From Craspedostauros australis (lineage: Eukaryota): DNA of 64,000 nt. Position 1 is the first letter of the stretch, and every line of letters starts with the position of its first letter. The stretch spans positions 1 through 64,000 of the forward strand of contig JALAGF010004851.1 of the NCBI GenBank assembly GCA_030167865.1, in the 5' to 3' direction. Positions 1 to 64,000 of this stretch are shown here, piece after piece. The notes beneath the pieces were generated by a model. It worked only from the letters and a program-made list of their open reading frames with translations. It ran no database searches and was not told the origin of the DNA. Both the position numbers and the translations under genes were made by a program.

Positions 1-196
1 GGCAGAGAATGATGACAGCAAGGTTGAGCTATCAGCTGCCGAGATAGAACGGCGGAGGAAACGGAATGCGAAGAAGCGAGCGAAGCGGAAGGCGGCGAAA
101 TCGAAGCAGGAAGATGGAGACGAAGTCAAAGTTGAAGGTTCAGTGGTTGAAGCGGAGGTGGAGACGGAGGAGAAGAAGGATGGGAATGAACGTTGA
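1..196 (+). CDS. 3' end of a protein-coding gene (partial, charged K/E/R-rich C-terminus)
   Basis: Frame 2 is open from the window edge: AENDDSKVELSAAEIERRRKRNAKKRAKRKAAKSKQEDG...KKDGNER*, TGA at 194-196. Purine-rich, coding-like composition. Product not identifiable. Confidence 0.6.
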   Translation, partial: AENDDSKVELSAAEIERRRKRNAKKRAKRKAAKSKQEDGDEVKVEGSVVEAEVETEEKKDGNER

Positions 197-858
197 ACGC
201 TGAATGCTAAACTTTTGGTTGTGAGGATGGATGTTGATACAATACACTCATAGCAAAGCAAAGCAGATTAGAGCGGAGTAAACGTTTGTAGAATGTGCTT
301 TCTCTGGAGAGAGAGAGTGTATGCGTGTGTGTGCATGCTGTGTTGTGCTAGTAGAGGAGAAGGTATCGCTGCTGAGTTTGAGTTCAACGAGGTTAATTGT
401 ATTTCTATAGGGAATGGAGAGCGTAGTTGTGATGGTGCTCTGTATTGGTAGTTGTACGGACATGCCAGTCGTACCAGAGTATCCATGTGTTGGAGCGTGT
501 TTATCAACGTTTTTTTCTGTTGTGAGATGATTGCTTGTGATGTAGGGGAGTGACGTGTGATGTGTGGAGGAAAGGTAAGCTGGCAAGATGGTGCATTCAA
601 AAGGACAAGGTCGGGCAAAGCAACAACTGTCGCCGGTCCCAAGTCGTTCGCTTGCCGTTACGAGTTGCCACAAGCAATGGTATTGTTCACGGACAATGCA
701 AAGCGCAGGGGATGGGTTAGTCTGTCGATATGATGCACGAGCACAACCAGTTCCCTCGCGTATCACTGGATTGATGCATCGTTCATCACTTCATATGTAG
801 GACGACAGGTGGAGGCGCCGTCCATCCATTGTCTGACGCATTTGGCTTGGTTTGGTTG

Positions 859-902
859 CTTTGTGTGGTTGAGTAGGAACAAAAGTTCCTTGTTTGTTTG
901 TT
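859..902 (-). promoter_or_regulatory. Conserved histone 3' element downstream of H2B (stem-loop AGGAAC-TTTT-GTTCCT at 890-875)
   Basis: Reverse complement is identical over 44 bp to 3537-3580 downstream of H2A. 6-bp stem with 4-nt T loop, A-rich 5' flank and ACTCA 3' flank. Confidence 0.7.
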
Positions 903-1179
903 TGTTTGTTTGTGTTTGTTGTTTTGTTTCTGTGTTGTTTTGTCTTCGTTTTGGCCGTAAGTTGACTGCAGTAATCAGTTGCTGATGCCTGTGGTTGGTA
1001 TTGTTGGTTCAAAGATGGATGGCACACATGTCATGCGCAACAGCCACACGACAAGCTCCGATGAATTCACATCGCTTCTCATCGTGTACTGCTACTTCAT
1101 GGTTCCACGGTTCACACCCACCTGGTCCTTGCACCATCCAAGTCTCAGTCGATCATACAGCATTGCTTCGGTACAACGC

Positions 1180-1533
1180 TTAGCTGGAGCTGAACTTGGT
1201 CACAGCCTTGGTTCCCTCAGAGACGGCGTGCTTGGCCAACTCTCCTGGAAGCATCAGGCGGACGGCAGTCTGGATCTCTCGTGAAGACAGAGTGGCCTTC
1301 TTGTTGTATGTGGCGAGCTTTCCTGCCTCGGTGGCGATACGCTCGAAGATATCGTTGATGAAGGAGTTCATGATGGACATTCCCTTCTTGGAGATTCCGG
1401 TATCTGGGTGGACCTGCTTCAGGACCTTGTAGATGTAAGACGAGTATGTCTCGGTACGCTTCTTGGACTTGGAGGATCCGGTGGATGCCTTCTTTGGTGT
1501 CTTGGCGGATTGCTTGGAGGGAGTCTTGGCCAT
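1180..1533 (-). CDS. H2B: Histone H2B
   Basis: MAKTPSKQ...[42 protein letters not shown]...[20 protein letters not shown] is the canonical H2B core. ATG at 1533 is directly preceded by TTGCAG. Likely 5'UTR intron 1729-1534 (AAG|GTAAGC donor). Confidence 0.98.
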
Positions 1534-2048
1534 CTGCAAGTGTTATACGTGAATGTGGTGAAATTGGATGAAGAAGGAAGGGGAGTACAGTATAACAGGG
1601 ACATGTGAGAAATCGGCGTTGATTCATCATGCATTGTGCACAAGTGGATTTCGATCAATTGTCCAAGGGAATTGGGTATCGCTGATGCTTGTATTGTTCC
1701 TTTACGTTATCCTTTGTGTCATTGCTTACCTTGTCAGTTGTTTGGTTGTTTGGTTGTAGTGGTGGTGATTGTTGATTTGAAAGTTGTTCAATTCGGTTTT
1801 ATGTTTGGACAAATGAACTTGTTTGTGTTTGAGGCAAAGACTTGGATGCGATGGAGTGCCAAGAAGGTGTTTTGTTGTGTTTGTTGTGTTTGTTGGTGGG
1901 AGAGATGGTGATAACGATGGAGATGATGATGATGATGATGATCTCAACGGCACGATTGTTGTTGGTGTCGTGCTTCTTGTCTGTGTCTCCTTGTTGTTGT
2001 TGTTCGATGTGGGTTTGGTCTGGTTCTGTTGCTGCTGATCGCTTTGGT

Positions 2049-2600
2049 TTCGATTTCTCTGTTCGCAGTTGCGTCCAGTATCGTGGTCTCGAACTCGACC
2101 ACCACAAACAAGTGACACCAACGACGTGGACGAATTGTGAATCGGCGCGCCATTCTGAAGTGCTCCAAAAGGGGGTGATGAGATATGGCGCGTGACTGTA
2201 ATATTGCGGGGTGGGATGTCGACAGGTTGGAATCGGCGAAGCAATGATGTACTGTGATGTGTAGATATATACGTGAGAAAGTGGCGCGCCCATCCCCGAA
2301 TGATGATATACTACGGGGGTGATATTGTTCAATCACGAACAATCGACCCCGATTTTGTTGTTCTCATTCGTGACCTGACTGATCACGACGCGCTCGTTTC
2401 GAATTTGACCAAGAGAGCGTGTGGGAACGGGCGCTTCTGTTTGCCGTTTGTTGTTGACGTTTCTGTCTCCTTGTTGTCTCTGTCTTGTTTCGCCTCTCTT
2501 GTGATCTCTCGTTCGCTGTGTTTCTTCCTTTTGGTCGCTTCACTCTGTTGCACTCCCACCACTCCACAACAGCAACAAACACGACAACAGAGACATCGAA
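2049..2600. promoter_or_regulatory. Bidirectional H2B/H2A promoter region
   Basis: Lies between head-to-head histone genes. GGCGCGCC at 2144 and 2283, GGGGGTGAT at 2171 and 2315, and mirrored AACAGAGA[A/C]ATCGAA at 2063-2049 (-) and 2586-2600 (+). Confidence 0.55.
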
Positions 2601-2701
2601 CTGTGCTGATCTGTTCATAAAACCAAACAACATCAATTTGCAACAGCAAACGAATTCACAAACACTCACCCAATCTACAACAACAAACAAACACATCAAT
2701 C

Positions 2702-3270
2702 ATGTCTGGTAAGTGTTGATGAAGTTGGAGTTCTGTGCGTACATGCACGTTTGTGTGTGTGCGATGTCGAATGTGTTCTGTTTGCAACGAAAGTGACCGT
2801 GACTGCCATCGCTCTTGTGACAACCATTCCACCCTGACTTCTCACACCCATCGCCATTCCTCTTCCATCTCACACCAACCATTCAACACATGACAACAAC
2901 AGGAAAAGGAAAAGGAGGCCGTGGCGAAAAGAAGGCCACAAGCGCATCTGCCAAGGCAGGACTTCAGTTCCCAGTCGGTCGTATCGGACGATACTTGCGT
3001 CAAGGAAAGTACGCCACACGAATGGGAGCAGGTGCCCCAGTGTACCTTGCTGCCGTTCTCGAGTACCTTTGCGCCGAGATTCTTGAGCTTGCAGGCAACG
3101 CCGCCCGTGACAACAAGAAGAGCCGTATTGTGCCGCGTCACATCACTCTGGCCGTGAAGAACGATGAGGAGCTGAACAGACTGCTGGGAGGAGTGACCAT
3201 TGCTAGCGGTGGTGTGCTGCCCAACATCCACGCAGTGCTTCTGCCAAAGAAGTCTTCTAGCAGCAAATAA
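2702..3270 (+). CDS. H2A: Histone H2A (2 exons: 2702-2708, 2903-3270)
   Basis: ATGTCTG|GTAAGT...ACAG|GAAAAGGA splices to MSGKGKGGR. Contains [24 protein letters not shown] and [15 protein letters not shown]. No C-terminal SQ motif. Confidence 0.98.
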
Positions 3271-3536
3271 GCGCTGGATGTCAACGCTCTCAATTGAAGG
3301 ACAACGACGGAGAGAAACATGGGGAGACTGATAGATTGATTGATGGCAACTGCGATTGCACTGATGCGTGGTGTTGAGAAAGGCCATGCACTACCATACT
3401 CTACAATGAGATGGCGTGGCATGACTTCACCGATACCACCACCAGCATCACATCCATCTGTCCAACCACTCATCCCCACAACTCCATGACAATTGCAGAC
3501 ACACAAACAAACAGAAAACAAAAACATACAAACAAC

Positions 3537-3580
3537 AACAAACAAACAAGGAACTTTTGTTCCTACTCAACCACACAAAG
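3537..3580 (+). promoter_or_regulatory. Conserved histone 3' element downstream of H2A (stem-loop AGGAAC-TTTT-GTTCCT at 3549-3564)
   Basis: AACAAACAAACA-AGGAAC-TTTT-GTTCCT-ACTCAACCACACAAAG, identical to the reverse complement of 859-902. Confidence 0.7.
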
Positions 3581-4165
3581 ACACACACACACACACGTCC
3601 AAACTACCAGCTGACAACCAACAACATGAATCAATGCACATTGCCCCTCTACTCTCCACCTTCGACTCTTGTTCGTCCTGACACTTCCAAACCATTATTG
3701 TAGACAACCCACGCACACACGCAGATTGGCCTTACAGCACTCTCAATACACCCAATAGACTTAACTTTCATCACTTCACACAACTACACTCTCCATATGA
3801 TTTTACTCGTACCGACACTTGTTATAACCCAGCCACCACAGCAGCACGCTGCAGAAGTCACATGCCCAACAATTCAAACAAGAAATCAACACAACAAAAG
3901 ATACCTGTCGTACTCACGCAATACATCCAGTCCCTCGACACATCACCATCTCGTGTCTCAAACATAATACTGTTCACACCCGTGTGACAACCAGACAATC
4001 ACCACCACACACATCAGCGCCATCCTCAACAAATTCACGAAACACAACAGAACAGAACAGAACGCTCCCACCACACTCATCCCCATCATCATCACTCTGC
4101 CATCATCGCCTCCACACTAACAACAACAACAATCCCGTCAATTATCAACCCAGACTCCAACCACC

Positions 4166-5556
4166 ATGACATCAACATCGACACCACCACAACGCATCAC
4201 CATCAGGTTCCCCGATGACTTCCATCACCACACCCGTGATGGACCTGCCACCGCTTCCATCCTCACCCATGCAACCAAGCGTTTCTCAAGATGTCTCTGC
4301 ATGCCAAACCTCAAGCCGCCGGTCGTCAACTCAAAGCTCGCTCTCGAATACAAACAACGCATCTTGGCTTCCATGCCAACTGCAACTGATGCAGATGGAG
4401 ATGCAGATGCAGATACAACAACGAGCAACTTCCAACCCCTCATGACCCTCTACCTCACAGACAAGACATCGCCGGAAGATATCAAGACAGCCAGCGAGCT
4501 CAAGAATGACGATGGCACCCCCACCATCATCGGTTGCAAGTACTACCCAGCTGGTGCAACCACCAACTCGGACTTCGGCGTCACGGACGTCAACAACCTC
4601 TATCCCGTGCTGGCCGAGATGCAGAAGGTGGGGATGATGTTGTGCATCCATTCGGAGGTCACCCATGCCGACATCTTCGAGAGGGAGCCGGTGTTCATCG
4701 AGGAGATCATGAAGCCGTTGGTGCGTGACTTCCCTACCCTCAAGATGACGATGGAGCACATTTCGACGAGGGAGGCTGTGGAGTATGTGATGTCTGCACC
4801 CTCCAACCTGAAAGCGAGCATCACATGCCATCATCTCATCTACAACAGGAATGGTAAGTGGCTGTGGTCGTGGTTGTGGTTGTGGCTGCAGATGTGGCTG
4901 CTATTGATCCACGGAATGGTTGCCGTTGATTCTGTGGATGGTTGGTGAAGTATTGGGACTGCCCATGTGATTCTATCCCACCGGTCGGCACGATCATGGC
5001 ACAGCGTAGTATGCAAACCATTGCAAGCTGTGACTCACACCACCCCATCTCTTTCCACCATCACAACCAACACTCCAATACACACTCACGTACACTCTCA
5101 CACACTCACTCACTCATTCATACACCCTCTATCACTTCAGATATGCTCGTTGGAGGCATCCGACCCCATCTCTACTGCCTCCCCATCCTCAAGGCGGAAG
5201 TGCACCGCCTCGCACTGGTGAAGGCAGCCACCAGCGGCAACCCCAAGTTCTTCCTTGGCACGGACTCTGCTCCTCACGTGACGGAGACGAAGGAGTCGGC
5301 ATGTGGATGCGCCGGAGTGTTTTCCGCGCACTGCTGCATCGAGATCTACGCGAGCGTGTTTGAGAAGGAGGGCAAGCTGGACAGGCTGGAGGACTTCTGC
5401 AGCTCGTTCGGTGCTGATCATTACGGTTTGGCTCGCAACACGCACACCTTGACGTTGAAGAAGAAGTCGTGGACTGTCCCGGAGACGTACGAGTTTGGTG
5501 AGAACACGGTGACTCCTTTGAAGGCGGGAGAGGAGATCGAATGGAGCATCGTGTGA
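4166..5556 (+). CDS. pyrC: Dihydroorotase, standalone homodimeric type (exons 4166-4853, 5141-5556)
   Basis: Motifs PDDFHHHTRDG, MPNLKPP, KYYPAGATTNS, EHIST, PHLYCLPILK, FLGTDSAPH, KESACGCAG. GT-AG intron 4854-5140 restores YNRN-D-MLVGG. Confidence 0.95.
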
Positions 5557-5981
5557 TCAAGCGCTTGTGGCCAAACACTTCCGGGTGGGTTTAAATGCTT
5601 CTCTTCCGTATCGCATGTCTAATGGTGCCTGTAAATAATGCATCATCAGAAACGCATCCCTCTCCACTCGATATAATCGTAGAGAGAAGCTTCCTTCTGC
5701 TCATACAATTACCATCATTGCTTGGGATCTAGATAGTCGTGGCTAGCCTGAAGTGCCATTCGGTCTTTTTGCGGCCTTTTCGTGACCAGTTCGTAGTACG
5801 TGGTTATCACGGTCCGCCAGTTCGGACGACATCACCCCACTTCAACTTTCATTTTCGCGTTGACCTCCGCAACAACAAAATCACAAACAGAAGCGAAAAC
5901 TCCACGAACTATTCCGTCCTTGTGCTTCCACAAACACAACACCACATCACATCGCATCATAACACCGACCTCACCGCCACC

Positions 5982-6440
5982 ATGGAACCTGAACACAGAC
6001 TGAAGACTTTGGACGAGGCCGTCGCCCGCCTCGAGGCTCTCAAGGGAACCAAGCTGGTTTCGGAATTGGAATGGAGCCCATTCAAGGTGCTTTCCCATTG
6101 CGCGGAGAGCATCGAATACTCCACGAGCGAGTACCCCGAGTACAAGCCATGGTTGTACCGTGCCACCGTCGGCAAGCTGGCGTTGGTGGTCTTCAAGCAA
6201 CGTGGATACCTCAACCACAGCCTCTTGGAATCCGTGGCAGGCGCGCCTGAGATTCCAGATGATGGCGACAACGACGAGGCACTCGATCGTTTGCTGACAG
6301 CGATCGACAAGTTCCAAAAGTACGACGGCGACGTCGCGGAACACTTCGTGTTTGGAACGGTGACCAAGCCCGAATACGATTACCTGCATGCCATGCACAT
6401 CGCCGATCATCTCCTCAAGCTCAAGTCTGCGTCCACCTAG
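5982..6440 (+). CDS. DUF1569 / DinB-superfamily protein (152 aa, intronless)
   Basis: W..KVLSHCAESIEYS...YP, H.L.E..AGAP, H F.FG..TK.EY..LHAMHIADHL match my recollection of bacterial DUF1569 proteins. ATG in a CA-rich leader context (ccgccaccATG). Confidence 0.8.
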   Translation: MEPEHRLKTLDEAVARLEALKGTKLVSELEWSPFKVLSHCAESIEYSTSEYPEYKPWLYRATVGKLALVVFKQRGYLNHSLLESVAGAPEIPDDGDNDEALDRLLTAIDKFQKYDGDVAEHFVFGTVTKPEYDYLHAMHIADHLLKLKSAST

Positions 6441-6482
6441 AGAGACACAAACACACACACAGAGAGAGACACAGAGAGAGAG
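6441..6482 (+). repeat. Compound (CA)/(GA) microsatellite
   Basis: agagacacaaacacacacacagagagagacacagagagagag directly after the DUF1569 stop. Confidence 0.7.
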
Positions 6483-6669
6483 CGAGGAGTCGCTATCCTC
6501 GGTGAACAATGGACGTTCCTGCCTTGGGGGGACAGATTGAAATTAAAAAGCCTCTGCAGGGTGCCAAGCCAACGAAGAAAATGAATTTCACCTCGGTGGC
6601 TTTTGGGGCAAGTTGCGCTGCCTATGGCAACACTGTCCGGAAGTCATGCTCGAACATGAGGATACCGCA

Positions 6670-6790
6670 AAAGGTTCAGCACAAGAACAACAATGGCTTG
6701 ACGGGAAGATGCACGGCAAGGGAGTGTTGCTGTGCTGCGGAACTGCTGCTGTGTCAGAGCATTGGGAGAGCGAGAAAAAGCAACAAGGTG
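6670..6790 (+). pseudogene. Possible degenerate MORN-repeat fragment
   Basis: Translates as GSAQEQQWLDGKMHGKGVLLCCGTAAVSEHWESEKKQ, resembling the MORN consensus YEGQWxDGKMHGKGV...YEGxWxxGKK. No convincing complete gene. Confidence 0.35.
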
Positions 6791-7424
6791 AAAACCAGAT
6801 ACAGAAGAAAAGTACGCTCATCGTGCAAGGAGCGCAGCAAAGCAAGCAACAGCTGACAGCAGTATCACTCTGCGAGTACTATTATGATGAAGAGACCAAT
6901 CATTGCTTGCAGTCTCTTCTTTTCTATAATATGATAATATAATTTATTGACCATGTTGCATTCTTGTTCCACGCAGCCTCCGCAAGAGGTACACATGCAA
7001 GGACGGCAATGTGTGAATACTTGTCCATTGTTGTCGCAGACTATCTCAGACATTCGTTTCAAAAGCTTGCAGTGAAGCTGCCCTACGTGCCTCCAGCGAT
7101 TCCATACCCATGAAGTGGAATGGGAATCAAACGCTGCGCTCTCTTGGAGCCAAATGTACTGCTCTATTACAGTCTGTGCGAAACAAGCAAGGAGAGATAA
7201 TGTGATTGCATGCTCAACCCCCCAGTTGTTCGTGGGTTGCTGCTCTTTCGTATGTTGTATGGTCGAGTTGGCCCGGTGGACGCAGGGCTCCTTCAGCAAC
7301 AGCGCACTGCCTCTTTTGAAACTTGGTGCTACGCCATCGCCACGGCCGGTGTGTCACCAGCAGCGTCTGCAAGACTCTTCCGATTCAATGATCGATAGTA
7401 GAATACGTGGCATCTTCCACGTCG

Positions 7425-7778
7425 TTACTCGGCCATGGGCTGCACATGAACGACGTTGCGTTTCTTGTTGGTGGGCAAGCGCGTCATCATGACGACACCA
7501 GGTTGCTTGGCGAAGAGGGTATGATCGTTGCCCATCCCGACGTTATCACCAGCGCGGAACTTCTGGCCACGTTGCCGCACGAGGATCGATCCTGCCTTGG
7601 CGCGCTGGCCAGGGAATATCTTGATTCCCAATCGGCGTCCGATGGAATCGCGGCCGTTCGACGTGGAGCCGCCGGCCTTCTTGGTGGCCATGCCGCGCAC
7701 GGCAGTGTGAGTGCTCTGCAAAGGAGCAGCCGCTATCCGGCCGAACAGTCTCTGCGTGGTTCCAACCGCCGCGTTCAT
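7425..7778 (-). CDS. mrpL27: Mitochondrial ribosomal protein bL27
   Basis: [24 protein letters not shown]...GSILVRQRG...[12 protein letters not shown]. Arg-rich, acid-free N-terminal presequence ([17 protein letters not shown]...AVRG). Confidence 0.92.
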
Positions 7779-9205
7779 TGTACCTTGCTGCGAATAATAT
7801 CTGTGGAGTATCGTACTCTCGTTGACTTCTTTGCTGCGCCGTGTGGGCTTTGAGTGAAATGCTTGATTGCTGCAGGAACGTTCTCGACAAGCACTCTGCT
7901 CGTACATGTACTGCTACTCGCGCACCATCGATGAATGAATGCGAGGATGATGCTCATTGATGTCATCTTGGTATTGCTGCGTCATCGTCCATGGCGGTGT
8001 TGATTTGATGTCTTCGCGTGCGAGCCATGTGGTCTTTGTGTGCGTTGGCGCAAGCATCGATCCTTTCATTGCGGACACATGTACGGACGGTTTATGTGAC
8101 TATTATATGTGACTCGATCGATCAGAATGCTCCGGAACAGCTTTCCAAAAGGACGTTCTGCCATCTGCTTGAAGCAGACACAGAAAAGACATGGATGGTT
8201 AACGCATCGTGTTCTGTTTGAGATGTGAACAGAAGCCACACAAGATTGCTGGTGTCAAGCGAAGAGAGATTTGGGCGCACCAAAGAACAAGGGCCGGGTT
8301 TCGGTTCTGATGGGTGCTTCTCTTCTCTTTGTTCGTATCTTCGCCTCGTTCTCTGTCTGCTCCACTCACGGAGAGAGTGGCGGTTGTGGCCTTGTGGTGT
8401 CCGCATCGAGATGTCATGGTTGTGTCTTGTCCCCCTCGCGTGTTGTTGCCTTGCATAGTGTGAGATCTCATCGCTTCTCCGCGATCCGCTTCTGATTCCA
8501 CAGAACAACAACAGGCACCGAATGGTACCGACTGGTATCAACAGCCCACTGCGACGGCAACAGCAACAACAACAAGGGAGGAGGCGCGAGTCAAGGGACC
8601 TCACAAACACAGCCACCAACCGTACCGAGAACACACAAGATTGACATCAGCGCGACTGTCGCTGCTACTGCCGACACCAACACATCATCAACACAGCATC
8701 AACACAGCATCAACACAAACGTGTTCGCGAACGTACTCGCAGACGGAAGCTCACGCAGAACAACAAACGAGAAGAAAACCAGAAGCCGTCCAGAAAGGGC
8801 CTCCCACAAAATCAAAGGTATCACCACCAACACAACATCAGCGACACCACAACAGGAGATCTCCGTTCCGTGCTCCGTCGAATCCGCCGTTCGGTTTTGC
8901 ATCCATCAGACTTCTGCTTGACACCCACATCTCCGACAGAACCCAACGACTGCTGGATCGCCACATTCAAGCAGCTCAAGGCGACAGAGAAAGACGAGCA
9001 AACGAGATCATAATCGATCATAGGCCAAAGCAGCAGGGCATCCCCACACAATCAAACCGCGCCAGCATCAGCAACCATACCAGCGACAGCATTAGCAACC
9101 TTATCAGCAACAAGCCACAACAGCATCATCGTCTACTAATACAACGGCAGCATTCGCAAGCAATACCCACGACCATCGCCAAGCGTCAACCATCAAGCAT
9201 CAAGC

Positions 9206-11137
9206 ATGAGAAGAGTATCCTCCCGTCAGCGGCTGGTGTCATGGGACGCCTTCGATGCGACCCGCCGTTCCAACACGCACCGCGACGAAGAGATTTCCAG
9301 CAGCGATTCGGATTCAGCAGACGAGCATACCGATAATCATGTCTCGCCTTCACAGACACAGAATGTCATCACATCCGCGGACCACGCCAGCGGGGCAGTC
9401 TCGTCTCCTGTCTCACCCACAGACCTCCTCGTCCACAGAAGCGAACACAGTCACAAGAATGACGACGACGGCGGCGGCGGCGGCTGCTGTACCTCCGTGC
9501 TCCATCTCCTCAAGCACCCATCGCTCAGAAGAGACCAGCGACGCAGCGGAAAACGAAGCCGGGCGCTAAAATCAAAGTCAACAGCTTCCAAGGGAATCAG
9601 CAACAGCAATAGCAAGGCCAAGTCGCCAGAATCGCCTACCTTCGTCCCTGCCTTCTCCTGGGAGCTATCGCAGGCACCACCTCTGGTCATCCCAGCGCCT
9701 CCGTTGACGCTTGCCCAACCATCGCTCCTCGATGCGCTCAACGATGATGTGCAGCTGCACGTCTTCACCTTTCTGGACCTGGAATCGCTCCGAAAGATGC
9801 TCTCCGTCAACAAGAAGCTGCGTCAGTTCGTTCTCCATCCAGACAACAAGGCCTTCTTGTGGGATGCGCTGTGCTCATCGAAGAGTTGGTGGTCAGAATT
9901 CATGCACACCAATGCCAAGCGCCTTCGCCAGTCTTCGAATGACGACCATGCACCAGGAAGCCAAGGCAGCACTCAGATCAACCTCCAGGACAATGTCCAC
10001 GTTCCAATCGCGGCCATGAAGCGGAGCAAGAGACACAAGGATCATCAAGAGATCATCAACCTCCCGCTGTACTGCAGCTGGATCCCTCAGCGTGTGCCGA
10101 CCTCCGTCCACAAAATATTCGAAAGAGGCTGCCAGCGATGGCGATCCATGTTCTCTCTCAAAGCGTCCGTCGACAACAACACGGGCAGAGAATGGATTCA
10201 GTACACCGGGGTGGTCGGGACAGGAGACAGGTGCGTTCGTGGCAACCATCCACTCCCACGCCCAATCGCCAGAGGTCACAAGCATCATTCCTTCCTCGAG
10301 AGATTTTGCCGTAACAACCGAGCGGTCATCACAGAGCCGCTCAGCGAATGGCGTCCATTCTGCGCACCACATCGCATCGATGACAACACGCTTGACCTTT
10401 CCCCACGATTGGTGTCGTACTACGAGGTGACGATCCAGGCACACCAAGATCAACCAGCAGGTGAAAACGACGTTGACGATGACGGAAGTGTGAGACCACT
10501 CTTGGGACGCAGACATACGCGAAGCGACTGCGTCGCAGTCGGATTGGCAACCGAATCCTTCCCCCTGTACTCGAGGATGCCTGGCTGGGACCGCATGTCG
10601 TACGGCTACCACGGCGACGATGGTGGCATCTTCCACTCTGCCGGTGGCATGATTGAGAAGTTCGGCCCCTCCTTCGGTCCCGGCGACACCGTCGGCTGCG
10701 GATTGGACTACGTCTCACAGAGCATCTTCTACACGCTCAATGGCGAATTCCTTGGCCACGCATGGAGACAGCTGGATTGGGACTTCCTCCAGAACAAGTT
10801 GTACCCCGTTGTCGGCATCGACACCAACTCGCCCATCTCGATCAACTTCGGTCAATCCAAGTTCGAATTTGACCTATCGGCCTACATCGAACCGCACAAT
10901 GCGCTGATCCGTGAAGCGTACTCCCTGACCGGCAAGGACGCTCTGCGACCGCACCATTCCCGCAAACATCACCGCTTCAGCCCCGGCGCAGCATCGCCAA
11001 AGAAGGCCGTCGGAGGTGGTGAGCATCACAACGAACAACGTCGTGCGAGTACTAGACTCACAAGCGTGACGACGCACCACGGCTTCAATGCATTCCCCAT
11101 CGTGCGGTCCCCAGTTGCAGAGAACCGCAGATGGTAG
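9206..11137 (+). CDS. F-box plus SPRY/B30.2 (RanBP9/10-like) domain protein
   Basis: F-box-like LDALNDDVQLHVFTFLDLESL. SPRY motifs YYEVTI, CVAVGLA, MPGWD..SYGYHGDDG, FGPSFGPGDTVGCG, IFYTLNG, LYPVVG, INFG..KFEFDL. Confidence 0.88.
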   Translation: MRRVSSRQRLVSWDAFDATRRSNTHRDEEISSSDSDSADEHTDNHVSPSQTQNVITSADHASGAVSSPVSPTDLLVHRSEHSHKNDDDGGGGGCCTSVLHLLKHPSLRRDQRRSGKRSRALKSKSTASKGISNSNSKAKSPESPTFVPAFSWELSQAPPLVIPAPPLTLAQPSLLDALNDDVQLHVFTFLDLESLRKMLSVNKKLRQFVLHPDNKAFLWDALCSSKSWWSEFMHTNAKRLRQSSNDDHAPGSQGSTQINLQDNVHVPIAAMKRSKRHKDHQEIINLPLYCSWIPQRVPTSVHKIFERGCQRWRSMFSLKASVDNNTGREWIQYTGVVGTGDRCVRGNHPLPRPIARGHKHHSFLERFCRNNRAVITEPLSEWRPFCAPHRIDDNTLDLSPRLVSYYEVTIQAHQDQPAGENDVDDDGSVRPLLGRRHTRSDCVAVGLATESFPLYSRMPGWDRMSYGYHGDDGGIFHSAGGMIEKFGPSFGPGDTVGCGLDYVSQSIFYTLNGEFLGHAWRQLDWDFLQNKLYPVVGIDTNSPISINFGQSKFEFDLSAYIEPHNALIREAYSLTGKDALRPHHSRKHHRFSPGAASPKKAVGGGEHHNEQRRASTRLTSVTTHHGFNAFPIVRSPVAENRRW

Positions 11138-11498
11138 ACAACAAGCAATGGCCTCTCAACGAGTAGAGAGAGGCGAACCAACAGGCAAGCTAGCCGGCCA
11201 ACCGGCATTGACGCACCAGGCAGACATCTCAGTTTCCCTCATTGTCCAGCAGAGGCATGGGGCTTTCTACTAATCACTTCGCTTCACACCATGGCATTTC
11301 TCCACGAACATGATAAGACTAATTGTATAATACCAATAGTGACAAGAACAAAACCTTTTCGATGAGCAAGTGTGTGGTAGCTTTGTGGCGCTTTTTGCTT
11401 GGTGCCCATCGAGAGCGTAGTGCTCCGCCCCAACCTGGCGCACAGCGTGTGCTTCAGATTGCAACATGGCATTGACCGCAAACTTGAATGGAGCGCAC

Positions 11499-12152
11499 TC
11501 ATTTGTGATACCCAGACCCCTTTCGGATCTCTGATGCTCTGTAGACTTGCTCCATCAACAGAAGCCGCGCAAATTGGTGCGTGAATGTCAAAGCGCTGAG
11601 ACTGAGCAACACCGGCTTGCTGTTCTTGCCACCCTTGGCTGGGTACTTCAAGGACGGTGGCAACCCTTCAGCACCGCCAATCACGAAGCTAAGGCGGCTC
11701 CCACCGCGGTCGATCCATTCGTACATGGATTCGGAGAACCGTTCGCTGGTCATGGTCTGGCCCAGCGGATCCATAAGCACGACGGTGTGGCCCCTGGCCG
11801 TGTCGGCATTCACGGCCTTGACGAGGGCGTCGTCATCCTTGTGCCACACCGTCTCCACCTCCAACGTCGACGGGCGCAGTCGTTTTTCGTAGATAGCATA
11901 CGCATCCTCCAACCATTGCTCGCCGCCTGATTTGCGTCCGACGATCCGAATGTTGACTTTCATGGCATGCAGCCGCGTGCCATGACGAGCGCATGATGGA
12001 GAATGGTGTCGTTGATATCGTTGTTGCTGCCCTTGTTGCTGTTTCCGATGCTGCTGTGACGGAACAAATGCATTGGCATCACGTTGGAGAACGAGAATCG
12101 TTGACAGTATCCATGTGAACAGGAGCACGAGCGATGTAACCGTGTGTGCCAT
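11499..12152 (-). CDS. rlmH: 23S rRNA m3-pseudouridine-1915 methyltransferase RlmH (SPOUT), plastid-targeted
   Basis: MKVNIRIVGRK, YEKRL, D..G...TSE.F, FVIGGAEGL, LSLSALTFTHQFARLLLMEQVYRA..I..GSGYHK. Signal peptide ending ANA-F plus transit-like segment. First ATG at 12152. Confidence 0.92.
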   Translation of the reverse strand: MAHTVTSLVLLFTWILSTILVLQRDANAFVPSQQHRKQQQGQQQRYQRHHSPSCARHGTRLHAMKVNIRIVGRKSGGEQWLEDAYAIYEKRLRPSTLEVETVWHKDDDALVKAVNADTARGHTVVLMDPLGQTMTSERFSESMYEWIDRGGSRLSFVIGGAEGLPPSLKYPAKGGKNSKPVLLSLSALTFTHQFARLLLMEQVYRASEIRKGSGYHK

Positions 12153-13069
12153 CGCCAAACCTTGGGAGCCACAGCGTATAGTGTTGCTTTGGAGAGATTT
12201 GTATCATATAATAGATCACAGTTGCAATTCTTTGCACCAAGTCACCGCAATGGGGGAGGGTGTTCCTATGCGCCGTTGATGCGCCAGTGTGGTGATGGTT
12301 GTGGTCGTTGTTGAACAATACGATATGTCCAAGGATAGTCCTGTCACGCTGCAGACGCATCCAGTGCTCTACCAACTTATTGATAGCTTCCGGAACTGTT
12401 GCCGACATGGATGTATCTTGCCGCCATGCCGGGCACCATGCGAACACGGACAAGGTCGCCGCTCTGGCACCATGGTCGACAGGATGTGCTTCCTGGAATG
12501 GGTTGTGTGGCGGTGGCCTCGATCCTTCCTGATTGCCCTGGTTGCTTTTGACTGTTGATGGATTTTCCGATTCTCATTTGTGGTTGGCGTTCGCGCTTCT
12601 CCCTGTGTGTGGCTCAGAGACAGAAGGGTTCTGGTTGATTGTTTTGTCGGCATCAAATCGATTTCAAATGAAGCACAGGCGCCGATTTCTGTACTTGAAG
12701 TAACAGAGCGGAAAGCGATCTTCAATAATCGTCTATCACAATAGTTCCGCAATGCAACTTTAAGGCAATTTTCCGATCCCTGCGGAGGTATCCGTTACAA
12801 GTGGAACACAACCGCACAAACCAAGATCCGTCGAGTCGAAGTTGAACTTGTGGCGAAAACACGCACTGACCGCAAAAAAGCAAAGCGCAGAACGCAGAAA
12901 CCAAAACCAAAAGACAACACCAACAACTGTTGTAGCCACACACAATCAACAAGAAGCACCATTCATCGCAACAACCACAACAAATCCAACACCCGACGCA
13001 CCCATACATCCATCAATCCACATCATCAAAGCTCAACCAACCTACCAACCAACACGCTTGCCATCCACC

Positions 13070-14657
13070 ATGAAGTTCACTGTCGCTACCTTCGCTCTCC
13101 TTGCCGCGTCTGCCAACGCATTCGCACCAGCTTCCATCAATGCCCGAAATGCCCAAACTGTGAGTCGTCGTCATGACCGTCATCTTTGGGATTCTCGAAG
13201 GAGCGTCTATTCACGACGCACCGCAATGCACTGAATGGGTCGGATCGCACAACATGCTTATATCATGCTGAGACTACAATTGCATCCAGCATGCCCCATT
13301 CCCAAAGCCGTGAATCCATGGCAAATTGGAGGGAACGCATGGCGATTGCAATGGCGGTGGTAGCCAACCCAAGCAAACCCAAGGAATCAAAGCCTGCAAT
13401 TCGATGCGCACCGGTGGCAAAGTTGGATACTCGCCGGTCATCATGCATTGGAAGGAGTTGGCAGAAATCTTTCGCATTCATCGCCTGACCATTTCATTTG
13501 CTTGCGTTTGCTCTGATTTTTCTCACTCGAATTGCGACCTCATGCATGATTGCAAACCGTGTCATTCGATGGCGCTGTTGTATTTGCTATTGTACATTCG
13601 ATGCGCATGATTCAAAACCACTGATGCGGCCGTACCATTCGTACCGCAGGCTTTGTTCGCAGAGGAGGGTGACAGTGAGGCCGTCAAGCCACTCCGCATC
13701 GGAACCCGTGGCTCCCCATTGGCCATGGCACAGGCATTCGAGACCCGCAAGAGACTGCGCGAGCTGTTCCCAGAATTGTGCGAGGACGGTGCTTTGGAAA
13801 TTTGCGTCTTGAAGACCCAGGGTGACATGATCCTCGACAAGTCCCTCATGGAGCTCGGAGGCAAGGGATTGTTCACCAAGGAGCTGGACACGGCCCTGCT
13901 TGGTGACGAGGTCGATATCTGCGTGCATTCCATGAAGGACGTCCCAACCTGGTTGCCAGACGGTACCATCCTCCCATGCACCCTCCCACGTGAGGACACC
14001 AACGACGCCTTCATTTCCAAGGGCGGCGAGGTCAAGAGAGTCGAGGACCTGCCAGACGGCTCCGTCATCGGAACCGCCTCCCTGCGAAGACAGTCCCAGC
14101 TCCTGGCCAAGAACCCAACCTTCAAGTGCGTCAACTTCCGCGGCAACGTGCAGACCCGCCTGCGCAAGCTCGAGGACGGCGTCGTCGATGCCACCCTTCT
14201 CGCCATCGCCGGCCTCAAGCGCATGGACATGGACAGCCACGCCACCGCCGTCCTGGATTGGGAGGAGATGCTGCCAGCCGTCGCACAGGGTGCCATCGGC
14301 ATCCAGTGCCGAACGAACGACGAGCGCAGCCTCAAGTACATCGAAGCCCTGAACCACGCGGAGACCAAGTCCTGCGTCGACTGTGAGCGTGCCTTCCTCG
14401 AGGCCCTGGACGGAAACTGCAAGACCCCCATCGCCGGGCAGGCCCGCATCGTCGACGACAAGATCAAGTTCCGCGGACTCATCGCCATGCCAGACGGTAG
14501 CGAGAAGTACGAGACCGAGGTCGAGGGTGCCATCGAGGATGCCTACACCATCGGAAAGTCGGCAGGAGAGGAGCTGAAGGCCAGAGCGGGAGACAAGTTC
14601 TTTGACATGATGGTCGAGATGTCGCCACAGCAGGTGTTGGGACAGATCACCAAGTAA
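13070..14657 (+). CDS. hemC: Porphobilinogen deaminase, plastid-targeted (exons 13070-13159, 13650-14657)
   Basis: MKFTVATFALLAASANA-FAP presequence. LRIGTRGSPLA, GGKGLFTKELD, VHSMKDVP, GTASLRR, RGNVQTRLRKL, LPAVAQGAIG, LDGNCKTPIA. Phase-0 intron 13160-13649. Confidence 0.97.
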
Positions 14658-15458
14658 ATCGCATTGGGAGATCTATCCACGCTTGCACGATACCAAATCG
14701 TGCAACATACCACACTTCATTACCCACGACGGGTACTCGAGGAAATGACGGAAGTATACCTACGGAACGATATGAGGAAGGAGTGAACGAGTCTGTGCGA
14801 CATTGATCGACTGCCTGATGGCTGGTGAACCAATGACTTTCCGAACAGGCAGGAGGCATACGTGTATTCCAACACACACGTCGTTGGTGTGAGAGGAATG
14901 AACCGAAAGGATGACTTCGCCGACAAAAATGAAAATGAAGGTGACGATAATGCTTGCAAAACCGTACCAACGCAACAGAAACATCACATTGCTCCGCTCG
15001 AATTCACACATACATACAGTTGTAAATAATAAACAGAAACAATTCAGCCACCAACAACAACGGAAGTATTGACCAGTCCTCTCTCCAGGTGGAGCAGAGT
15101 GGATTAGAGTGAAGTGTTTGGACGATTCTTGTGATTGTAGGTGAACACCTGCATGTCCGAAGTTGCGCATCGTCCAAGCATGACATCACATGACTGATTT
15201 CATTGGAACACTCGCACACAGCACAACACCGTACAGTTGCAGTCGCACCCGCACTCGAGCCCTCTGCCAAGATTGTTCACCTTTGGTGTTGCATCGACAT
15301 GACCAACAGCCTTCATGAACTTTCGATTCCACAAAATAATCTGTAATAATCCATGGTCAAAGTTTGGACTGTAGTAGAGCATACTATTATTGCGAGAGTA
15401 GAGGAGGGGACCTTTGTGAATGCACTCGAGCATACACACCAGAGTACTGCAGAGCTCT

Positions 15459-16325
15459 TCAGATATCCTCTTGCAGCAGCAGACCTTCTTGCATGTCGTC
15501 GAAGATGATTTCATTGAGCGATTCCGACGAGCCGGTGCCGACGAATCGTTGCAAATGCAACTTGCGAATGACCCACTGCACGTATCTGAGTCGCAGGAAG
15601 CTGTAGTAGGCCGCCCGAAGGTAGTAGTAGATGCGGTAGCGATTGGACATGCAGGCGCCGAATCCCAGTACCGACAGCATGATGATGATGAGCCATGCGA
15701 TGGTCTTGCCCACGATGGTCCAGAATGAGATCTTGTGATGGTGATGGTGGTGACTGCCGTTGTCGATGGTGGGACTGAGAGATGGCGCGGCCATTGGTGC
15801 CATGGTCGGCGAATCCGTGATGGCGTCAACCGGTGCTGTCGTGGGAGCCGGCGACGGCACGGATGAATTGGCCACGGTCGGTGCCACGGTCGGTGCCATG
15901 GTCGGCATGGAGGTGTTCGTGCTGTTGCCATGGTCGTCCGTCGAATTCGCGGTCGGTGCCATGGTTGGGACGGAGGAGAGCTGCGTCGTGTTCGACGTCG
16001 GTGCCTGTGTAGGAGAGACGGTCGTCACGTTCGGCGACGTGGAGTTGGTGGTTGGTGCCATCGTTGGAGAGTCCGTACCTGCAGTAGCATTCGTGTGGTT
16101 GGTTGGGGACATGGTCGGCACGTCCGTTGCATTGTCGTCTTCAACGTACGGATGCAGGTGAAGGATCGCCGCGGATCCATCTCTGAGATTGGCACTCTTC
16201 TGGTGAAAGGCAGCGTTGCTATTGCCACTGCCATCATCATGGTCGTTGGCAGTTGATAGTGCGCAGATGCTCAAGAGCAAAGCCGCGACCAAGATGAGAT
16301 TCGGTCCGGTGGAACGTGGGAACAT
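15459..16325 (-). CDS. Type I membrane glycoprotein with Thr/Pro-rich PTMAPT repeats
   Basis: N-terminal signal peptide, repeated PT[MVQ]APT units, multiple N-x-S/T sequons, a His6 run, one hydrophobic helix (IAWLIIIMLSVLGFGAC) and a short acidic cytoplasmic tail. Confidence 0.8.
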   Translation of the reverse strand: MFPRSTGPNLILVAALLLSICALSTANDHDDGSGNSNAAFHQKSANLRDGSAAILHLHPYVEDDNATDVPTMSPTNHTNATAGTDSPTMAPTTNSTSPNVTTVSPTQAPTSNTTQLSSVPTMAPTANSTDDHGNSTNTSMPTMAPTVAPTVANSSVPSPAPTTAPVDAITDSPTMAPMAAPSLSPTIDNGSHHHHHHKISFWTIVGKTIAWLIIIMLSVLGFGACMSNRYRIYYYLRAAYYSFLRLRYVQWVIRKLHLQRFVGTGSSESLNEIIFDDMQEGLLLQEDI

Positions 16326-17494
16326 GGTTGCTGTGTCTTTTTTGAGAACAGAAGATGGTGATCTCTTCGTTGTTTCTCACTGCGGCTCTCGTCTGAATTC
16401 ACTGCCACAACAGCACGAAGAATGAAAAAGAGGAATACTTGGATGCTGGATGCTGGATGCCTTGACGGTGTAGCACTCCCTGAAGTCAGAGGTCGTGCCT
16501 GTTGCCTGGTTTGTTGCGAATGCGGACAAGGGAATCAGTCGTAGTCCACGAAGGCGAATACAAAGGCGGAAACGTTGTTTGGTGTCGTTGTTGTGGCCGT
16601 CGGTGCGCCATGGTCGATGAGTTGCACGTTTTTGTCCACGTCGCCGAAATGGCGAAGGACGACTCAATGCGATCACTTCGAATGCTTTCGATCTTTGTTC
16701 GATTCACTTCTCAGGATTGACCCGCTGGATCAAACACAAGAAAGAGAGAACAGCATTGTCGACTCATCAGAATCAGTTGTTCGACAATTGACACCGACAA
16801 ACGAATTTGTCAAACATTCCGTGTTTGTCAACCATGTCACTCATGTCACTCATGTCGCAGCAGTTTCCGTTGGATTGCGATGAGTGTCCAGTCAACAAAA
16901 GGGACATCGTTCAGGTGGTGTTGCGTCAGACATCGCCTGGCGGAGAAGCGCGACGGCGGCGATGTGACGCGGAATGGTGTGGCGAAAACCGTGTTCTGGC
17001 CGTCGAACTTCATTTTTGAAATCGACACGCGCAACAACAACACACACAAGGAAGAGAAAACAGACGCATCTCTCGACGCGGATTGAAAAGTGGAAGACAC
17101 ACAGGGAACGAGCACCATCCGTATCCATACGAATTGATCGCGAACATCACATCTCCACTGCGGCCAACAACTTCCGCAAAAGCACAATCACTTGTCTTGT
17201 GTCTCCACCTCTGCCTCGTCATCTTCACCTCCGTCTCCATCGATATCTCTCATTGCCAGTCCATCCGCTATCCGCATCTGTTTTTGCATCTCCCACCACA
17301 GGAAACAAAGCACACACGCACACACACAAGAACAACAGAATAGAACAATCGCTCCAACACACACAACAGCACAGTAGCACAACTCCACAACAGCACAAAC
17401 ATCAAGTGCAGCTCCATCCAACAAGACATAGGATCCATCAAGGTCCCTTTCCACCTCCCTACCAACATCTCTCTGCCTCTATCAAGCCGCAACC

Positions 17495-18630
17495 ATGGTC
17501 TCTGCTCCATCTGGTCCACCGCCACAGGCGCTCCCATACGACTACCTCTTCAAGGTCCTCATCATTGGAGACGCATCCGTCGGAAAGGTACGGAAACAGA
17601 AGATACTACTGTATGGTCGGACGGGATTGGACTACTCTACTCCGCTCTGCAATACTCGAATGCGCGTCGACAGGATCCTCATCATCCTAATCCATTCATT
17701 CAATCAATCATTGAATGATTGAATGACCAAGCCGAAGCATGCTATATGTTGCTTGAAGATGAGCCTCCATGCAGAGTCAACATACGTCGTCTTGTTGACG
17801 ATTCAAGGAAGCAATGTGTCATGGTGTGGTGCTTTCTCATTGATAAAACAACGGCAAGAGCAACAATGTTGAAGTTTGAAGGTCATTCACGCATTCATGC
17901 ATGGCACCCAATTCTGACACCTTTTACGAACGACCATTGATTTCATTCCGCTTCATTTATTTCTCTTCGCCATCTTTCTTTCATCCATCTATCCATCATT
18001 CGTCCATGCAATCAACTATTCATCCAATCAATGTATCCATACATCATCCGTCCATGATTCCAACTCTGACTGCAGTCGTCGATGCTGCTCCGTTTCACAG
18101 ACGACAGCTTCGATGAGCACATCCAGTCCACCATCGGCGTCGATTTCAAAGTCAAGCACATCGATATGGACGGCAAGCGCGTCAAGCTCACAATCTGGGA
18201 CACTGCCGGCCAGGAACGTTTCCGCACGCTCACCAGCAGCTACTACCGCGGTGCTCACGGCGTCGTTCTGGTCTACGACGTCACCCGCACGGACTCCTTC
18301 GAGAATTTGGAACAGTGGCTCAAGGAGGTGCAGCTGTATTCACCGAACAATGGGGAATCCGTCATCAAGCTCTTGGTTGGAAACAAGATCGATCTCGATC
18401 GCAAGGTGGGACGTGAACGCGCGGAGGCATGGGCACGATCGCACGGCATGCTCTTCCTGGAGGCATCGGCCAAGACCAAGATGGGAATCCGCCAGGTCTT
18501 CATGGAGGTCGTGCAAAAGATCCTTGACAATCCAGATGCATTGGCCAACGCCACGCCCGGAAGGCCCAAGATGCAAATCAAGCGCCCCACGCCGGGACCC
18601 TCGGATGATGACGATGGCGGATGCTGCTGA
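17495..18630 (+). CDS. RAB18: Rab GTPase, Rab18-like (exons 17495-17587, 18076-18630)
   Basis: GDASVGK|SS, TIGVDFKVK, IWDTAGQERFRTLTSSYYRGA, LVGNKID, EASAK, C-terminal CC prenylation site. Confidence 0.93.
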
Positions 18631-19476
18631 TCGCACTCTTTCGTTTGCTTTGCGCTTGTCTACCATGCATGCGGGCGGGCGGGCGTGTCCACATGACGAC
18701 AAGGCCAACTCAACCAATATCTATGTACCTGTGAAGTGATGTGGTCGTGAGGGCACAGGATGCACGTACGAACATATGTACATTCTCCGCAAAGCGAACA
18801 AATATTCATGCACGCATACATTTGCGTACGTGAATACCAACATGTGAGAATACCCGCACGATCACCATCAGAGAGCCGTGTGGTGGAAGTAACAACGGCA
18901 GGCACTCACGCGCATACGCACATCACATTGCAAACAATACAGTGGAGTGGGAGGTGTGCATGCGGCGCCGTGGCAATGGTGTCGGTGTTGACAATGACAA
19001 GCACCATGGCCTTTGTGCTTGGGTGTTGGTCTCCAGAATGTGTTCCCAGACGATGCAGCACTTCACCAACATTCCAACAACCGTACTCTGATGAAACAAC
19101 CAAGAAGATACAAACATCACATCAACAGACGCAACAAACAATATGAAATGAAATCCAACAAAACCAATAGACAAAAACAGTGCCATCCATCAATGTGTTG
19201 GATGGCTGTACAAAAAGTACGAACACAGGAAGACAAACGCAGACGATGATGTGTTGAATTGCGAGTACTCCACAAGCAAACTATGCAGACGTTCATCTTC
19301 TGCAAACATCATAGCATACATTGTCGAGGAACATAGCAAACAACAAGACCAATAGCAAAACGTGTAGAACAGGAATTCAAAACTGATGCAAAAACTATGC
19401 GCTCTGCCGACGTGTGCAACTAATACACGAGTTCTCAAACCCAAATGATGATTGATCTTTGATTCGCTGTTTGAAC

Positions 19477-20991
19477 TTAGATATCCGGATCCTCCTCTTC
19501 ATCATCGTCATCGAAATCAAGGTCGTCCAGATCATCGTCATCTACATCGAATAGACCCTCGTCCACATTCTCCAAATTCTCCTCTTCATCTTCGTCCACC
19601 TGCGCATCATCCGCCGCGGCCTCGATCGCTTCCAAATTTAGCGTGCCGGCCTTGCCATTGAACTGCAAAAACCCAGACACCCGCCCGCTCTTATCGACGA
19701 CCTTCTCCTTCTTGGACGCCTTCTTGTTGCTGTTCTCGCTGGCATTCTCCTTATCGCGCTGCCATTGCTCCTCCATCTCCTTCTCAAATTTGGCCTTCCA
19801 GATTTCGAAGGTGTCACGGTTCACAGGTGTGCCCTCGGCACGCCGTTTGCGCACGGCCAATTCCTCGGCCTCGGCTTCCGTCATCTGTTCGACATGCTTT
19901 TGCGATTCGAACTGTTGACTTGCTTTTTGCTGCAATCGTAGGAACATTGTGCGGTGTTGCGTTGCGTTGTGGCAGAGCCGATCAGCGCAGCAGATTGGAG
20001 CGCAACAGCACAGTTGATCATGACGTGAAGTGGAAAAGCGGTGCAACGAAATGGTTGGGTGCAATGAGCGTGTGAGATGGCATTCCAACAAAAGTGAATT
20101 GGCATACTATTAACAGCGTGGCAAGACGGCAAGGATGTAGCTCCAGAGATTATCCCACAAACACCGTAAACGTTTCCCCCCATCGCCTTGTCGGCAATGA
20201 ACAAGAGGAACCCATTGACCGTGAAGATCGAAGCGCGTGGGATCTTGTCTGCGCTTGTATCAATGTTGCAAGATGATCTCTCTGTGAAGAAGAAGACTGG
20301 ACGATCCATCGCAGAATGGCAGGCACGTATCCAGAAAAGGGGATTGCATGTGTCTGTGATGGATCGTTGGGACTTGCGTTGGCATCATGAATACTCTGCA
20401 GCAAAGTAGGACGTATTGTTATTGAAGTGATCTTCCAAAAGAGCATGACTTGACTTGACACGACGCCACACAGCATTCCACCAAACAAACACGCCATCCT
20501 TGTGACAGCACCAATAGGTACTCTGCATAAGATGCTGATGGGCATAGACGTACCGTCGCCTTCTCCGATTCCAGCTCTCTTCGCTTCATCTGCGCGAACA
20601 TGGAGGTATCATCCAGACCCTTGACGTTGTTCTCTATCAACCATTCCCGCAACCTCTCGCTGATCGCAAATATCGAGGGCAGACCCAGATTGGCCTCGGC
20701 TTCTTCGTTGGCAAGCTGCAGCAGGGTGTCCTGATGCTCCGACACCAGACCCTTCAGGATTTCAATTTCGAGCTCCGGCAGCGCCTCGGGATACGTCAGC
20801 GGAATCGTGGCCGTGAGCTTGATGCCCACGTGGTTGGGGTCTTCGGCATCGTCGTCGTCGACGTGCTGCTCGGGGTACAGCGTGACGGCCCATCGGAATG
20901 GCTGGGCGGATTGGATGACCTCCAGGCATTCGTCGAAGATGGCCGTCAGGGCCTCGGCCTCCATCTCCTGTTCTTCGCAGTGGTCCGCCAT
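19477..20991 (-). CDS. RWD-domain protein, RWDD1/Gir2-like (exons 20991-20554, 19929-19477)
   Basis: EEQEMEAEALTAIF, YPEALP, LGLPSIF, GTPVN..TF..WK.KF..E, RVSG.F and an acidic tail. Phase-0 GT-AG intron 20553-19930. Confidence 0.88.
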
Positions 20992-21612
20992 GGTGCTTGG
21001 ATGTACGAGTGGGCAGTTTCCCCGCTGGTTTTGCCTTGCTCAGACTTGGTCTTGCTCTTGCTCTTGCTCTTGGGCTCGAGTGTATGGTATTCACACGATA
21101 ACCGTGCTAGATGATGATCTGTGGATGGTATGTGCGAGTGCAGATGTGGGTGGGGCGGATGTGGCGGTTGGCTCTTGATCTGTTCTTGTTGTGTCCTCAG
21201 CTCTCGCCTGTTCCCTCTTGACGCCGCCAACCACAACAAGAGGACGGATCGCTGTTGCGGTTGGTGTCACAAAATCAATAGCGGCGGACGACGGACGGAT
21301 CATCCCCACAAGAGCACGACTCGTGAATGACACATCAATTCACGAACATCTCCCGCCAAACACGTCCACAAGGATCCAAATCAACAGAAGCCAGCGACAG
21401 TCGTGCGTCGCACACACCAAACACGCAACACACCCATCCACCATCACGGTGCGATCAATCTCGATCTCAATCTCAATCTCGACCACGTCTTCACCATCAA
21501 CATCAGCATCAGCCTTGTCATTGCCATCCTCATCGTCGTCATCACCACAAGACAACAGCTCCAAGAGCGCACTTGACCCGTCGAGCCAGCCAACAAGTTA
21601 GCAAGCCCAACC

Positions 21613-24600
21613 ATGAGTGAAAGCGACACCACCAAGCTCGCCGCCGACCTGAAGGACAAGGCCTCCATCAGCGGAGGATACGACCGCTGGACCTTGAGGG
21701 ACGAGGAATCCATCAACTACGGCTACATCCACAAGACCGGTGGCGCACCGGCCCCATCCGCGGACGACTCCGCATCGCCGTTCTACATCACGACGGCCAT
21801 CAACTACACCAACGGACCAGCGCATATGGGGCATGCCTACGAGGCCGCCACTTCCGATGTCATCGCCCGCTTCGTGCGGCTGGAGGGCAAGCGATCTGCC
21901 TACTTCGTCACCGGAGCGGATGAGCACGGTCAGAAGATTGCCAACACGGCCGCCGATCAAGGCAAGGAGCCGATCGACATCTGCAACAAGGTGGGTCGTT
22001 CATGCAAATCTGATGATTGTCGTCGCCACTTGTAGAAGAGACTGTCATTGCTTGAAGTCTCTTGTCGGCGGTTCATCTCTTATTCTGCTCTTGCATTCTT
22101 CTCTATGTATGCATGGTATGGTAGGGTTTGGCATTGATGCGAAAGAGTGGCAGTGATCCTGAAGCAGCATATTCGGCGTTCTGTGCCTATTCTCCATATG
22201 CCATACAACCATCTCATTACGAGTATCTTGCATGTCCTCCATTTCATCTCAAACCTATCCTTCCAATACAAACCAACCAACAAACAAACAAACAAACGAT
22301 ATCCACCATCGCTCGATCAATTAATCAACCAATGAATCAATCCACGTCGCGCAATGTACATATTGCAGTACGTCACTGGCTTCAAGTGCCTCAACCAGCG
22401 GATCCTCATCTCCAACGACGACTACATCCGCACGACCAGCGAGCGCCACAAAAAGACCGCCCGCGAATTGTGGAAGAAATGCCACGCCAACGGCGACATC
22501 TACCTCGACTCTTACGAGGGATGGTACAATATCCGCGAGGAGACCTTCGTCACCGACAACGATGCCGCACTGAGCGACTACAAGGACCCCACTTCCGGAC
22601 AGCCGCTCAAGCAGGTCAAGGAGGAGTCGTACTTCTTCAAGATGAGCGCGTACCACAAGCGCCTCGTCCAGCACATCAATGACAACCCCGCCTTCATCCA
22701 ACCGGAGCAGCACCGCAACCAAATCTTGGCCCGTCTCAACGCCGACGAGCTCCGAGATCTCAGCGTCTCGCGCACCACGTTCTCGTGGGGCATCGGCGTC
22801 CCAGAAGGCTTCGACGAGAAGCACGTCATGTACGTCTGGGTGGATGCGCTCTCCAATTACCTCACGGGCGTCAACGGTCTTGGTGTCACAGGAGAGGATC
22901 ACAAGCAGCACCTCCAATCCTCCTGGCCAGCAAGCGTCCACATCATCGGCAAGGACATCCTTTGGTTCCACACCGTCATCTGGCCCTGCCTGCTCATGTC
23001 TGCGGGAGTCGCCTTGCCCACAACCGTCTTCGCTCACGGTTTCGTCAACGACAAGGAGGGAAAAAAGATGTCCAAGAGTCTTGGCAACGTCGTTGATCCA
23101 CACGACATCTTGGAGCGATTCACAGTCGACACCTTCCGTTGGTAAGTCCACCAATGCTGCGTCCAATATCTTTGGTTACCCTGTTGTTCTGCCACTGCAG
23201 AGAGTACTCTGGTCTCTTCTGCGGATCATGATCATACATTGGCCGTCGTCGTCGTCGTCTTGAGAGAGTAACACAGTTGATGGGAGAGAGAACGAGACAC
23301 AGGGCAACGCAACACAGCACAACACAGCACAGCACAGCACAGTCCTTGACTCACCACCTATGCCCTGCCCAACGCCGCACCATTTTGCCTGCACCGCAAA
23401 TCCATGACATCATATCGCCTCGTCTCATTCCCTTGGTTTCAACGACGTTTCTTCGTACAAATGACTTTCCCACCCACAACAGGTATCTCTCCAAGGAGGC
23501 ACCGTATGGTGGCGAACTCGCCTTCAGCGAGGAGTCCATGAGAGACATGCACAACGCCGATCTTTGCGATACTTTGGGCAACTTGTTGCACCGTGCCACC
23601 AATCTTTGCAAGAAGTACTGCGGCGGGGTCATCCCAGATGTCGCCGTCTCCCCCAAGCTCCCCATCGACTTGAACAAGGTCATTCCCGAATTCGTCACCA
23701 AGATGTACAATTTCGATTTGCAAGGTGGTGCCAACACCGTCATCCAAGGCTTCCGCGACGTCAACGGCTACCTTCAGGAAGAAGCGCCTTGGCTCAAGAA
23801 GGGCGATGAGCACGCGGAAGCACGCCAAGTCTCTGTCCGCACCACGCTGGAGGCCATCTACGCCCTGGCGCACATGCTCCTGCCCTTCCTCCCAATCGGT
23901 GGCGCCAAGATCTTCAAGAAGTTGAATACCGAACCAAAATCGAGCCTCCAGGACATTGACGTGACTTGCAACAACTTGGCAGTCGGCACGAAGATCGAAA
24001 TCGGTGAGGTGCTGTACACCAAGGTAAGCCCAAGCTGTGACGCAGCTTCGTGGATTTGGGGACTGATTGATGTTCGTGGAGTGGTTGAGATGCCGACAGG
24101 TTGAGCCTTGATCAATCCGAAACATCCTTACAGTAGATGCATGTCATCTACTGCACTGCTTTGCGAAAGAAGAAATCCACACATGTGCAAAAAACCCTTC
24201 TCACGAACTACTCCTGTGGCACCATGCGTTTCCGCAACGCATCGAGTGGAATGTGTGCGAAATTCCCTTTTCCTTGTCTCCAATCCCGACGATGACAACA
24301 CTATCAATTTCAACGTCAATGGAAACCATGAATGCGAAAAACAGAGCCTTGAAGAGAAAGACAATGCCGACGACAAGAAGAGCAACAAGGAATCCCATGC
24401 CGATGCTCAAAAGCGCAAGAAGCAACAGAAGGCGGCTGCCATCGCCGCAAGCCAGAAAGGAAGCCAAACAGGAAATGCCAACCAGCCAGAATTCACCAAG
24501 ATGGACATCCGCGTTGGCAAGATTGTCAAGGTGTGGAACCACGCGGAGGCTGACAAACTATTTTGTGAACAAATTGATGTCGGCGAAGAGAGTGGGCCAC

Positions 24601-25254
24601 GCGAGATAGCATCTGGGTTGCGAAACCATTATTCGTTGGAAGACATGCAAGATCGGTTGGTCCTGGTGGCGTGCAATATGAAGCCCTCGAAGATTGTTGG
24701 CTTCGTCAGCAACGGCATGGTGCTCGCAGCAAAGGTAAGGCGCAACTGCAAGCGATTGAAGTTGGCACAACAGCGCGGACGAGAAGCAACAGTTCGTTTT
24801 TGGTTGCAAAGTGTGTCGTTGGTGTATGCGCAACAAGGGATACTGTGCTATTGTGCAACCATTGCACGATGTTCTGTTCTACTCTGTCTGCACGCCTTCC
24901 ATGATTTTACTGTGATATGGCCGTACTTCGTGACGATCATTCGATTCTCAAAAGGATGTTGGTGTCTCTCCTTGCATTTGAATCATGTGGCGTCGACAAC
25001 AGAGCACGGACGGCGCGAAAGTAGAGCTTGTGACACCCCCTGAGGGATCAAAAATTGGGGAACGTGCAGTCATCGATGGTCTCGCCGGCGAACCCACCTC
25101 ATCGGCCCAAGTCAAGAAGAAGAAGACATGGGACAAGGTGGCGAAGGAGCTGAAGACAGCAGACGGCTGTGTGGCAACATGGGAGGGCAAGGAGATCAAG
25201 ACATCTGCAGGTGTGTGTAAGGTCCTCTCTCTTGTGGGGGCACCGATTTCGTAG
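21613..25254 (+). CDS. metG: Methionyl-tRNA synthetase with C-terminal tRNA-binding (EMAP II/Arc1p-like) domain (exons 21613-21990, 22369-23141, 23483-24023, 24345-24734, 25003-25254)
   Basis: FYITTAINYTNGPAHMGH, TGADEHGQKI, DLSVSR, YVWVDAL.NY, IGKDI, KMSKSLGN, NADL...LGNLLHR. C-terminal DIRVGKIV..HAEADKLFCEQIDVGE...REIASGL...SNGMVLAA. All four introns keep frame. Confidence 0.95.
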
Positions 25255-25554
25255 ACAGCCATCCTAGTACTACGATAGCTTGATGCTCTGCTCCGACGTG
25301 TTACAGACACGGTAACCGTGTTTCATCTCCATTCTTAACAGTATAATTCTACTCTCGAGTATTCGGCTCGAATCGGCTGTATCCTATCCTATCACCGCAG
25401 TACTCGGTGCAATGAATGTATCTATGTGCCGGGTGTAATCAGCACAAGCATTGCTCTATCGTGGTGGTGCGGATAGCTCTCGTGCAGAGTGGCATCTGGT
25501 AATCTTTCGGCATTCGCACCTTTGCCCATATCATTGTCACATGGATGATGCGCT

Positions 25555-26909
25555 CTACCTCTTTGTCGCAGTGACAACATACATCGGATCTCCGATGATG
25601 CGACGATCCCTGCCTTGTCGGGCCGACAGATCAGTGGCCTTAATGGTAGTCAGCTCGTTGGTGCCAAAGTGAATGTATGAGCCAACGATGTATGCATGAT
25701 CGATGTCATCGGCACCCGTCCACAGCCCAACAGCCTACAAATGGGAGAATGTGGATCATCACGCAATTCATGATCGAGTGCAGTGTAGTGGAGTAGAGGA
25801 AGTGCGGGAATAATACGAACAGCGCAATGGCAACAACAAAAACGTGAGGAAGTATGCCATGAGTACAGTCACGACCACTTTCGCAATCTTCGTTGTCTTT
25901 TCTTGCTCCCTTTCAGGCTCCCGGCTATTCCTCCGTCTTGAACCATCACCATGCAGACTGCGTTGCACCAATCAATGAAACCTACCTTACTCAAAAACAG
26001 CCGGTTCGAAAATAGAATGTGGACAGTTCCGTTCGAATTCAAAACCCGCGCAATCTCCTGAACGACCTCCTTGGGCTTCGTCAAATAATCTATGCTTAGT
26101 TGACACAGCACGGTGTCGAATGACCCATCTGCGTACGGAAGCTTGGGATTTTGGTTCAAGTCTTGAACGGCGTAATCTGTGAGCACCTTGTTGGCTTGCA
26201 ACTCTTTTTCGTTCATGCCCAGCCCTGAAAACCTTCGCAAGGCTGCTTTCGAAACAGTGCTTGGGTCTGCATGCGATGTCCAGCTGGAGCAAAGATCCAG
26301 CACGCTGCCGCGCCCTTCCGAGACGACCTTGTTGACATAGTTCGTCATCAATTGCACAGCCTGCTCATCGACATGTTCCACGAACCGTGGGTCCTCGTAG
26401 AAGATGCTGTCTGGTTTGGAATCCAACCGCGTGAACTTCCTTGCATCCTTGAACGGGTTGTCATCGTCGTCGTCATCATCTTTGCGAATGTCGTTGCTGT
26501 GGCCCACCACACTCCAATACGATGGAATGGCAGCTTCAATTTCGCCGGGACTTGGAAGCGATATCCCAGTTTTGGGATCCTTCATCATCGCATTCATGAT
26601 GGAAGGATTGGATGTGGACGCAATGAAAGGTGCGATGGATCCACATCGCGTCAGGAATCTTCGTCTGTCTGCCTCAATCGTTCGACTATCGTTGTTGCTG
26701 TCATTGTAGCTCGCGGTTGCCGATAGAATAGTCGTCCTTGTTGTCGCTTTTGGTGTAGCTGCTATTGATGCTGCTCGCGGACCGTGTTCTTCGCCCTTGA
26801 TGCTGCCCGTGCGTCCTTGTTTGATTTCCGTCGCCGTCCACGCATGCGATGTGAACGAAGCAAATACTAACGTGAGCCAAAGTGGTGCATTCCATTTTGC
26901 AGCCCTCAT
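25555..26909 (-). CDS. Class I SAM-dependent methyltransferase (type 11-like), probably plastid-targeted (exons 26909-25986, 25734-25555)
   Basis: RLD..PD..FY..PRFV.H.D, VLDLCSSW.SH, GLGMN.KEL..N..L, QDLN..P.LPY.D.SFD.V...LSIDYL..P, FSNR.F.SK|AV.LW, GDPMYVV. Signal peptide ending SHA-W. Confidence 0.85.
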
Positions 26910-27498
26910 GATCTCAAAAGTCGTCGGTATGGTACGAGCTACAATAGCGGAACGACTCTGGCTCTTGCGCACTGGAAGTCGACAAGGACTATGGGGAAGT
27001 CACGATGGGGCGAAGGTGGTTGGTCGGAGGCCTGCGTCGGTTGCGATCCTCTGCTTTCCCGAGGGGATGTGTCGTCGTCAGCAACTCTCTGCGTCACATC
27101 ACATCACATCACATCGCGTGTGGGATCACCATGGTTGTTGACTTCGGAGTACCAGTCGTGGATAATAAATGTACTCCATGGAGTCGATAAAATCTAAGCT
27201 TCTGTGTTAGCGCACTCCTAATTTCCGAAACCAGAAGAGGCTTCCTGGCCTTGGACATGAAGAGTCCACCGATACCCTGCTCCTCATAGCAAATTACATC
27301 ACTCCTCGACATTCTATTCAGACGAGGTTTACAATTTTTATATAATACATCAAAGTCATTCTCTCTTGTCTCGTCGGGAACAGCTCAGACGTCCGCCAGG
27401 GCCAGAACAGGTGCCCCCGCAGCAACGCCAACCAAATACGTTGGCCGAGCTTCAGAGAAATCCAGCGAGCATCGCGCCCAAGACTGCGCCCCTCATAC

Positions 27499-30400
27499 TC
27501 AGTTCTGCTGTTGCAAGTCTGCTGCTTCTGCTTGATCTCGTTGCTGTTGGAATGGCGCGAGGAACTGGACCAGGTCGGCGTGCCCTTGCGCCGCAGCAGC
27601 ATCTATCGGCCTCATTCCGAGTTGGTTGCGAGCATTCGTATCTGCCTCCACACCGTCTGTCACCATCAAATAACGAACCATTTTGAGGCATCCAAACCAG
27701 CACAGTATGTGCAATGGTCCATTGCCATCAACATTCCCGATGTTCACATCTGCGTGAGCACCTTCCACTAATTCCTTAATCACATCGTCGTATTGATTGG
27801 CGCCGTCTGCGAATGCTCTGCATGCGATGAACAGCGGCGTTTCGTTTCTCGAGTTGGCCAGGTCGGGATTAACACGATCGATGTCAGCCAAGATCCGAAC
27901 AATGCTCCAATGCCTGGCGCTGTCTGCGCCGTAGTGTTGGCATGTGAGATGCAGTGGCGTGTTGCCTTCGTCATCTTGAAGATTAGGATCAACGCTTTCC
28001 ACACCAGTCATGTACTCCACCACCTCAGGGTTCCCGCTCATACAGGCGGCATGCAATGGTGTCTGCCCTGTAGTGTCGGTGGCGTTGGTCTCAACACTGG
28101 CTGTCCCAACCAAATACTCCACGATAGCGAGGTTCCCGCTCAGGCAGGCCACATGCAATGGTGTCTGCCCCAAAATGTTGGCGGCGTTAATGTCAGCGCG
28201 GCCTGTTCCGACTAAAAGCTGCACCATCTGAGGGTTCCCGCTCATACAGGCGGCATGCAAGGGTGTCTGCCCAGTAGTGTCGGTGGCGTTGGTCTCAACA
28301 CGGTCTATCCCAACCAAATACTCCACGACATCGAGGTTCCCCTTCATGCAGGCGGCATGCAAGGGTGTCTGCCCTGTAGTGTCGGTGGCGTTGATATCAG
28401 CGCGGCATGTTCCGACTAACAGCTGCACCATCTGAGAGTTCCCGCTCATACAGGCGGCATGCAATGGTGTCTGCCCTGTAGTGTCGGTGGCGTTGATGTC
28501 AGCGTGGCCTGTTCCGACTAAAAGCTGCACCATCTGAGAGTTCCCGCTCATACAGGCGACATGCAATGGTGTCTGCCCTGTAGTGTCGGTGGCATTGATC
28601 TCAACACGGTCTATCCCAACCAAATACTCCACGACATCGAGGTTCCCCTTCATGCAGGCGACATGCAATGGTGTCTGCCCCAAGGTGTTGGGGGCGTTGA
28701 CATCGGCGTGCCCAGTCTCCACAAGATATCTAACGCCGTCCAAGTAAGCGTATGCACCACCGCATTGTAGGTGCAGCGAAGTATTGCCCTCATTGTCAGA
28801 GTCGTCAATTCCGAGGTTCCTCTGGGTCAAAAGATATTCGATAATTGCGTGATACTGGTAGTCATAGTCGTCGTCTTCGAATTCTTGTTCCTTGCACGCA
28901 ATGTGCAACGGCGTTTGACCAATTCCGTTTCGGGCATTGACGCTGACGCCGTCTCTTTCGGCCAAATCAACGAGCATGCCAAAGCACCCGCTCTTGCTTA
29001 TGAAGTGCAATGGCGCATTCCCCTCGATGTCCGGGATATTGATATCAGCATTTGCCTGGATCAGCCGATGTATCAGATCGCCGTGGAAATTGTCCGGACT
29101 GTACAGTTTGCACGCTTCGACCAGGGGCGTAGCGCGCTGTCGATTGACAGCATTGATGTTGATTTGTTCATGTTGAAGCAACGCCTCCACGACTTGCGGA
29201 TAGCCGTCGACAAATCCAGGATCGTACTCTCTACAAGCAATGTGGAGTGGAGTGTTGCCTTGAGAGTCTTGTGGATTTATCTCGATAGAGTCCGCGCCAA
29301 GCAGAATCCCTACCGTCTCCGGTTGCGCGAATTCAGCGGCGAGATGGAGAGCTGTTTGGCCCTCAGCATTCCGTATGTTCACATTGGTACGAAGAGCATC
29401 CACGAGCCACCTCACTACATCCGTCCGTGTCGTGGAAGCCACGCGATGAAGCATCGTGTCGCCTTTGGTGTCCTGGACGTCGGCATTGATGGTGATTCGA
29501 TCCGATTCGAGCAAGCACTCAATCACCGGCAAATGGTCATTCCGGTACGCGAGGAAGGGCGGTGTATTGTCGTCGGCATCAGGGATGTTGACGTCGATGG
29601 TGATATCATCGAATTGCAGGAAGAGCCGCAGGAGGTGCGTGAATCCACGCTCGCAAATGATATGAATCGACGTATCGCCGTCTATATTCTGAATGTTGAC
29701 ATTGATGCTCTGCGGATATGCCTCAATCAGTGTCCGAACCCAGTATGACTCTCCTGATCGACAGGCATAGTGAAGAGCCGTCTCGCCTCTTTCACCTTGA
29801 GCGTTGACATCGAGAGTCTCTTGTCCTGCTGTGACGAGGCATTCAACAATATCCCTGTGCCTATGGCGAGACGCGAGAAGTAGCGGAGTGTCGCCATTTG
29901 CATCCCGTTCATTGATAATGGCACCGATTTGCTCCGATCTCACCAACTCGCGGACCTCTCGCAATTGGCCAGATCGGCAAGCGTTGTGAAGACGTTCGAT
30001 CGTGGTACCGCCGCGACCATCTGCGCTGATGTTGCATTGCTCCGGGTCTGATGTCTCGCGCAAGGCACCTAAACTTGTGCGCATCTCCATTTGGCGTGGA
30101 GAAGTGTCTATCGGTGTGTTTTGGACATTGTCTTGACCGCCGCTGCTTGCTCGAAGTGCCGTCAAGTACTTGATCACGTCAGCTTGCGAATTATGCGCAG
30201 CTTCATCGTACGGTGTGTAACCGCTGCTGTTCTCGATGTCAAGGTCCACACGGACATATCCGGACTCGACCATACACTTCACTGCGTTGATGTGGCCCTC
30301 ACGGCAGGCAAGATGAAGTGGCGTGTCGCCATCGTGGTCTTGGACATTGGCATCAATGTCGGTGTGATGCGATTCCAATAGGTAGCTGACCACGTCGCAG

Positions 30401-33400
30401 CGCCCGAACCAACACGCCAGATGCAGCGGCGTATCGTCGTCATCGTTTCTGGCGTTGGCATCCACGGTCATCTCGTCAGCCTCAAGCAGGATCTGCACGA
30501 TGTCTCTATGCCCATACCTACATGCGAAATGCAGCGGTGTATAGCCGTCATTGTTCTGGATACTGGTGCAATCGCTGGGATCGACACTCGTCGAATGAAG
30601 CCTCAGAAGGAGCCTGACCAAAGCTGTGTGGCCGTGTTGGCAGGCTGTATGCAAGGGCGCGTTGCCGTGTTGGCCTTTGTTGTTGGACAGACCCAACCTC
30701 ACGAAGTATCTGACCATATTCTCGTGCCCACATCGATAGGCATGATACAAGGGGGTCTCGCCTGCGTTGTTCGTGAGTTGGGTCGTGGTCTTGGTCGCTC
30801 GTTTGATCATGTCGGTGACGTCAGAGGAATCCAACAGAAGCGCCAACATTGGCACATTCGCACTCGAACAAGCGCAATGGAGTGGTGTGTTTCCTTGACT
30901 GTTTTGAATGTGAACACTGCGTTCGATTGAGTTGGATTGGAGCAAGTGTTTCACCACGGATACATGGCCATGCAAGCACGAAAGATGCAATGCTGTGTCG
31001 CCGTTGGCATTCTGAGCGTTGCAGTCAACGTCGAATCGATCAGATTTGAGAAGAGCCTGCACCCACCCCAGAAGCCCTGACTGAGAAGCCATGTGCAACA
31101 AGGTGTTGCTGCCATCATCATCTGGCGAGTTGCCGTCAAGACTTGCTTGGTCCGGTTTGATCCAGTGGTGGATCCACTCACTGTCACCTGATTGACAGGC
31201 ACAATCGAGTGGCGTGTCGCCTTTCTCGTTCGTGATACTCATATCGAAGATGCTTCTTTCTGACTGCACCAAGTCTTCGATCAAAGCTGTGTGTCTTGAT
31301 CGAAACGCAAGGTGGAGCGGTGTATCACCGTCATGGTTCTTCATGCCGAAATGATTTTTGACTTGGTTAGATTCCACCAACTGCTTGGCGATGCCTCTTT
31401 GCCCATGCAAGCAGGCTAAATGGAAGGGCGTGTTGCCATTTTTGTCTCTGATGTCGGCATCGATGCTCGCTCGCTCCTTCTCCAGCAGGTATGTGCCAAT
31501 AGTGGGACTGTCTTCCTTACCCGAACAAGCAAGATGCAGCGCTGTTTCGCCATCGTCGTTTTGGGCGTTGATGTCAACGACGATGCCATCGGTTTCGACC
31601 AAAGCCCGTACCCATCCGAGAAGACCCGAACGGCAGGCCGCGTGCAACAGTGTGTCGCCATCGTTGTCGGTGTCTGGCGTGTTGCCATCTCGCCTTGCTT
31701 GATCTGCTTTGATCCATCCATGGATCCAGACCATGTTGCCCGACTGGCAAGCGGAGTGCATGAATGTCTTGCCGTTGCTGTGGATGTTGGTGTCTATCCT
31801 GATACGGTGTGTTTGGAGAAAGATATCCATGGCCTCCTTGTGCCCACTTTGGCACGCGAGGTCGAGGGCTGTCTGGCGAGAGTTGTTTTCGATGCTGGCA
31901 ATCGTCCTGATTCCATCGAACTCAAGCAAGCGCTCGATTGTCTCCTTGTCTCCATTCCGACTGGCAGCGTGAAGTGCTGTGTTGCCATCCCTATTCTTGA
32001 TACCCAAATCAAAATTCAGATTTTCATGTCGAAGAAGTTGCTCAACGGTGGCTTGGTGACCATTCCAACAGGCACAGTGGAGCGGCGTGTCTCCGGCTTG
32101 ATTCTGAGCGTTGACCTCGATGCTGCCGCCGTGTGAGCGCAGCAAGTCTAACACGATCTCGACATGTCCGTGGGAGCATGCAAGATGAAGGGCCGTGTCC
32201 TTGTGGCTGTTTGGGATGTTGAGCTTGATTCCGCGTGGGCCAGACCGAAAAATACACCCAACGATGTCTCGGCGACCTTTCCGGCAAGCGATGTGGAGCG
32301 GGGTGTCACCTTTGCCATCTTGCACATTGATATTGATCTGCATTGGTTGCGCTCCGAGAAGAGTCTCTACAACTCTTGCGTGGCCATGGAGGCAAGCGCT
32401 GTGAAGTGGTGTCTGTCCTTCTTTGTTCTTGGTGTTGATATCGATGCGCGGTTGGATAGGTTCGTGCTTCAAGAGATACCTAGCGATATCTTCGTGACCC
32501 CCGGAACAAGCGCAGTGAAGAGCTGTGTCGCCCTTGGCATTTTGTGCATTCACTTGCATCCCTGCGCCGTCCGATTCAACCAGCGCCTGTGCCATCTCTA
32601 AATTGCCAGATCGACATGCCCGGTGCAACCATGTGTTGCCACCTGCGTGATCCGGGGATTCGTCATAAGATTCCGGGAAAGCCATCTTCATCCAGTGACG
32701 GATCCAGTCCATGTCACCCGACTGACAAACAAGGTGTGATGGTGTGTGGCCCTCATTGTTTTGGGTGTGGAGGCTAATGCGTTGGTCATCGAGTGGCAAT
32801 AGACAATCCACAATATCCTTGTACCTGAATCGGCAGGCGAGATGGAGAGGAGTGTTACCGTCGGCGCCTTGCGCTATCATCGAATCTATCTTCGTATCGC
32901 CGTGCTCATGCAGTAGTTCGATGATATCTTTGTGGCCAAATTTGCAAGCACAATGGAGGGGCGTATAGCGTAGCGTGTCTTTGATGCGGGCATCGACGCT
33001 CATCTTGTTTGACTGTAGCATCCACTTGACCACATCCTTGCGTCCAAGGGAGCATGCAACATGAAGGGGAGTTTGACCCAAGTGATTTTGGATGTCAGCG
33101 TTGATTTTCGTTGGGGAATTTTCGACCAAGCACTCCAGCACTTGAATCTTCTCTCTCGAGCAAGCTCGGTGGAGCGGCGTGTTCCCATGCTTGTTCTTCG
33201 CGTTGAACTCGACTTTGAATCGCTTGGGTGTCATCAAACAAGCGATGACATCGGTTTTGCCATGCTCGCAGGCGAGATGGAGCAGGCTGTCGCCTTCGGC
33301 GTTTTCGATGTTGATCGCGGTGCTTGCGTTCCTCATTCGCAGCAAATACATCACGATTTCGCTGCGCTCGAGCTTGCAGGCAATATGAAGTGCCGTGTTG

Positions 33401-33519
33401 CCGTCCATATCCTTCTCACCAAAGCTGTTTTTTGCCAGGCCAAACCGGGTGATGCTTTGCACCTTCTTCAAGTTTCCGGAACGGCAAGCGTCGTGGAGCG
33501 ATGTTGCCCGTTCGCGCAT
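27499..33519 (-). CDS. Giant intronless ankyrin-repeat protein (2006 aa, about 54 repeats)
   Basis: About 54 G.T[PA]LH.AC-type repeats counted by eye across one open frame. No catalytic domain recognised. Confidence 0.9.
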   Translation of the reverse strand: MRERATSLHDACRSGNLKKVQSITRFGLAKNSFGEKDMDGNTALHIACKLERSEIVMYLLRMRNASTAINIENAEGDSLLHLACEHGKTDVIACLMTPKRFKVEFNAKNKHGNTPLHRACSREKIQVLECLVENSPTKINADIQNHLGQTPLHVACSLGRKDVVKWMLQSNKMSVDARIKDTLRYTPLHCACKFGHKDIIELLHEHGDTKIDSMIAQGADGNTPLHLACRFRYKDIVDCLLPLDDQRISLHTQNNEGHTPSHLVCQSGDMDWIRHWMKMAFPESYDESPDHAGGNTWLHRACRSGNLEMAQALVESDGAGMQVNAQNAKGDTALHCACSGGHEDIARYLLKHEPIQPRIDINTKNKEGQTPLHSACLHGHARVVETLLGAQPMQININVQDGKGDTPLHIACRKGRRDIVGCIFRSGPRGIKLNIPNSHKDTALHLACSHGHVEIVLDLLRSHGGSIEVNAQNQAGDTPLHCACWNGHQATVEQLLRHENLNFDLGIKNRDGNTALHAASRNGDKETIERLLEFDGIRTIASIENNSRQTALDLACQSGHKEAMDIFLQTHRIRIDTNIHSNGKTFMHSACQSGNMVWIHGWIKADQARRDGNTPDTDNDGDTLLHAACRSGLLGWVRALVETDGIVVDINAQNDDGETALHLACSGKEDSPTIGTYLLEKERASIDADIRDKNGNTPFHLACLHGQRGIAKQLVESNQVKNHFGMKNHDGDTPLHLAFRSRHTALIEDLVQSERSIFDMSITNEKGDTPLDCACQSGDSEWIHHWIKPDQASLDGNSPDDDGSNTLLHMASQSGLLGWVQALLKSDRFDVDCNAQNANGDTALHLSCLHGHVSVVKHLLQSNSIERSVHIQNSQGNTPLHCACSSANVPMLALLLDSSDVTDMIKRATKTTTQLTNNAGETPLYHAYRCGHENMVRYFVRLGLSNNKGQHGNAPLHTACQHGHTALVRLLLRLHSTSVDPSDCTSIQNNDGYTPLHFACRYGHRDIVQILLEADEMTVDANARNDDDDTPLHLACWFGRCDVVSYLLESHHTDIDANVQDHDGDTPLHLACREGHINAVKCMVESGYVRVDLDIENSSGYTPYDEAAHNSQADVIKYLTALRASSGGQDNVQNTPIDTSPRQMEMRTSLGALRETSDPEQCNISADGRGGTTIERLHNACRSGQLREVRELVRSEQIGAIINERDANGDTPLLLASRHRHRDIVECLVTAGQETLDVNAQGERGETALHYACRSGESYWVRTLIEAYPQSINVNIQNIDGDTSIHIICERGFTHLLRLFLQFDDITIDVNIPDADDNTPPFLAYRNDHLPVIECLLESDRITINADVQDTKGDTMLHRVASTTRTDVVRWLVDALRTNVNIRNAEGQTALHLAAEFAQPETVGILLGADSIEINPQDSQGNTPLHIACREYDPGFVDGYPQVVEALLQHEQININAVNRQRATPLVEACKLYSPDNFHGDLIHRLIQANADINIPDIEGNAPLHFISKSGCFGMLVDLAERDGVSVNARNGIGQTPLHIACKEQEFEDDDYDYQYHAIIEYLLTQRNLGIDDSDNEGNTSLHLQCGGAYAYLDGVRYLVETGHADVNAPNTLGQTPLHVACMKGNLDVVEYLVGIDRVEINATDTTGQTPLHVACMSGNSQMVQLLVGTGHADINATDTTGQTPLHAACMSGNSQMVQLLVGTCRADINATDTTGQTPLHAACMKGNLDVVEYLVGIDRVETNATDTTGQTPLHAACMSGNPQMVQLLVGTGRADINAANILGQTPLHVACLSGNLAIVEYLVGTASVETNATDTTGQTPLHAACMSGNPEVVEYMTGVESVDPNLQDDEGNTPLHLTCQHYGADSARHWSIVRILADIDRVNPDLANSRNETPLFIACRAFADGANQYDDVIKELVEGAHADVNIGNVDGNGPLHILCWFGCLKMVRYLMVTDGVEADTNARNQLGMRPIDAAAAQGHADLVQFLAPFQQQRDQAEAADLQQQN
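27985..28698 (-). repeat. Seven tandem 102-bp near-identical ankyrin-coding units
   Basis: Recurrent DNA ggtgtctgccctgtagtgtcggtggc at 102-bp spacing, encoding NATDTTGQTPLH.ACM.GN... Confidence 0.9.
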
Positions 33520-34553
33520 GTTTGTTGCTTGTGATCGGTTCTGTTTGTTGGTTGGCGTCTTTGGTTAGTTTCGGTGAGGAGCACGAGTGGCATGCGAACC
33601 GAGCACATACGTGCAGAGTAGCAGAAAAAGGGTATTGCTGGACAAGTGAGCATCAGCTCTCGGGGGGCGACTATGGGCACGAGCACGGGCATGAACACGA
33701 GCGCCTCACATCGCGTGCAGGTCTTCGTGAGCTCACACTGCGCTCATGAAGTTCGACGAAGCGATGTGATCTTGTTCCTGCGGTCATCTGCACTGCCTTG
33801 TTGCCTCACTTCTCACCAACACCGCACCAGCACAATGGTGTTCATGTTGGCGAGAGACACGCGCCAACGGATGAACATACTCGTTAGATCGCATGCAGTT
33901 TTCATACCTGTGATGGTCTTGTGAGCTTCTTCGCGAGAAGGTGTCAGAGTTCGATGGTATGGCACGATCTCCTCAGGTCGCACAGAGATGTGCAAGTATG
34001 GCAAAAGATTGTGTTTGGCGTTGTGGGGAGAAGGGTGCCGCGCATGTTTGCTCCGCCCATGGCGTCGGTTGTGAGGGGGTGGGAATGCCCTCAAAGATTT
34101 GAGGGAGTGGCATCGTCGTCGAGTATCTTTGTTGTGTTCGCCATAGATGGTTGCGGTGTCCCCCATAATCGCTCCCATAATCGCACCCCCTCGAGCCCAA
34201 CTGTTCTTTTTCGCTTCTCTTCGTCTCAACGCTTCTCATCGAAGGTTCTTCCAGAACTTTCCCAACAACGACAACAGACGGATAGGCGGGCAGACGTAAT
34301 GACATTGATCGCACCCGAAATTGGAGATACGAATGCGACCGACATCCACAAACAAAGACAACGCGAGGAGGAGTGCGAGGACACGTTGTCGTATGAGAAC
34401 GGGACGGCTGCTGTCTGGTCTGCGATCAACCCTGTTACTATGACCACCAGTACAATAGTCATACCATGCGACCTGTGAGGGACGAGAACGCTGACCACGA
34501 ATCCAAAACTGCGGGGTGTGGTGCCGTTGCCATTCTGCGCCCTACCTGTGAAC

Positions 34554-35831
34554 ATGATGGAAGAAGGAGAGCTGCCAAACGATGCCGAAAGCAGCCATGC
34601 GATCAACGCTGGCGATGGTAATGATGACCATTGCAGTGCCAGTGCCAGTGCCAATAGCAACTGCGGTGACGACGATATCGATGGCAACATCGGTCAGCTG
34701 AAAAGAACATTGGCGAAGAAGCGGAAGTACTCCTGCGACAGCACGGGGGACAGCAAGAGGGCTGCCAGGAAACGAGACAGGGGGCTGGACTTCGCCTGGC
34801 CGCCTCGCTTCGAGTCACGTGGATCCGAGTACATATTTGACACGCGATCCGAGATGTTTTACGAGGCCGGTAGTGACTTTTTCTACGACCCCAAAAGCAA
34901 GCTGTACTACGGCAACAAGCAGCGTGCGTATTTTCGATACGAAACCAAAGACGACAAGAGCGACGATGATGAAGGCTGTGACGAAGGCTACGGCGATGCT
35001 GAACCATTGTTGGTGGAAGTCGAAAAGGTCTCCAAGGACTACATGAGCACGTGCTTGGAGGTGACGCCACACTCGACCGCCGAACAATTAGCTGGCGGCG
35101 CCGCAAGCAATGACGGTCGCAAACGAATCGCCATCAATTTGAAGACCAAGAAACTGGCGAGGACCAATAATAGCATCAGCAACAACGGCGCTGGCAGCGG
35201 AAAAAACAATCCGCAACAACAACAGCAGCAGCAGCAGCAGCAACCCGCAGACAGATCCTTTGCGACGAAATCGAGACAAGCGCAGATGGCGAATATCCAA
35301 AAGTGGAACACGCAGGGAAAGAGCAAACGCAGAGAGGCGAAGCTCCGAAAGATCGTGCGGACCGTCAAGGGCGATCCTGTCTGCTTGCTGTGCCGGCGCA
35401 AGTTCAAATCCGATTGGAAGCTGGAACGACACGAGGATCTGTCCCAGATGCACAAGAGCAACCTCGCGAAGCACAACAGCAAAGGCGACAAGTACGTCGA
35501 CCGAGCGCAGAAGCGGAGAAACTTGCACTTTGGTATGGACAGTTCCTTCGTGCCGGCGGTGACAGCGACTGCGCAAGCCGCACCGGTTGCCTCGCACCAG
35601 CAGAGAAGGCCACAGCATGAGTTGAGTATCGTTGAGCAGGAGGAAACGGCATGGAGGGCCTCCCAACCCCAACACGAGGATCAGGACGGCGTCAGCAGCA
35701 GCAGCAGCGCCAACCTTGGAATGAAGATGCTTGAGAAGCTGGGGTGGAAGAAGGAGGCAAGCACGGATCCATCGCACGACAAACTCCGCAAAGATTGGGA
35801 TCGCATCGAATCCATGTCAAGAAAACGATGA
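34554..35831 (+). CDS. OCRE plus C2H2 zinc finger plus partial G-patch protein (RBM5/RBM10-like C-terminal architecture)
   Basis: YIFDTRSEMFYEAGSDFFYDPKSKLYY (OCRE), CLLCRRKF.....LERHEDLSQMHKSNL, YVDRAQKRR, NLGMKMLEKLGWK. Confidence 0.82.
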   Translation: MMEEGELPNDAESSHAINAGDGNDDHCSASASANSNCGDDDIDGNIGQLKRTLAKKRKYSCDSTGDSKRAARKRDRGLDFAWPPRFESRGSEYIFDTRSEMFYEAGSDFFYDPKSKLYYGNKQRAYFRYETKDDKSDDDEGCDEGYGDAEPLLVEVEKVSKDYMSTCLEVTPHSTAEQLAGGAASNDGRKRIAINLKTKKLARTNNSISNNGAGSGKNNPQQQQQQQQQQPADRSFATKSRQAQMANIQKWNTQGKSKRREAKLRKIVRTVKGDPVCLLCRRKFKSDWKLERHEDLSQMHKSNLAKHNSKGDKYVDRAQKRRNLHFGMDSSFVPAVTATAQAAPVASHQQRRPQHELSIVEQEETAWRASQPQHEDQDGVSSSSSANLGMKMLEKLGWKKEASTDPSHDKLRKDWDRIESMSRKR

Positions 35832-36304
35832 AGACTGCACCAGGCCCAGATCCAAACTAGTAAATATCATGTGGATGTGATGACTTAGCTTAACTGTACT
35901 GTACTTTCCACAGTGACGACAAGCTGCAGAACCATATCAGGTAATGGAAGGCCGTGTTCGTACCTGTATGCAGGTGGTGGAGATGCTGTGCTGTGCACAG
36001 AGACCAGAGAGATGGGCACCTGTGTCGATTCGTCACCCGCCAGTGGCAAAAGAGAGAAGGTCCGCGATTCGACAACTTCGACTGAAAAATACACGATTGG
36101 GGCAACACGAAGCTGTGCGTTGCAGGACACCAGACACAATCACCCACAACAAACCCAACAAGAGAGAGCACACGAACCGCGCCGCCACTCACACACTGCA
36201 ATTCAGTCCGAACAACGGCGCGCCAAGAGGCCACATGTCATAGAATACAATCTCTCTCTCTCTCTCTCTCCAGAGCATTCAACAGCAGATCAGGATAGAG
36301 CAAC

Positions 36305-37018
36305 ATGCTGTACTCCATCATCCTCCCAACATACAATGAACGCGAGAATCTGCCGATCATCTACTACCTGATCGATGACACGTTCAAGAAGGCCGGATTG
36401 AATTACGAGGTTGTGGTCGTGGATGACTCTTCACCCGACAACACCCTGGAGGTCGCGCAAGCGCTGCAGAAATCGTACGGCAAAGAGCACGTCACGATCG
36501 TCTCGCGGAAGGGAAAGCTGGGATTGGGCACGGCGTACATCGCCGGTCTCAAGGTCGCGAAGGGACAGCGCATCGTCATCATGGACGCCGACTTGTCGCA
36601 CCATCCCAAATTCATTCCGCAGATGGTCAAGCTGATGGATATCCCCGAGTCACCGCAGATTGTCACGGGCACGCGGTATCATCCCGACGGCGGCGTCAGC
36701 GGATGGGATCTGCGACGCAAATTGACCTCGAAGGGTGCCAATTTCTTGGCCGATTTTCTGCTGAATCCTGGTGTCAGCGACCTGACAGGGTCCTTCCGGT
36801 TGTACGAACGCGAAGTGCTGGAACGCATCCTGCCTGAGATCCAGTGCACGGGGTATGCCTTTCAGATGGAGATCGTGGTGCGAGCCAGGAAGGCAGGATA
36901 TCAGATCGCGGAGGTGCCCATCACGTTCGTCGATAGAATTTACGGCGAATCCAAGCTGGGGACGAAGGAGGTCATCATGTATCTGAAAGGATTGGCGCAG
37001 TTGTTCTTCACGACATGA
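36305..37018 (+). CDS. DPM1: Dolichol-phosphate mannosyltransferase subunit 1
   Basis: [82 protein letters not shown]. Confidence 0.96.
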
Positions 37019-37746
37019 GGTCGGCTTGGTCGCATGATGGGTGTTTGAGAGTGTCGCAGTCGAACAAGTGAGTAGCGAGTCGCAAGTGGTGGGACGAGCA
37101 TGGCTGTCTCAAGAGATCACCCCGCTGTCGGAATACATGGAGAGTGCCTCCACATTGATGGAAGGAATGTTGCTATGGTTGGACCGTCGGTCATGCGGAG
37201 GTGTGGTAGATCCACTTTGATTGCAAGAATAGTATTATACTCCACGAACTTACTACATTCGTGTTACCATGACTCGCACACGCACCGGCGCGCAGTCCCG
37301 ACCCAGCTGGTTGGGAAGGTGCCAGGAACCAAGAAGAGGCGGAAGGGTGATGACTTTACGTTGGGATCCTTGGGAGGGGACTCTATAAGTACCTTCTTTG
37401 CGGAGTTCTTTCCCACCTGGTTTACCGACTGACGTATCTCCCGCCAATGCGACAGATGATGGGCTCCAACGTCCGTCCCAACAAAACAACCACGATGACG
37501 ACGACGACGACAACAACAACACACAAAGGAGAGTGAATTGGTGAATCCAATTGTTGTCATGTACTATTTCCGGTGAATGCGACTACAACTCCGCATACCT
37601 GCATTGTTGGCTGCACTGCGCGACAATAGCACATCGTAATTAGCATATGCGATCTTCCCGATCCATTGCACTCACAGCATTTATTCCTGCCACCATCAAT
37701 AGCAGCGCCATCAACAATGATCCAACCAACAGGATCGACGTTGCCG

Positions 37747-38980
37747 ATGCGGCTGCAGTTCCTGCTGATCGCCATCGCAATCTACGTGCTCCTCCCACAA
37801 GGAGCAACAGCATTCTTTGCACAACAGCCTGCACCCGGCAACAAGGGCAAGTCCCAAATCCCATCCAACTACAAGGTCCTCATCCTGCCAGGGTTCGGCA
37901 ATGATTCCGCCGACTACACCGCACCGTCGGAGAAGTGCTTGATCCAAAGCCTGGAGCAGAAGGGCTGGTCACAAGAACAGATCGACGTGCTGCCTGTCGA
38001 ACGCTCCGACTGGTTGCAGGTGTTCACCAACGGCATCTTCGATTTGAAATTTTGGCAATCTGATGCGCCACCCACACGTCCGGCCTTTCGTTGGTATTTG
38101 GATCGCGTCGCGACACACATCGACGAGCACGTCGGACCGGATGAGAAAGTTCTGCTTCTGGGGCATTCCGCCGGCGGGTGGTTGGGCCGCGCCGCCGTGG
38201 GGTACGGCAATCAAATGTCGGGCGAGGCGGAACCTGTGGATCTGGACAAGGTGGCGGGTTTCGTGACACTGGGCGCGCCGCATTTGCCGCCGCCGGAAGG
38301 TGTCATGGACATGACGCGGGGTGCGTTGCGGTTGACCAATGAGGAATTCCCTGGATGCTACCATGCGCCGTCGGCATTTTACATCACGGTGTGCGGATTG
38401 GCAATCCGTGGGGAAGAGCAACAGCGGAAGGCTCCGTGGGAGCCAACCACCGTCAAGGGCTTTGCCTACAACTCCTACGAGGGCGTTTGCGGCAATGGCA
38501 CGGCCATTGGCGATGGCGTTGTGCCACTCCCTTCTGCTCATCTGGAAGGCGCTGAGCAGGTACGTCGTTGGTTGCCAATATGATTTTCTGCCACGCACGG
38601 AACAATGGGCACGTCTCCATTGTTCGGCACATCTGAGATTCGTCTCTGCTCGGTCTTGTTGGCCGTCTGCTGCGAGTGCATGAGTGTTCGACTCATACAT
38701 AGTACTCGTGGGTATACACTTTCGTTTTCCACACCCAATCCTCACTCATGTATTCATGCGCTCATGCGTTGATGCACTCGCTCATTTCGCCACGCTCACG
38801 GCAATTCGTTGTATCCTGTACGAATAATTGTAGATCGATTTGGAAGGTGTTCTGCACTCCATCAACTCTCCTGACAATTGGTACGGATCCATCGACATCA
38901 TCGATCAATGGCACGATGAGATGCTTTCGCAAGTGGCATCCCAAATCAGACCCAAACGGCCCACGTTGAAGTTCTTCTGA
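37747..38980 (+). CDS. PGAP1-like alpha/beta hydrolase (lipase/esterase), probably plastid-targeted (exons 37747-38559, 38834-38980)
   Basis: ILPGFGN, GHSAGGWLGR nucleophile elbow, VTLGAPH, GDGVVP, LEGA.Q|I.LEGV.HS..WYGS. Signal peptide ending ATA-F. Alternative start at 37717. Confidence 0.85.
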
Positions 38981-39130
38981 GTACAAGCTACGAGTACACA
39001 GGATTGCTAAATGGAGCAAAGCAGAGCAGAGTATTGGTACGGAGAGTCCTTTACTCCCCATGTGGAGTAGGACTCGTGCAACACCGTGATGCGATTGACA
39101 AACCGAAAAGATCCGAATGTACTGGTGCTC

Positions 39131-39154
39131 GTACGAGTACGAGTACGAGTACGA
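39131..39154 (+). repeat. (GTACGA)4 tandem hexamer
   Basis: gtacgagtacgagtacgagtacga between two convergent 3' ends. Confidence 0.85.
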
Positions 39155-39636
39155 AGATGCGCCAGCAGCCCGTCGGCAACAGTCACGCTCGTACTGTACA
39201 AAAACAAACTCAAATTCACTCTCTTTTTCTCTCGTCCGGAAGCTGAAGTCGTGATGAGAATGTTCATGTTCAGGTGATAACAGTTGGATCAGTCCTATAC
39301 TAATACGTGTGGTGGTTGTGGTAGCAAGAAACTGTACATGGTTATTTGCGGTGGTATTCATTATGAAGAAGCATGAACGGAATCAGCCGAATCGGCGATG
39401 CCTGTCTCTCCCTGTTCATTTATCGCTTTGGTCTGGCCTGGTGTGGTCTATGCTGTAGTGTGATGTGGCTGGTTGGCTGTTGCAGTTTCTGATGAAGTGT
39501 TCCGAATTGCACAAAAGTCAAAGGCATGGCATTCGTCTTGGAATGACTTGCCTTCTAGTGTTGGCACGGGATGGGAATGGAACGCTGTGCCCTCCGAGGC
39601 CATGACCATATTTCTTCACAAGTTTATGTGGAGCAC

Positions 39637-42600
39637 CTAAATTGCAGCTGCCTCTGGTTTCGCAGCCTTCTGGTCTCGATCGTCGTTGGAGAGGTTGGTG
39701 TCAGATCCCTTGCGCTTGCCAAGTGACGACGTTGATCCTGGTGTTGAGGCGTCGCTGATGGGATTGGCAGGAAGAGCCACTTGAGCAGAAGCAGGAGGAT
39801 AAGATGATGGTCGAGGATGATGGGATTTTTCGGTTCGGAGGTGCGCATCGGACAGCGGGTGTCTTTCGGCGAAAGAGCGGATCGCCTTTGGCCCGAGCTC
39901 GATCGGTTTGGCACCAGCACGAATGCCATCTTTCGTGTCCTTCAGTCCAAGCGCTTGTGCGGCGAATGTGTAATACCGACGCAACACAGAGCTCAACGAC
40001 GACGATCCTTTCAGGTTGTTCAATCGCTTTTGCGTTGCCTCAGGGACGTTGTCGCAGCTATCCAGATGCAATCGCTGGAACTCGCGCACGGCTTCGTAGA
40101 TGCTGTTGATGGAGAATGGATACGACACAGCATGCCCGACGACGGTGCCCTGCTTGCGCAAAGAGCAGTGAATGCAACGAATGCCCACCTGCCCGAATTG
40201 CACAGGCTGCTTCTTGTCGACCTTCGCCATCTTCACATCTTGCTCGATCGCGCAGAACACTTCCAGTTGCTTGCGAACGAAGCAGTCCACATCTGACAAC
40301 CAATCCTTGTCTTCAGGAATGGCCAGCAATGTACGTGACGACGGCGATGGTGGTTCCTGCGACACTTGCGATAGCTCTGATGCAGAGGCCAACACCTTGG
40401 CCGCCTCGAGGTACGAACGCTGCACGACGACGTTGCTCTCTTCGCTGTCTTTGGTGGATGGGGAATCATGCTTGCCTTGCTGTGATGATGGCTGCGATCC
40501 GTCCTTCAGAGATTGCGTGTCCTCCGTTTTCACAGTGAGCGAATTAGCCCGGCGCGATGCGGATCGCTGCGCTTCGTCAGACGATGATGCTGCTGCTGAT
40601 GGCTGCGCTCCCTCATTCCCGCCCGTCAGCTGCTGACCGGAATCAGGCTGCACTGGATCTTCCTTGTGAAGCCTGCGCCACATGCGACGGAAGAAGACCT
40701 TTTGCGATCCACGTGGGAGCCGCGCCATCTGCTCGGGGTGGAACTGCTTGAGCTGTCGCAAGGCGTCCTTCGTTTGCTGCGAGCAGCGTCGGCACTTGAG
40801 GATGTGACCTGGGATCTCGGCGAAGCTGTTCGCCAAGCGATCCACGTTGCTCCAGAAGAACTTTCGTGAGTTGTGCACATCTGCGCAGTGAACGCATTGC
40901 AGACCGCCGTACCCGATCTTGATCTTTTCTCTCTTCCCTCCTCTCGTCTTGCGGTCGGATTCGGAGAAGCGACACACCCGCAGTTGCTTCATCAGGTGGA
41001 AGAAGTAATCAGTGAGCAACAACCGGTCCTCGTCGAACACCAGCTTGGGGAGAGGCACGCCGTTGTCATCGTAATTGTGTTCATCCTTTTCGTTGGCGAT
41101 GAGGTAGTTGCGCATCTGGGCGAGAGTATCTCCGGCATTTTCAAGGTGCGCGGCATGCCGTTCGTTGGGTGCAGATGCGAATGGAGGACCGCTTTGTTGT
41201 GGATGGTGTGGCGGTTGCTGCGATTGGTGTTGCTGAGCGGATTGGGCTTGCTGTGAGAGCGGATGCGAGTGCGGCGACTGCGATGGGTGGTGCTGAGAGG
41301 ACTGCGAGTGAGGACCTGCCGGGTGCATCTGTCCCCCGCCCGACATCTCCGGATATCGCATCCCGTGCGGACCCGACTCCATCTGGTGTCCTGGGTATTG
41401 CATGTAAGGCGACATCTGGTCCTGGCCACCAGGATACCCGGGCATGGATGGGTGTTGGTTGTGCGGATCCCAACCGCCGTAACCAGGCGGTCCACCGTAA
41501 GGTGAACCGTAGTGAGGCGGACCGCCCTGATACATGGCGGAAGGTGAGGCGGCGCTTTGGTGGTACGAGCGGCAGATGGTGAGATGCTGATCGATGAAGC
41601 TGCCGGGGGGCGGGGCGCCACCCGAGGTGGACCATATCGATTGCGGTTCGCGGTATTGAGGATGGACATGGGCGCAGTACTTGCACTGCCATGAACCGCT
41701 GGCATCCTGATAGTAGGGGAAGTTGGAGGGGGAATCAGGCTGCTGAGGTTGTCCGTAGTAGGCTCCGTGCCGACCAGGAGCACCGGCCGGGCCCGCAGCA
41801 GAGGGGTCGCATCCGTCCCCACCCTGCTCGGCGCCTGGTGGCATCTGCGATGGCGGACCGCCCATGCCATCAGCCGAAGGCGGGTACTGGCCGTCACCTC
41901 CCATTGGACCCTGCGCTGCGTACGGCGGATATCCTGGTGACCCGTGGGCCCCGGATGGTGGTGACGTGTCGGAGGAGTCGCCTGGCCTTTCTCTCCGTGT
42001 TTGGAGCGGAGTTGGCTGCAACGCACCCTCCTGAGGAATGCTGCCTGGGTAATGGGCCCGCGTGGAGTAGCTTGGTTGGGTTGGCGTGGGATACGACATC
42101 CTTTCCGACGACATGCCGTAGCCCGGGCGCTCTGCCGACATGGGAACGTAGCCGCCCCCCCGTGGCCCTGGCGTTTCCATGGCGCCGCCGTGATGCCTCT
42201 TCGTGTCGCTGAATTCGATCCCCATCTTCGGTGGTTGCTTGTCGACGACCCCCAGCCGTCGGCTCAGGGACATGCAGAAGTCCATGAGCAACATCATGCA
42301 ACGTTCATGTTCCTCCACAGCAGCGCTCTTGGGTCCCCTCGGCGACAGATCAGCCTTGCGTTTCGCCGCCGCACGTTCGCACGCCTCCTGTATTTCATTC
42401 GGAACCATGCCGCACGTGGTGAGATGCTGATCGGCGACCATCCTGACATTGGCAGCTATTGACCCCAAGCTGCCTGGGAAGACCATGTTGTAGACGGCGG
42501 ATGGCAACGGTCGCTGCGCGCAGTGGGCACAGCGCAGACCGACCTGACCAGGTACGACGGGGACCCCGCCCGTCCGCCTGGCATCTGATTCTGCCGCCTG

Positions 42601-43170
42601 TTCTGGAGTGGCCTCGAAGAACTCGATGTTGGAACATGCGAATGCGTCCTCCGGGGCCAGGTTCGATGTCTCCCTCGGCCCCAGCAGCGTTATTGATCGC
42701 GACACGAGCTTCCGTTGTCCATGCTCATCCATGGTGTATCGTGGATCTGCGGGCGATTTGCTGCGTGAGGAGAATGATGTCATGGAGGCCGGGGCTGGCG
42801 GCTGCGGTGGCATCCCAGGTGGTGGCATCCCCGACGGAGTATGCGTCATCCCTGAAGGCGGCATGTGATGCTCCATTCCCGGTTGTGGCGGTGGGTGATG
42901 CTGGAAGTAGGGGGAGACCTGCGGTGGCGGAGCGCCCATGGTGGAGTGGGGATGCTGTGGATAGTGCTGCTGTTGGTGTTGGTGTTGTTGTTGCTGCTGT
43001 TGCTGGTTCGAATGTTGCTGCTGCTGCTGCTGCTGCTGCTGATAGTGATGATGCGGATGCTGAGATCGGTGCGGACACTGCGTGAGCTCGTGCTCCTTGG
43101 CCTCCTCAAAGGTATCACAGGGCTGCCTGCAATAGTCGCAAGTCCAGAAGCCCCTTGATTGCGTAGGCAT
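39637..43170 (-). CDS. Uncharacterised diatom-type protein with three Cys/His GQVG[IL]RCxHC domains and Q/P-rich low-complexity regions
   Basis: GQVGLRCAHC...HLTTC, YGGLQCVHC...HILKC, GQVGIRCIHC...HLDSC. N-terminal WTCDYC...EHE..C knuckle and polyQ. First ATG at 43170. Confidence 0.85.
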   Translation of the reverse strand: MPTQSRGFWTCDYCRQPCDTFEEAKEHELTQCPHRSQHPHHHYQQQQQQQQQHSNQQQQQQQHQHQQQHYPQHPHSTMGAPPPQVSPYFQHHPPPQPGMEHHMPPSGMTHTPSGMPPPGMPPQPPAPASMTSFSSRSKSPADPRYTMDEHGQRKLVSRSITLLGPRETSNLAPEDAFACSNIEFFEATPEQAAESDARRTGGVPVVPGQVGLRCAHCAQRPLPSAVYNMVFPGSLGSIAANVRMVADQHLTTCGMVPNEIQEACERAAAKRKADLSPRGPKSAAVEEHERCMMLLMDFCMSLSRRLGVVDKQPPKMGIEFSDTKRHHGGAMETPGPRGGGYVPMSAERPGYGMSSERMSYPTPTQPSYSTRAHYPGSIPQEGALQPTPLQTRRERPGDSSDTSPPSGAHGSPGYPPYAAQGPMGGDGQYPPSADGMGGPPSQMPPGAEQGGDGCDPSAAGPAGAPGRHGAYYGQPQQPDSPSNFPYYQDASGSWQCKYCAHVHPQYREPQSIWSTSGGAPPPGSFIDQHLTICRSYHQSAASPSAMYQGGPPHYGSPYGGPPGYGGWDPHNQHPSMPGYPGGQDQMSPYMQYPGHQMESGPHGMRYPEMSGGGQMHPAGPHSQSSQHHPSQSPHSHPLSQQAQSAQQHQSQQPPHHPQQSGPPFASAPNERHAAHLENAGDTLAQMRNYLIANEKDEHNYDDNGVPLPKLVFDEDRLLLTDYFFHLMKQLRVCRFSESDRKTRGGKREKIKIGYGGLQCVHCADVHNSRKFFWSNVDRLANSFAEIPGHILKCRRCSQQTKDALRQLKQFHPEQMARLPRGSQKVFFRRMWRRLHKEDPVQPDSGQQLTGGNEGAQPSAAASSSDEAQRSASRRANSLTVKTEDTQSLKDGSQPSSQQGKHDSPSTKDSEESNVVVQRSYLEAAKVLASASELSQVSQEPPSPSSRTLLAIPEDKDWLSDVDCFVRKQLEVFCAIEQDVKMAKVDKKQPVQFGQVGIRCIHCSLRKQGTVVGHAVSYPFSINSIYEAVREFQRLHLDSCDNVPEATQKRLNNLKGSSSLSSVLRRYYTFAAQALGLKDTKDGIRAGAKPIELGPKAIRSFAERHPLSDAHLRTEKSHHPRPSSYPPASAQVALPANPISDASTPGSTSSLGKRKGSDTNLSNDDRDQKAAKPEAAAI

Positions 43171-44686
43171 AACAGACAACGCTCCCCCTGACGAGCAGTC
43201 CGATCAATAGATCTGTGAATGGATGGTTGGATGATCGGATGGTCTTTCCCAATACGTGCCTTCTGTTGCGCGCTCTTTGTTCGGTGCGCGTGTGGATGTG
43301 ATTGGTGAAGGGCCCAGCTAGCGAGTTGTATTGATGTCTCACGGCGAGGGATGATGGTCGCGACTACTACTGCGATTGTGATGCCAATGAGATCTTGAGA
43401 TTCCCTCAGTTGTTGGCGTCAGGACTTTTGGTGCTGTCGATAGTGCTGTCGGTAGTGATGACGGTAGTGATGACGGCTGTGACAATGAAGCTGACGGTGA
43501 CGGTGACGATTTGACCTTTGCTTTGGTTTCTGGTGGTACTGGTTCTGCCGACTTGATCATGTGTTGATGTTTGGTACGATCGAAATTGCTGGAGTGAGGC
43601 GGCTATGTCTCTTGAACTGGATTTTGCGCTCGGCTGGGGCTTAGGTGGCGAGTTGATGGCTGATTGGTTCTTTCTTGGTCCACTGTTGCCGTTGCTGTTA
43701 TTGCTGTCAATAGTGATGCTGATGTTGATGCTGAAAGGACTTGTTCCGGCAGAGGCGGTTGCGTGTACTCGTATGTGACAATTGCACAACGCTCGTGTTA
43801 GTGGTCGCCTATTGCTGAATTGGCAAGGAAGGTCGTTGTTGACGCACTCGGAGTATCCGCACTTGTGGCGTGATGTTGGAGACTTCTGTGCGGTGCGGTA
43901 CTGTGCCTGTCGTTGTTACTGGGGGCGATGAGAATGGCGGGATTGTTTGCGTTCTTATCTCCGCCGCGTTCTATCCGTTGATGGCCGCTGCGTCTGCCTG
44001 TGTGCGTTATGATGCTGATTGTTGATGTTGGTCTTGGCGCCACAGCTTTTGGCTGTTCTTGCTCCGATCCTTTCTTGGTTGTGCCTGATACAGCGGTGTT
44101 CGCCTTGTTCGCTGTTGCTGCCGCTGTCAGGCGTGGCTGCGCTGCTGTTCCTGTTTGTGCGGTCGTTGTCGCTGGCTGGGACACGTGTGAAGTGTTCCCA
44201 AACTGTCTCCGCTCTCCGGAGTGCTCGCAAGAGCTGCGTTCCAATGATGGGCGCGCTGCCGTTCCTGGTCGGTTGGCGAATCGGTGTTTTTGTGTCAACT
44301 GAGCAAGAGAGACAAAGTGGTCTGATGGCACTTCTCGTAACTTGCTTCTTGTGGCGCTCCGCTTGTTCGCCCTCGACGGTTCACTTTATTCTTCGTGTGC
44401 CTGCCCACTACGATCACTCAACGAATCAAATGAAGCCACTCGACGGAACCACTCGATGGAACCACTGGATGAATCAATCAGAAGCTCTGTGTTGTGTTGT
44501 GTTGTGTTGTGTTGTGGGCACTGCAATGCATTCGCGTCTGGCCAACTTTTTGTGTGGTTTCGACTTCAAAAACGCGGACAACAGGTTCCGACGTGATTTC
44601 TTGCGTCCTTGGTTTGAAAGATGAGCGCGAGAACACCGAAAGAGTCTCCCTTGTTGTTGTCGTTGTTGTTGTTGCTGCTTCTGCTG

Positions 44687-44760
44687 GTGTGGATGCTGTT
44701 AGTGTGGATGCTGATGCTGTTAGTGTGGATGCTGATGCTGTTGCTGTTGCTGATGCTGAT
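44687..44760 (+). repeat. Short minisatellite (GTGTGGATGCTG[ATGCTG]TTA units)
   Basis: About three copies of gtgtggatgctg..., decaying into (gctgat) repeats. Confidence 0.7.
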
Positions 44761-47545
44761 GGCAAGACCGTACACCAACAATGACAGTCAATCACGACAG
44801 CGAACAATGCTGCTGGTTGCTGTCTTGCTCGGCTTTTGCTTTTGCTCGAACCAGGCGGAAAGTTTGTGATCCTCGTCGTTCCTGATGGCTGTTTGTGATC
44901 TCCGCGACAGCACAGACCGGCGATCCCCTGCAAACAATCGATGGTATCGTCCGGTTACAGTTCTGCTGTTGTACTCTCTGCAGGAACGGTGTGGTCTGGT
45001 GTGTGTGTTCCACACGAAGCGCAAGTGATGTGTTTGCTCAAAAAGTATGGTCCACAAATAAAAAGAGACGCAACCAGACCCTCCAAAACGCCGATGGATA
45101 CACACACATTGCCACACATTACCGCTTTGGTTGCCCCCCATGTGCAAGACCGCATGTGTGTGCGCAGCTGCAGGGCACCCTTTTTTGTGCGGTGCCCGCA
45201 TCGTGCACGTCGCGCGGCGCTGTGTGTGTCATCCGTTGCTGATGCTTGATTGGCCCAAATTCCTGGCGCAGACTGCTGACAATGCACACGCACAAGCCAG
45301 CCCACTCAGACACGACTATTTCTATTCGTTCGACTCCGCACGCGCACTGCGACGCGTTGCATCGCGCTACGCGGAACGCACCTGGAGCGGTTGAGGAATT
45401 CTTCACACATGTTTGGCGGACAAGATCTGCGCCCTTCACTCCTTGCATTCACAACCTCGGGTTTCAGTACCGTTCAGTCCTGGCGGTTTCAAAACGTTAT
45501 AATACGTATCCTGTCCCATGTGTCACGAATGAAGAGGTTTCCGGTGGCATTCCGTGTGTCACACATTTTTCAAAGAAGTGTCGTCGCGAAGTTTCCGAAA
45601 GCAAATTCAAACGAGAACGTTTCTAACTGTGGCATCTGGTCTGCCCAAACGGTCACAAACGTTGTGTCAGAGGACACACGACGTTCCTCCATGTGCTTGG
45701 CAATCCAACTAACAGACCGTCACGAGACACACACGGAAGAGAGACGGGCGATGCTCCATCTTGGGTCTCTCGTGTTTGTGAATTTCGGTTCTGCGTGCGA
45801 TCATGGTTCGTACCGATACTTGCATCGCAGGGGGAGCGTTGGCGATCGCAATCGTTGCGGCTCGCAGGAAACGATCACCCATCATCCCCAAACCGACAGG
45901 ACCCAAAAATTGCCTGGCGGACGGAACCCTTGGCTCACCCATCTGATTCAATCTTGTTGCAAGTGAAGCACGGCGATGTCTCATCCGACGGGCATTGGGA
46001 ATCCCGTCACCACAGCAATGTCATTTCACTCAAGTCGTACCACCGATCACATTCATCCGAACGCCGCCACTATCCTACCGGCTCTCCAATTCAAATTGCC
46101 ATGGCACCGCATCGCAATCAAGTCAGGTCGAGCCATGCTCGTGCCACGCCGCTTCATGCGGTGCCATCACAGGTCAAGAGCTTGCGGCTCACACAATCGA
46201 CAGCATACAACATCGCATCAGCTGCCACTGCCCAAACTATACTGGTACTGATATCCGTTTGATAAGAATACTTCATTCGCGTGGCACGGCACGGTATGGC
46301 GCTCATTGAGTCAAGCTTCAGTCTGGGTTCTCCATTACCCCCAACGCTGTTGTAATTCGAATGGCAAGAAAGCAGCGTCACAAGAATGGATGTAACAGTC
46401 GAGTGCGGTTCACCATTTGCGATCCGTCTCATTCAAACAGGACGAATGGATGAATGAGATCGCGGAAGCTGGATTTTTCTTGGACTTCGTTGATTTCGTC
46501 ACGAGAACGGGGAGGCAGTCTGGGATTGAGTGGAGTTGCGCCGTGGCGTGATTCGCATTGGACGCACGAATCGGGCGCCCATGGGATGATGGGAAGAGGG
46601 CGGTGACGCACACGAATTCTGCGGGTTTGAGCATGACCGACGGCAATCAATTCGAATCCAAATCTAAACCAAATCGAGCCGCATCGAATTGGCGGGTCCT
46701 GGTTCTGGATGCTGTCGGCGACAAGATCCCTTGTGGGAATTGGATTCTGCTCTGTCAACCGTGTTGATGACATCTTGGCGAAGGACTTTCGGCATGCCTC
46801 AATCAATGTACCAGAACGAATCGGGGAACTGAATGTGCGGGCACGGCTGCGCATGCATGCAGCAGACGAATGAGGGTCCGCCGCGGAGCTGGTGATGTGC
46901 GCTGCTGTAAAGTACGCGTACCAAGATACAAGTTACGACTGTCGTTCTGTTGCGAGTTTCCTTCATTCGTACCAGTCGTATACTATAATAGTGTTCAGCG
47001 CGGACGTCACCTTCGGTTCCTTCCTGACCATCAACGCACTTCACATGTCATCGAAGATTGCGACTGCGAGATTCAAAGCGACGGATACTCTATCCAACGA
47101 AAGGATACACGAAAAGGATTCTGGTCAAGCGATGCTCGAAGCATCTCTCCAGTCGTTCTCTCAAAATCTCTTTGGACCCTCCATCTCACTGGTTTACTTT
47201 GACTCCGCCAATGACGACGACGCACCTCAACACATGAATGAGAGAACACACTCGGCGACAGCCGGTGCCTTTGGTATGCACGAGTAGGTACGAGTATGTG
47301 TGTCTCGGCATCTAGCCCATGTCTCGACAGCATTTCATCCATGTGTCCACCGCAGCGTCATGCTCCCAAATCTAGAGAAACAACCAAGCAAGCAAGCGGC
47401 CTACCGCGCTTCCTTGGCAAGTGGCATACTCTTACGTCCATTCACTCACTCATGCGCTCATGTGCAAATGTGTGTGCACATCTTTGTTTGAATGGCATGG
47501 CACAGCGACACAGCAGCACGAGTGCTCAGTCCATTATTGGCATGT

Positions 47546-48802
47546 TTAGTAGTTCAATCCCAACGGCCGCTCTGTTGTCAAGTCCTTGTCACCCTTCACC
47601 ATCTGTCCTCTCACATTCTTGGCGACAAAGCTGAAGGATTGACCAGGCTGCGAAATGAGAATAATTCGATTAGAAGAGAGTGGAGCACATTGGAAGAGGC
47701 AAGGACGAAAGCATCATGTGTTCACAACGTTCGAGTACAAGTATGTGTGAGAATGCGTGAGTGTGGATATCAATGATGCGTCAGAACTGATATTCACTGC
47801 ATGGTTGGTCTTGCAATTGCACTCGTATTGGGAAGCAGTTGCAAGCAGCACAAACACACGCACGCATACACATGAAGAGCATCAAGAGATCTGCATTGTT
47901 AATTCTCGCAAACGCACCTTCCATCCAGCATCGATGGCTTCCTGCATTGTGTCAAACGTTCTCCATTGTGGCACAACTTCCACGGCTGGTTCCGGCTCTG
48001 CTTCTCTCGTGATCCCATCCAGCTGATCCGAAACAGCGTCAAAGCCAGAAAACTCCGGGGTCGCAACCTTCTTGTTCTTCTTCCCACCCTTGTTCTTGCG
48101 ACCGCCCTTCTTTCTGCCTTTCTTCGCCGCGAGAGGTGGAATGCTGACGCTTTCCACGGTCATATCGGTACGTGCATCCGTAAAGGTACGAACATTGTTC
48201 TGTGCCATTGCCTCCATGACGGTTTCGCGAGCACATTCATCCATGGTGAAGGCGCGGTAGGTTGGCTGCAGGTGCGGTGGGATTGTGCCTGGACGGAATC
48301 CCTGAAATCGCTGTTGTTTGGCATCGCTGGTGATCTTCTTGTAAATGACTTCGCTGAAACCTCCCAAGTCGGCTTCCACTCTGTTTTTGGAAATGTTGTG
48401 TTGTATTTGTTCATGAAATGGTCGATTTGTTGGTCAGAGTGTGAGTAGTTGCGCAGATGAAAATGAAGACAAATGAGCTCTGATGCAAAGTGGCGAAACC
48501 ACATCGTTCAACATTGCCTGCGACAACCATGCCTGTACACAAAACGATGTGCCTCACCCGTCAATCTTGACGATCCATTCTGTGATTGGCTGTTCTCCCA
48601 CAGCCTGGAGGGAACATCCACGGATGTCACCACCCTGCACAACGTCACCACTCCATGCATCGCCGGGGCTGCTGGATAGACTGGTGATGTGGGCGGCATT
48701 CCTTGGGACAACGGCGGGTGCGAAACCGTGCACCAACTGCAAGGAGGCACACAGGATAGCGGTGGCGACAATCGCCGATGCTGCTGCTGTTGTCGTCTTC
48801 AT
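47546..48802 (-). CDS. Plastid-targeted trigger factor N-terminal (ribosome-binding) domain protein (exons 48802-48558, 48380-47918, 47647-47546)
   Basis: Presequence ending VHG-FAP and GFRPGTIP ribosome-binding signature. Both GT-AG introns keep frame (KIDG|VEADLG; AGWK|PGQSFSF). Stop TAA at 47548-47546. Confidence 0.75.
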
Positions 48803-49269
48803 CGTTTCTTGGTTGTGTTGGGGCGCTCGAATGGAAGTGTGGCCTGTCGGAACGATGCAGAGCGCTGGTTTTGTGAGGGAGTCTGATGAATGAATGAATG
48901 TGACGCAGTGTTGAGGTGTGTTGCGTTGTCAGCAAGGAAGAGAAACCTTGTTGGCATTTCGTTTCCAGGTGGAAGAATCAGGTACACACAAAGTCTCTTC
49001 AATGAAAAAATGTGTCGAAAGATACGAATGTCCACAGACGCGAAATGAAACAAGGGAGAAAACACATGGAGGAATGAAGCGCGTGCGCGTGGCAACAGAG
49101 ACAGCGACGCGCTACTTCTCCATTCTGTACTCAACTATAATGGCATATTGGTATGTATGGTAACACAGTACGAGAGTAGCACGCATACATATTGATATTC
49201 CCATCCAACTCCATGTCATTGTCATTGTTGCTGGTGTTGATTTCAATTTATATCGCCATTCGGTAATTT

Positions 49270-51251
49270 CTACAATCTGCAAACGTAAGAGTTGCTCTGC
49301 GTGACGTATCGGACCCATCGGTAGGGGGTGTATCCGGCCATGTGCTCCGCGATACGCAGGTATCGGACCTGGAGGTTGGAGACGTTGAACATTGGGATTT
49401 CGAAATTCATGTTGGTGGGTCCAACCTCCCGTCTTATTTGGGAAGTGCAAGGCTGGCTGAGGGTGACTTTGGCTTTCATGGTCTGTTCCGATCCGCCTGG
49501 CAATTTCTTCATCGTCCACAAGATCTTGCCGTCCCGCTGGACGAACTCGGCGTTCGTGTGGCCCGTTCCTGGGCTGGAGATGACGCTGCATTGGGCTGAC
49601 ACTGTGCATTTGGGGAGCGGCATTTCTATGGAGACATTGGCGCCGAAGTGGTTGCTTGGCATGTCCGCTCGGATGAGGATGGTGATTTCCAGCTTCTTCG
49701 GCTCGACCTCCTCGATGGACGGGAAGATGCGGAATGGAGTGGCGAAGTCGCCGGTGACGCGGTAGTTGAGAACAACGAATTCTCCGTCCGGTGGTATGAA
49801 GGAAAGGGTGCGCGTGGTTTCGAATTCGGAAAGATTGACGCAGTCGTTGAAGTTGATGTCGTCGATGGTGACGGATCCGTACGATCCTGTGTTCCTGCCG
49901 ATACTGAGATCTTCGTTGAGGGCCATGCGTAGTTCTGGGTTGCCGGCCAGGTAGGACTTCATCTGGATGCATCCGTCGATGGTGCTGTTGAGGACGTATC
50001 CGTTGTTGGAGAAGAGGACATTGAGCCGTTCGAGGATGTCGACGAAGATCTCGTTCTTTTGCGTTCCCTTGGCGTCCGTCTTTCTGCCGCTCGCGTTGAC
50101 CGAGGAGATGACCGGCTTGTGGACGGCGTTGGCAGAGGCCGTCTTGGGGTTGACGAGGTTGCCCGTGGATGTGACCGGATCGACCACGATGGGTTCGTTG
50201 TAGACGCAGAGCTTGAGATTCTGCGTCCGCGTGATTTGTGGATAGCCGTAGTCGAGCATCTCATCGAGGAGTTCGTAGAGAAGGATGAAGTTTTTCCGAA
50301 TGGCCTCCTCCGATAGCGTCCCGCAGTAGTCTTTGAATACTCTCGCGATGGTGGAAAGGAACTGTCAAGTCGATGGACAGGTCGATGGACAAGCCGATGA
50401 GCAAATCAGCAAATAATCAAGCGAGTATTTACACGGTATCATTGCAAGATACAATATGGGCATCGCAAAGTAGACGGAACATGAGGTATGGAGCATGGGA
50501 CATGGTCATCAATTCATGTTGTCGTCGTAGTTGTCGTCGTCGAGATTGCCGTTGTAGTTGTGCGAGGCATGTGGTATGATATGAGTACAATGTCATGGTG
50601 CGTGTGTACGTTGTAGTTATATGTGTCGCAATTGGAGGGCGAGAGTGTGTGGTGTATGGTGGCAACAGAATAGAACAGAAGAGAGCAGTAGAGAGAGTGA
50701 AGTAGAGCAGACGGATTTTGTGTGAGGGAACGATCCAGGGATTGCGGTATTTGAGCAGCGAAGAGGACGACTACAGGAATTGTGCGTTGGAATAGGGAAT
50801 TGGTAGTTTCTGAAAAAGTGGAACGTTGGGGTCATCTCTTCCGATGTTTGCGTCTCGCGACCAGAAAACAACCGTGAGCTGCGGCGCTCCATGAGTATCT
50901 TCCTGCGATGCTGCTCCTCGGGTTTCGGCTTTGGCTTACCTCGATGATCGTGGTCGGACTGGCGTTCCTGGCCGTGGCGCAGCAAAAGATGAGACCGTTC
51001 CTCTTGACGTGGATATAGCTGAGCCCATCGGGCATGATGAAGACCGGCGGCGCATCGCCCTTCTTCTTGTCGGTCTTGGCGCCTTCGCTCCTGCCTCCCT
51101 CGACATCGTCGCTGTTCCAGAATTTTATTTTTCGGAAGAAGGCCTCCGTGTGGCTGCGCTCGTGCGCTCCCTCATTCCCTCTGTCGTTGCGGTAGGTCTT
51201 GGCGATGATGGTGTCGCCCCTCGGGGACAGGACGAAGAAGTTGGATATCAT
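49270..51251 (-). CDS. AP4M1: Adaptor protein complex 4 mu subunit (exons 51251-50940, 50361-49270)
   Basis: MISNFFVLSPRGDTII..YR, FKDYCGTLSEEAIRKNFILLYELLDEMLDYGYPQ, KNEIFVDILERL, IDGCIQMKSYLAGNP, PPDGEF, YRWVRYVTQSNSYVCR. Confidence 0.93.
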
Positions 51252-52090
51252 CTTGCTTTGGATCTCCTGTTGTGTTTTGCCCTGTTTGTGTCGGGCTGGT
51301 GCTGCGCCGTGCTGAGCTGTGTCGTGTTGCGCTGTGTTGTGTCGTGTTGTGTTTCTTGTTGCTTCGCCGCTGCTGTTGATTGTTACGGAGTTTCTGCGTA
51401 CAAAATGTTGCCGTCGCGCACCACAACAGCGAAGACCGAGCGACCAATGCACTCGCGACGCTGGTCGCCTCGTACCAAAAACTAACGCCAACACAGAGCA
51501 GCAGTAACGGCAACAGCAACATCACGAAGCGAATGAAACACGAATCAGCTGCGCAATGTTCCACAAGATCTGCGTGGACACAACGCGCAAAACAACACAA
51601 GATTTTGCAGATTGCGATCGTGGTGGTCGTTTTGTGTGTTGGCCTTGGAGTGTACTCCTGTCTGTGTAAATATGCGTGAAGTGACCGAATTAACCTCCAA
51701 ACTATGGCTGTTCCATTGAAACATAGTCGAATCAGTCGCTCATCCAACAACAACGACAAGCACAACAACGACACACGACACAAGGCGGAATGAACAAAAG
51801 GCCAAAAATGGAGGAACCGCGGCGTTGGGTGACGCCAACACTGATCACCACCAACCAACACCAACTTCACTGATTCGCCGCAATCCAAGTGAAATTTGCG
51901 CGCGTGGATTGGAGATACCCTGCACGAACACTAATAGGAAGAGGGGTACTCTGCCTGGACTGGCGACAGCGTGCATCCCATCCGACAACGTGACGCACCA
52001 CACAGTACGGCACTACTCTCCTCTATTGTATTGTACAATACAAACAATACAATACACAACACCTGACTGTATTCCACAACGCATCCCGCC

Positions 52091-55000
52091 ATGGCCGATC
52101 AGGATGCGAAAGAAAAGAAGAGGCGGAAGCATCAGAAACGGCTGTCGAAGATTCTGGCGAATGCTTGGGGATTGTCAGGCTCCAAGCCATTTCAGGACGT
52201 CAAGCCGTCCTCTGCAACGTCCATCATCGGCTTGTCGCAGATCGGGGAGAAGATTGACAACGCTCAGTACCGATTGGGACGTCATGGCTGGGAGGACTTT
52301 GCCAGGGACATCGGAGGAGTCTACAATCGGCACATTCATCGGTGCGTCTCTTGCGTTGCTCTCGCTGCTACTGCGGAGGCTGATGGCCGTTCTCTCATTG
52401 TTGAGTTTGAGCGAACTGGATGCCATGTCGGCAACATTCCCAACTACGAGTACAGCGTTGGATGGTGCTAATCTCCGGAGGGACGTTCGAGGGGGCTATT
52501 AGATGGTGAACCCATCGTGTTCACGCTCTTCAAACATCTCATCATGAACGCATTTGAAGATTCGTCTCATTTTTTGGTTGAAAACTCTCTTGTCCTCTGC
52601 AAATCATGTTATGCCAACATCTTTCTCACCAATGCATTGCATTGCGCTGCACCATCCAATCCATTATCCAATCAAACACACAAACAAACTTACCCTCGAC
52701 ACGAACAGAAAGCTCAAGAATGCCAAGCTGGCCGTAGATCACCTCAAGCAGGTTTCGGAATGGTTGGGAAAGATCGATGAGTCGCTGTCGAAGCTCTGCA
52801 ACGAGCACATACCCGCCGACGATTCTGCCAAGAGCGTCGGGAAGAAGCGGAAGGCCGCGAGCGACAACGCGGCTGCCAGGAACAAGAGACGTTCGACATC
52901 TTCCGAAAGCGCCGCAAAGCAAGGCGATCTCACCTTGGGACAGCGAGAGGAGAATGCGTTGCAGGCCTTGTCCAATTTCATCACAGAGAATGGCGGCACG
53001 CCGGAGATGGTGCAAAGCTTCCGATGCCGCGTCACGCGCAAACCATCCGATGGACGCTACGACACCAACTTTTACAACGAGCAGAACCGACGCTTCCGAT
53101 CCATGCTGGAGGTTGGGCGCTTCTTCACCCTCATCAAGGATAAAGACAGCACCATCCGACGCAGGACCATCAAAACGAAAAAGATCACCTCCAGAGAGAT
53201 CGAGGCAGAGAAGAAGCGACTGCGCAAAGACTTGGATCGTCTGCGCAAGCAACACACCAGAGCAACCAAGAACCTCAATGATTACATGGAGGGCGAAAAG
53301 GATGCCACGCATCCTGTGGAAGATACGTTGCTCATTGCAGACGTGCAGCCACATCAGCGGCAGCAGAAGCAGGCGGATACGACGTCATCTTCAACAACAG
53401 AAGCAGCAGCAACAGTGTCAACAACGTCCAAAACGCTCAAGCGATGTGCTGGGCACAGGCAACCTGACTTTGTGGGTTTGGAGAATATCCCCAAGGGTTG
53501 CGTGCCGGATGTATTGATGGCGTGGGACTTTCTGTGCACATTCTCGAGGCTGCTGCATCTGCAACCGATATCATTGGTGGATTTCGTTCAAGCATTGACC
53601 TATCGACCTGCCGCGCAGCTGGCGGATGCCGATGCTTTGAACACGCCCCCGGTATACCTCGCGGAGGCACACATTGGCTTGCTCCGCATTCTCATCGATG
53701 ATCCATCCAGCGACGATTGGTGGTGGAGCATCCTCGAGACGGTGGAAGAGGCGGAGATGGGCATGGGGGCGAAGGCGGAAAAAGATGAGACGGAGACGGA
53801 CCTTCCAGTCATCAAGGTAGACTTTGATGCATTGCTTGCGGAAAATGAAGATCCCCTGCTCACCACCAGCTGGATGCAGAACCTGAGCCAAGTCCGACAA
53901 GAATCGAAGGACCTCAAGAGCGTCCAGCAATCCATCAAGTTGGCCATTTCCGTCATGGACAACAAGTACGTCAAGGCGTACCTGCGAAAGGCATTGAAGC
54001 TTGCCAAGTCCAGTGATGCCGGTGCCATGCGCAGGGCGGTCCTCTGGTTGGTTGATCATGTCCGCGAGGCGCGTCCCGATCTCTTCAACCGTGGTGTTAC
54101 CAAGAGTGCGGCTCTCAAGCAGCGTGCCAAGACCGTCGAGGAAGTCACGGCGAAGATGGAGAAACTCAGCAAAGCCACCATCGCTGTGACCGAGGATGAC
54201 CTTGGCTCAGACTTGGAGAGCGACGACGATGACGACAGCGACGACGAATCCGATGAGGAAGAAAATGCGACCAAGACCACGGAAAAGACGGCGCTCCATC
54301 TCCAGTCGGAGGATCGTCCCGCATCCGCCATCCCCGAACCGCCGCTCCCAACGCTCGTCGATCTGCTCCTCCCGCCCGCCAAACCATTGTTCGAGCTCCT
54401 CAATCCCTTCAGTTGGCCGCACATGGCCGGCGCCACCGCTCATCGCATACTGCATCGCTACAAACGGCTACGGAACGAAGTGGATGACAGTCTGCGCCAG
54501 TACCACGATCTGCCGCAGGTAACGATCAGCCAGCGGAACCAAAGAGAAAAGATGGCGGCAGCACGCACGCTTTCGGAATGCTTCTGCGCGGCGGATGGCG
54601 AAGAGACGAGCGTGCACCATGCGATCGATTTCCTCTGCAAGGGTGGGAATTACTTGGAGCTGTCCACGGAAGCCCGGCTGTGCATCCTGAGGATATTGAT
54701 CGATGCTGCCTACGACACCGTGCAGGTCTTCCGCGTCGTCGATTCCAACCACAACCAGCGCATTAGCGCCACGAAGGCCCTGGACACAGAGCAGCGCAGA
54801 ACCAAGAAGCAGGTGAAGGAGAAGGCAGCCTCTGACGAAGCAGCGGCACGGCAGGACTTGGCGGACGAGATCCGTTCCAAGTTTATCGAGGAGAAGCGCG
54901 AAGAGATTCGGCAAGCCAACGCATCCAGCCAAGAATTGACGGAGGAGGATATCGACGCTCTCACCGACGAAGACATCATCGGATTTGATGAGGACATCAA

Positions 55001-57351
55001 GACCGACTACGACGCTCTGCCCGGACCGGAGAGCTTCAAAAAGACGGAGGTGACTGGTCGCGTGGAAAGGATCCAGGAGGCTGCCGCCTTCGATGCCGAT
55101 TCCGTGGAGATTTTGACCATGACAGATATTTTGGACCGAGAGGAGCAGGATCTGCAGGCACTGAAACAAGATCTGGAACACCTCGGCGGTGAAGAGGCTT
55201 TGGATGACCCGGCCACAGAGCGGGCGACGGCACGATCGATCGACAAGCTCCGACGAGAGATCAATCGTGTGAAGAAGTCCAAGAATGGCTTGCAATACGA
55301 GAGAGACGTGGCGATCGAAACTTTGAAGGATTCCATCGCAGATGGCACAGTGAAGAGTCTCCGCAATGCAATCCGCCTGGCCAAGGCAGCCAAATTGTTT
55401 GCCGTGGATCCGGGGACGCGCACCGCCTGGGCCCTCGACACTGTCAAGGATGCTCACGTGGAGCTGGAACGCGCGAAGCAACAAAAACGCGTGGCGGATG
55501 CGCAAAAGGATCTCATCACCAAACTCAACCGGTGCTTCACCAGGACGCTGCCTGTTGGGATGGATCGTGTTCGGAATCGTTTCTGGCACTTCGAGCATGG
55601 CGATCAAGGCCATGTCTGGGTTGAGGCGGATTATGATGTCAGCAACAACAGAGACAACGGCAGCAGCAGCAACGGCAACGGCACATCGACGAAATCCGAA
55701 GGCTTCCTCAGTCTCACGGCCGACCCAGCATCCATCTCGATCGGTCCTCAGGACATGGAAGAAGACTTCTTCCCATCACTCGAGAATCCAGCGGTCGAGA
55801 TCGCGGACACGCAAAAGATGGTGAACAGACAGGAGTACCATCCATCTAGCCAGCTTTCGACGTTAGCCAGCCGGCACTGGGGCTGCCACACCACAGAAGA
55901 ATCGCTGAGATCCGTCATCAAGGAGCTCGACGCGAGAGGACTGCGAGAAGGCAGCTTGAAGCAGCGGTTGAAGGAAACCGTGGAAACGACGACCGCGCAC
56001 CACGACCCTCACCATGAAGAAGAGAATCATCATCAACAGCAGCAGGAACATGAACAGGAGCAGCAGCAACAGTCGGAGGAGGCAGGTGAGCCTGAAGCAG
56101 CCGATTCTGCCAAATCCAAAACGAGCGAGATGCCAAGCGGTGATGAAGAGGAGTTTCAGAAACTGAAGAGGGGCATCGACGAAGAGGAACAGCGTTCTCA
56201 TCCCTCCAACATCGTGAGTACCAAGCATGTTGCGAACATGACAACGGCAATCGGACAAAAGGTGCGAACTCGGACCATTGCGCAAACCACGAAGGATGGA
56301 GAGGTCGCGCAGTACGAAAACGGAACCGTGGTGGGTTGGAAGTACCGTCCCGAGATGATCCCAATCCAACCGGATGGCGATGAGTTCGAACCCACCATGC
56401 GGAGCGTCATGGTTCCGCTGTGGAAGATGAAATGCGACCGAGGCAAGATTGCTTGGCTGAAGGGAACTGAACTGCTGGAAAGCATCTGCCGGTATGCCAA
56501 GATGCAAAGAACGGACGCGGATTACTTCGAGAACGATGCGAGTTACCTTGCCTACCGCAATTCGATGGGTCGGTTTTGCGGTCGCGCCGCGGACGCCATG
56601 CAGGCCATGACGCCGTACCGATTCGCGCAGATGATGGTCAAGAAGGAGGCAGAGATGTACTCGAAGCTGAAGCAGCGGCTCCTGGACAGTACCTGGGGTG
56701 GTCGCGGTGCCAACCGCAATGCGTGGATATCCTCAATGAAAGATTTCACATTCGAATTCCATAGCGTACGGGAAGGATTGCTCACGCTGGAGAACGCCTT
56801 CTTCGAATTGACGGGTGGTCTGATAGGAGGCCCGGCAGAGACTCTGTCGGCACAAGAAATGTTAGCGAATGCGGACACGCGCCGTGACATCGAATTGGAG
56901 TCGCTGGAAAAGACGGTGTCGGGGATTTGGAACTCTCACGCATCGCGAGCGATCTTCATTGATATCATGAAGAGTAGGTGATGCCGTCGCTGCTGCTGCT
57001 GCTACTGACGATGATGATGTGAGCAAGAATGGTGACAATTACGATGATGCTGTGGCTAACTCGATGCTTCCCTCCTTCATCTCCTTCATCTCTCTCTCCC
57101 TTTCGTTCATTGGATATTTGTTCAATCGTCATGAACGCACTTACATACACGCTCAAACGACTGCAGATGCAACCTCGTTGGGCTTCCTTTGGCTTGGCTT
57201 GGAGTTGTTGGTCAGAAATACGAGAGCGTACTTGGATGCAACAAAGCCAGCAAAGGCGACGCAGCAGGAATCGTATTACGAACAGGCACCCATGCGCGTG
57301 ACCAGACGGATGAATGCATGGCAGCAGGCCAACCAGAATAGTTGGAGTTGA
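52091..57351 (+). CDS. Chromatin protein with bromodomain-like N-terminus, MBD, DDT, WHIM1 and WSD motifs (BAZ/ISWI-partner-like; exons 52091-52341, 52709-56973, 57167-57351)
   Basis: MBD-like RKPSDGRYDTNFY....RRFRSMLEVGRF. DDT VPDVLMAWDFLCTFSRLLHL.P..L.DF..AL. WHIM1 YLELS.EARL.IL..LID. WHIM2 R..PVGMDR..NRFW.F. WHIM3 W....EESL..VI..LD.RGLRE..LK..L. Confidence 0.85.
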
Positions 57352-57977
57352 GAGAAGCATTGGACAAGAACAGATCGAAGCCTGCGACTGATCGCTATTT
57401 ATGTAGAGTACTCGTCATGCGGAATGTGGCGTACGTATGTACTACGCATGGTAGATAGACTCCATTTCCTGTTTCCATTGGGTAGCTCGTAGTGCGCAGG
57501 AACTCCACACATCGCAGTATGCCTTGCAACAAACAACTGGACGGATATTAGAGCGCGATCGGCTAACTTTGTATAGTAAGTATGGCTCGGAGGTTAGAAG
57601 GTGCGTGAGGTGTAGTAGTCGTATGTACACGTATGGTGTCACGCATGATGCGGAACTACTCTCTCTCTCTCTCTGTGGAGAGAGAATGGGGTGATGTGAG
57701 GACTTCTAGTTACACGCGTCACTCATTTCTGCACAAATGACAGCTTCCACAGTGTTCGACATCGTTCGAAAATGAAAGAGATGACTGACCACCACTTCCG
57801 ACCGTCACTTCGCGCCGATCGAGATCTTCTCACAGGAAACTCATCCATCCATCCGCCCAAACCAACACAGAGAACAAGATCCTGATTCGTTCCACCCATC
57901 AAATCGCATCGAATCACACACACACATCAACTGCGCCGTGTGCTCACCCACCAACAGGCATTTGAGTACAGCCGACC

Positions 57978-60305
57978 ATGAAGTTCAGAGCCACCGCATT
58001 GCTGATCGCGTGCTTGCAAAGCGCAGCGACTGTCGTGACGGCAGGAATTGCCGATGACCAAGGCTCCTGCGTCAACACCAATGCCGATATCGACGCACCT
58101 TACGTGGATGCCAGATACGTTCTCGATGGACAGGTCCGCACCGCCATCGACGATGATTTCATCATCTCCAAGGTCTACGGTTGCGCCAGCGGCATGGAGA
58201 CCAGGACCTGTTCGCAGCGTGATGGCGAGGATGCCATCGACCCGAAGATCATCGGCGCCATCCCCCAAATGAGCAAGGCCCAGACCTTGCGGGTCCTGCA
58301 GAATGCCAAGTTCGGCTGGAAGGGCGGCGCCGGTGTTTGGCCCCAGCTCTCCCTCGCCCAGCGCATCGAACTCATCCAGAAGCTCATGCAGGAATTGAAG
58401 ACGACGAAGCGCGAAGAGATCGTCACCACGTTGATGTGGGAGATCGGCAAGAACCGAAAGGACGCCGAATCAGAATTCGATCGCACCGTCACCTTTGCCG
58501 AGAAGGTCATCCAGACGATTCAGAGCGACGACGAGTTCATGGGGGAGTGGAAGACGATCGGTTCCACCCACGCCTTCGTGCGTCGCGCGGCGATTGGAAT
58601 TCTGCTGTGTTTGGGTCCGTACAATTATCCGTTGAATGAGACCTACGCGACGTTAATCCCGGCCCTTTTGATGGGCAACATCGTCATCATGAAGGTGCCA
58701 ACGGTTGGTGGATTGTCGCATTTGCTGACGAGTAAGTGCGGTGAAGAGTGATGCGGTGTAGAGTGGGGCGAGGCAGGGTCGTTCGAGATCGCCGTGGACC
58801 ACAGCCGTTGTTGTCTGTATTCTCGAACGACGGATCAACTGCTGCAATGGTAAAGTGAAGCCTATGAATACCTATTGATATCCCCAGGCACGCTCTCTCA
58901 CGTATCTCACCTTGCATCTCCTCCTTCCTCAATTGCAGTGCAAGCCTTTGCCGACATCCTGCCTCCCAACACCATGAACTTCGTCTCGGGACGCGGACGC
59001 GATACCATGCCCGTGTTGATGGAAACCGGCGACGTGGACGGATTGGCATTCATCGGTGGTTCCAGCGCGGCGGACAAGCTCATCAAGCAGCACCCGCACC
59101 CGCACCGCCTCAAGGTCTTCTTGCAGCTGGAGGCCAAGAACATGGCGGTGAGTGACTGCGATCATTTCATGCCTCTGTTGTTATGTGTCACGATGTGTCC
59201 TGGTGTGACATGGTGTGCTTTGGTGTGCTTTGATATTCATTTTGCTGTGGTCTGCTCCATTTACATTCACATTTACATTTACAGATAGGGCACGTGTGCA
59301 TTTGGAGGTTTGGTGGGACCTTGAGATGCCAATTGCAGGCCATGGTGATCTACCCGTACGATGTTCAAGTACTCTCCGTCTCACATGTTTGCCACGTACC
59401 ATCCATTGATTCTCACGAATCTCAAATCTTGACCCAAATACGCACCCTTCCATCTATCCTATCCCACTCAATGCAAAACTGCACAACGCATCCAATTGCA
59501 ACAGGTGTTCCTTCCAACTATGTTCGGAGACGACCACGATGACGAGCTGGAATCAGCGCTTGATCAATCCGTTGTCGGCAGCTTGAGTTACAACGGGCAA
59601 CGCTGCACGGCACTGAAGCTGTTCTTTATTCCCAAAGGACACGGTGAAAGCTTCGCCACGAAGCTCGCCAAGAAGGTGGAGGCCCTGTCCGTGGGTCTTC
59701 CATGGGAGTCAACAGCGTCCGACAGCGACAGTGCCCCCGTGTACTCCAAGGTCACGCCACTTCCCAACATGAAACGGATCGAGTACATGAAGGAGCTCAT
59801 GGCGGATGCGCTGGAGAAGGGCGCCAAGGTCATGAACAAGGACGGTGGCAGCATCATCGGCGGTGCCAAATCCACCCTGATGGTCCCCGCCGTCATTTTC
59901 CCCATCACGCCCGACATGAAGCTGTACTCCGAGGAGCAGTTCGGACCCCTGATCCCCGTGACAGAGTACGACGATATCGGCACCATCCTCGACTACGGAC
60001 TGAACGGAGAGTACGGACAGCAGGTCAGCATCTTCTCGACCATCGACGATGCCGAAACGGCGACCATGCTGGTGGACAAGTTCTCTTCCGTCTTCGGCAA
60101 GATCAACATCAACAGCCAGTGCGGGCGATCGCCGGACGTGCTGCCATTCTCGGGTCGTCGATCATCCGCCATGGGTGTCATGTCGGTGAAGGATGCGCTG
60201 AAGGAATTCTCCATCCCGACGGTGGTATCTTACAAGGACGGTGGTGCCAATGCCGACATTGCTTCCGCGGTGGGCAGCAACTCCGTCTTCATGAAGAGCA
60301 TCTAG
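57978..60305 (+). CDS. gapN: Non-phosphorylating NADP-dependent glyceraldehyde-3-phosphate dehydrogenase (ALDH family) (exons 57978-58731, 58939-59147, 59505-60305)
   Basis: LMWEIGK, LGPYNYPLNETYATLIPALLMGN, FIGGS, QLEAKN, SYNGQRCTA (catalytic Cys), EEQFGP, ININSQCGRSPD..PFSGR..SA. N-terminal hydrophobic signal peptide. Confidence 0.85.
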
Positions 60306-60912
60306 AGGCAGTACGAGCATGCTTAGGCATGCGTTGTTGCAATGCAATATAGTACTCACGAATCTAAAGTATAGCAGAGAGTGAATGATATTAGATGCAA
60401 ACAAGACTCAAACGCAGAGTACGACGGATGGTATCGAATACAATAGCTCGTGCAGTAGGTGTCTGAGATGAAAAGAAAATCAACTTGGAAGTTGATATGT
60501 GTTGGGAGTGCCGGTGTTTAATGTATTATTTGAAGTATATGCACGAAAAGCATTATCGAACAACGTGAACCATGTGTTCGTCAAGTTGTGTTCTTTAGGT
60601 CGAGAACTCGTTCGTCAAAGGTACCGTTCGTGTATTTGTGGAGGGAGAAGGAACAAAACAAGACAAGGCAAAGAAAGTGAAACGGAAAGCCGGCAGAGAC
60701 GATGACCATGGCGACGACGCCGCGCAAATGAGCGGCACCCACAATGCAACCGTTGACGATCACAAACAGCAGAAGCGTTGCTCTGGAAGCACACGCACAT
60801 ACGAACACGAAGACACGCATGCCCCGACGAGTGCCCATAGCAGAAAGGAGAAGGAGCTGAGCAGCCTCGCATTGTACAATAGCACATCGGTACAGCAGTG
60901 CCGCACGCAACC

Positions 60913-62758
60913 ATGTCCGACGATGAAGATCTGTTTGATAGCGGTGGCGACACCGACGATCTGATCGCCGAGAGCAAGACCAAGCCCATCGCGAAACCCA
61001 AGAAGCTGAAGAAGAAGACCCTGAAGAAACGAAAACGTCCCGACGTGCCAGGTGAGTGTGGCAGCGCCAGCATCGATGCTTCCACATGTGCTGTATCCAA
61101 CAAGTACGGCACTGCATTGCATTGCCACATTTTGGCGACTGAATGCTCTCTCTCTCTCTCTCTCTATGTAGATATATATATGTCTGTCTGCCTATCTACC
61201 TATATATCTGCCTATATATCTATCTGCCTATCTGTCGCTCACACAAATTGCACTTGTCATCTTCATCCTGGGTTGCATTGCATGGCGGTGTTCATACCAA
61301 ACTGCACTACTCGTACCATGCACATATATGCACTCGTGTTCGAACTCACGTTCGCACGTGGCGCGATACATGAATGTCGCCACATCTCATCTCATCTCAC
61401 CCTTCCAAACAGACGCCGACAATGACAGCGACGACGGCGGCGGGTTGTTCGATTCGGACGACGAGGATGCGGGAGCATCGAAGAAATCGTCGGCCAAGCC
61501 CATGTCCAAGCGAGAGCGCATGGAGGCCCTGTCCAAAAAGAAGCGGGCCGAAGCAGCCTCCAACGCCCCCAAACCAAAGCGAAAGAAGGGCGGTGGCGAC
61601 TCCGCCAACGACGGCCAATCGGGATACGAATCGGCCGCGTCCTACGATTCCGCCACCTACGTGCGCACGCAGGAGGATAACGACTTCATCGACACGGAGG
61701 GCGATGATCAGGATGCCCTGCAGGAGCTGTACGCGGACCAGCACTTCGATGATCACGGCGAAGCCTTGGAAGAGATGGAAGTCAAGAAGAAGATCCGCGG
61801 TGCCGGCTCCTCCTCGTCATCGCGCCGGTCGGAGCGGGCCGAGCTGGAGGCCATCGCGGATGCCGACAATCCAATCATGAAGGCCGTCAACAAGATGAAG
61901 CGCAAGAAGAAGCAGCAGAAGAAGTACAGCGAGCTCGAGGAAGAGGCGAAGACCTTCATCGACAGGATGGAGCGTTGCGCGGACTTGGACGACGAGGCCA
62001 TCGCGCAGAAACGCCCGGCGCTCAAGAAGCTCACTATGCTCACGGAGGTTTGCGAGGTGCTGGGACGCCGTGACATGTTCCGCCCCTTGCTCGATTCGGA
62101 CGTCCTGTCCGTGTGCAAACGATGGATCCAACCCTTGCGCAATGGCACGTTGGGCAATGTCACCGTGCGCCAGCGCGTCATCCACGTCATCAGCATGATG
62201 AACGGCGAGGGCGGCATCACATCCAACGACCTCAAGCGGTCCGAATTCGGCAAGGTCGTCATGAGCCTCTACATGCACAGGAGCGAAACGCCCAACATGA
62301 AGCGCGAGCTCAAGAAGCTCATCGAGCAATGGAGCCGCCCCATCTTCCAGAAGTCCGGCAACATGCGTGATCTGGAACGCGTCCAGCACTCGCGTGGCAC
62401 CGCCGGATTGTCAGCCATCTCAAGGCAGAAACGAGTCATGCAGTCGCGTCCCGTCGCTGCCGCAGCCTCGGGACATCGCGGTGGCAAGGATCAGGACCTC
62501 AACTCCCTCATCCAGTCCGGCGTCAAGGGCAAGAACGAATCCGGCATCAACCGCGTGCGCGTGCCCTACAGCAAGGGCTTCCAGTACAGCGTGCGTCCCA
62601 CGAACCGCATGACGGGCGACGTCGACAAACGCCGCACGCAGCAAGTCGCCAAGGACAATCGGGGACATTTGGCAAAGAGGATGCTGGAGAAGAGCCGAAC
62701 CGCGTCCAAGAATCAACGCAGCGCCAACATCAGCGTGGAAGGTCGCGCCACCAAGTAA
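60913..62758 (+). CDS. IWS1: Transcription elongation factor IWS1/Spn1 (exons 60913-61051, 61413-62758)
   Basis: Acidic N-terminus. PALKKL.ML.EV, LLD..VL.....WI.PL..G.L.N..VR, L..S..GKVVM.LY....ET...KR....LIE.WSRPIF (TFIIS-N/IWS1 domain), RVRVP, ISVEGR. Confidence 0.9.
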
Positions 62759-63192
62759 ACCAACAACGGAGCAGAGTATGCTGCTGTATATGGTACTCAT
62801 ATGGGATGCCGCGGCAGAGAAAGAATGAGGAGGAGGAAGAAAAGAAAGGAGAGACAGATGCACCGGCGATCCACAAATCAAATCATCACATAATACATCC
62901 ACAAAACAGCTGTTCTGTTCTACACACTCTTGACTCGGCATGGAGCAACATTTGTGCGCAAGTTGAATTGTACAGTTGATCGTCTTGCGTTGGCTGCAAC
63001 AATGCAAAGTCCCATGCCATCATCACGCTGTCTGCTATCATCGATCTCACACGAACGGGATACGAGTACAAGTGTTGGATGAGAGCACTACACGTACGAC
63101 CCACACACACACAAACACGCACATACATCCAATGTGTGTTTTGTTTTCGTCTTGAATTTCTACAAACAAATCAATCTTATGAATTGACCAGT

Positions 63193-64000
63193 TTACCTCT
63201 CCTTGAGTCGCTGCTGCATTATCGCCAGACCAAGCTCGTAGATGGTCGAGGAGAGCAATCGCTCTTCGCGCTTTTGGGCGGTCTTCTCGGTTGCGCTGCG
63301 GCTCTCCAGGATCTCGATCTTGTCCTGCTTCTCCTTCAACTTGGCCTTGCATTCCTGGAGCGCCACGAGGTACTTGTCCTGGAATTTGGCCAAGGTTCGC
63401 TTCGTGTATGCCTCCAGCTTGTCCTTGTCGCTTCCGATCTTCTTGTTGATGGCCTCCTTCTTGGCCAGCAGCTCCTTCAGTCGCGCAACCTCCTTCGCCG
63501 ACTCGCCGTCTCCGCCTGCGGCAGGTGCCGAGGCAGCGGTACCGCCGTTCTTGTTGAGGGCCTCCACCTGCTCGCGCAGCTTGGAGTTTTCGATTTCCAA
63601 TCGCATCGTCTTCTCGCGCATCTGGGACACGTCCTGGCTTCCATCCATGGCCAATCCTTCCACAGCACCGGCCACGTCGTCAACCTCCACACTCTGCTTG
63701 GCGCGCAGCTCCTTGAGCTCCTCTTCGTACAGCTTCTTGGCATCCTCGGCGGCGTTGAGACGGGTCCTCAGGCCGACCAGCTCGGTCGATGTCGATTTGA
63801 GGGATTCCGACTTTTCCGACTGGTCCTTGACGGCGGCAGCCAGCTTCTTCTGGAGCTGATCAACCTCCCGCTGCAAGGTCTTGGTCTTCTTGACTTCGGC
63901 CTCCAGGTCCATAATTTGTCGCAGGTATCCGGCGGCCTGATCCTCGAGGTCGGTCATCTGCTGATTCATCACGCCGACGCCCTCAAGCTTTTTCTTGTAG
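63193..64000 (-). CDS. HOOK: Hook-family coiled-coil protein, C-terminal part (partial)
   Basis: Frame open to the window edge (YKKKLE...). Coiled coil with REK.MRLE.EN..L and the C-terminal REERLLSSTIYELG motif characteristic of Hook proteins. Confidence 0.8.
   Translation of the reverse strand, partial: YKKKLEGVGVMNQQMTDLEDQAAGYLRQIMDLEAEVKKTKTLQREVDQLQKKLAAAVKDQSEKSESLKSTSTELVGLRTRLNAAEDAKKLYEEELKELRAKQSVEVDDVAGAVEGLAMDGSQDVSQMREKTMRLEIENSKLREQVEALNKNGGTAASAPAAGGDGESAKEVARLKELLAKKEAINKKIGSDKDKLEAYTKRTLAKFQDKYLVALQECKAKLKEKQDKIEILESRSATEKTAQKREERLLSSTIYELGLAIMQQRLKER

Follow-up and report, generated by a model that had tools for sequence, protein, structure and literature searches.

Outside animals and green algae, the formation of histone mRNA 3' ends is still an unsettled matter. 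The closest described system is the SLBP/U7 histone stem-loop, represented by the Rfam family Histone3 (RF00032), membership of which requires a covariance model score at or above the gathering threshold of 34 bits. It combines a 6-bp stem and a 4-nt loop with A/C-rich unpaired flanks and with ACCCA or ACCA in the 3' flank, and pyrimidines are expected at positions 3–6 of its 5' arm (GGYYYU/ARRRCC). Such a stem-loop would be expected within tens of nucleotides of the stop codon, behind every replication-type core histone gene, in an organism that encodes SLBP (PF15247), U7 snRNA, LSM10 and LSM11 and whose histone mRNAs stop after the stem and carry no poly(A). Divergent "SL-like" hairpins 3' of histone genes have been described in stramenopiles and other protists by a preprint (Zhao, Bond and Ni Leathlobhair, bioRxiv 10.64898/2026.10.14.759114), which characterizes them as "degenerate, distal", defines them as any 6-bp/4-nt hairpin, one mismatch allowed, within 300 nt, and in its main text makes no mention of diatoms. 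A literature search on diatom histone stem-loops, SLBP or histone mRNA polyadenylation returned nothing relevant. As to diatom mRNA ends in general, Zhao et al. (2019, PMC6413133) examined two species in which UAA prevails among the near-upstream poly(A) motifs, with 86.5% and 78.2% of the sites, the remaining 14–22% being without UAA.

The locus considered here lies in the window, i.e., the whole 64-kb stretch of DNA from the diatom Craspedostauros australis that was analysed, and consists of a divergent histone gene pair whose first-pass assignment to H2A and H2B is supported by Pfam, with Histone and Histone_H2A_C matching at 2821–3267 (+) and Histone at 1183–1542 (–). The H2A gene (2702..3270, +) is of the canonical type, its C-terminus being KKSSSSK without an SQ motif, and is composed of exon 1 (2702–2708), a putative intron (2709–2902) and exon 2 (2903–3267), followed by the stop codon TAA (3268–3270); the splice sites are those suggested by reading the sequence, and an in-frame ATG at 2890 would permit an intron-less reading. 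The H2B gene (1180..1533, –) has 117 uninterrupted codons and a TAA stop at 1182–1180, so that the earlier statement that the genes have introns fails for the H2B coding sequence and holds for H2A only as far as its putative intron; GTAAG/CAG sites suggest a 5'-UTR intron of H2B at about 1536–1729. The region common to the pair (1534..2701), which comprises the divergent promoter and the 5' UTRs, contains two GGCGCGCC palindromes (2144–2151 and 2283–2290). The H2B protein shares 97% identity with its Seminavis robusta counterpart and has no exact match in the sequence collection searched. Among the 278 ORFs of at least 100 aa in the window there were no further histone matches, neither H3, H4 or H1 nor a second H2A or H2B. 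The PBGD of the window has a best identity of 88%, its named matches all being diatoms, and the genes neighbouring the histone pair are spaced so as to permit UTRs of 500 nt.

The 3' regions of the two genes share a 44-nt module, present at 3537..3580 (+) downstream of H2A and, in the same mRNA sense, at 859..902 (–) downstream of H2B, which is made up of a 12-nt A/C leader, a 16-nt hairpin and a 16-nt tail (ACTCAACCACACAAAG). The first-pass annotation had reported this pair, and it is real, with 0 mismatches at both positions; its distances are likewise exact, the stem beginning 278 nt past the stop codon of H2A and 289 nt past that of H2B. Even when up to 3 mismatches are allowed, the 44-mer has exactly two sites in the window and none in 100 dinucleotide shuffles, and the 16-nt hairpin core occurs only at 875–890 (–) and 3549–3564 (+). 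That the UTRs are otherwise unalignable is confirmed by blastn of the two downstream regions, which gives a single significant match (79 nt, 89.9% identity, E=7e-21, 3503–3580 vs 935–859), the next-best ones having E values of at least 0.007 and being mostly of low complexity. The match stops precisely at the final base of the 44-mer, and its mismatches all fall in the upstream (ACAAAC)n-like part (35 positions), none in the module. This upstream part corresponds to an A/C-rich, G/U-poor leader without predicted pairing on the H2A side (3503..3536, +) and to an A/C-rich leader on the H2B side (903..935, –), the two resembling each other without being identical. By simple arithmetic, zero changes in 44 positions have a probability of about 0.01 at the average divergence of the 79-nt block (about 0.10), and because this is improbable the module can be regarded as a discrete constrained unit. 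Its conserved flanks are asymmetric in both copies. A separate alignment of the downstream regions covers 66 nt at 86% identity.

The hairpin, AGGAAC-UUUU-GUUCCU, has a 6-bp stem and a 4-nt loop in both copies (3549..3564, + and 875..890, –). Its predicted fold, ((((((....)))))), has a minimum free energy of –7.9 kcal/mol, accounts for 0.91 of the ensemble and has a z-score of –3.47, and none of 200 shuffles folded as well. It is the dominant predicted structure and an isolated one, the A/C-rich flanks being predicted to be unpaired. The 6-bp/4-nt architecture alone is uninformative, since the window has 23 perfect hairpins of this form and 9.6% of its 300-nt windows hold one; none of the other 21 has A/C-rich flanks. 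The one-mismatch criterion of the preprint is satisfied by 77% of the 300-nt windows in the 64 kb and cannot, for this reason, separate signal from noise. The module fits the preprint's description, but differs from the SL-like hairpins described there in its evidence, which is exact identity between two non-homologous UTRs. As both copies are identical, no covariation signal is obtainable from the pair.

For the comparison with the SLBP/U7 stem-loop, 56 loci were collected by an H2B protein scan of a bacterial/archaeal collection, in which they are eukaryote-like histone contigs inside MAG records; their H2B has a best identity of 64–88%, none being closely related to the window, and they serve as a positive control, not as orthologues. 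Twenty of the fetched loci were searched with RF00032, which gave 42 stem-loop matches distributed over 13 of them. The canonical cores read from the comparison loci (GGCTCT, GGCCCT, GGTCTT, GGCCTT, AGCCCT and AGCTTT) are all pyrimidine at positions 3–6. In 20 distinct H2A/H2B pairs of other eukaryotes (the first H2A and first H2B of each locus, duplicates dropped), the longest common block 3' of the stops consisted of flank, stem-loop and flank in 11 pairs and reached 55–58 nt. In the C. australis window, by contrast, RF00032 has no match at the gathering threshold anywhere, nor at E≤10 in 700–3800 or in a 71-nt search of 3525–3595. The first-pass proposal of an SLBP-type architecture is supported in part, by the 6-bp/4-nt hairpin, the A/C-rich flanks and the compact block common to H2A and H2B of a divergent pair, and is not supported as regards RF00032 and the 5' arm. 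Further points of likeness are the G-C second stem pair, the U at loop positions 1 and 3, as in canonical examples, and the 3' flank ACUCA, which resembles ACCCA/ACCA. The 5' arm, on the other hand, reads R-R-R-R-R-Y (AGGAAC) and not R-R-Y-Y-Y-Y, with G, A, A and C at positions 3–6, and its closing pair is C-G; beyond AAAG the module has no clear purine-rich downstream element. That the stem is different and lies unusually far from the stop was a further first-pass claim, and rightly so: the 278 and 289 nt compare with 7–104 nt in the comparison loci (7–46 nt for the common blocks, and as much as 79–104 nt in two loci, L003 and L017). In L009, whose H2A comes closest to that of the window (82.7%), the 420 nt that follow H2B are free of perfect 6/4 hairpins. 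The 21-nt hairpin plus ACTCA has no exact match in the bacterial/archaeal contig collection, where only contaminating contigs could match. No SLBP domain was found among the 278 ORFs and no U7 at gathering, a result that concerns the 64-kb window and says nothing of the genome.

The two histone 3' regions also stand apart from canonical diatom poly(A) sites. Neither H2A nor H2B has a TAA within 450 nt of its stop, the TAA-free stretches extending over 3271..3761 (+; first TAA at 3762–3764, 491 nt past the stop) and 720..1179 (–; first TAA at 719–717, 460 nt past the stop), whereas 16 of 17 control genes of the window have at least one. The difference corresponds to a Fisher p of about 0.018 by arithmetic, in a comparison of 2 with 17 genes whose ends are approximate and in which the histone UTRs are also U-poor; dinucleotide shuffles give probabilities of 0.019 and 0.005 for the absence of TAA from the two histone regions. 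The 100 nt upstream of the hairpin are A/C-rich and U-poor and show no joint A/U rise, which also sets them apart from canonical sites. What agrees with such sites is the position of the hairpin, about 300 nt past the stop, a normal UTR length in this genome: the 16 control genes with a TAA have their first one 10–367 nt past the stop, a range that takes in a UTR of about 300 nt.

Taken as a whole, the 44-nt block may be described as a candidate RNA hairpin specific to histones, with a role in stability or in the formation of the 3' end, a reading to which a probability of about one half is given. It resembles a diverged form of the signal that ends histone mRNAs in animals, and its function remains putative; the candidate histone specificity reflects two copies at one locus. 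In favour of an RNA element, the two copies are oriented alike with respect to transcription and lie at similar distances from the stop, and the blocks left by canonical stem-loops in other H2A/H2B pairs match the anatomy of the module, an analogy which favours a role at the 3' end, as does the lack of TAA in the 450 nt behind both stops. With divergent genes, the same sense on the mRNA is indistinguishable from an inverted repeat in the DNA. Acting at the RNA level, the module would present an isolated 6-bp/UUUU hairpin between the unstructured A/C-rich leader on its 5' side and the fixed 16-nt tail on its 3' side, and selection would keep the H2A and H2B mRNAs from diverging in it, which would allow a single hairpin-binding factor to act on both in the same way. 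Its likeliest job would be 3'-end formation and/or S-phase-coupled stability; the pre-mRNA would presumably be cleaved in ACUCA/ACCA, a few nucleotides beyond the stem, so that a 3' UTR of about 300 nt would result. The fixed tail, with AAAG at its end, could be the downstream determinant, and ACCACACAAAG is the stretch where complementarity to any U7 5' end might be sought. The working principle would be like that of the SLBP/U7 histone end signal, with a different stem sequence. A more far-reaching version, in which diatoms end histone mRNAs in a lineage-specific manner, by cleavage just beyond a divergent stem-loop that has a purine-rich 5' arm and lies about 280 nt from the stop codon, without UAA-dependent polyadenylation, the hairpin being recognised by an SLBP that has co-evolved with it or by some unrelated protein that binds hairpins, is doubtful, and if true would mean that a major algal group has independently remodelled the ancient SLBP/U7 system.

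The recent surveys infer "degenerate, distal" stramenopile stem-loops by a criterion that most random sequence passes, and a module that two unrelated histone UTRs share without a single difference makes a much stronger candidate, one that can be tested directly. With it, 3'-end mapping, pull-downs and reporter mutagenesis in diatoms have a defined 44-nt RNA to work on. Should it define the mRNA end, the stem-loop strategy would prove to tolerate a complete change of both stem sequence and position, and a compact cell-cycle-linked terminator would become available for diatom engineering; should it not, it would still be a co-regulation element for the H2A/H2B pair.

The closest competitor of the 3'-end reading, a possible though tentative one, is that the hairpin is a regulatory element internal to the 3' UTR, where a protein bound to it would tune stability, translation or localisation without defining the end, the mRNAs being polyadenylated a little downstream of the first UAA, about 480–520 nt past the stop. 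The lack of an RF00032 match suits such an element, as do the gene spacing mentioned above and the first TAAs, which lie at like offsets (+491 in H2A, +460 in H2B) in the loosely similar context AGACT(T)AAC; the conservation around these distal TAAs is, however, not significant, and the resulting UTRs would be longer than the stretch from stop to first TAA in any of the 16 control genes with a TAA (maximum 367 nt). Diatom H2B transcripts are present in the MMETSP transcriptomes, which are reportedly poly(A)-selected, and this speaks for at least partial polyadenylation of histone mRNAs in diatoms, a further point for an internal element. The sharp 3' boundary and the fixed 16-nt tail, on the contrary, are more like a processing signal than a simple protein-binding hairpin.

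A DNA-level or purely historical origin, in which the copies are the arms of an inverted repeat around a 2.7-kb histone cassette and have no role in the mRNA, is improbable, whether the arms are taken as the terminal repeats bounding a unit that was mobile or duplicated, as a gene-conversion tract, as a palindromic protein-binding or boundary site, or as members of a low-copy repeat family. The inverted-repeat geometry, with a sharp outer and a decaying inner edge, would be in keeping with it, and the core AGGAAC-N4-GTTCCT is a DNA palindrome; but a dimeric palindrome-binding site does not require the conserved asymmetric flanks, no third copy is found within the 64 kb even at 3 mismatches, no transposase-like domain lies in or adjoining the cassette, and no target-site duplication is apparent, the bases outside the arms (...GGTTTGGTTG vs ACACACACAC...) differing when compared by eye. 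Chance coincidence of low-complexity A/C-rich UTR sequence is effectively refuted: A/C-rich tracts are indeed common in the UTRs of the window, and perfect hairpins of this form are as frequent as stated above, but the shuffles and the blastn E value leave it next to no room, and 32 of the 44 identical bases, those of the hairpin and tail, are not of low complexity. On the antisense strand the hairpin is followed by a U/G-rich run, as in a bacterial-type terminator, a reading that was rejected as irrelevant in a eukaryote; as for an HSE or a nuclear-receptor-like DNA palindrome, we take the spacing of the hairpin core to be wrong for either.

The divergent histone gene pair H2B/H2A (859–3580) is bordered by a 44-nt module, AACAAACAAACA-AGGAAC-TTTT-GTTCCT-ACTCAACCACACAAAG, which occurs exactly at 3537–3580 (+) and 859–902 (–), and 0/100 shuffles yield any match to it. 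The first-pass annotation had reported this identical element downstream of both genes, with the stem starting 278 nt past the H2A stop and 289 nt past the H2B stop, and both statements are confirmed. In a blastn comparison of the 890 nt downstream of H2A with the 979 nt downstream of H2B, the single significant alignment covers 79 nt at 89.9% identity (E = 7e-21) and stops at the final base of the 44-mer; all its mismatches lie in the 35 upstream (ACAAAC)n-like positions and 0 in the module, which, if changes were spread evenly at the mean rate of the block, would remain change-free with a probability of about 0.01 by our arithmetic. All other alignments lie at E ≥ 0.007 and mostly cover A/C low-complexity sequence, one 18-mer excepted, in agreement with the earlier description of the UTRs as otherwise largely unalignable. 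This 18-mer, CACAACTAC[A/G]CTCTCCAT, forms a second inverted-repeat pair at 3779–3796 (+) and 414–431 (–), 509 nt past the H2A stop and 749 nt past the H2B stop (17/18 positions matching, E = 0.007 in that small search), and could be due to chance or be a second flank element of the histone cassette.

As RNA, the hairpin (3549–3564, +; 875–890, –) is predicted to fold as ((((((....)))))), with –7.9 kcal/mol, 0.91 of the ensemble and z = –3.47 (0/200 shuffles as stable), its flanks remaining unpaired in predicted folds of 121-nt contexts. Perfect Watson-Crick 6-bp/4-nt hairpins number 23 in the window and are present in 9.6% of 300-nt windows, and those with one mismatch number 333 and are present in 77%. 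Because such hairpins are so frequent, one lying near a histone gene carries no weight, and what counts as evidence for the candidate element is that two non-homologous UTR segments are identical, not that they share this architecture. A 2026 preprint describes distal, poorly conserved stem-loops in Stramenopiles, and the 77% background bears on it, since the same one-mismatch criterion within 300 nt is used there (10.64898/2026.10.14.759114). The likeliest explanation of the 44-nt module is a candidate histone-specific RNA hairpin that may act in 3′-end formation and/or stability (probability about 0.5); the overall reading of the first-pass annotation is partly supported, the element itself being confirmed.

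The same architecture as the SLBP stem-loop had also been proposed, and this holds for the stem and loop sizes, the G at stem position 2, the U in the first and third places of the loop and the A/C-rich flanks. By contrast, the 5′ arm AGGAAC has purines at positions 3–5, where every canonical core examined has pyrimidines, the closing pair is C-G, unlike canonical examples, the 3′ flank reads ACUCA...ACCA instead of ACC(C)A, and the hairpin lies 278/289 nt past the stop vs at most 104 nt in the comparison loci. RF00032, the Rfam family of replication-dependent histone mRNA 3′ stem-loops, gave no match to the hairpin at E ≤ 10, either in 3.1 kb or in a 71-nt search, and no Rfam family reached its gathering threshold in the window. 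The hairpin is therefore like the family in layout and departs from it in two tested membership features and in model score.

The comparison loci come from an H2B protein scan of a bacterial/archaeal genome collection, which returned 56 eukaryote-like histone loci within MAG records and no close relative, and which served as a control; a scan of the collection with the hairpin DNA gave no match. Among 20 distinct H2A/H2B pairs (in each locus the first match for either gene, duplicates dropped), the longest common downstream block was the canonical stem-loop with its flanks in 11, beginning 7–46 nt past the stop and measuring up to 55–58 nt. As positive control, 20 of the 56 loci were searched with RF00032, and 13 of these 20 yielded a total of 42 stem-loops. 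Two loci, L003 (1043+79) and L017 (5274+104), have canonical-looking hairpins, AGCTTT-TTTA-AAAGCT and GGTCTT-TTTC-AAGACC, 79 and 104 nt past the H2B stop, with no RF00032 match at gathering, which suggests that stop distance and model score vary beyond the textbook picture. Many of the 56, including L038, L039 and L047, which additionally bear U1, U2 and 5S genes, are eukaryotic histone repeat units on contigs filed as bacterial/archaeal MAGs, indicating eukaryotic contamination of those bins.

UAA is the only dominant near-upstream poly(A) motif, at 86.5% of sites in T. pseudonana and 78.2% in P. tricornutum (PMC6413133). No TAA lies within 450 nt past the stop of H2A or of H2B, the first being at +491 (3762–3764) and +460 (719–717), respectively, while 16/17 control genes of the window, their ends approximated by ORF ends, have at least one, the first at 10–367 nt (Fisher's exact p ~0.018, our arithmetic); when the two histone regions are dinucleotide-shuffled, P(0) is 0.019 and 0.005. 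TAA is scarce window-wide (0.0026 per nt per strand, by our arithmetic about five-fold under base-composition prediction), and despite this 16/17 control 3′ regions have it. The absence modestly favours an unusual 3′-end mechanism at or near the hairpin, and equally allows long UTRs ending past the distal TAAs, in which the hairpin would be an internal regulatory element of polyadenylated histone mRNAs, an explanation we consider rather unlikely. This last explanation is favoured by the diatom H2B transcripts in MMETSP transcriptomes, which count against strict non-polyadenylation, those libraries reportedly being poly(A)-selected, although in animals such selection also captures some non-adenylated histone mRNA. 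A putative non-polyadenylated, SLBP-like histone mRNA pathway in diatoms appears unlikely, and the literature searched contained no published diatom histone 3′ hairpin or diatom SLBP.

The module might instead be a DNA-level or historical repeat, as its copies flank a 2.7-kb cassette in inverted orientation and, with one divergent pair only, mRNA sense is inseparable from DNA inversion. However, no target-site duplication is seen outside the arms, no further copy (≤3 mismatches) occurs within 64 kb and no transposase-like domain lies nearby, and we consider such a repeat improbable.

Both histone genes had been described as having introns. The H2B CDS (1533–1183, –; stop 1182–1180) has 117 uninterrupted codons, and we infer a 5′-UTR intron only. 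H2A (+) would start at ATG 2702 and continue in exon 2 (2903–3267; stop 3268–3270) after a 194-nt GT-AG intron (2709–2902), its splice sites read from the sequence; the spliced N-terminus, MSG-KGKGG, is presumably of canonical type, and the intron is qualified by an alternative intron-less start at the in-frame ATG 2890–2892, 13 nt 5′ of the putative exon 2 (MTTTGKGK...). The common promoter contains a (GAT)n microsatellite (1915–1945) and two GGCGCGCC palindromes (2144–2151 and 2283–2290), of which the whole window has 5 vs 1.3 expected (0/100 shuffles reach 5); we take these to resemble E2F-type cell-cycle promoter sites, with which S-phase transcription would fit.

The window is diatom DNA, because the best named relatives of its porphobilinogen deaminase are all diatoms (≤88% identity) and its H2B shares 97% identity with the Seminavis robusta protein, an identical H2B being absent from the protein collection searched. 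A Pfam scan of 278 stop-to-stop ORFs (≥100 aa, whole window) found one H2A and one H2B only, with no H3, H4, H1 or SLBP domain among them. At 27502–33564 (–), a single open frame of 2021 codons consists almost wholly of ankyrin repeats.
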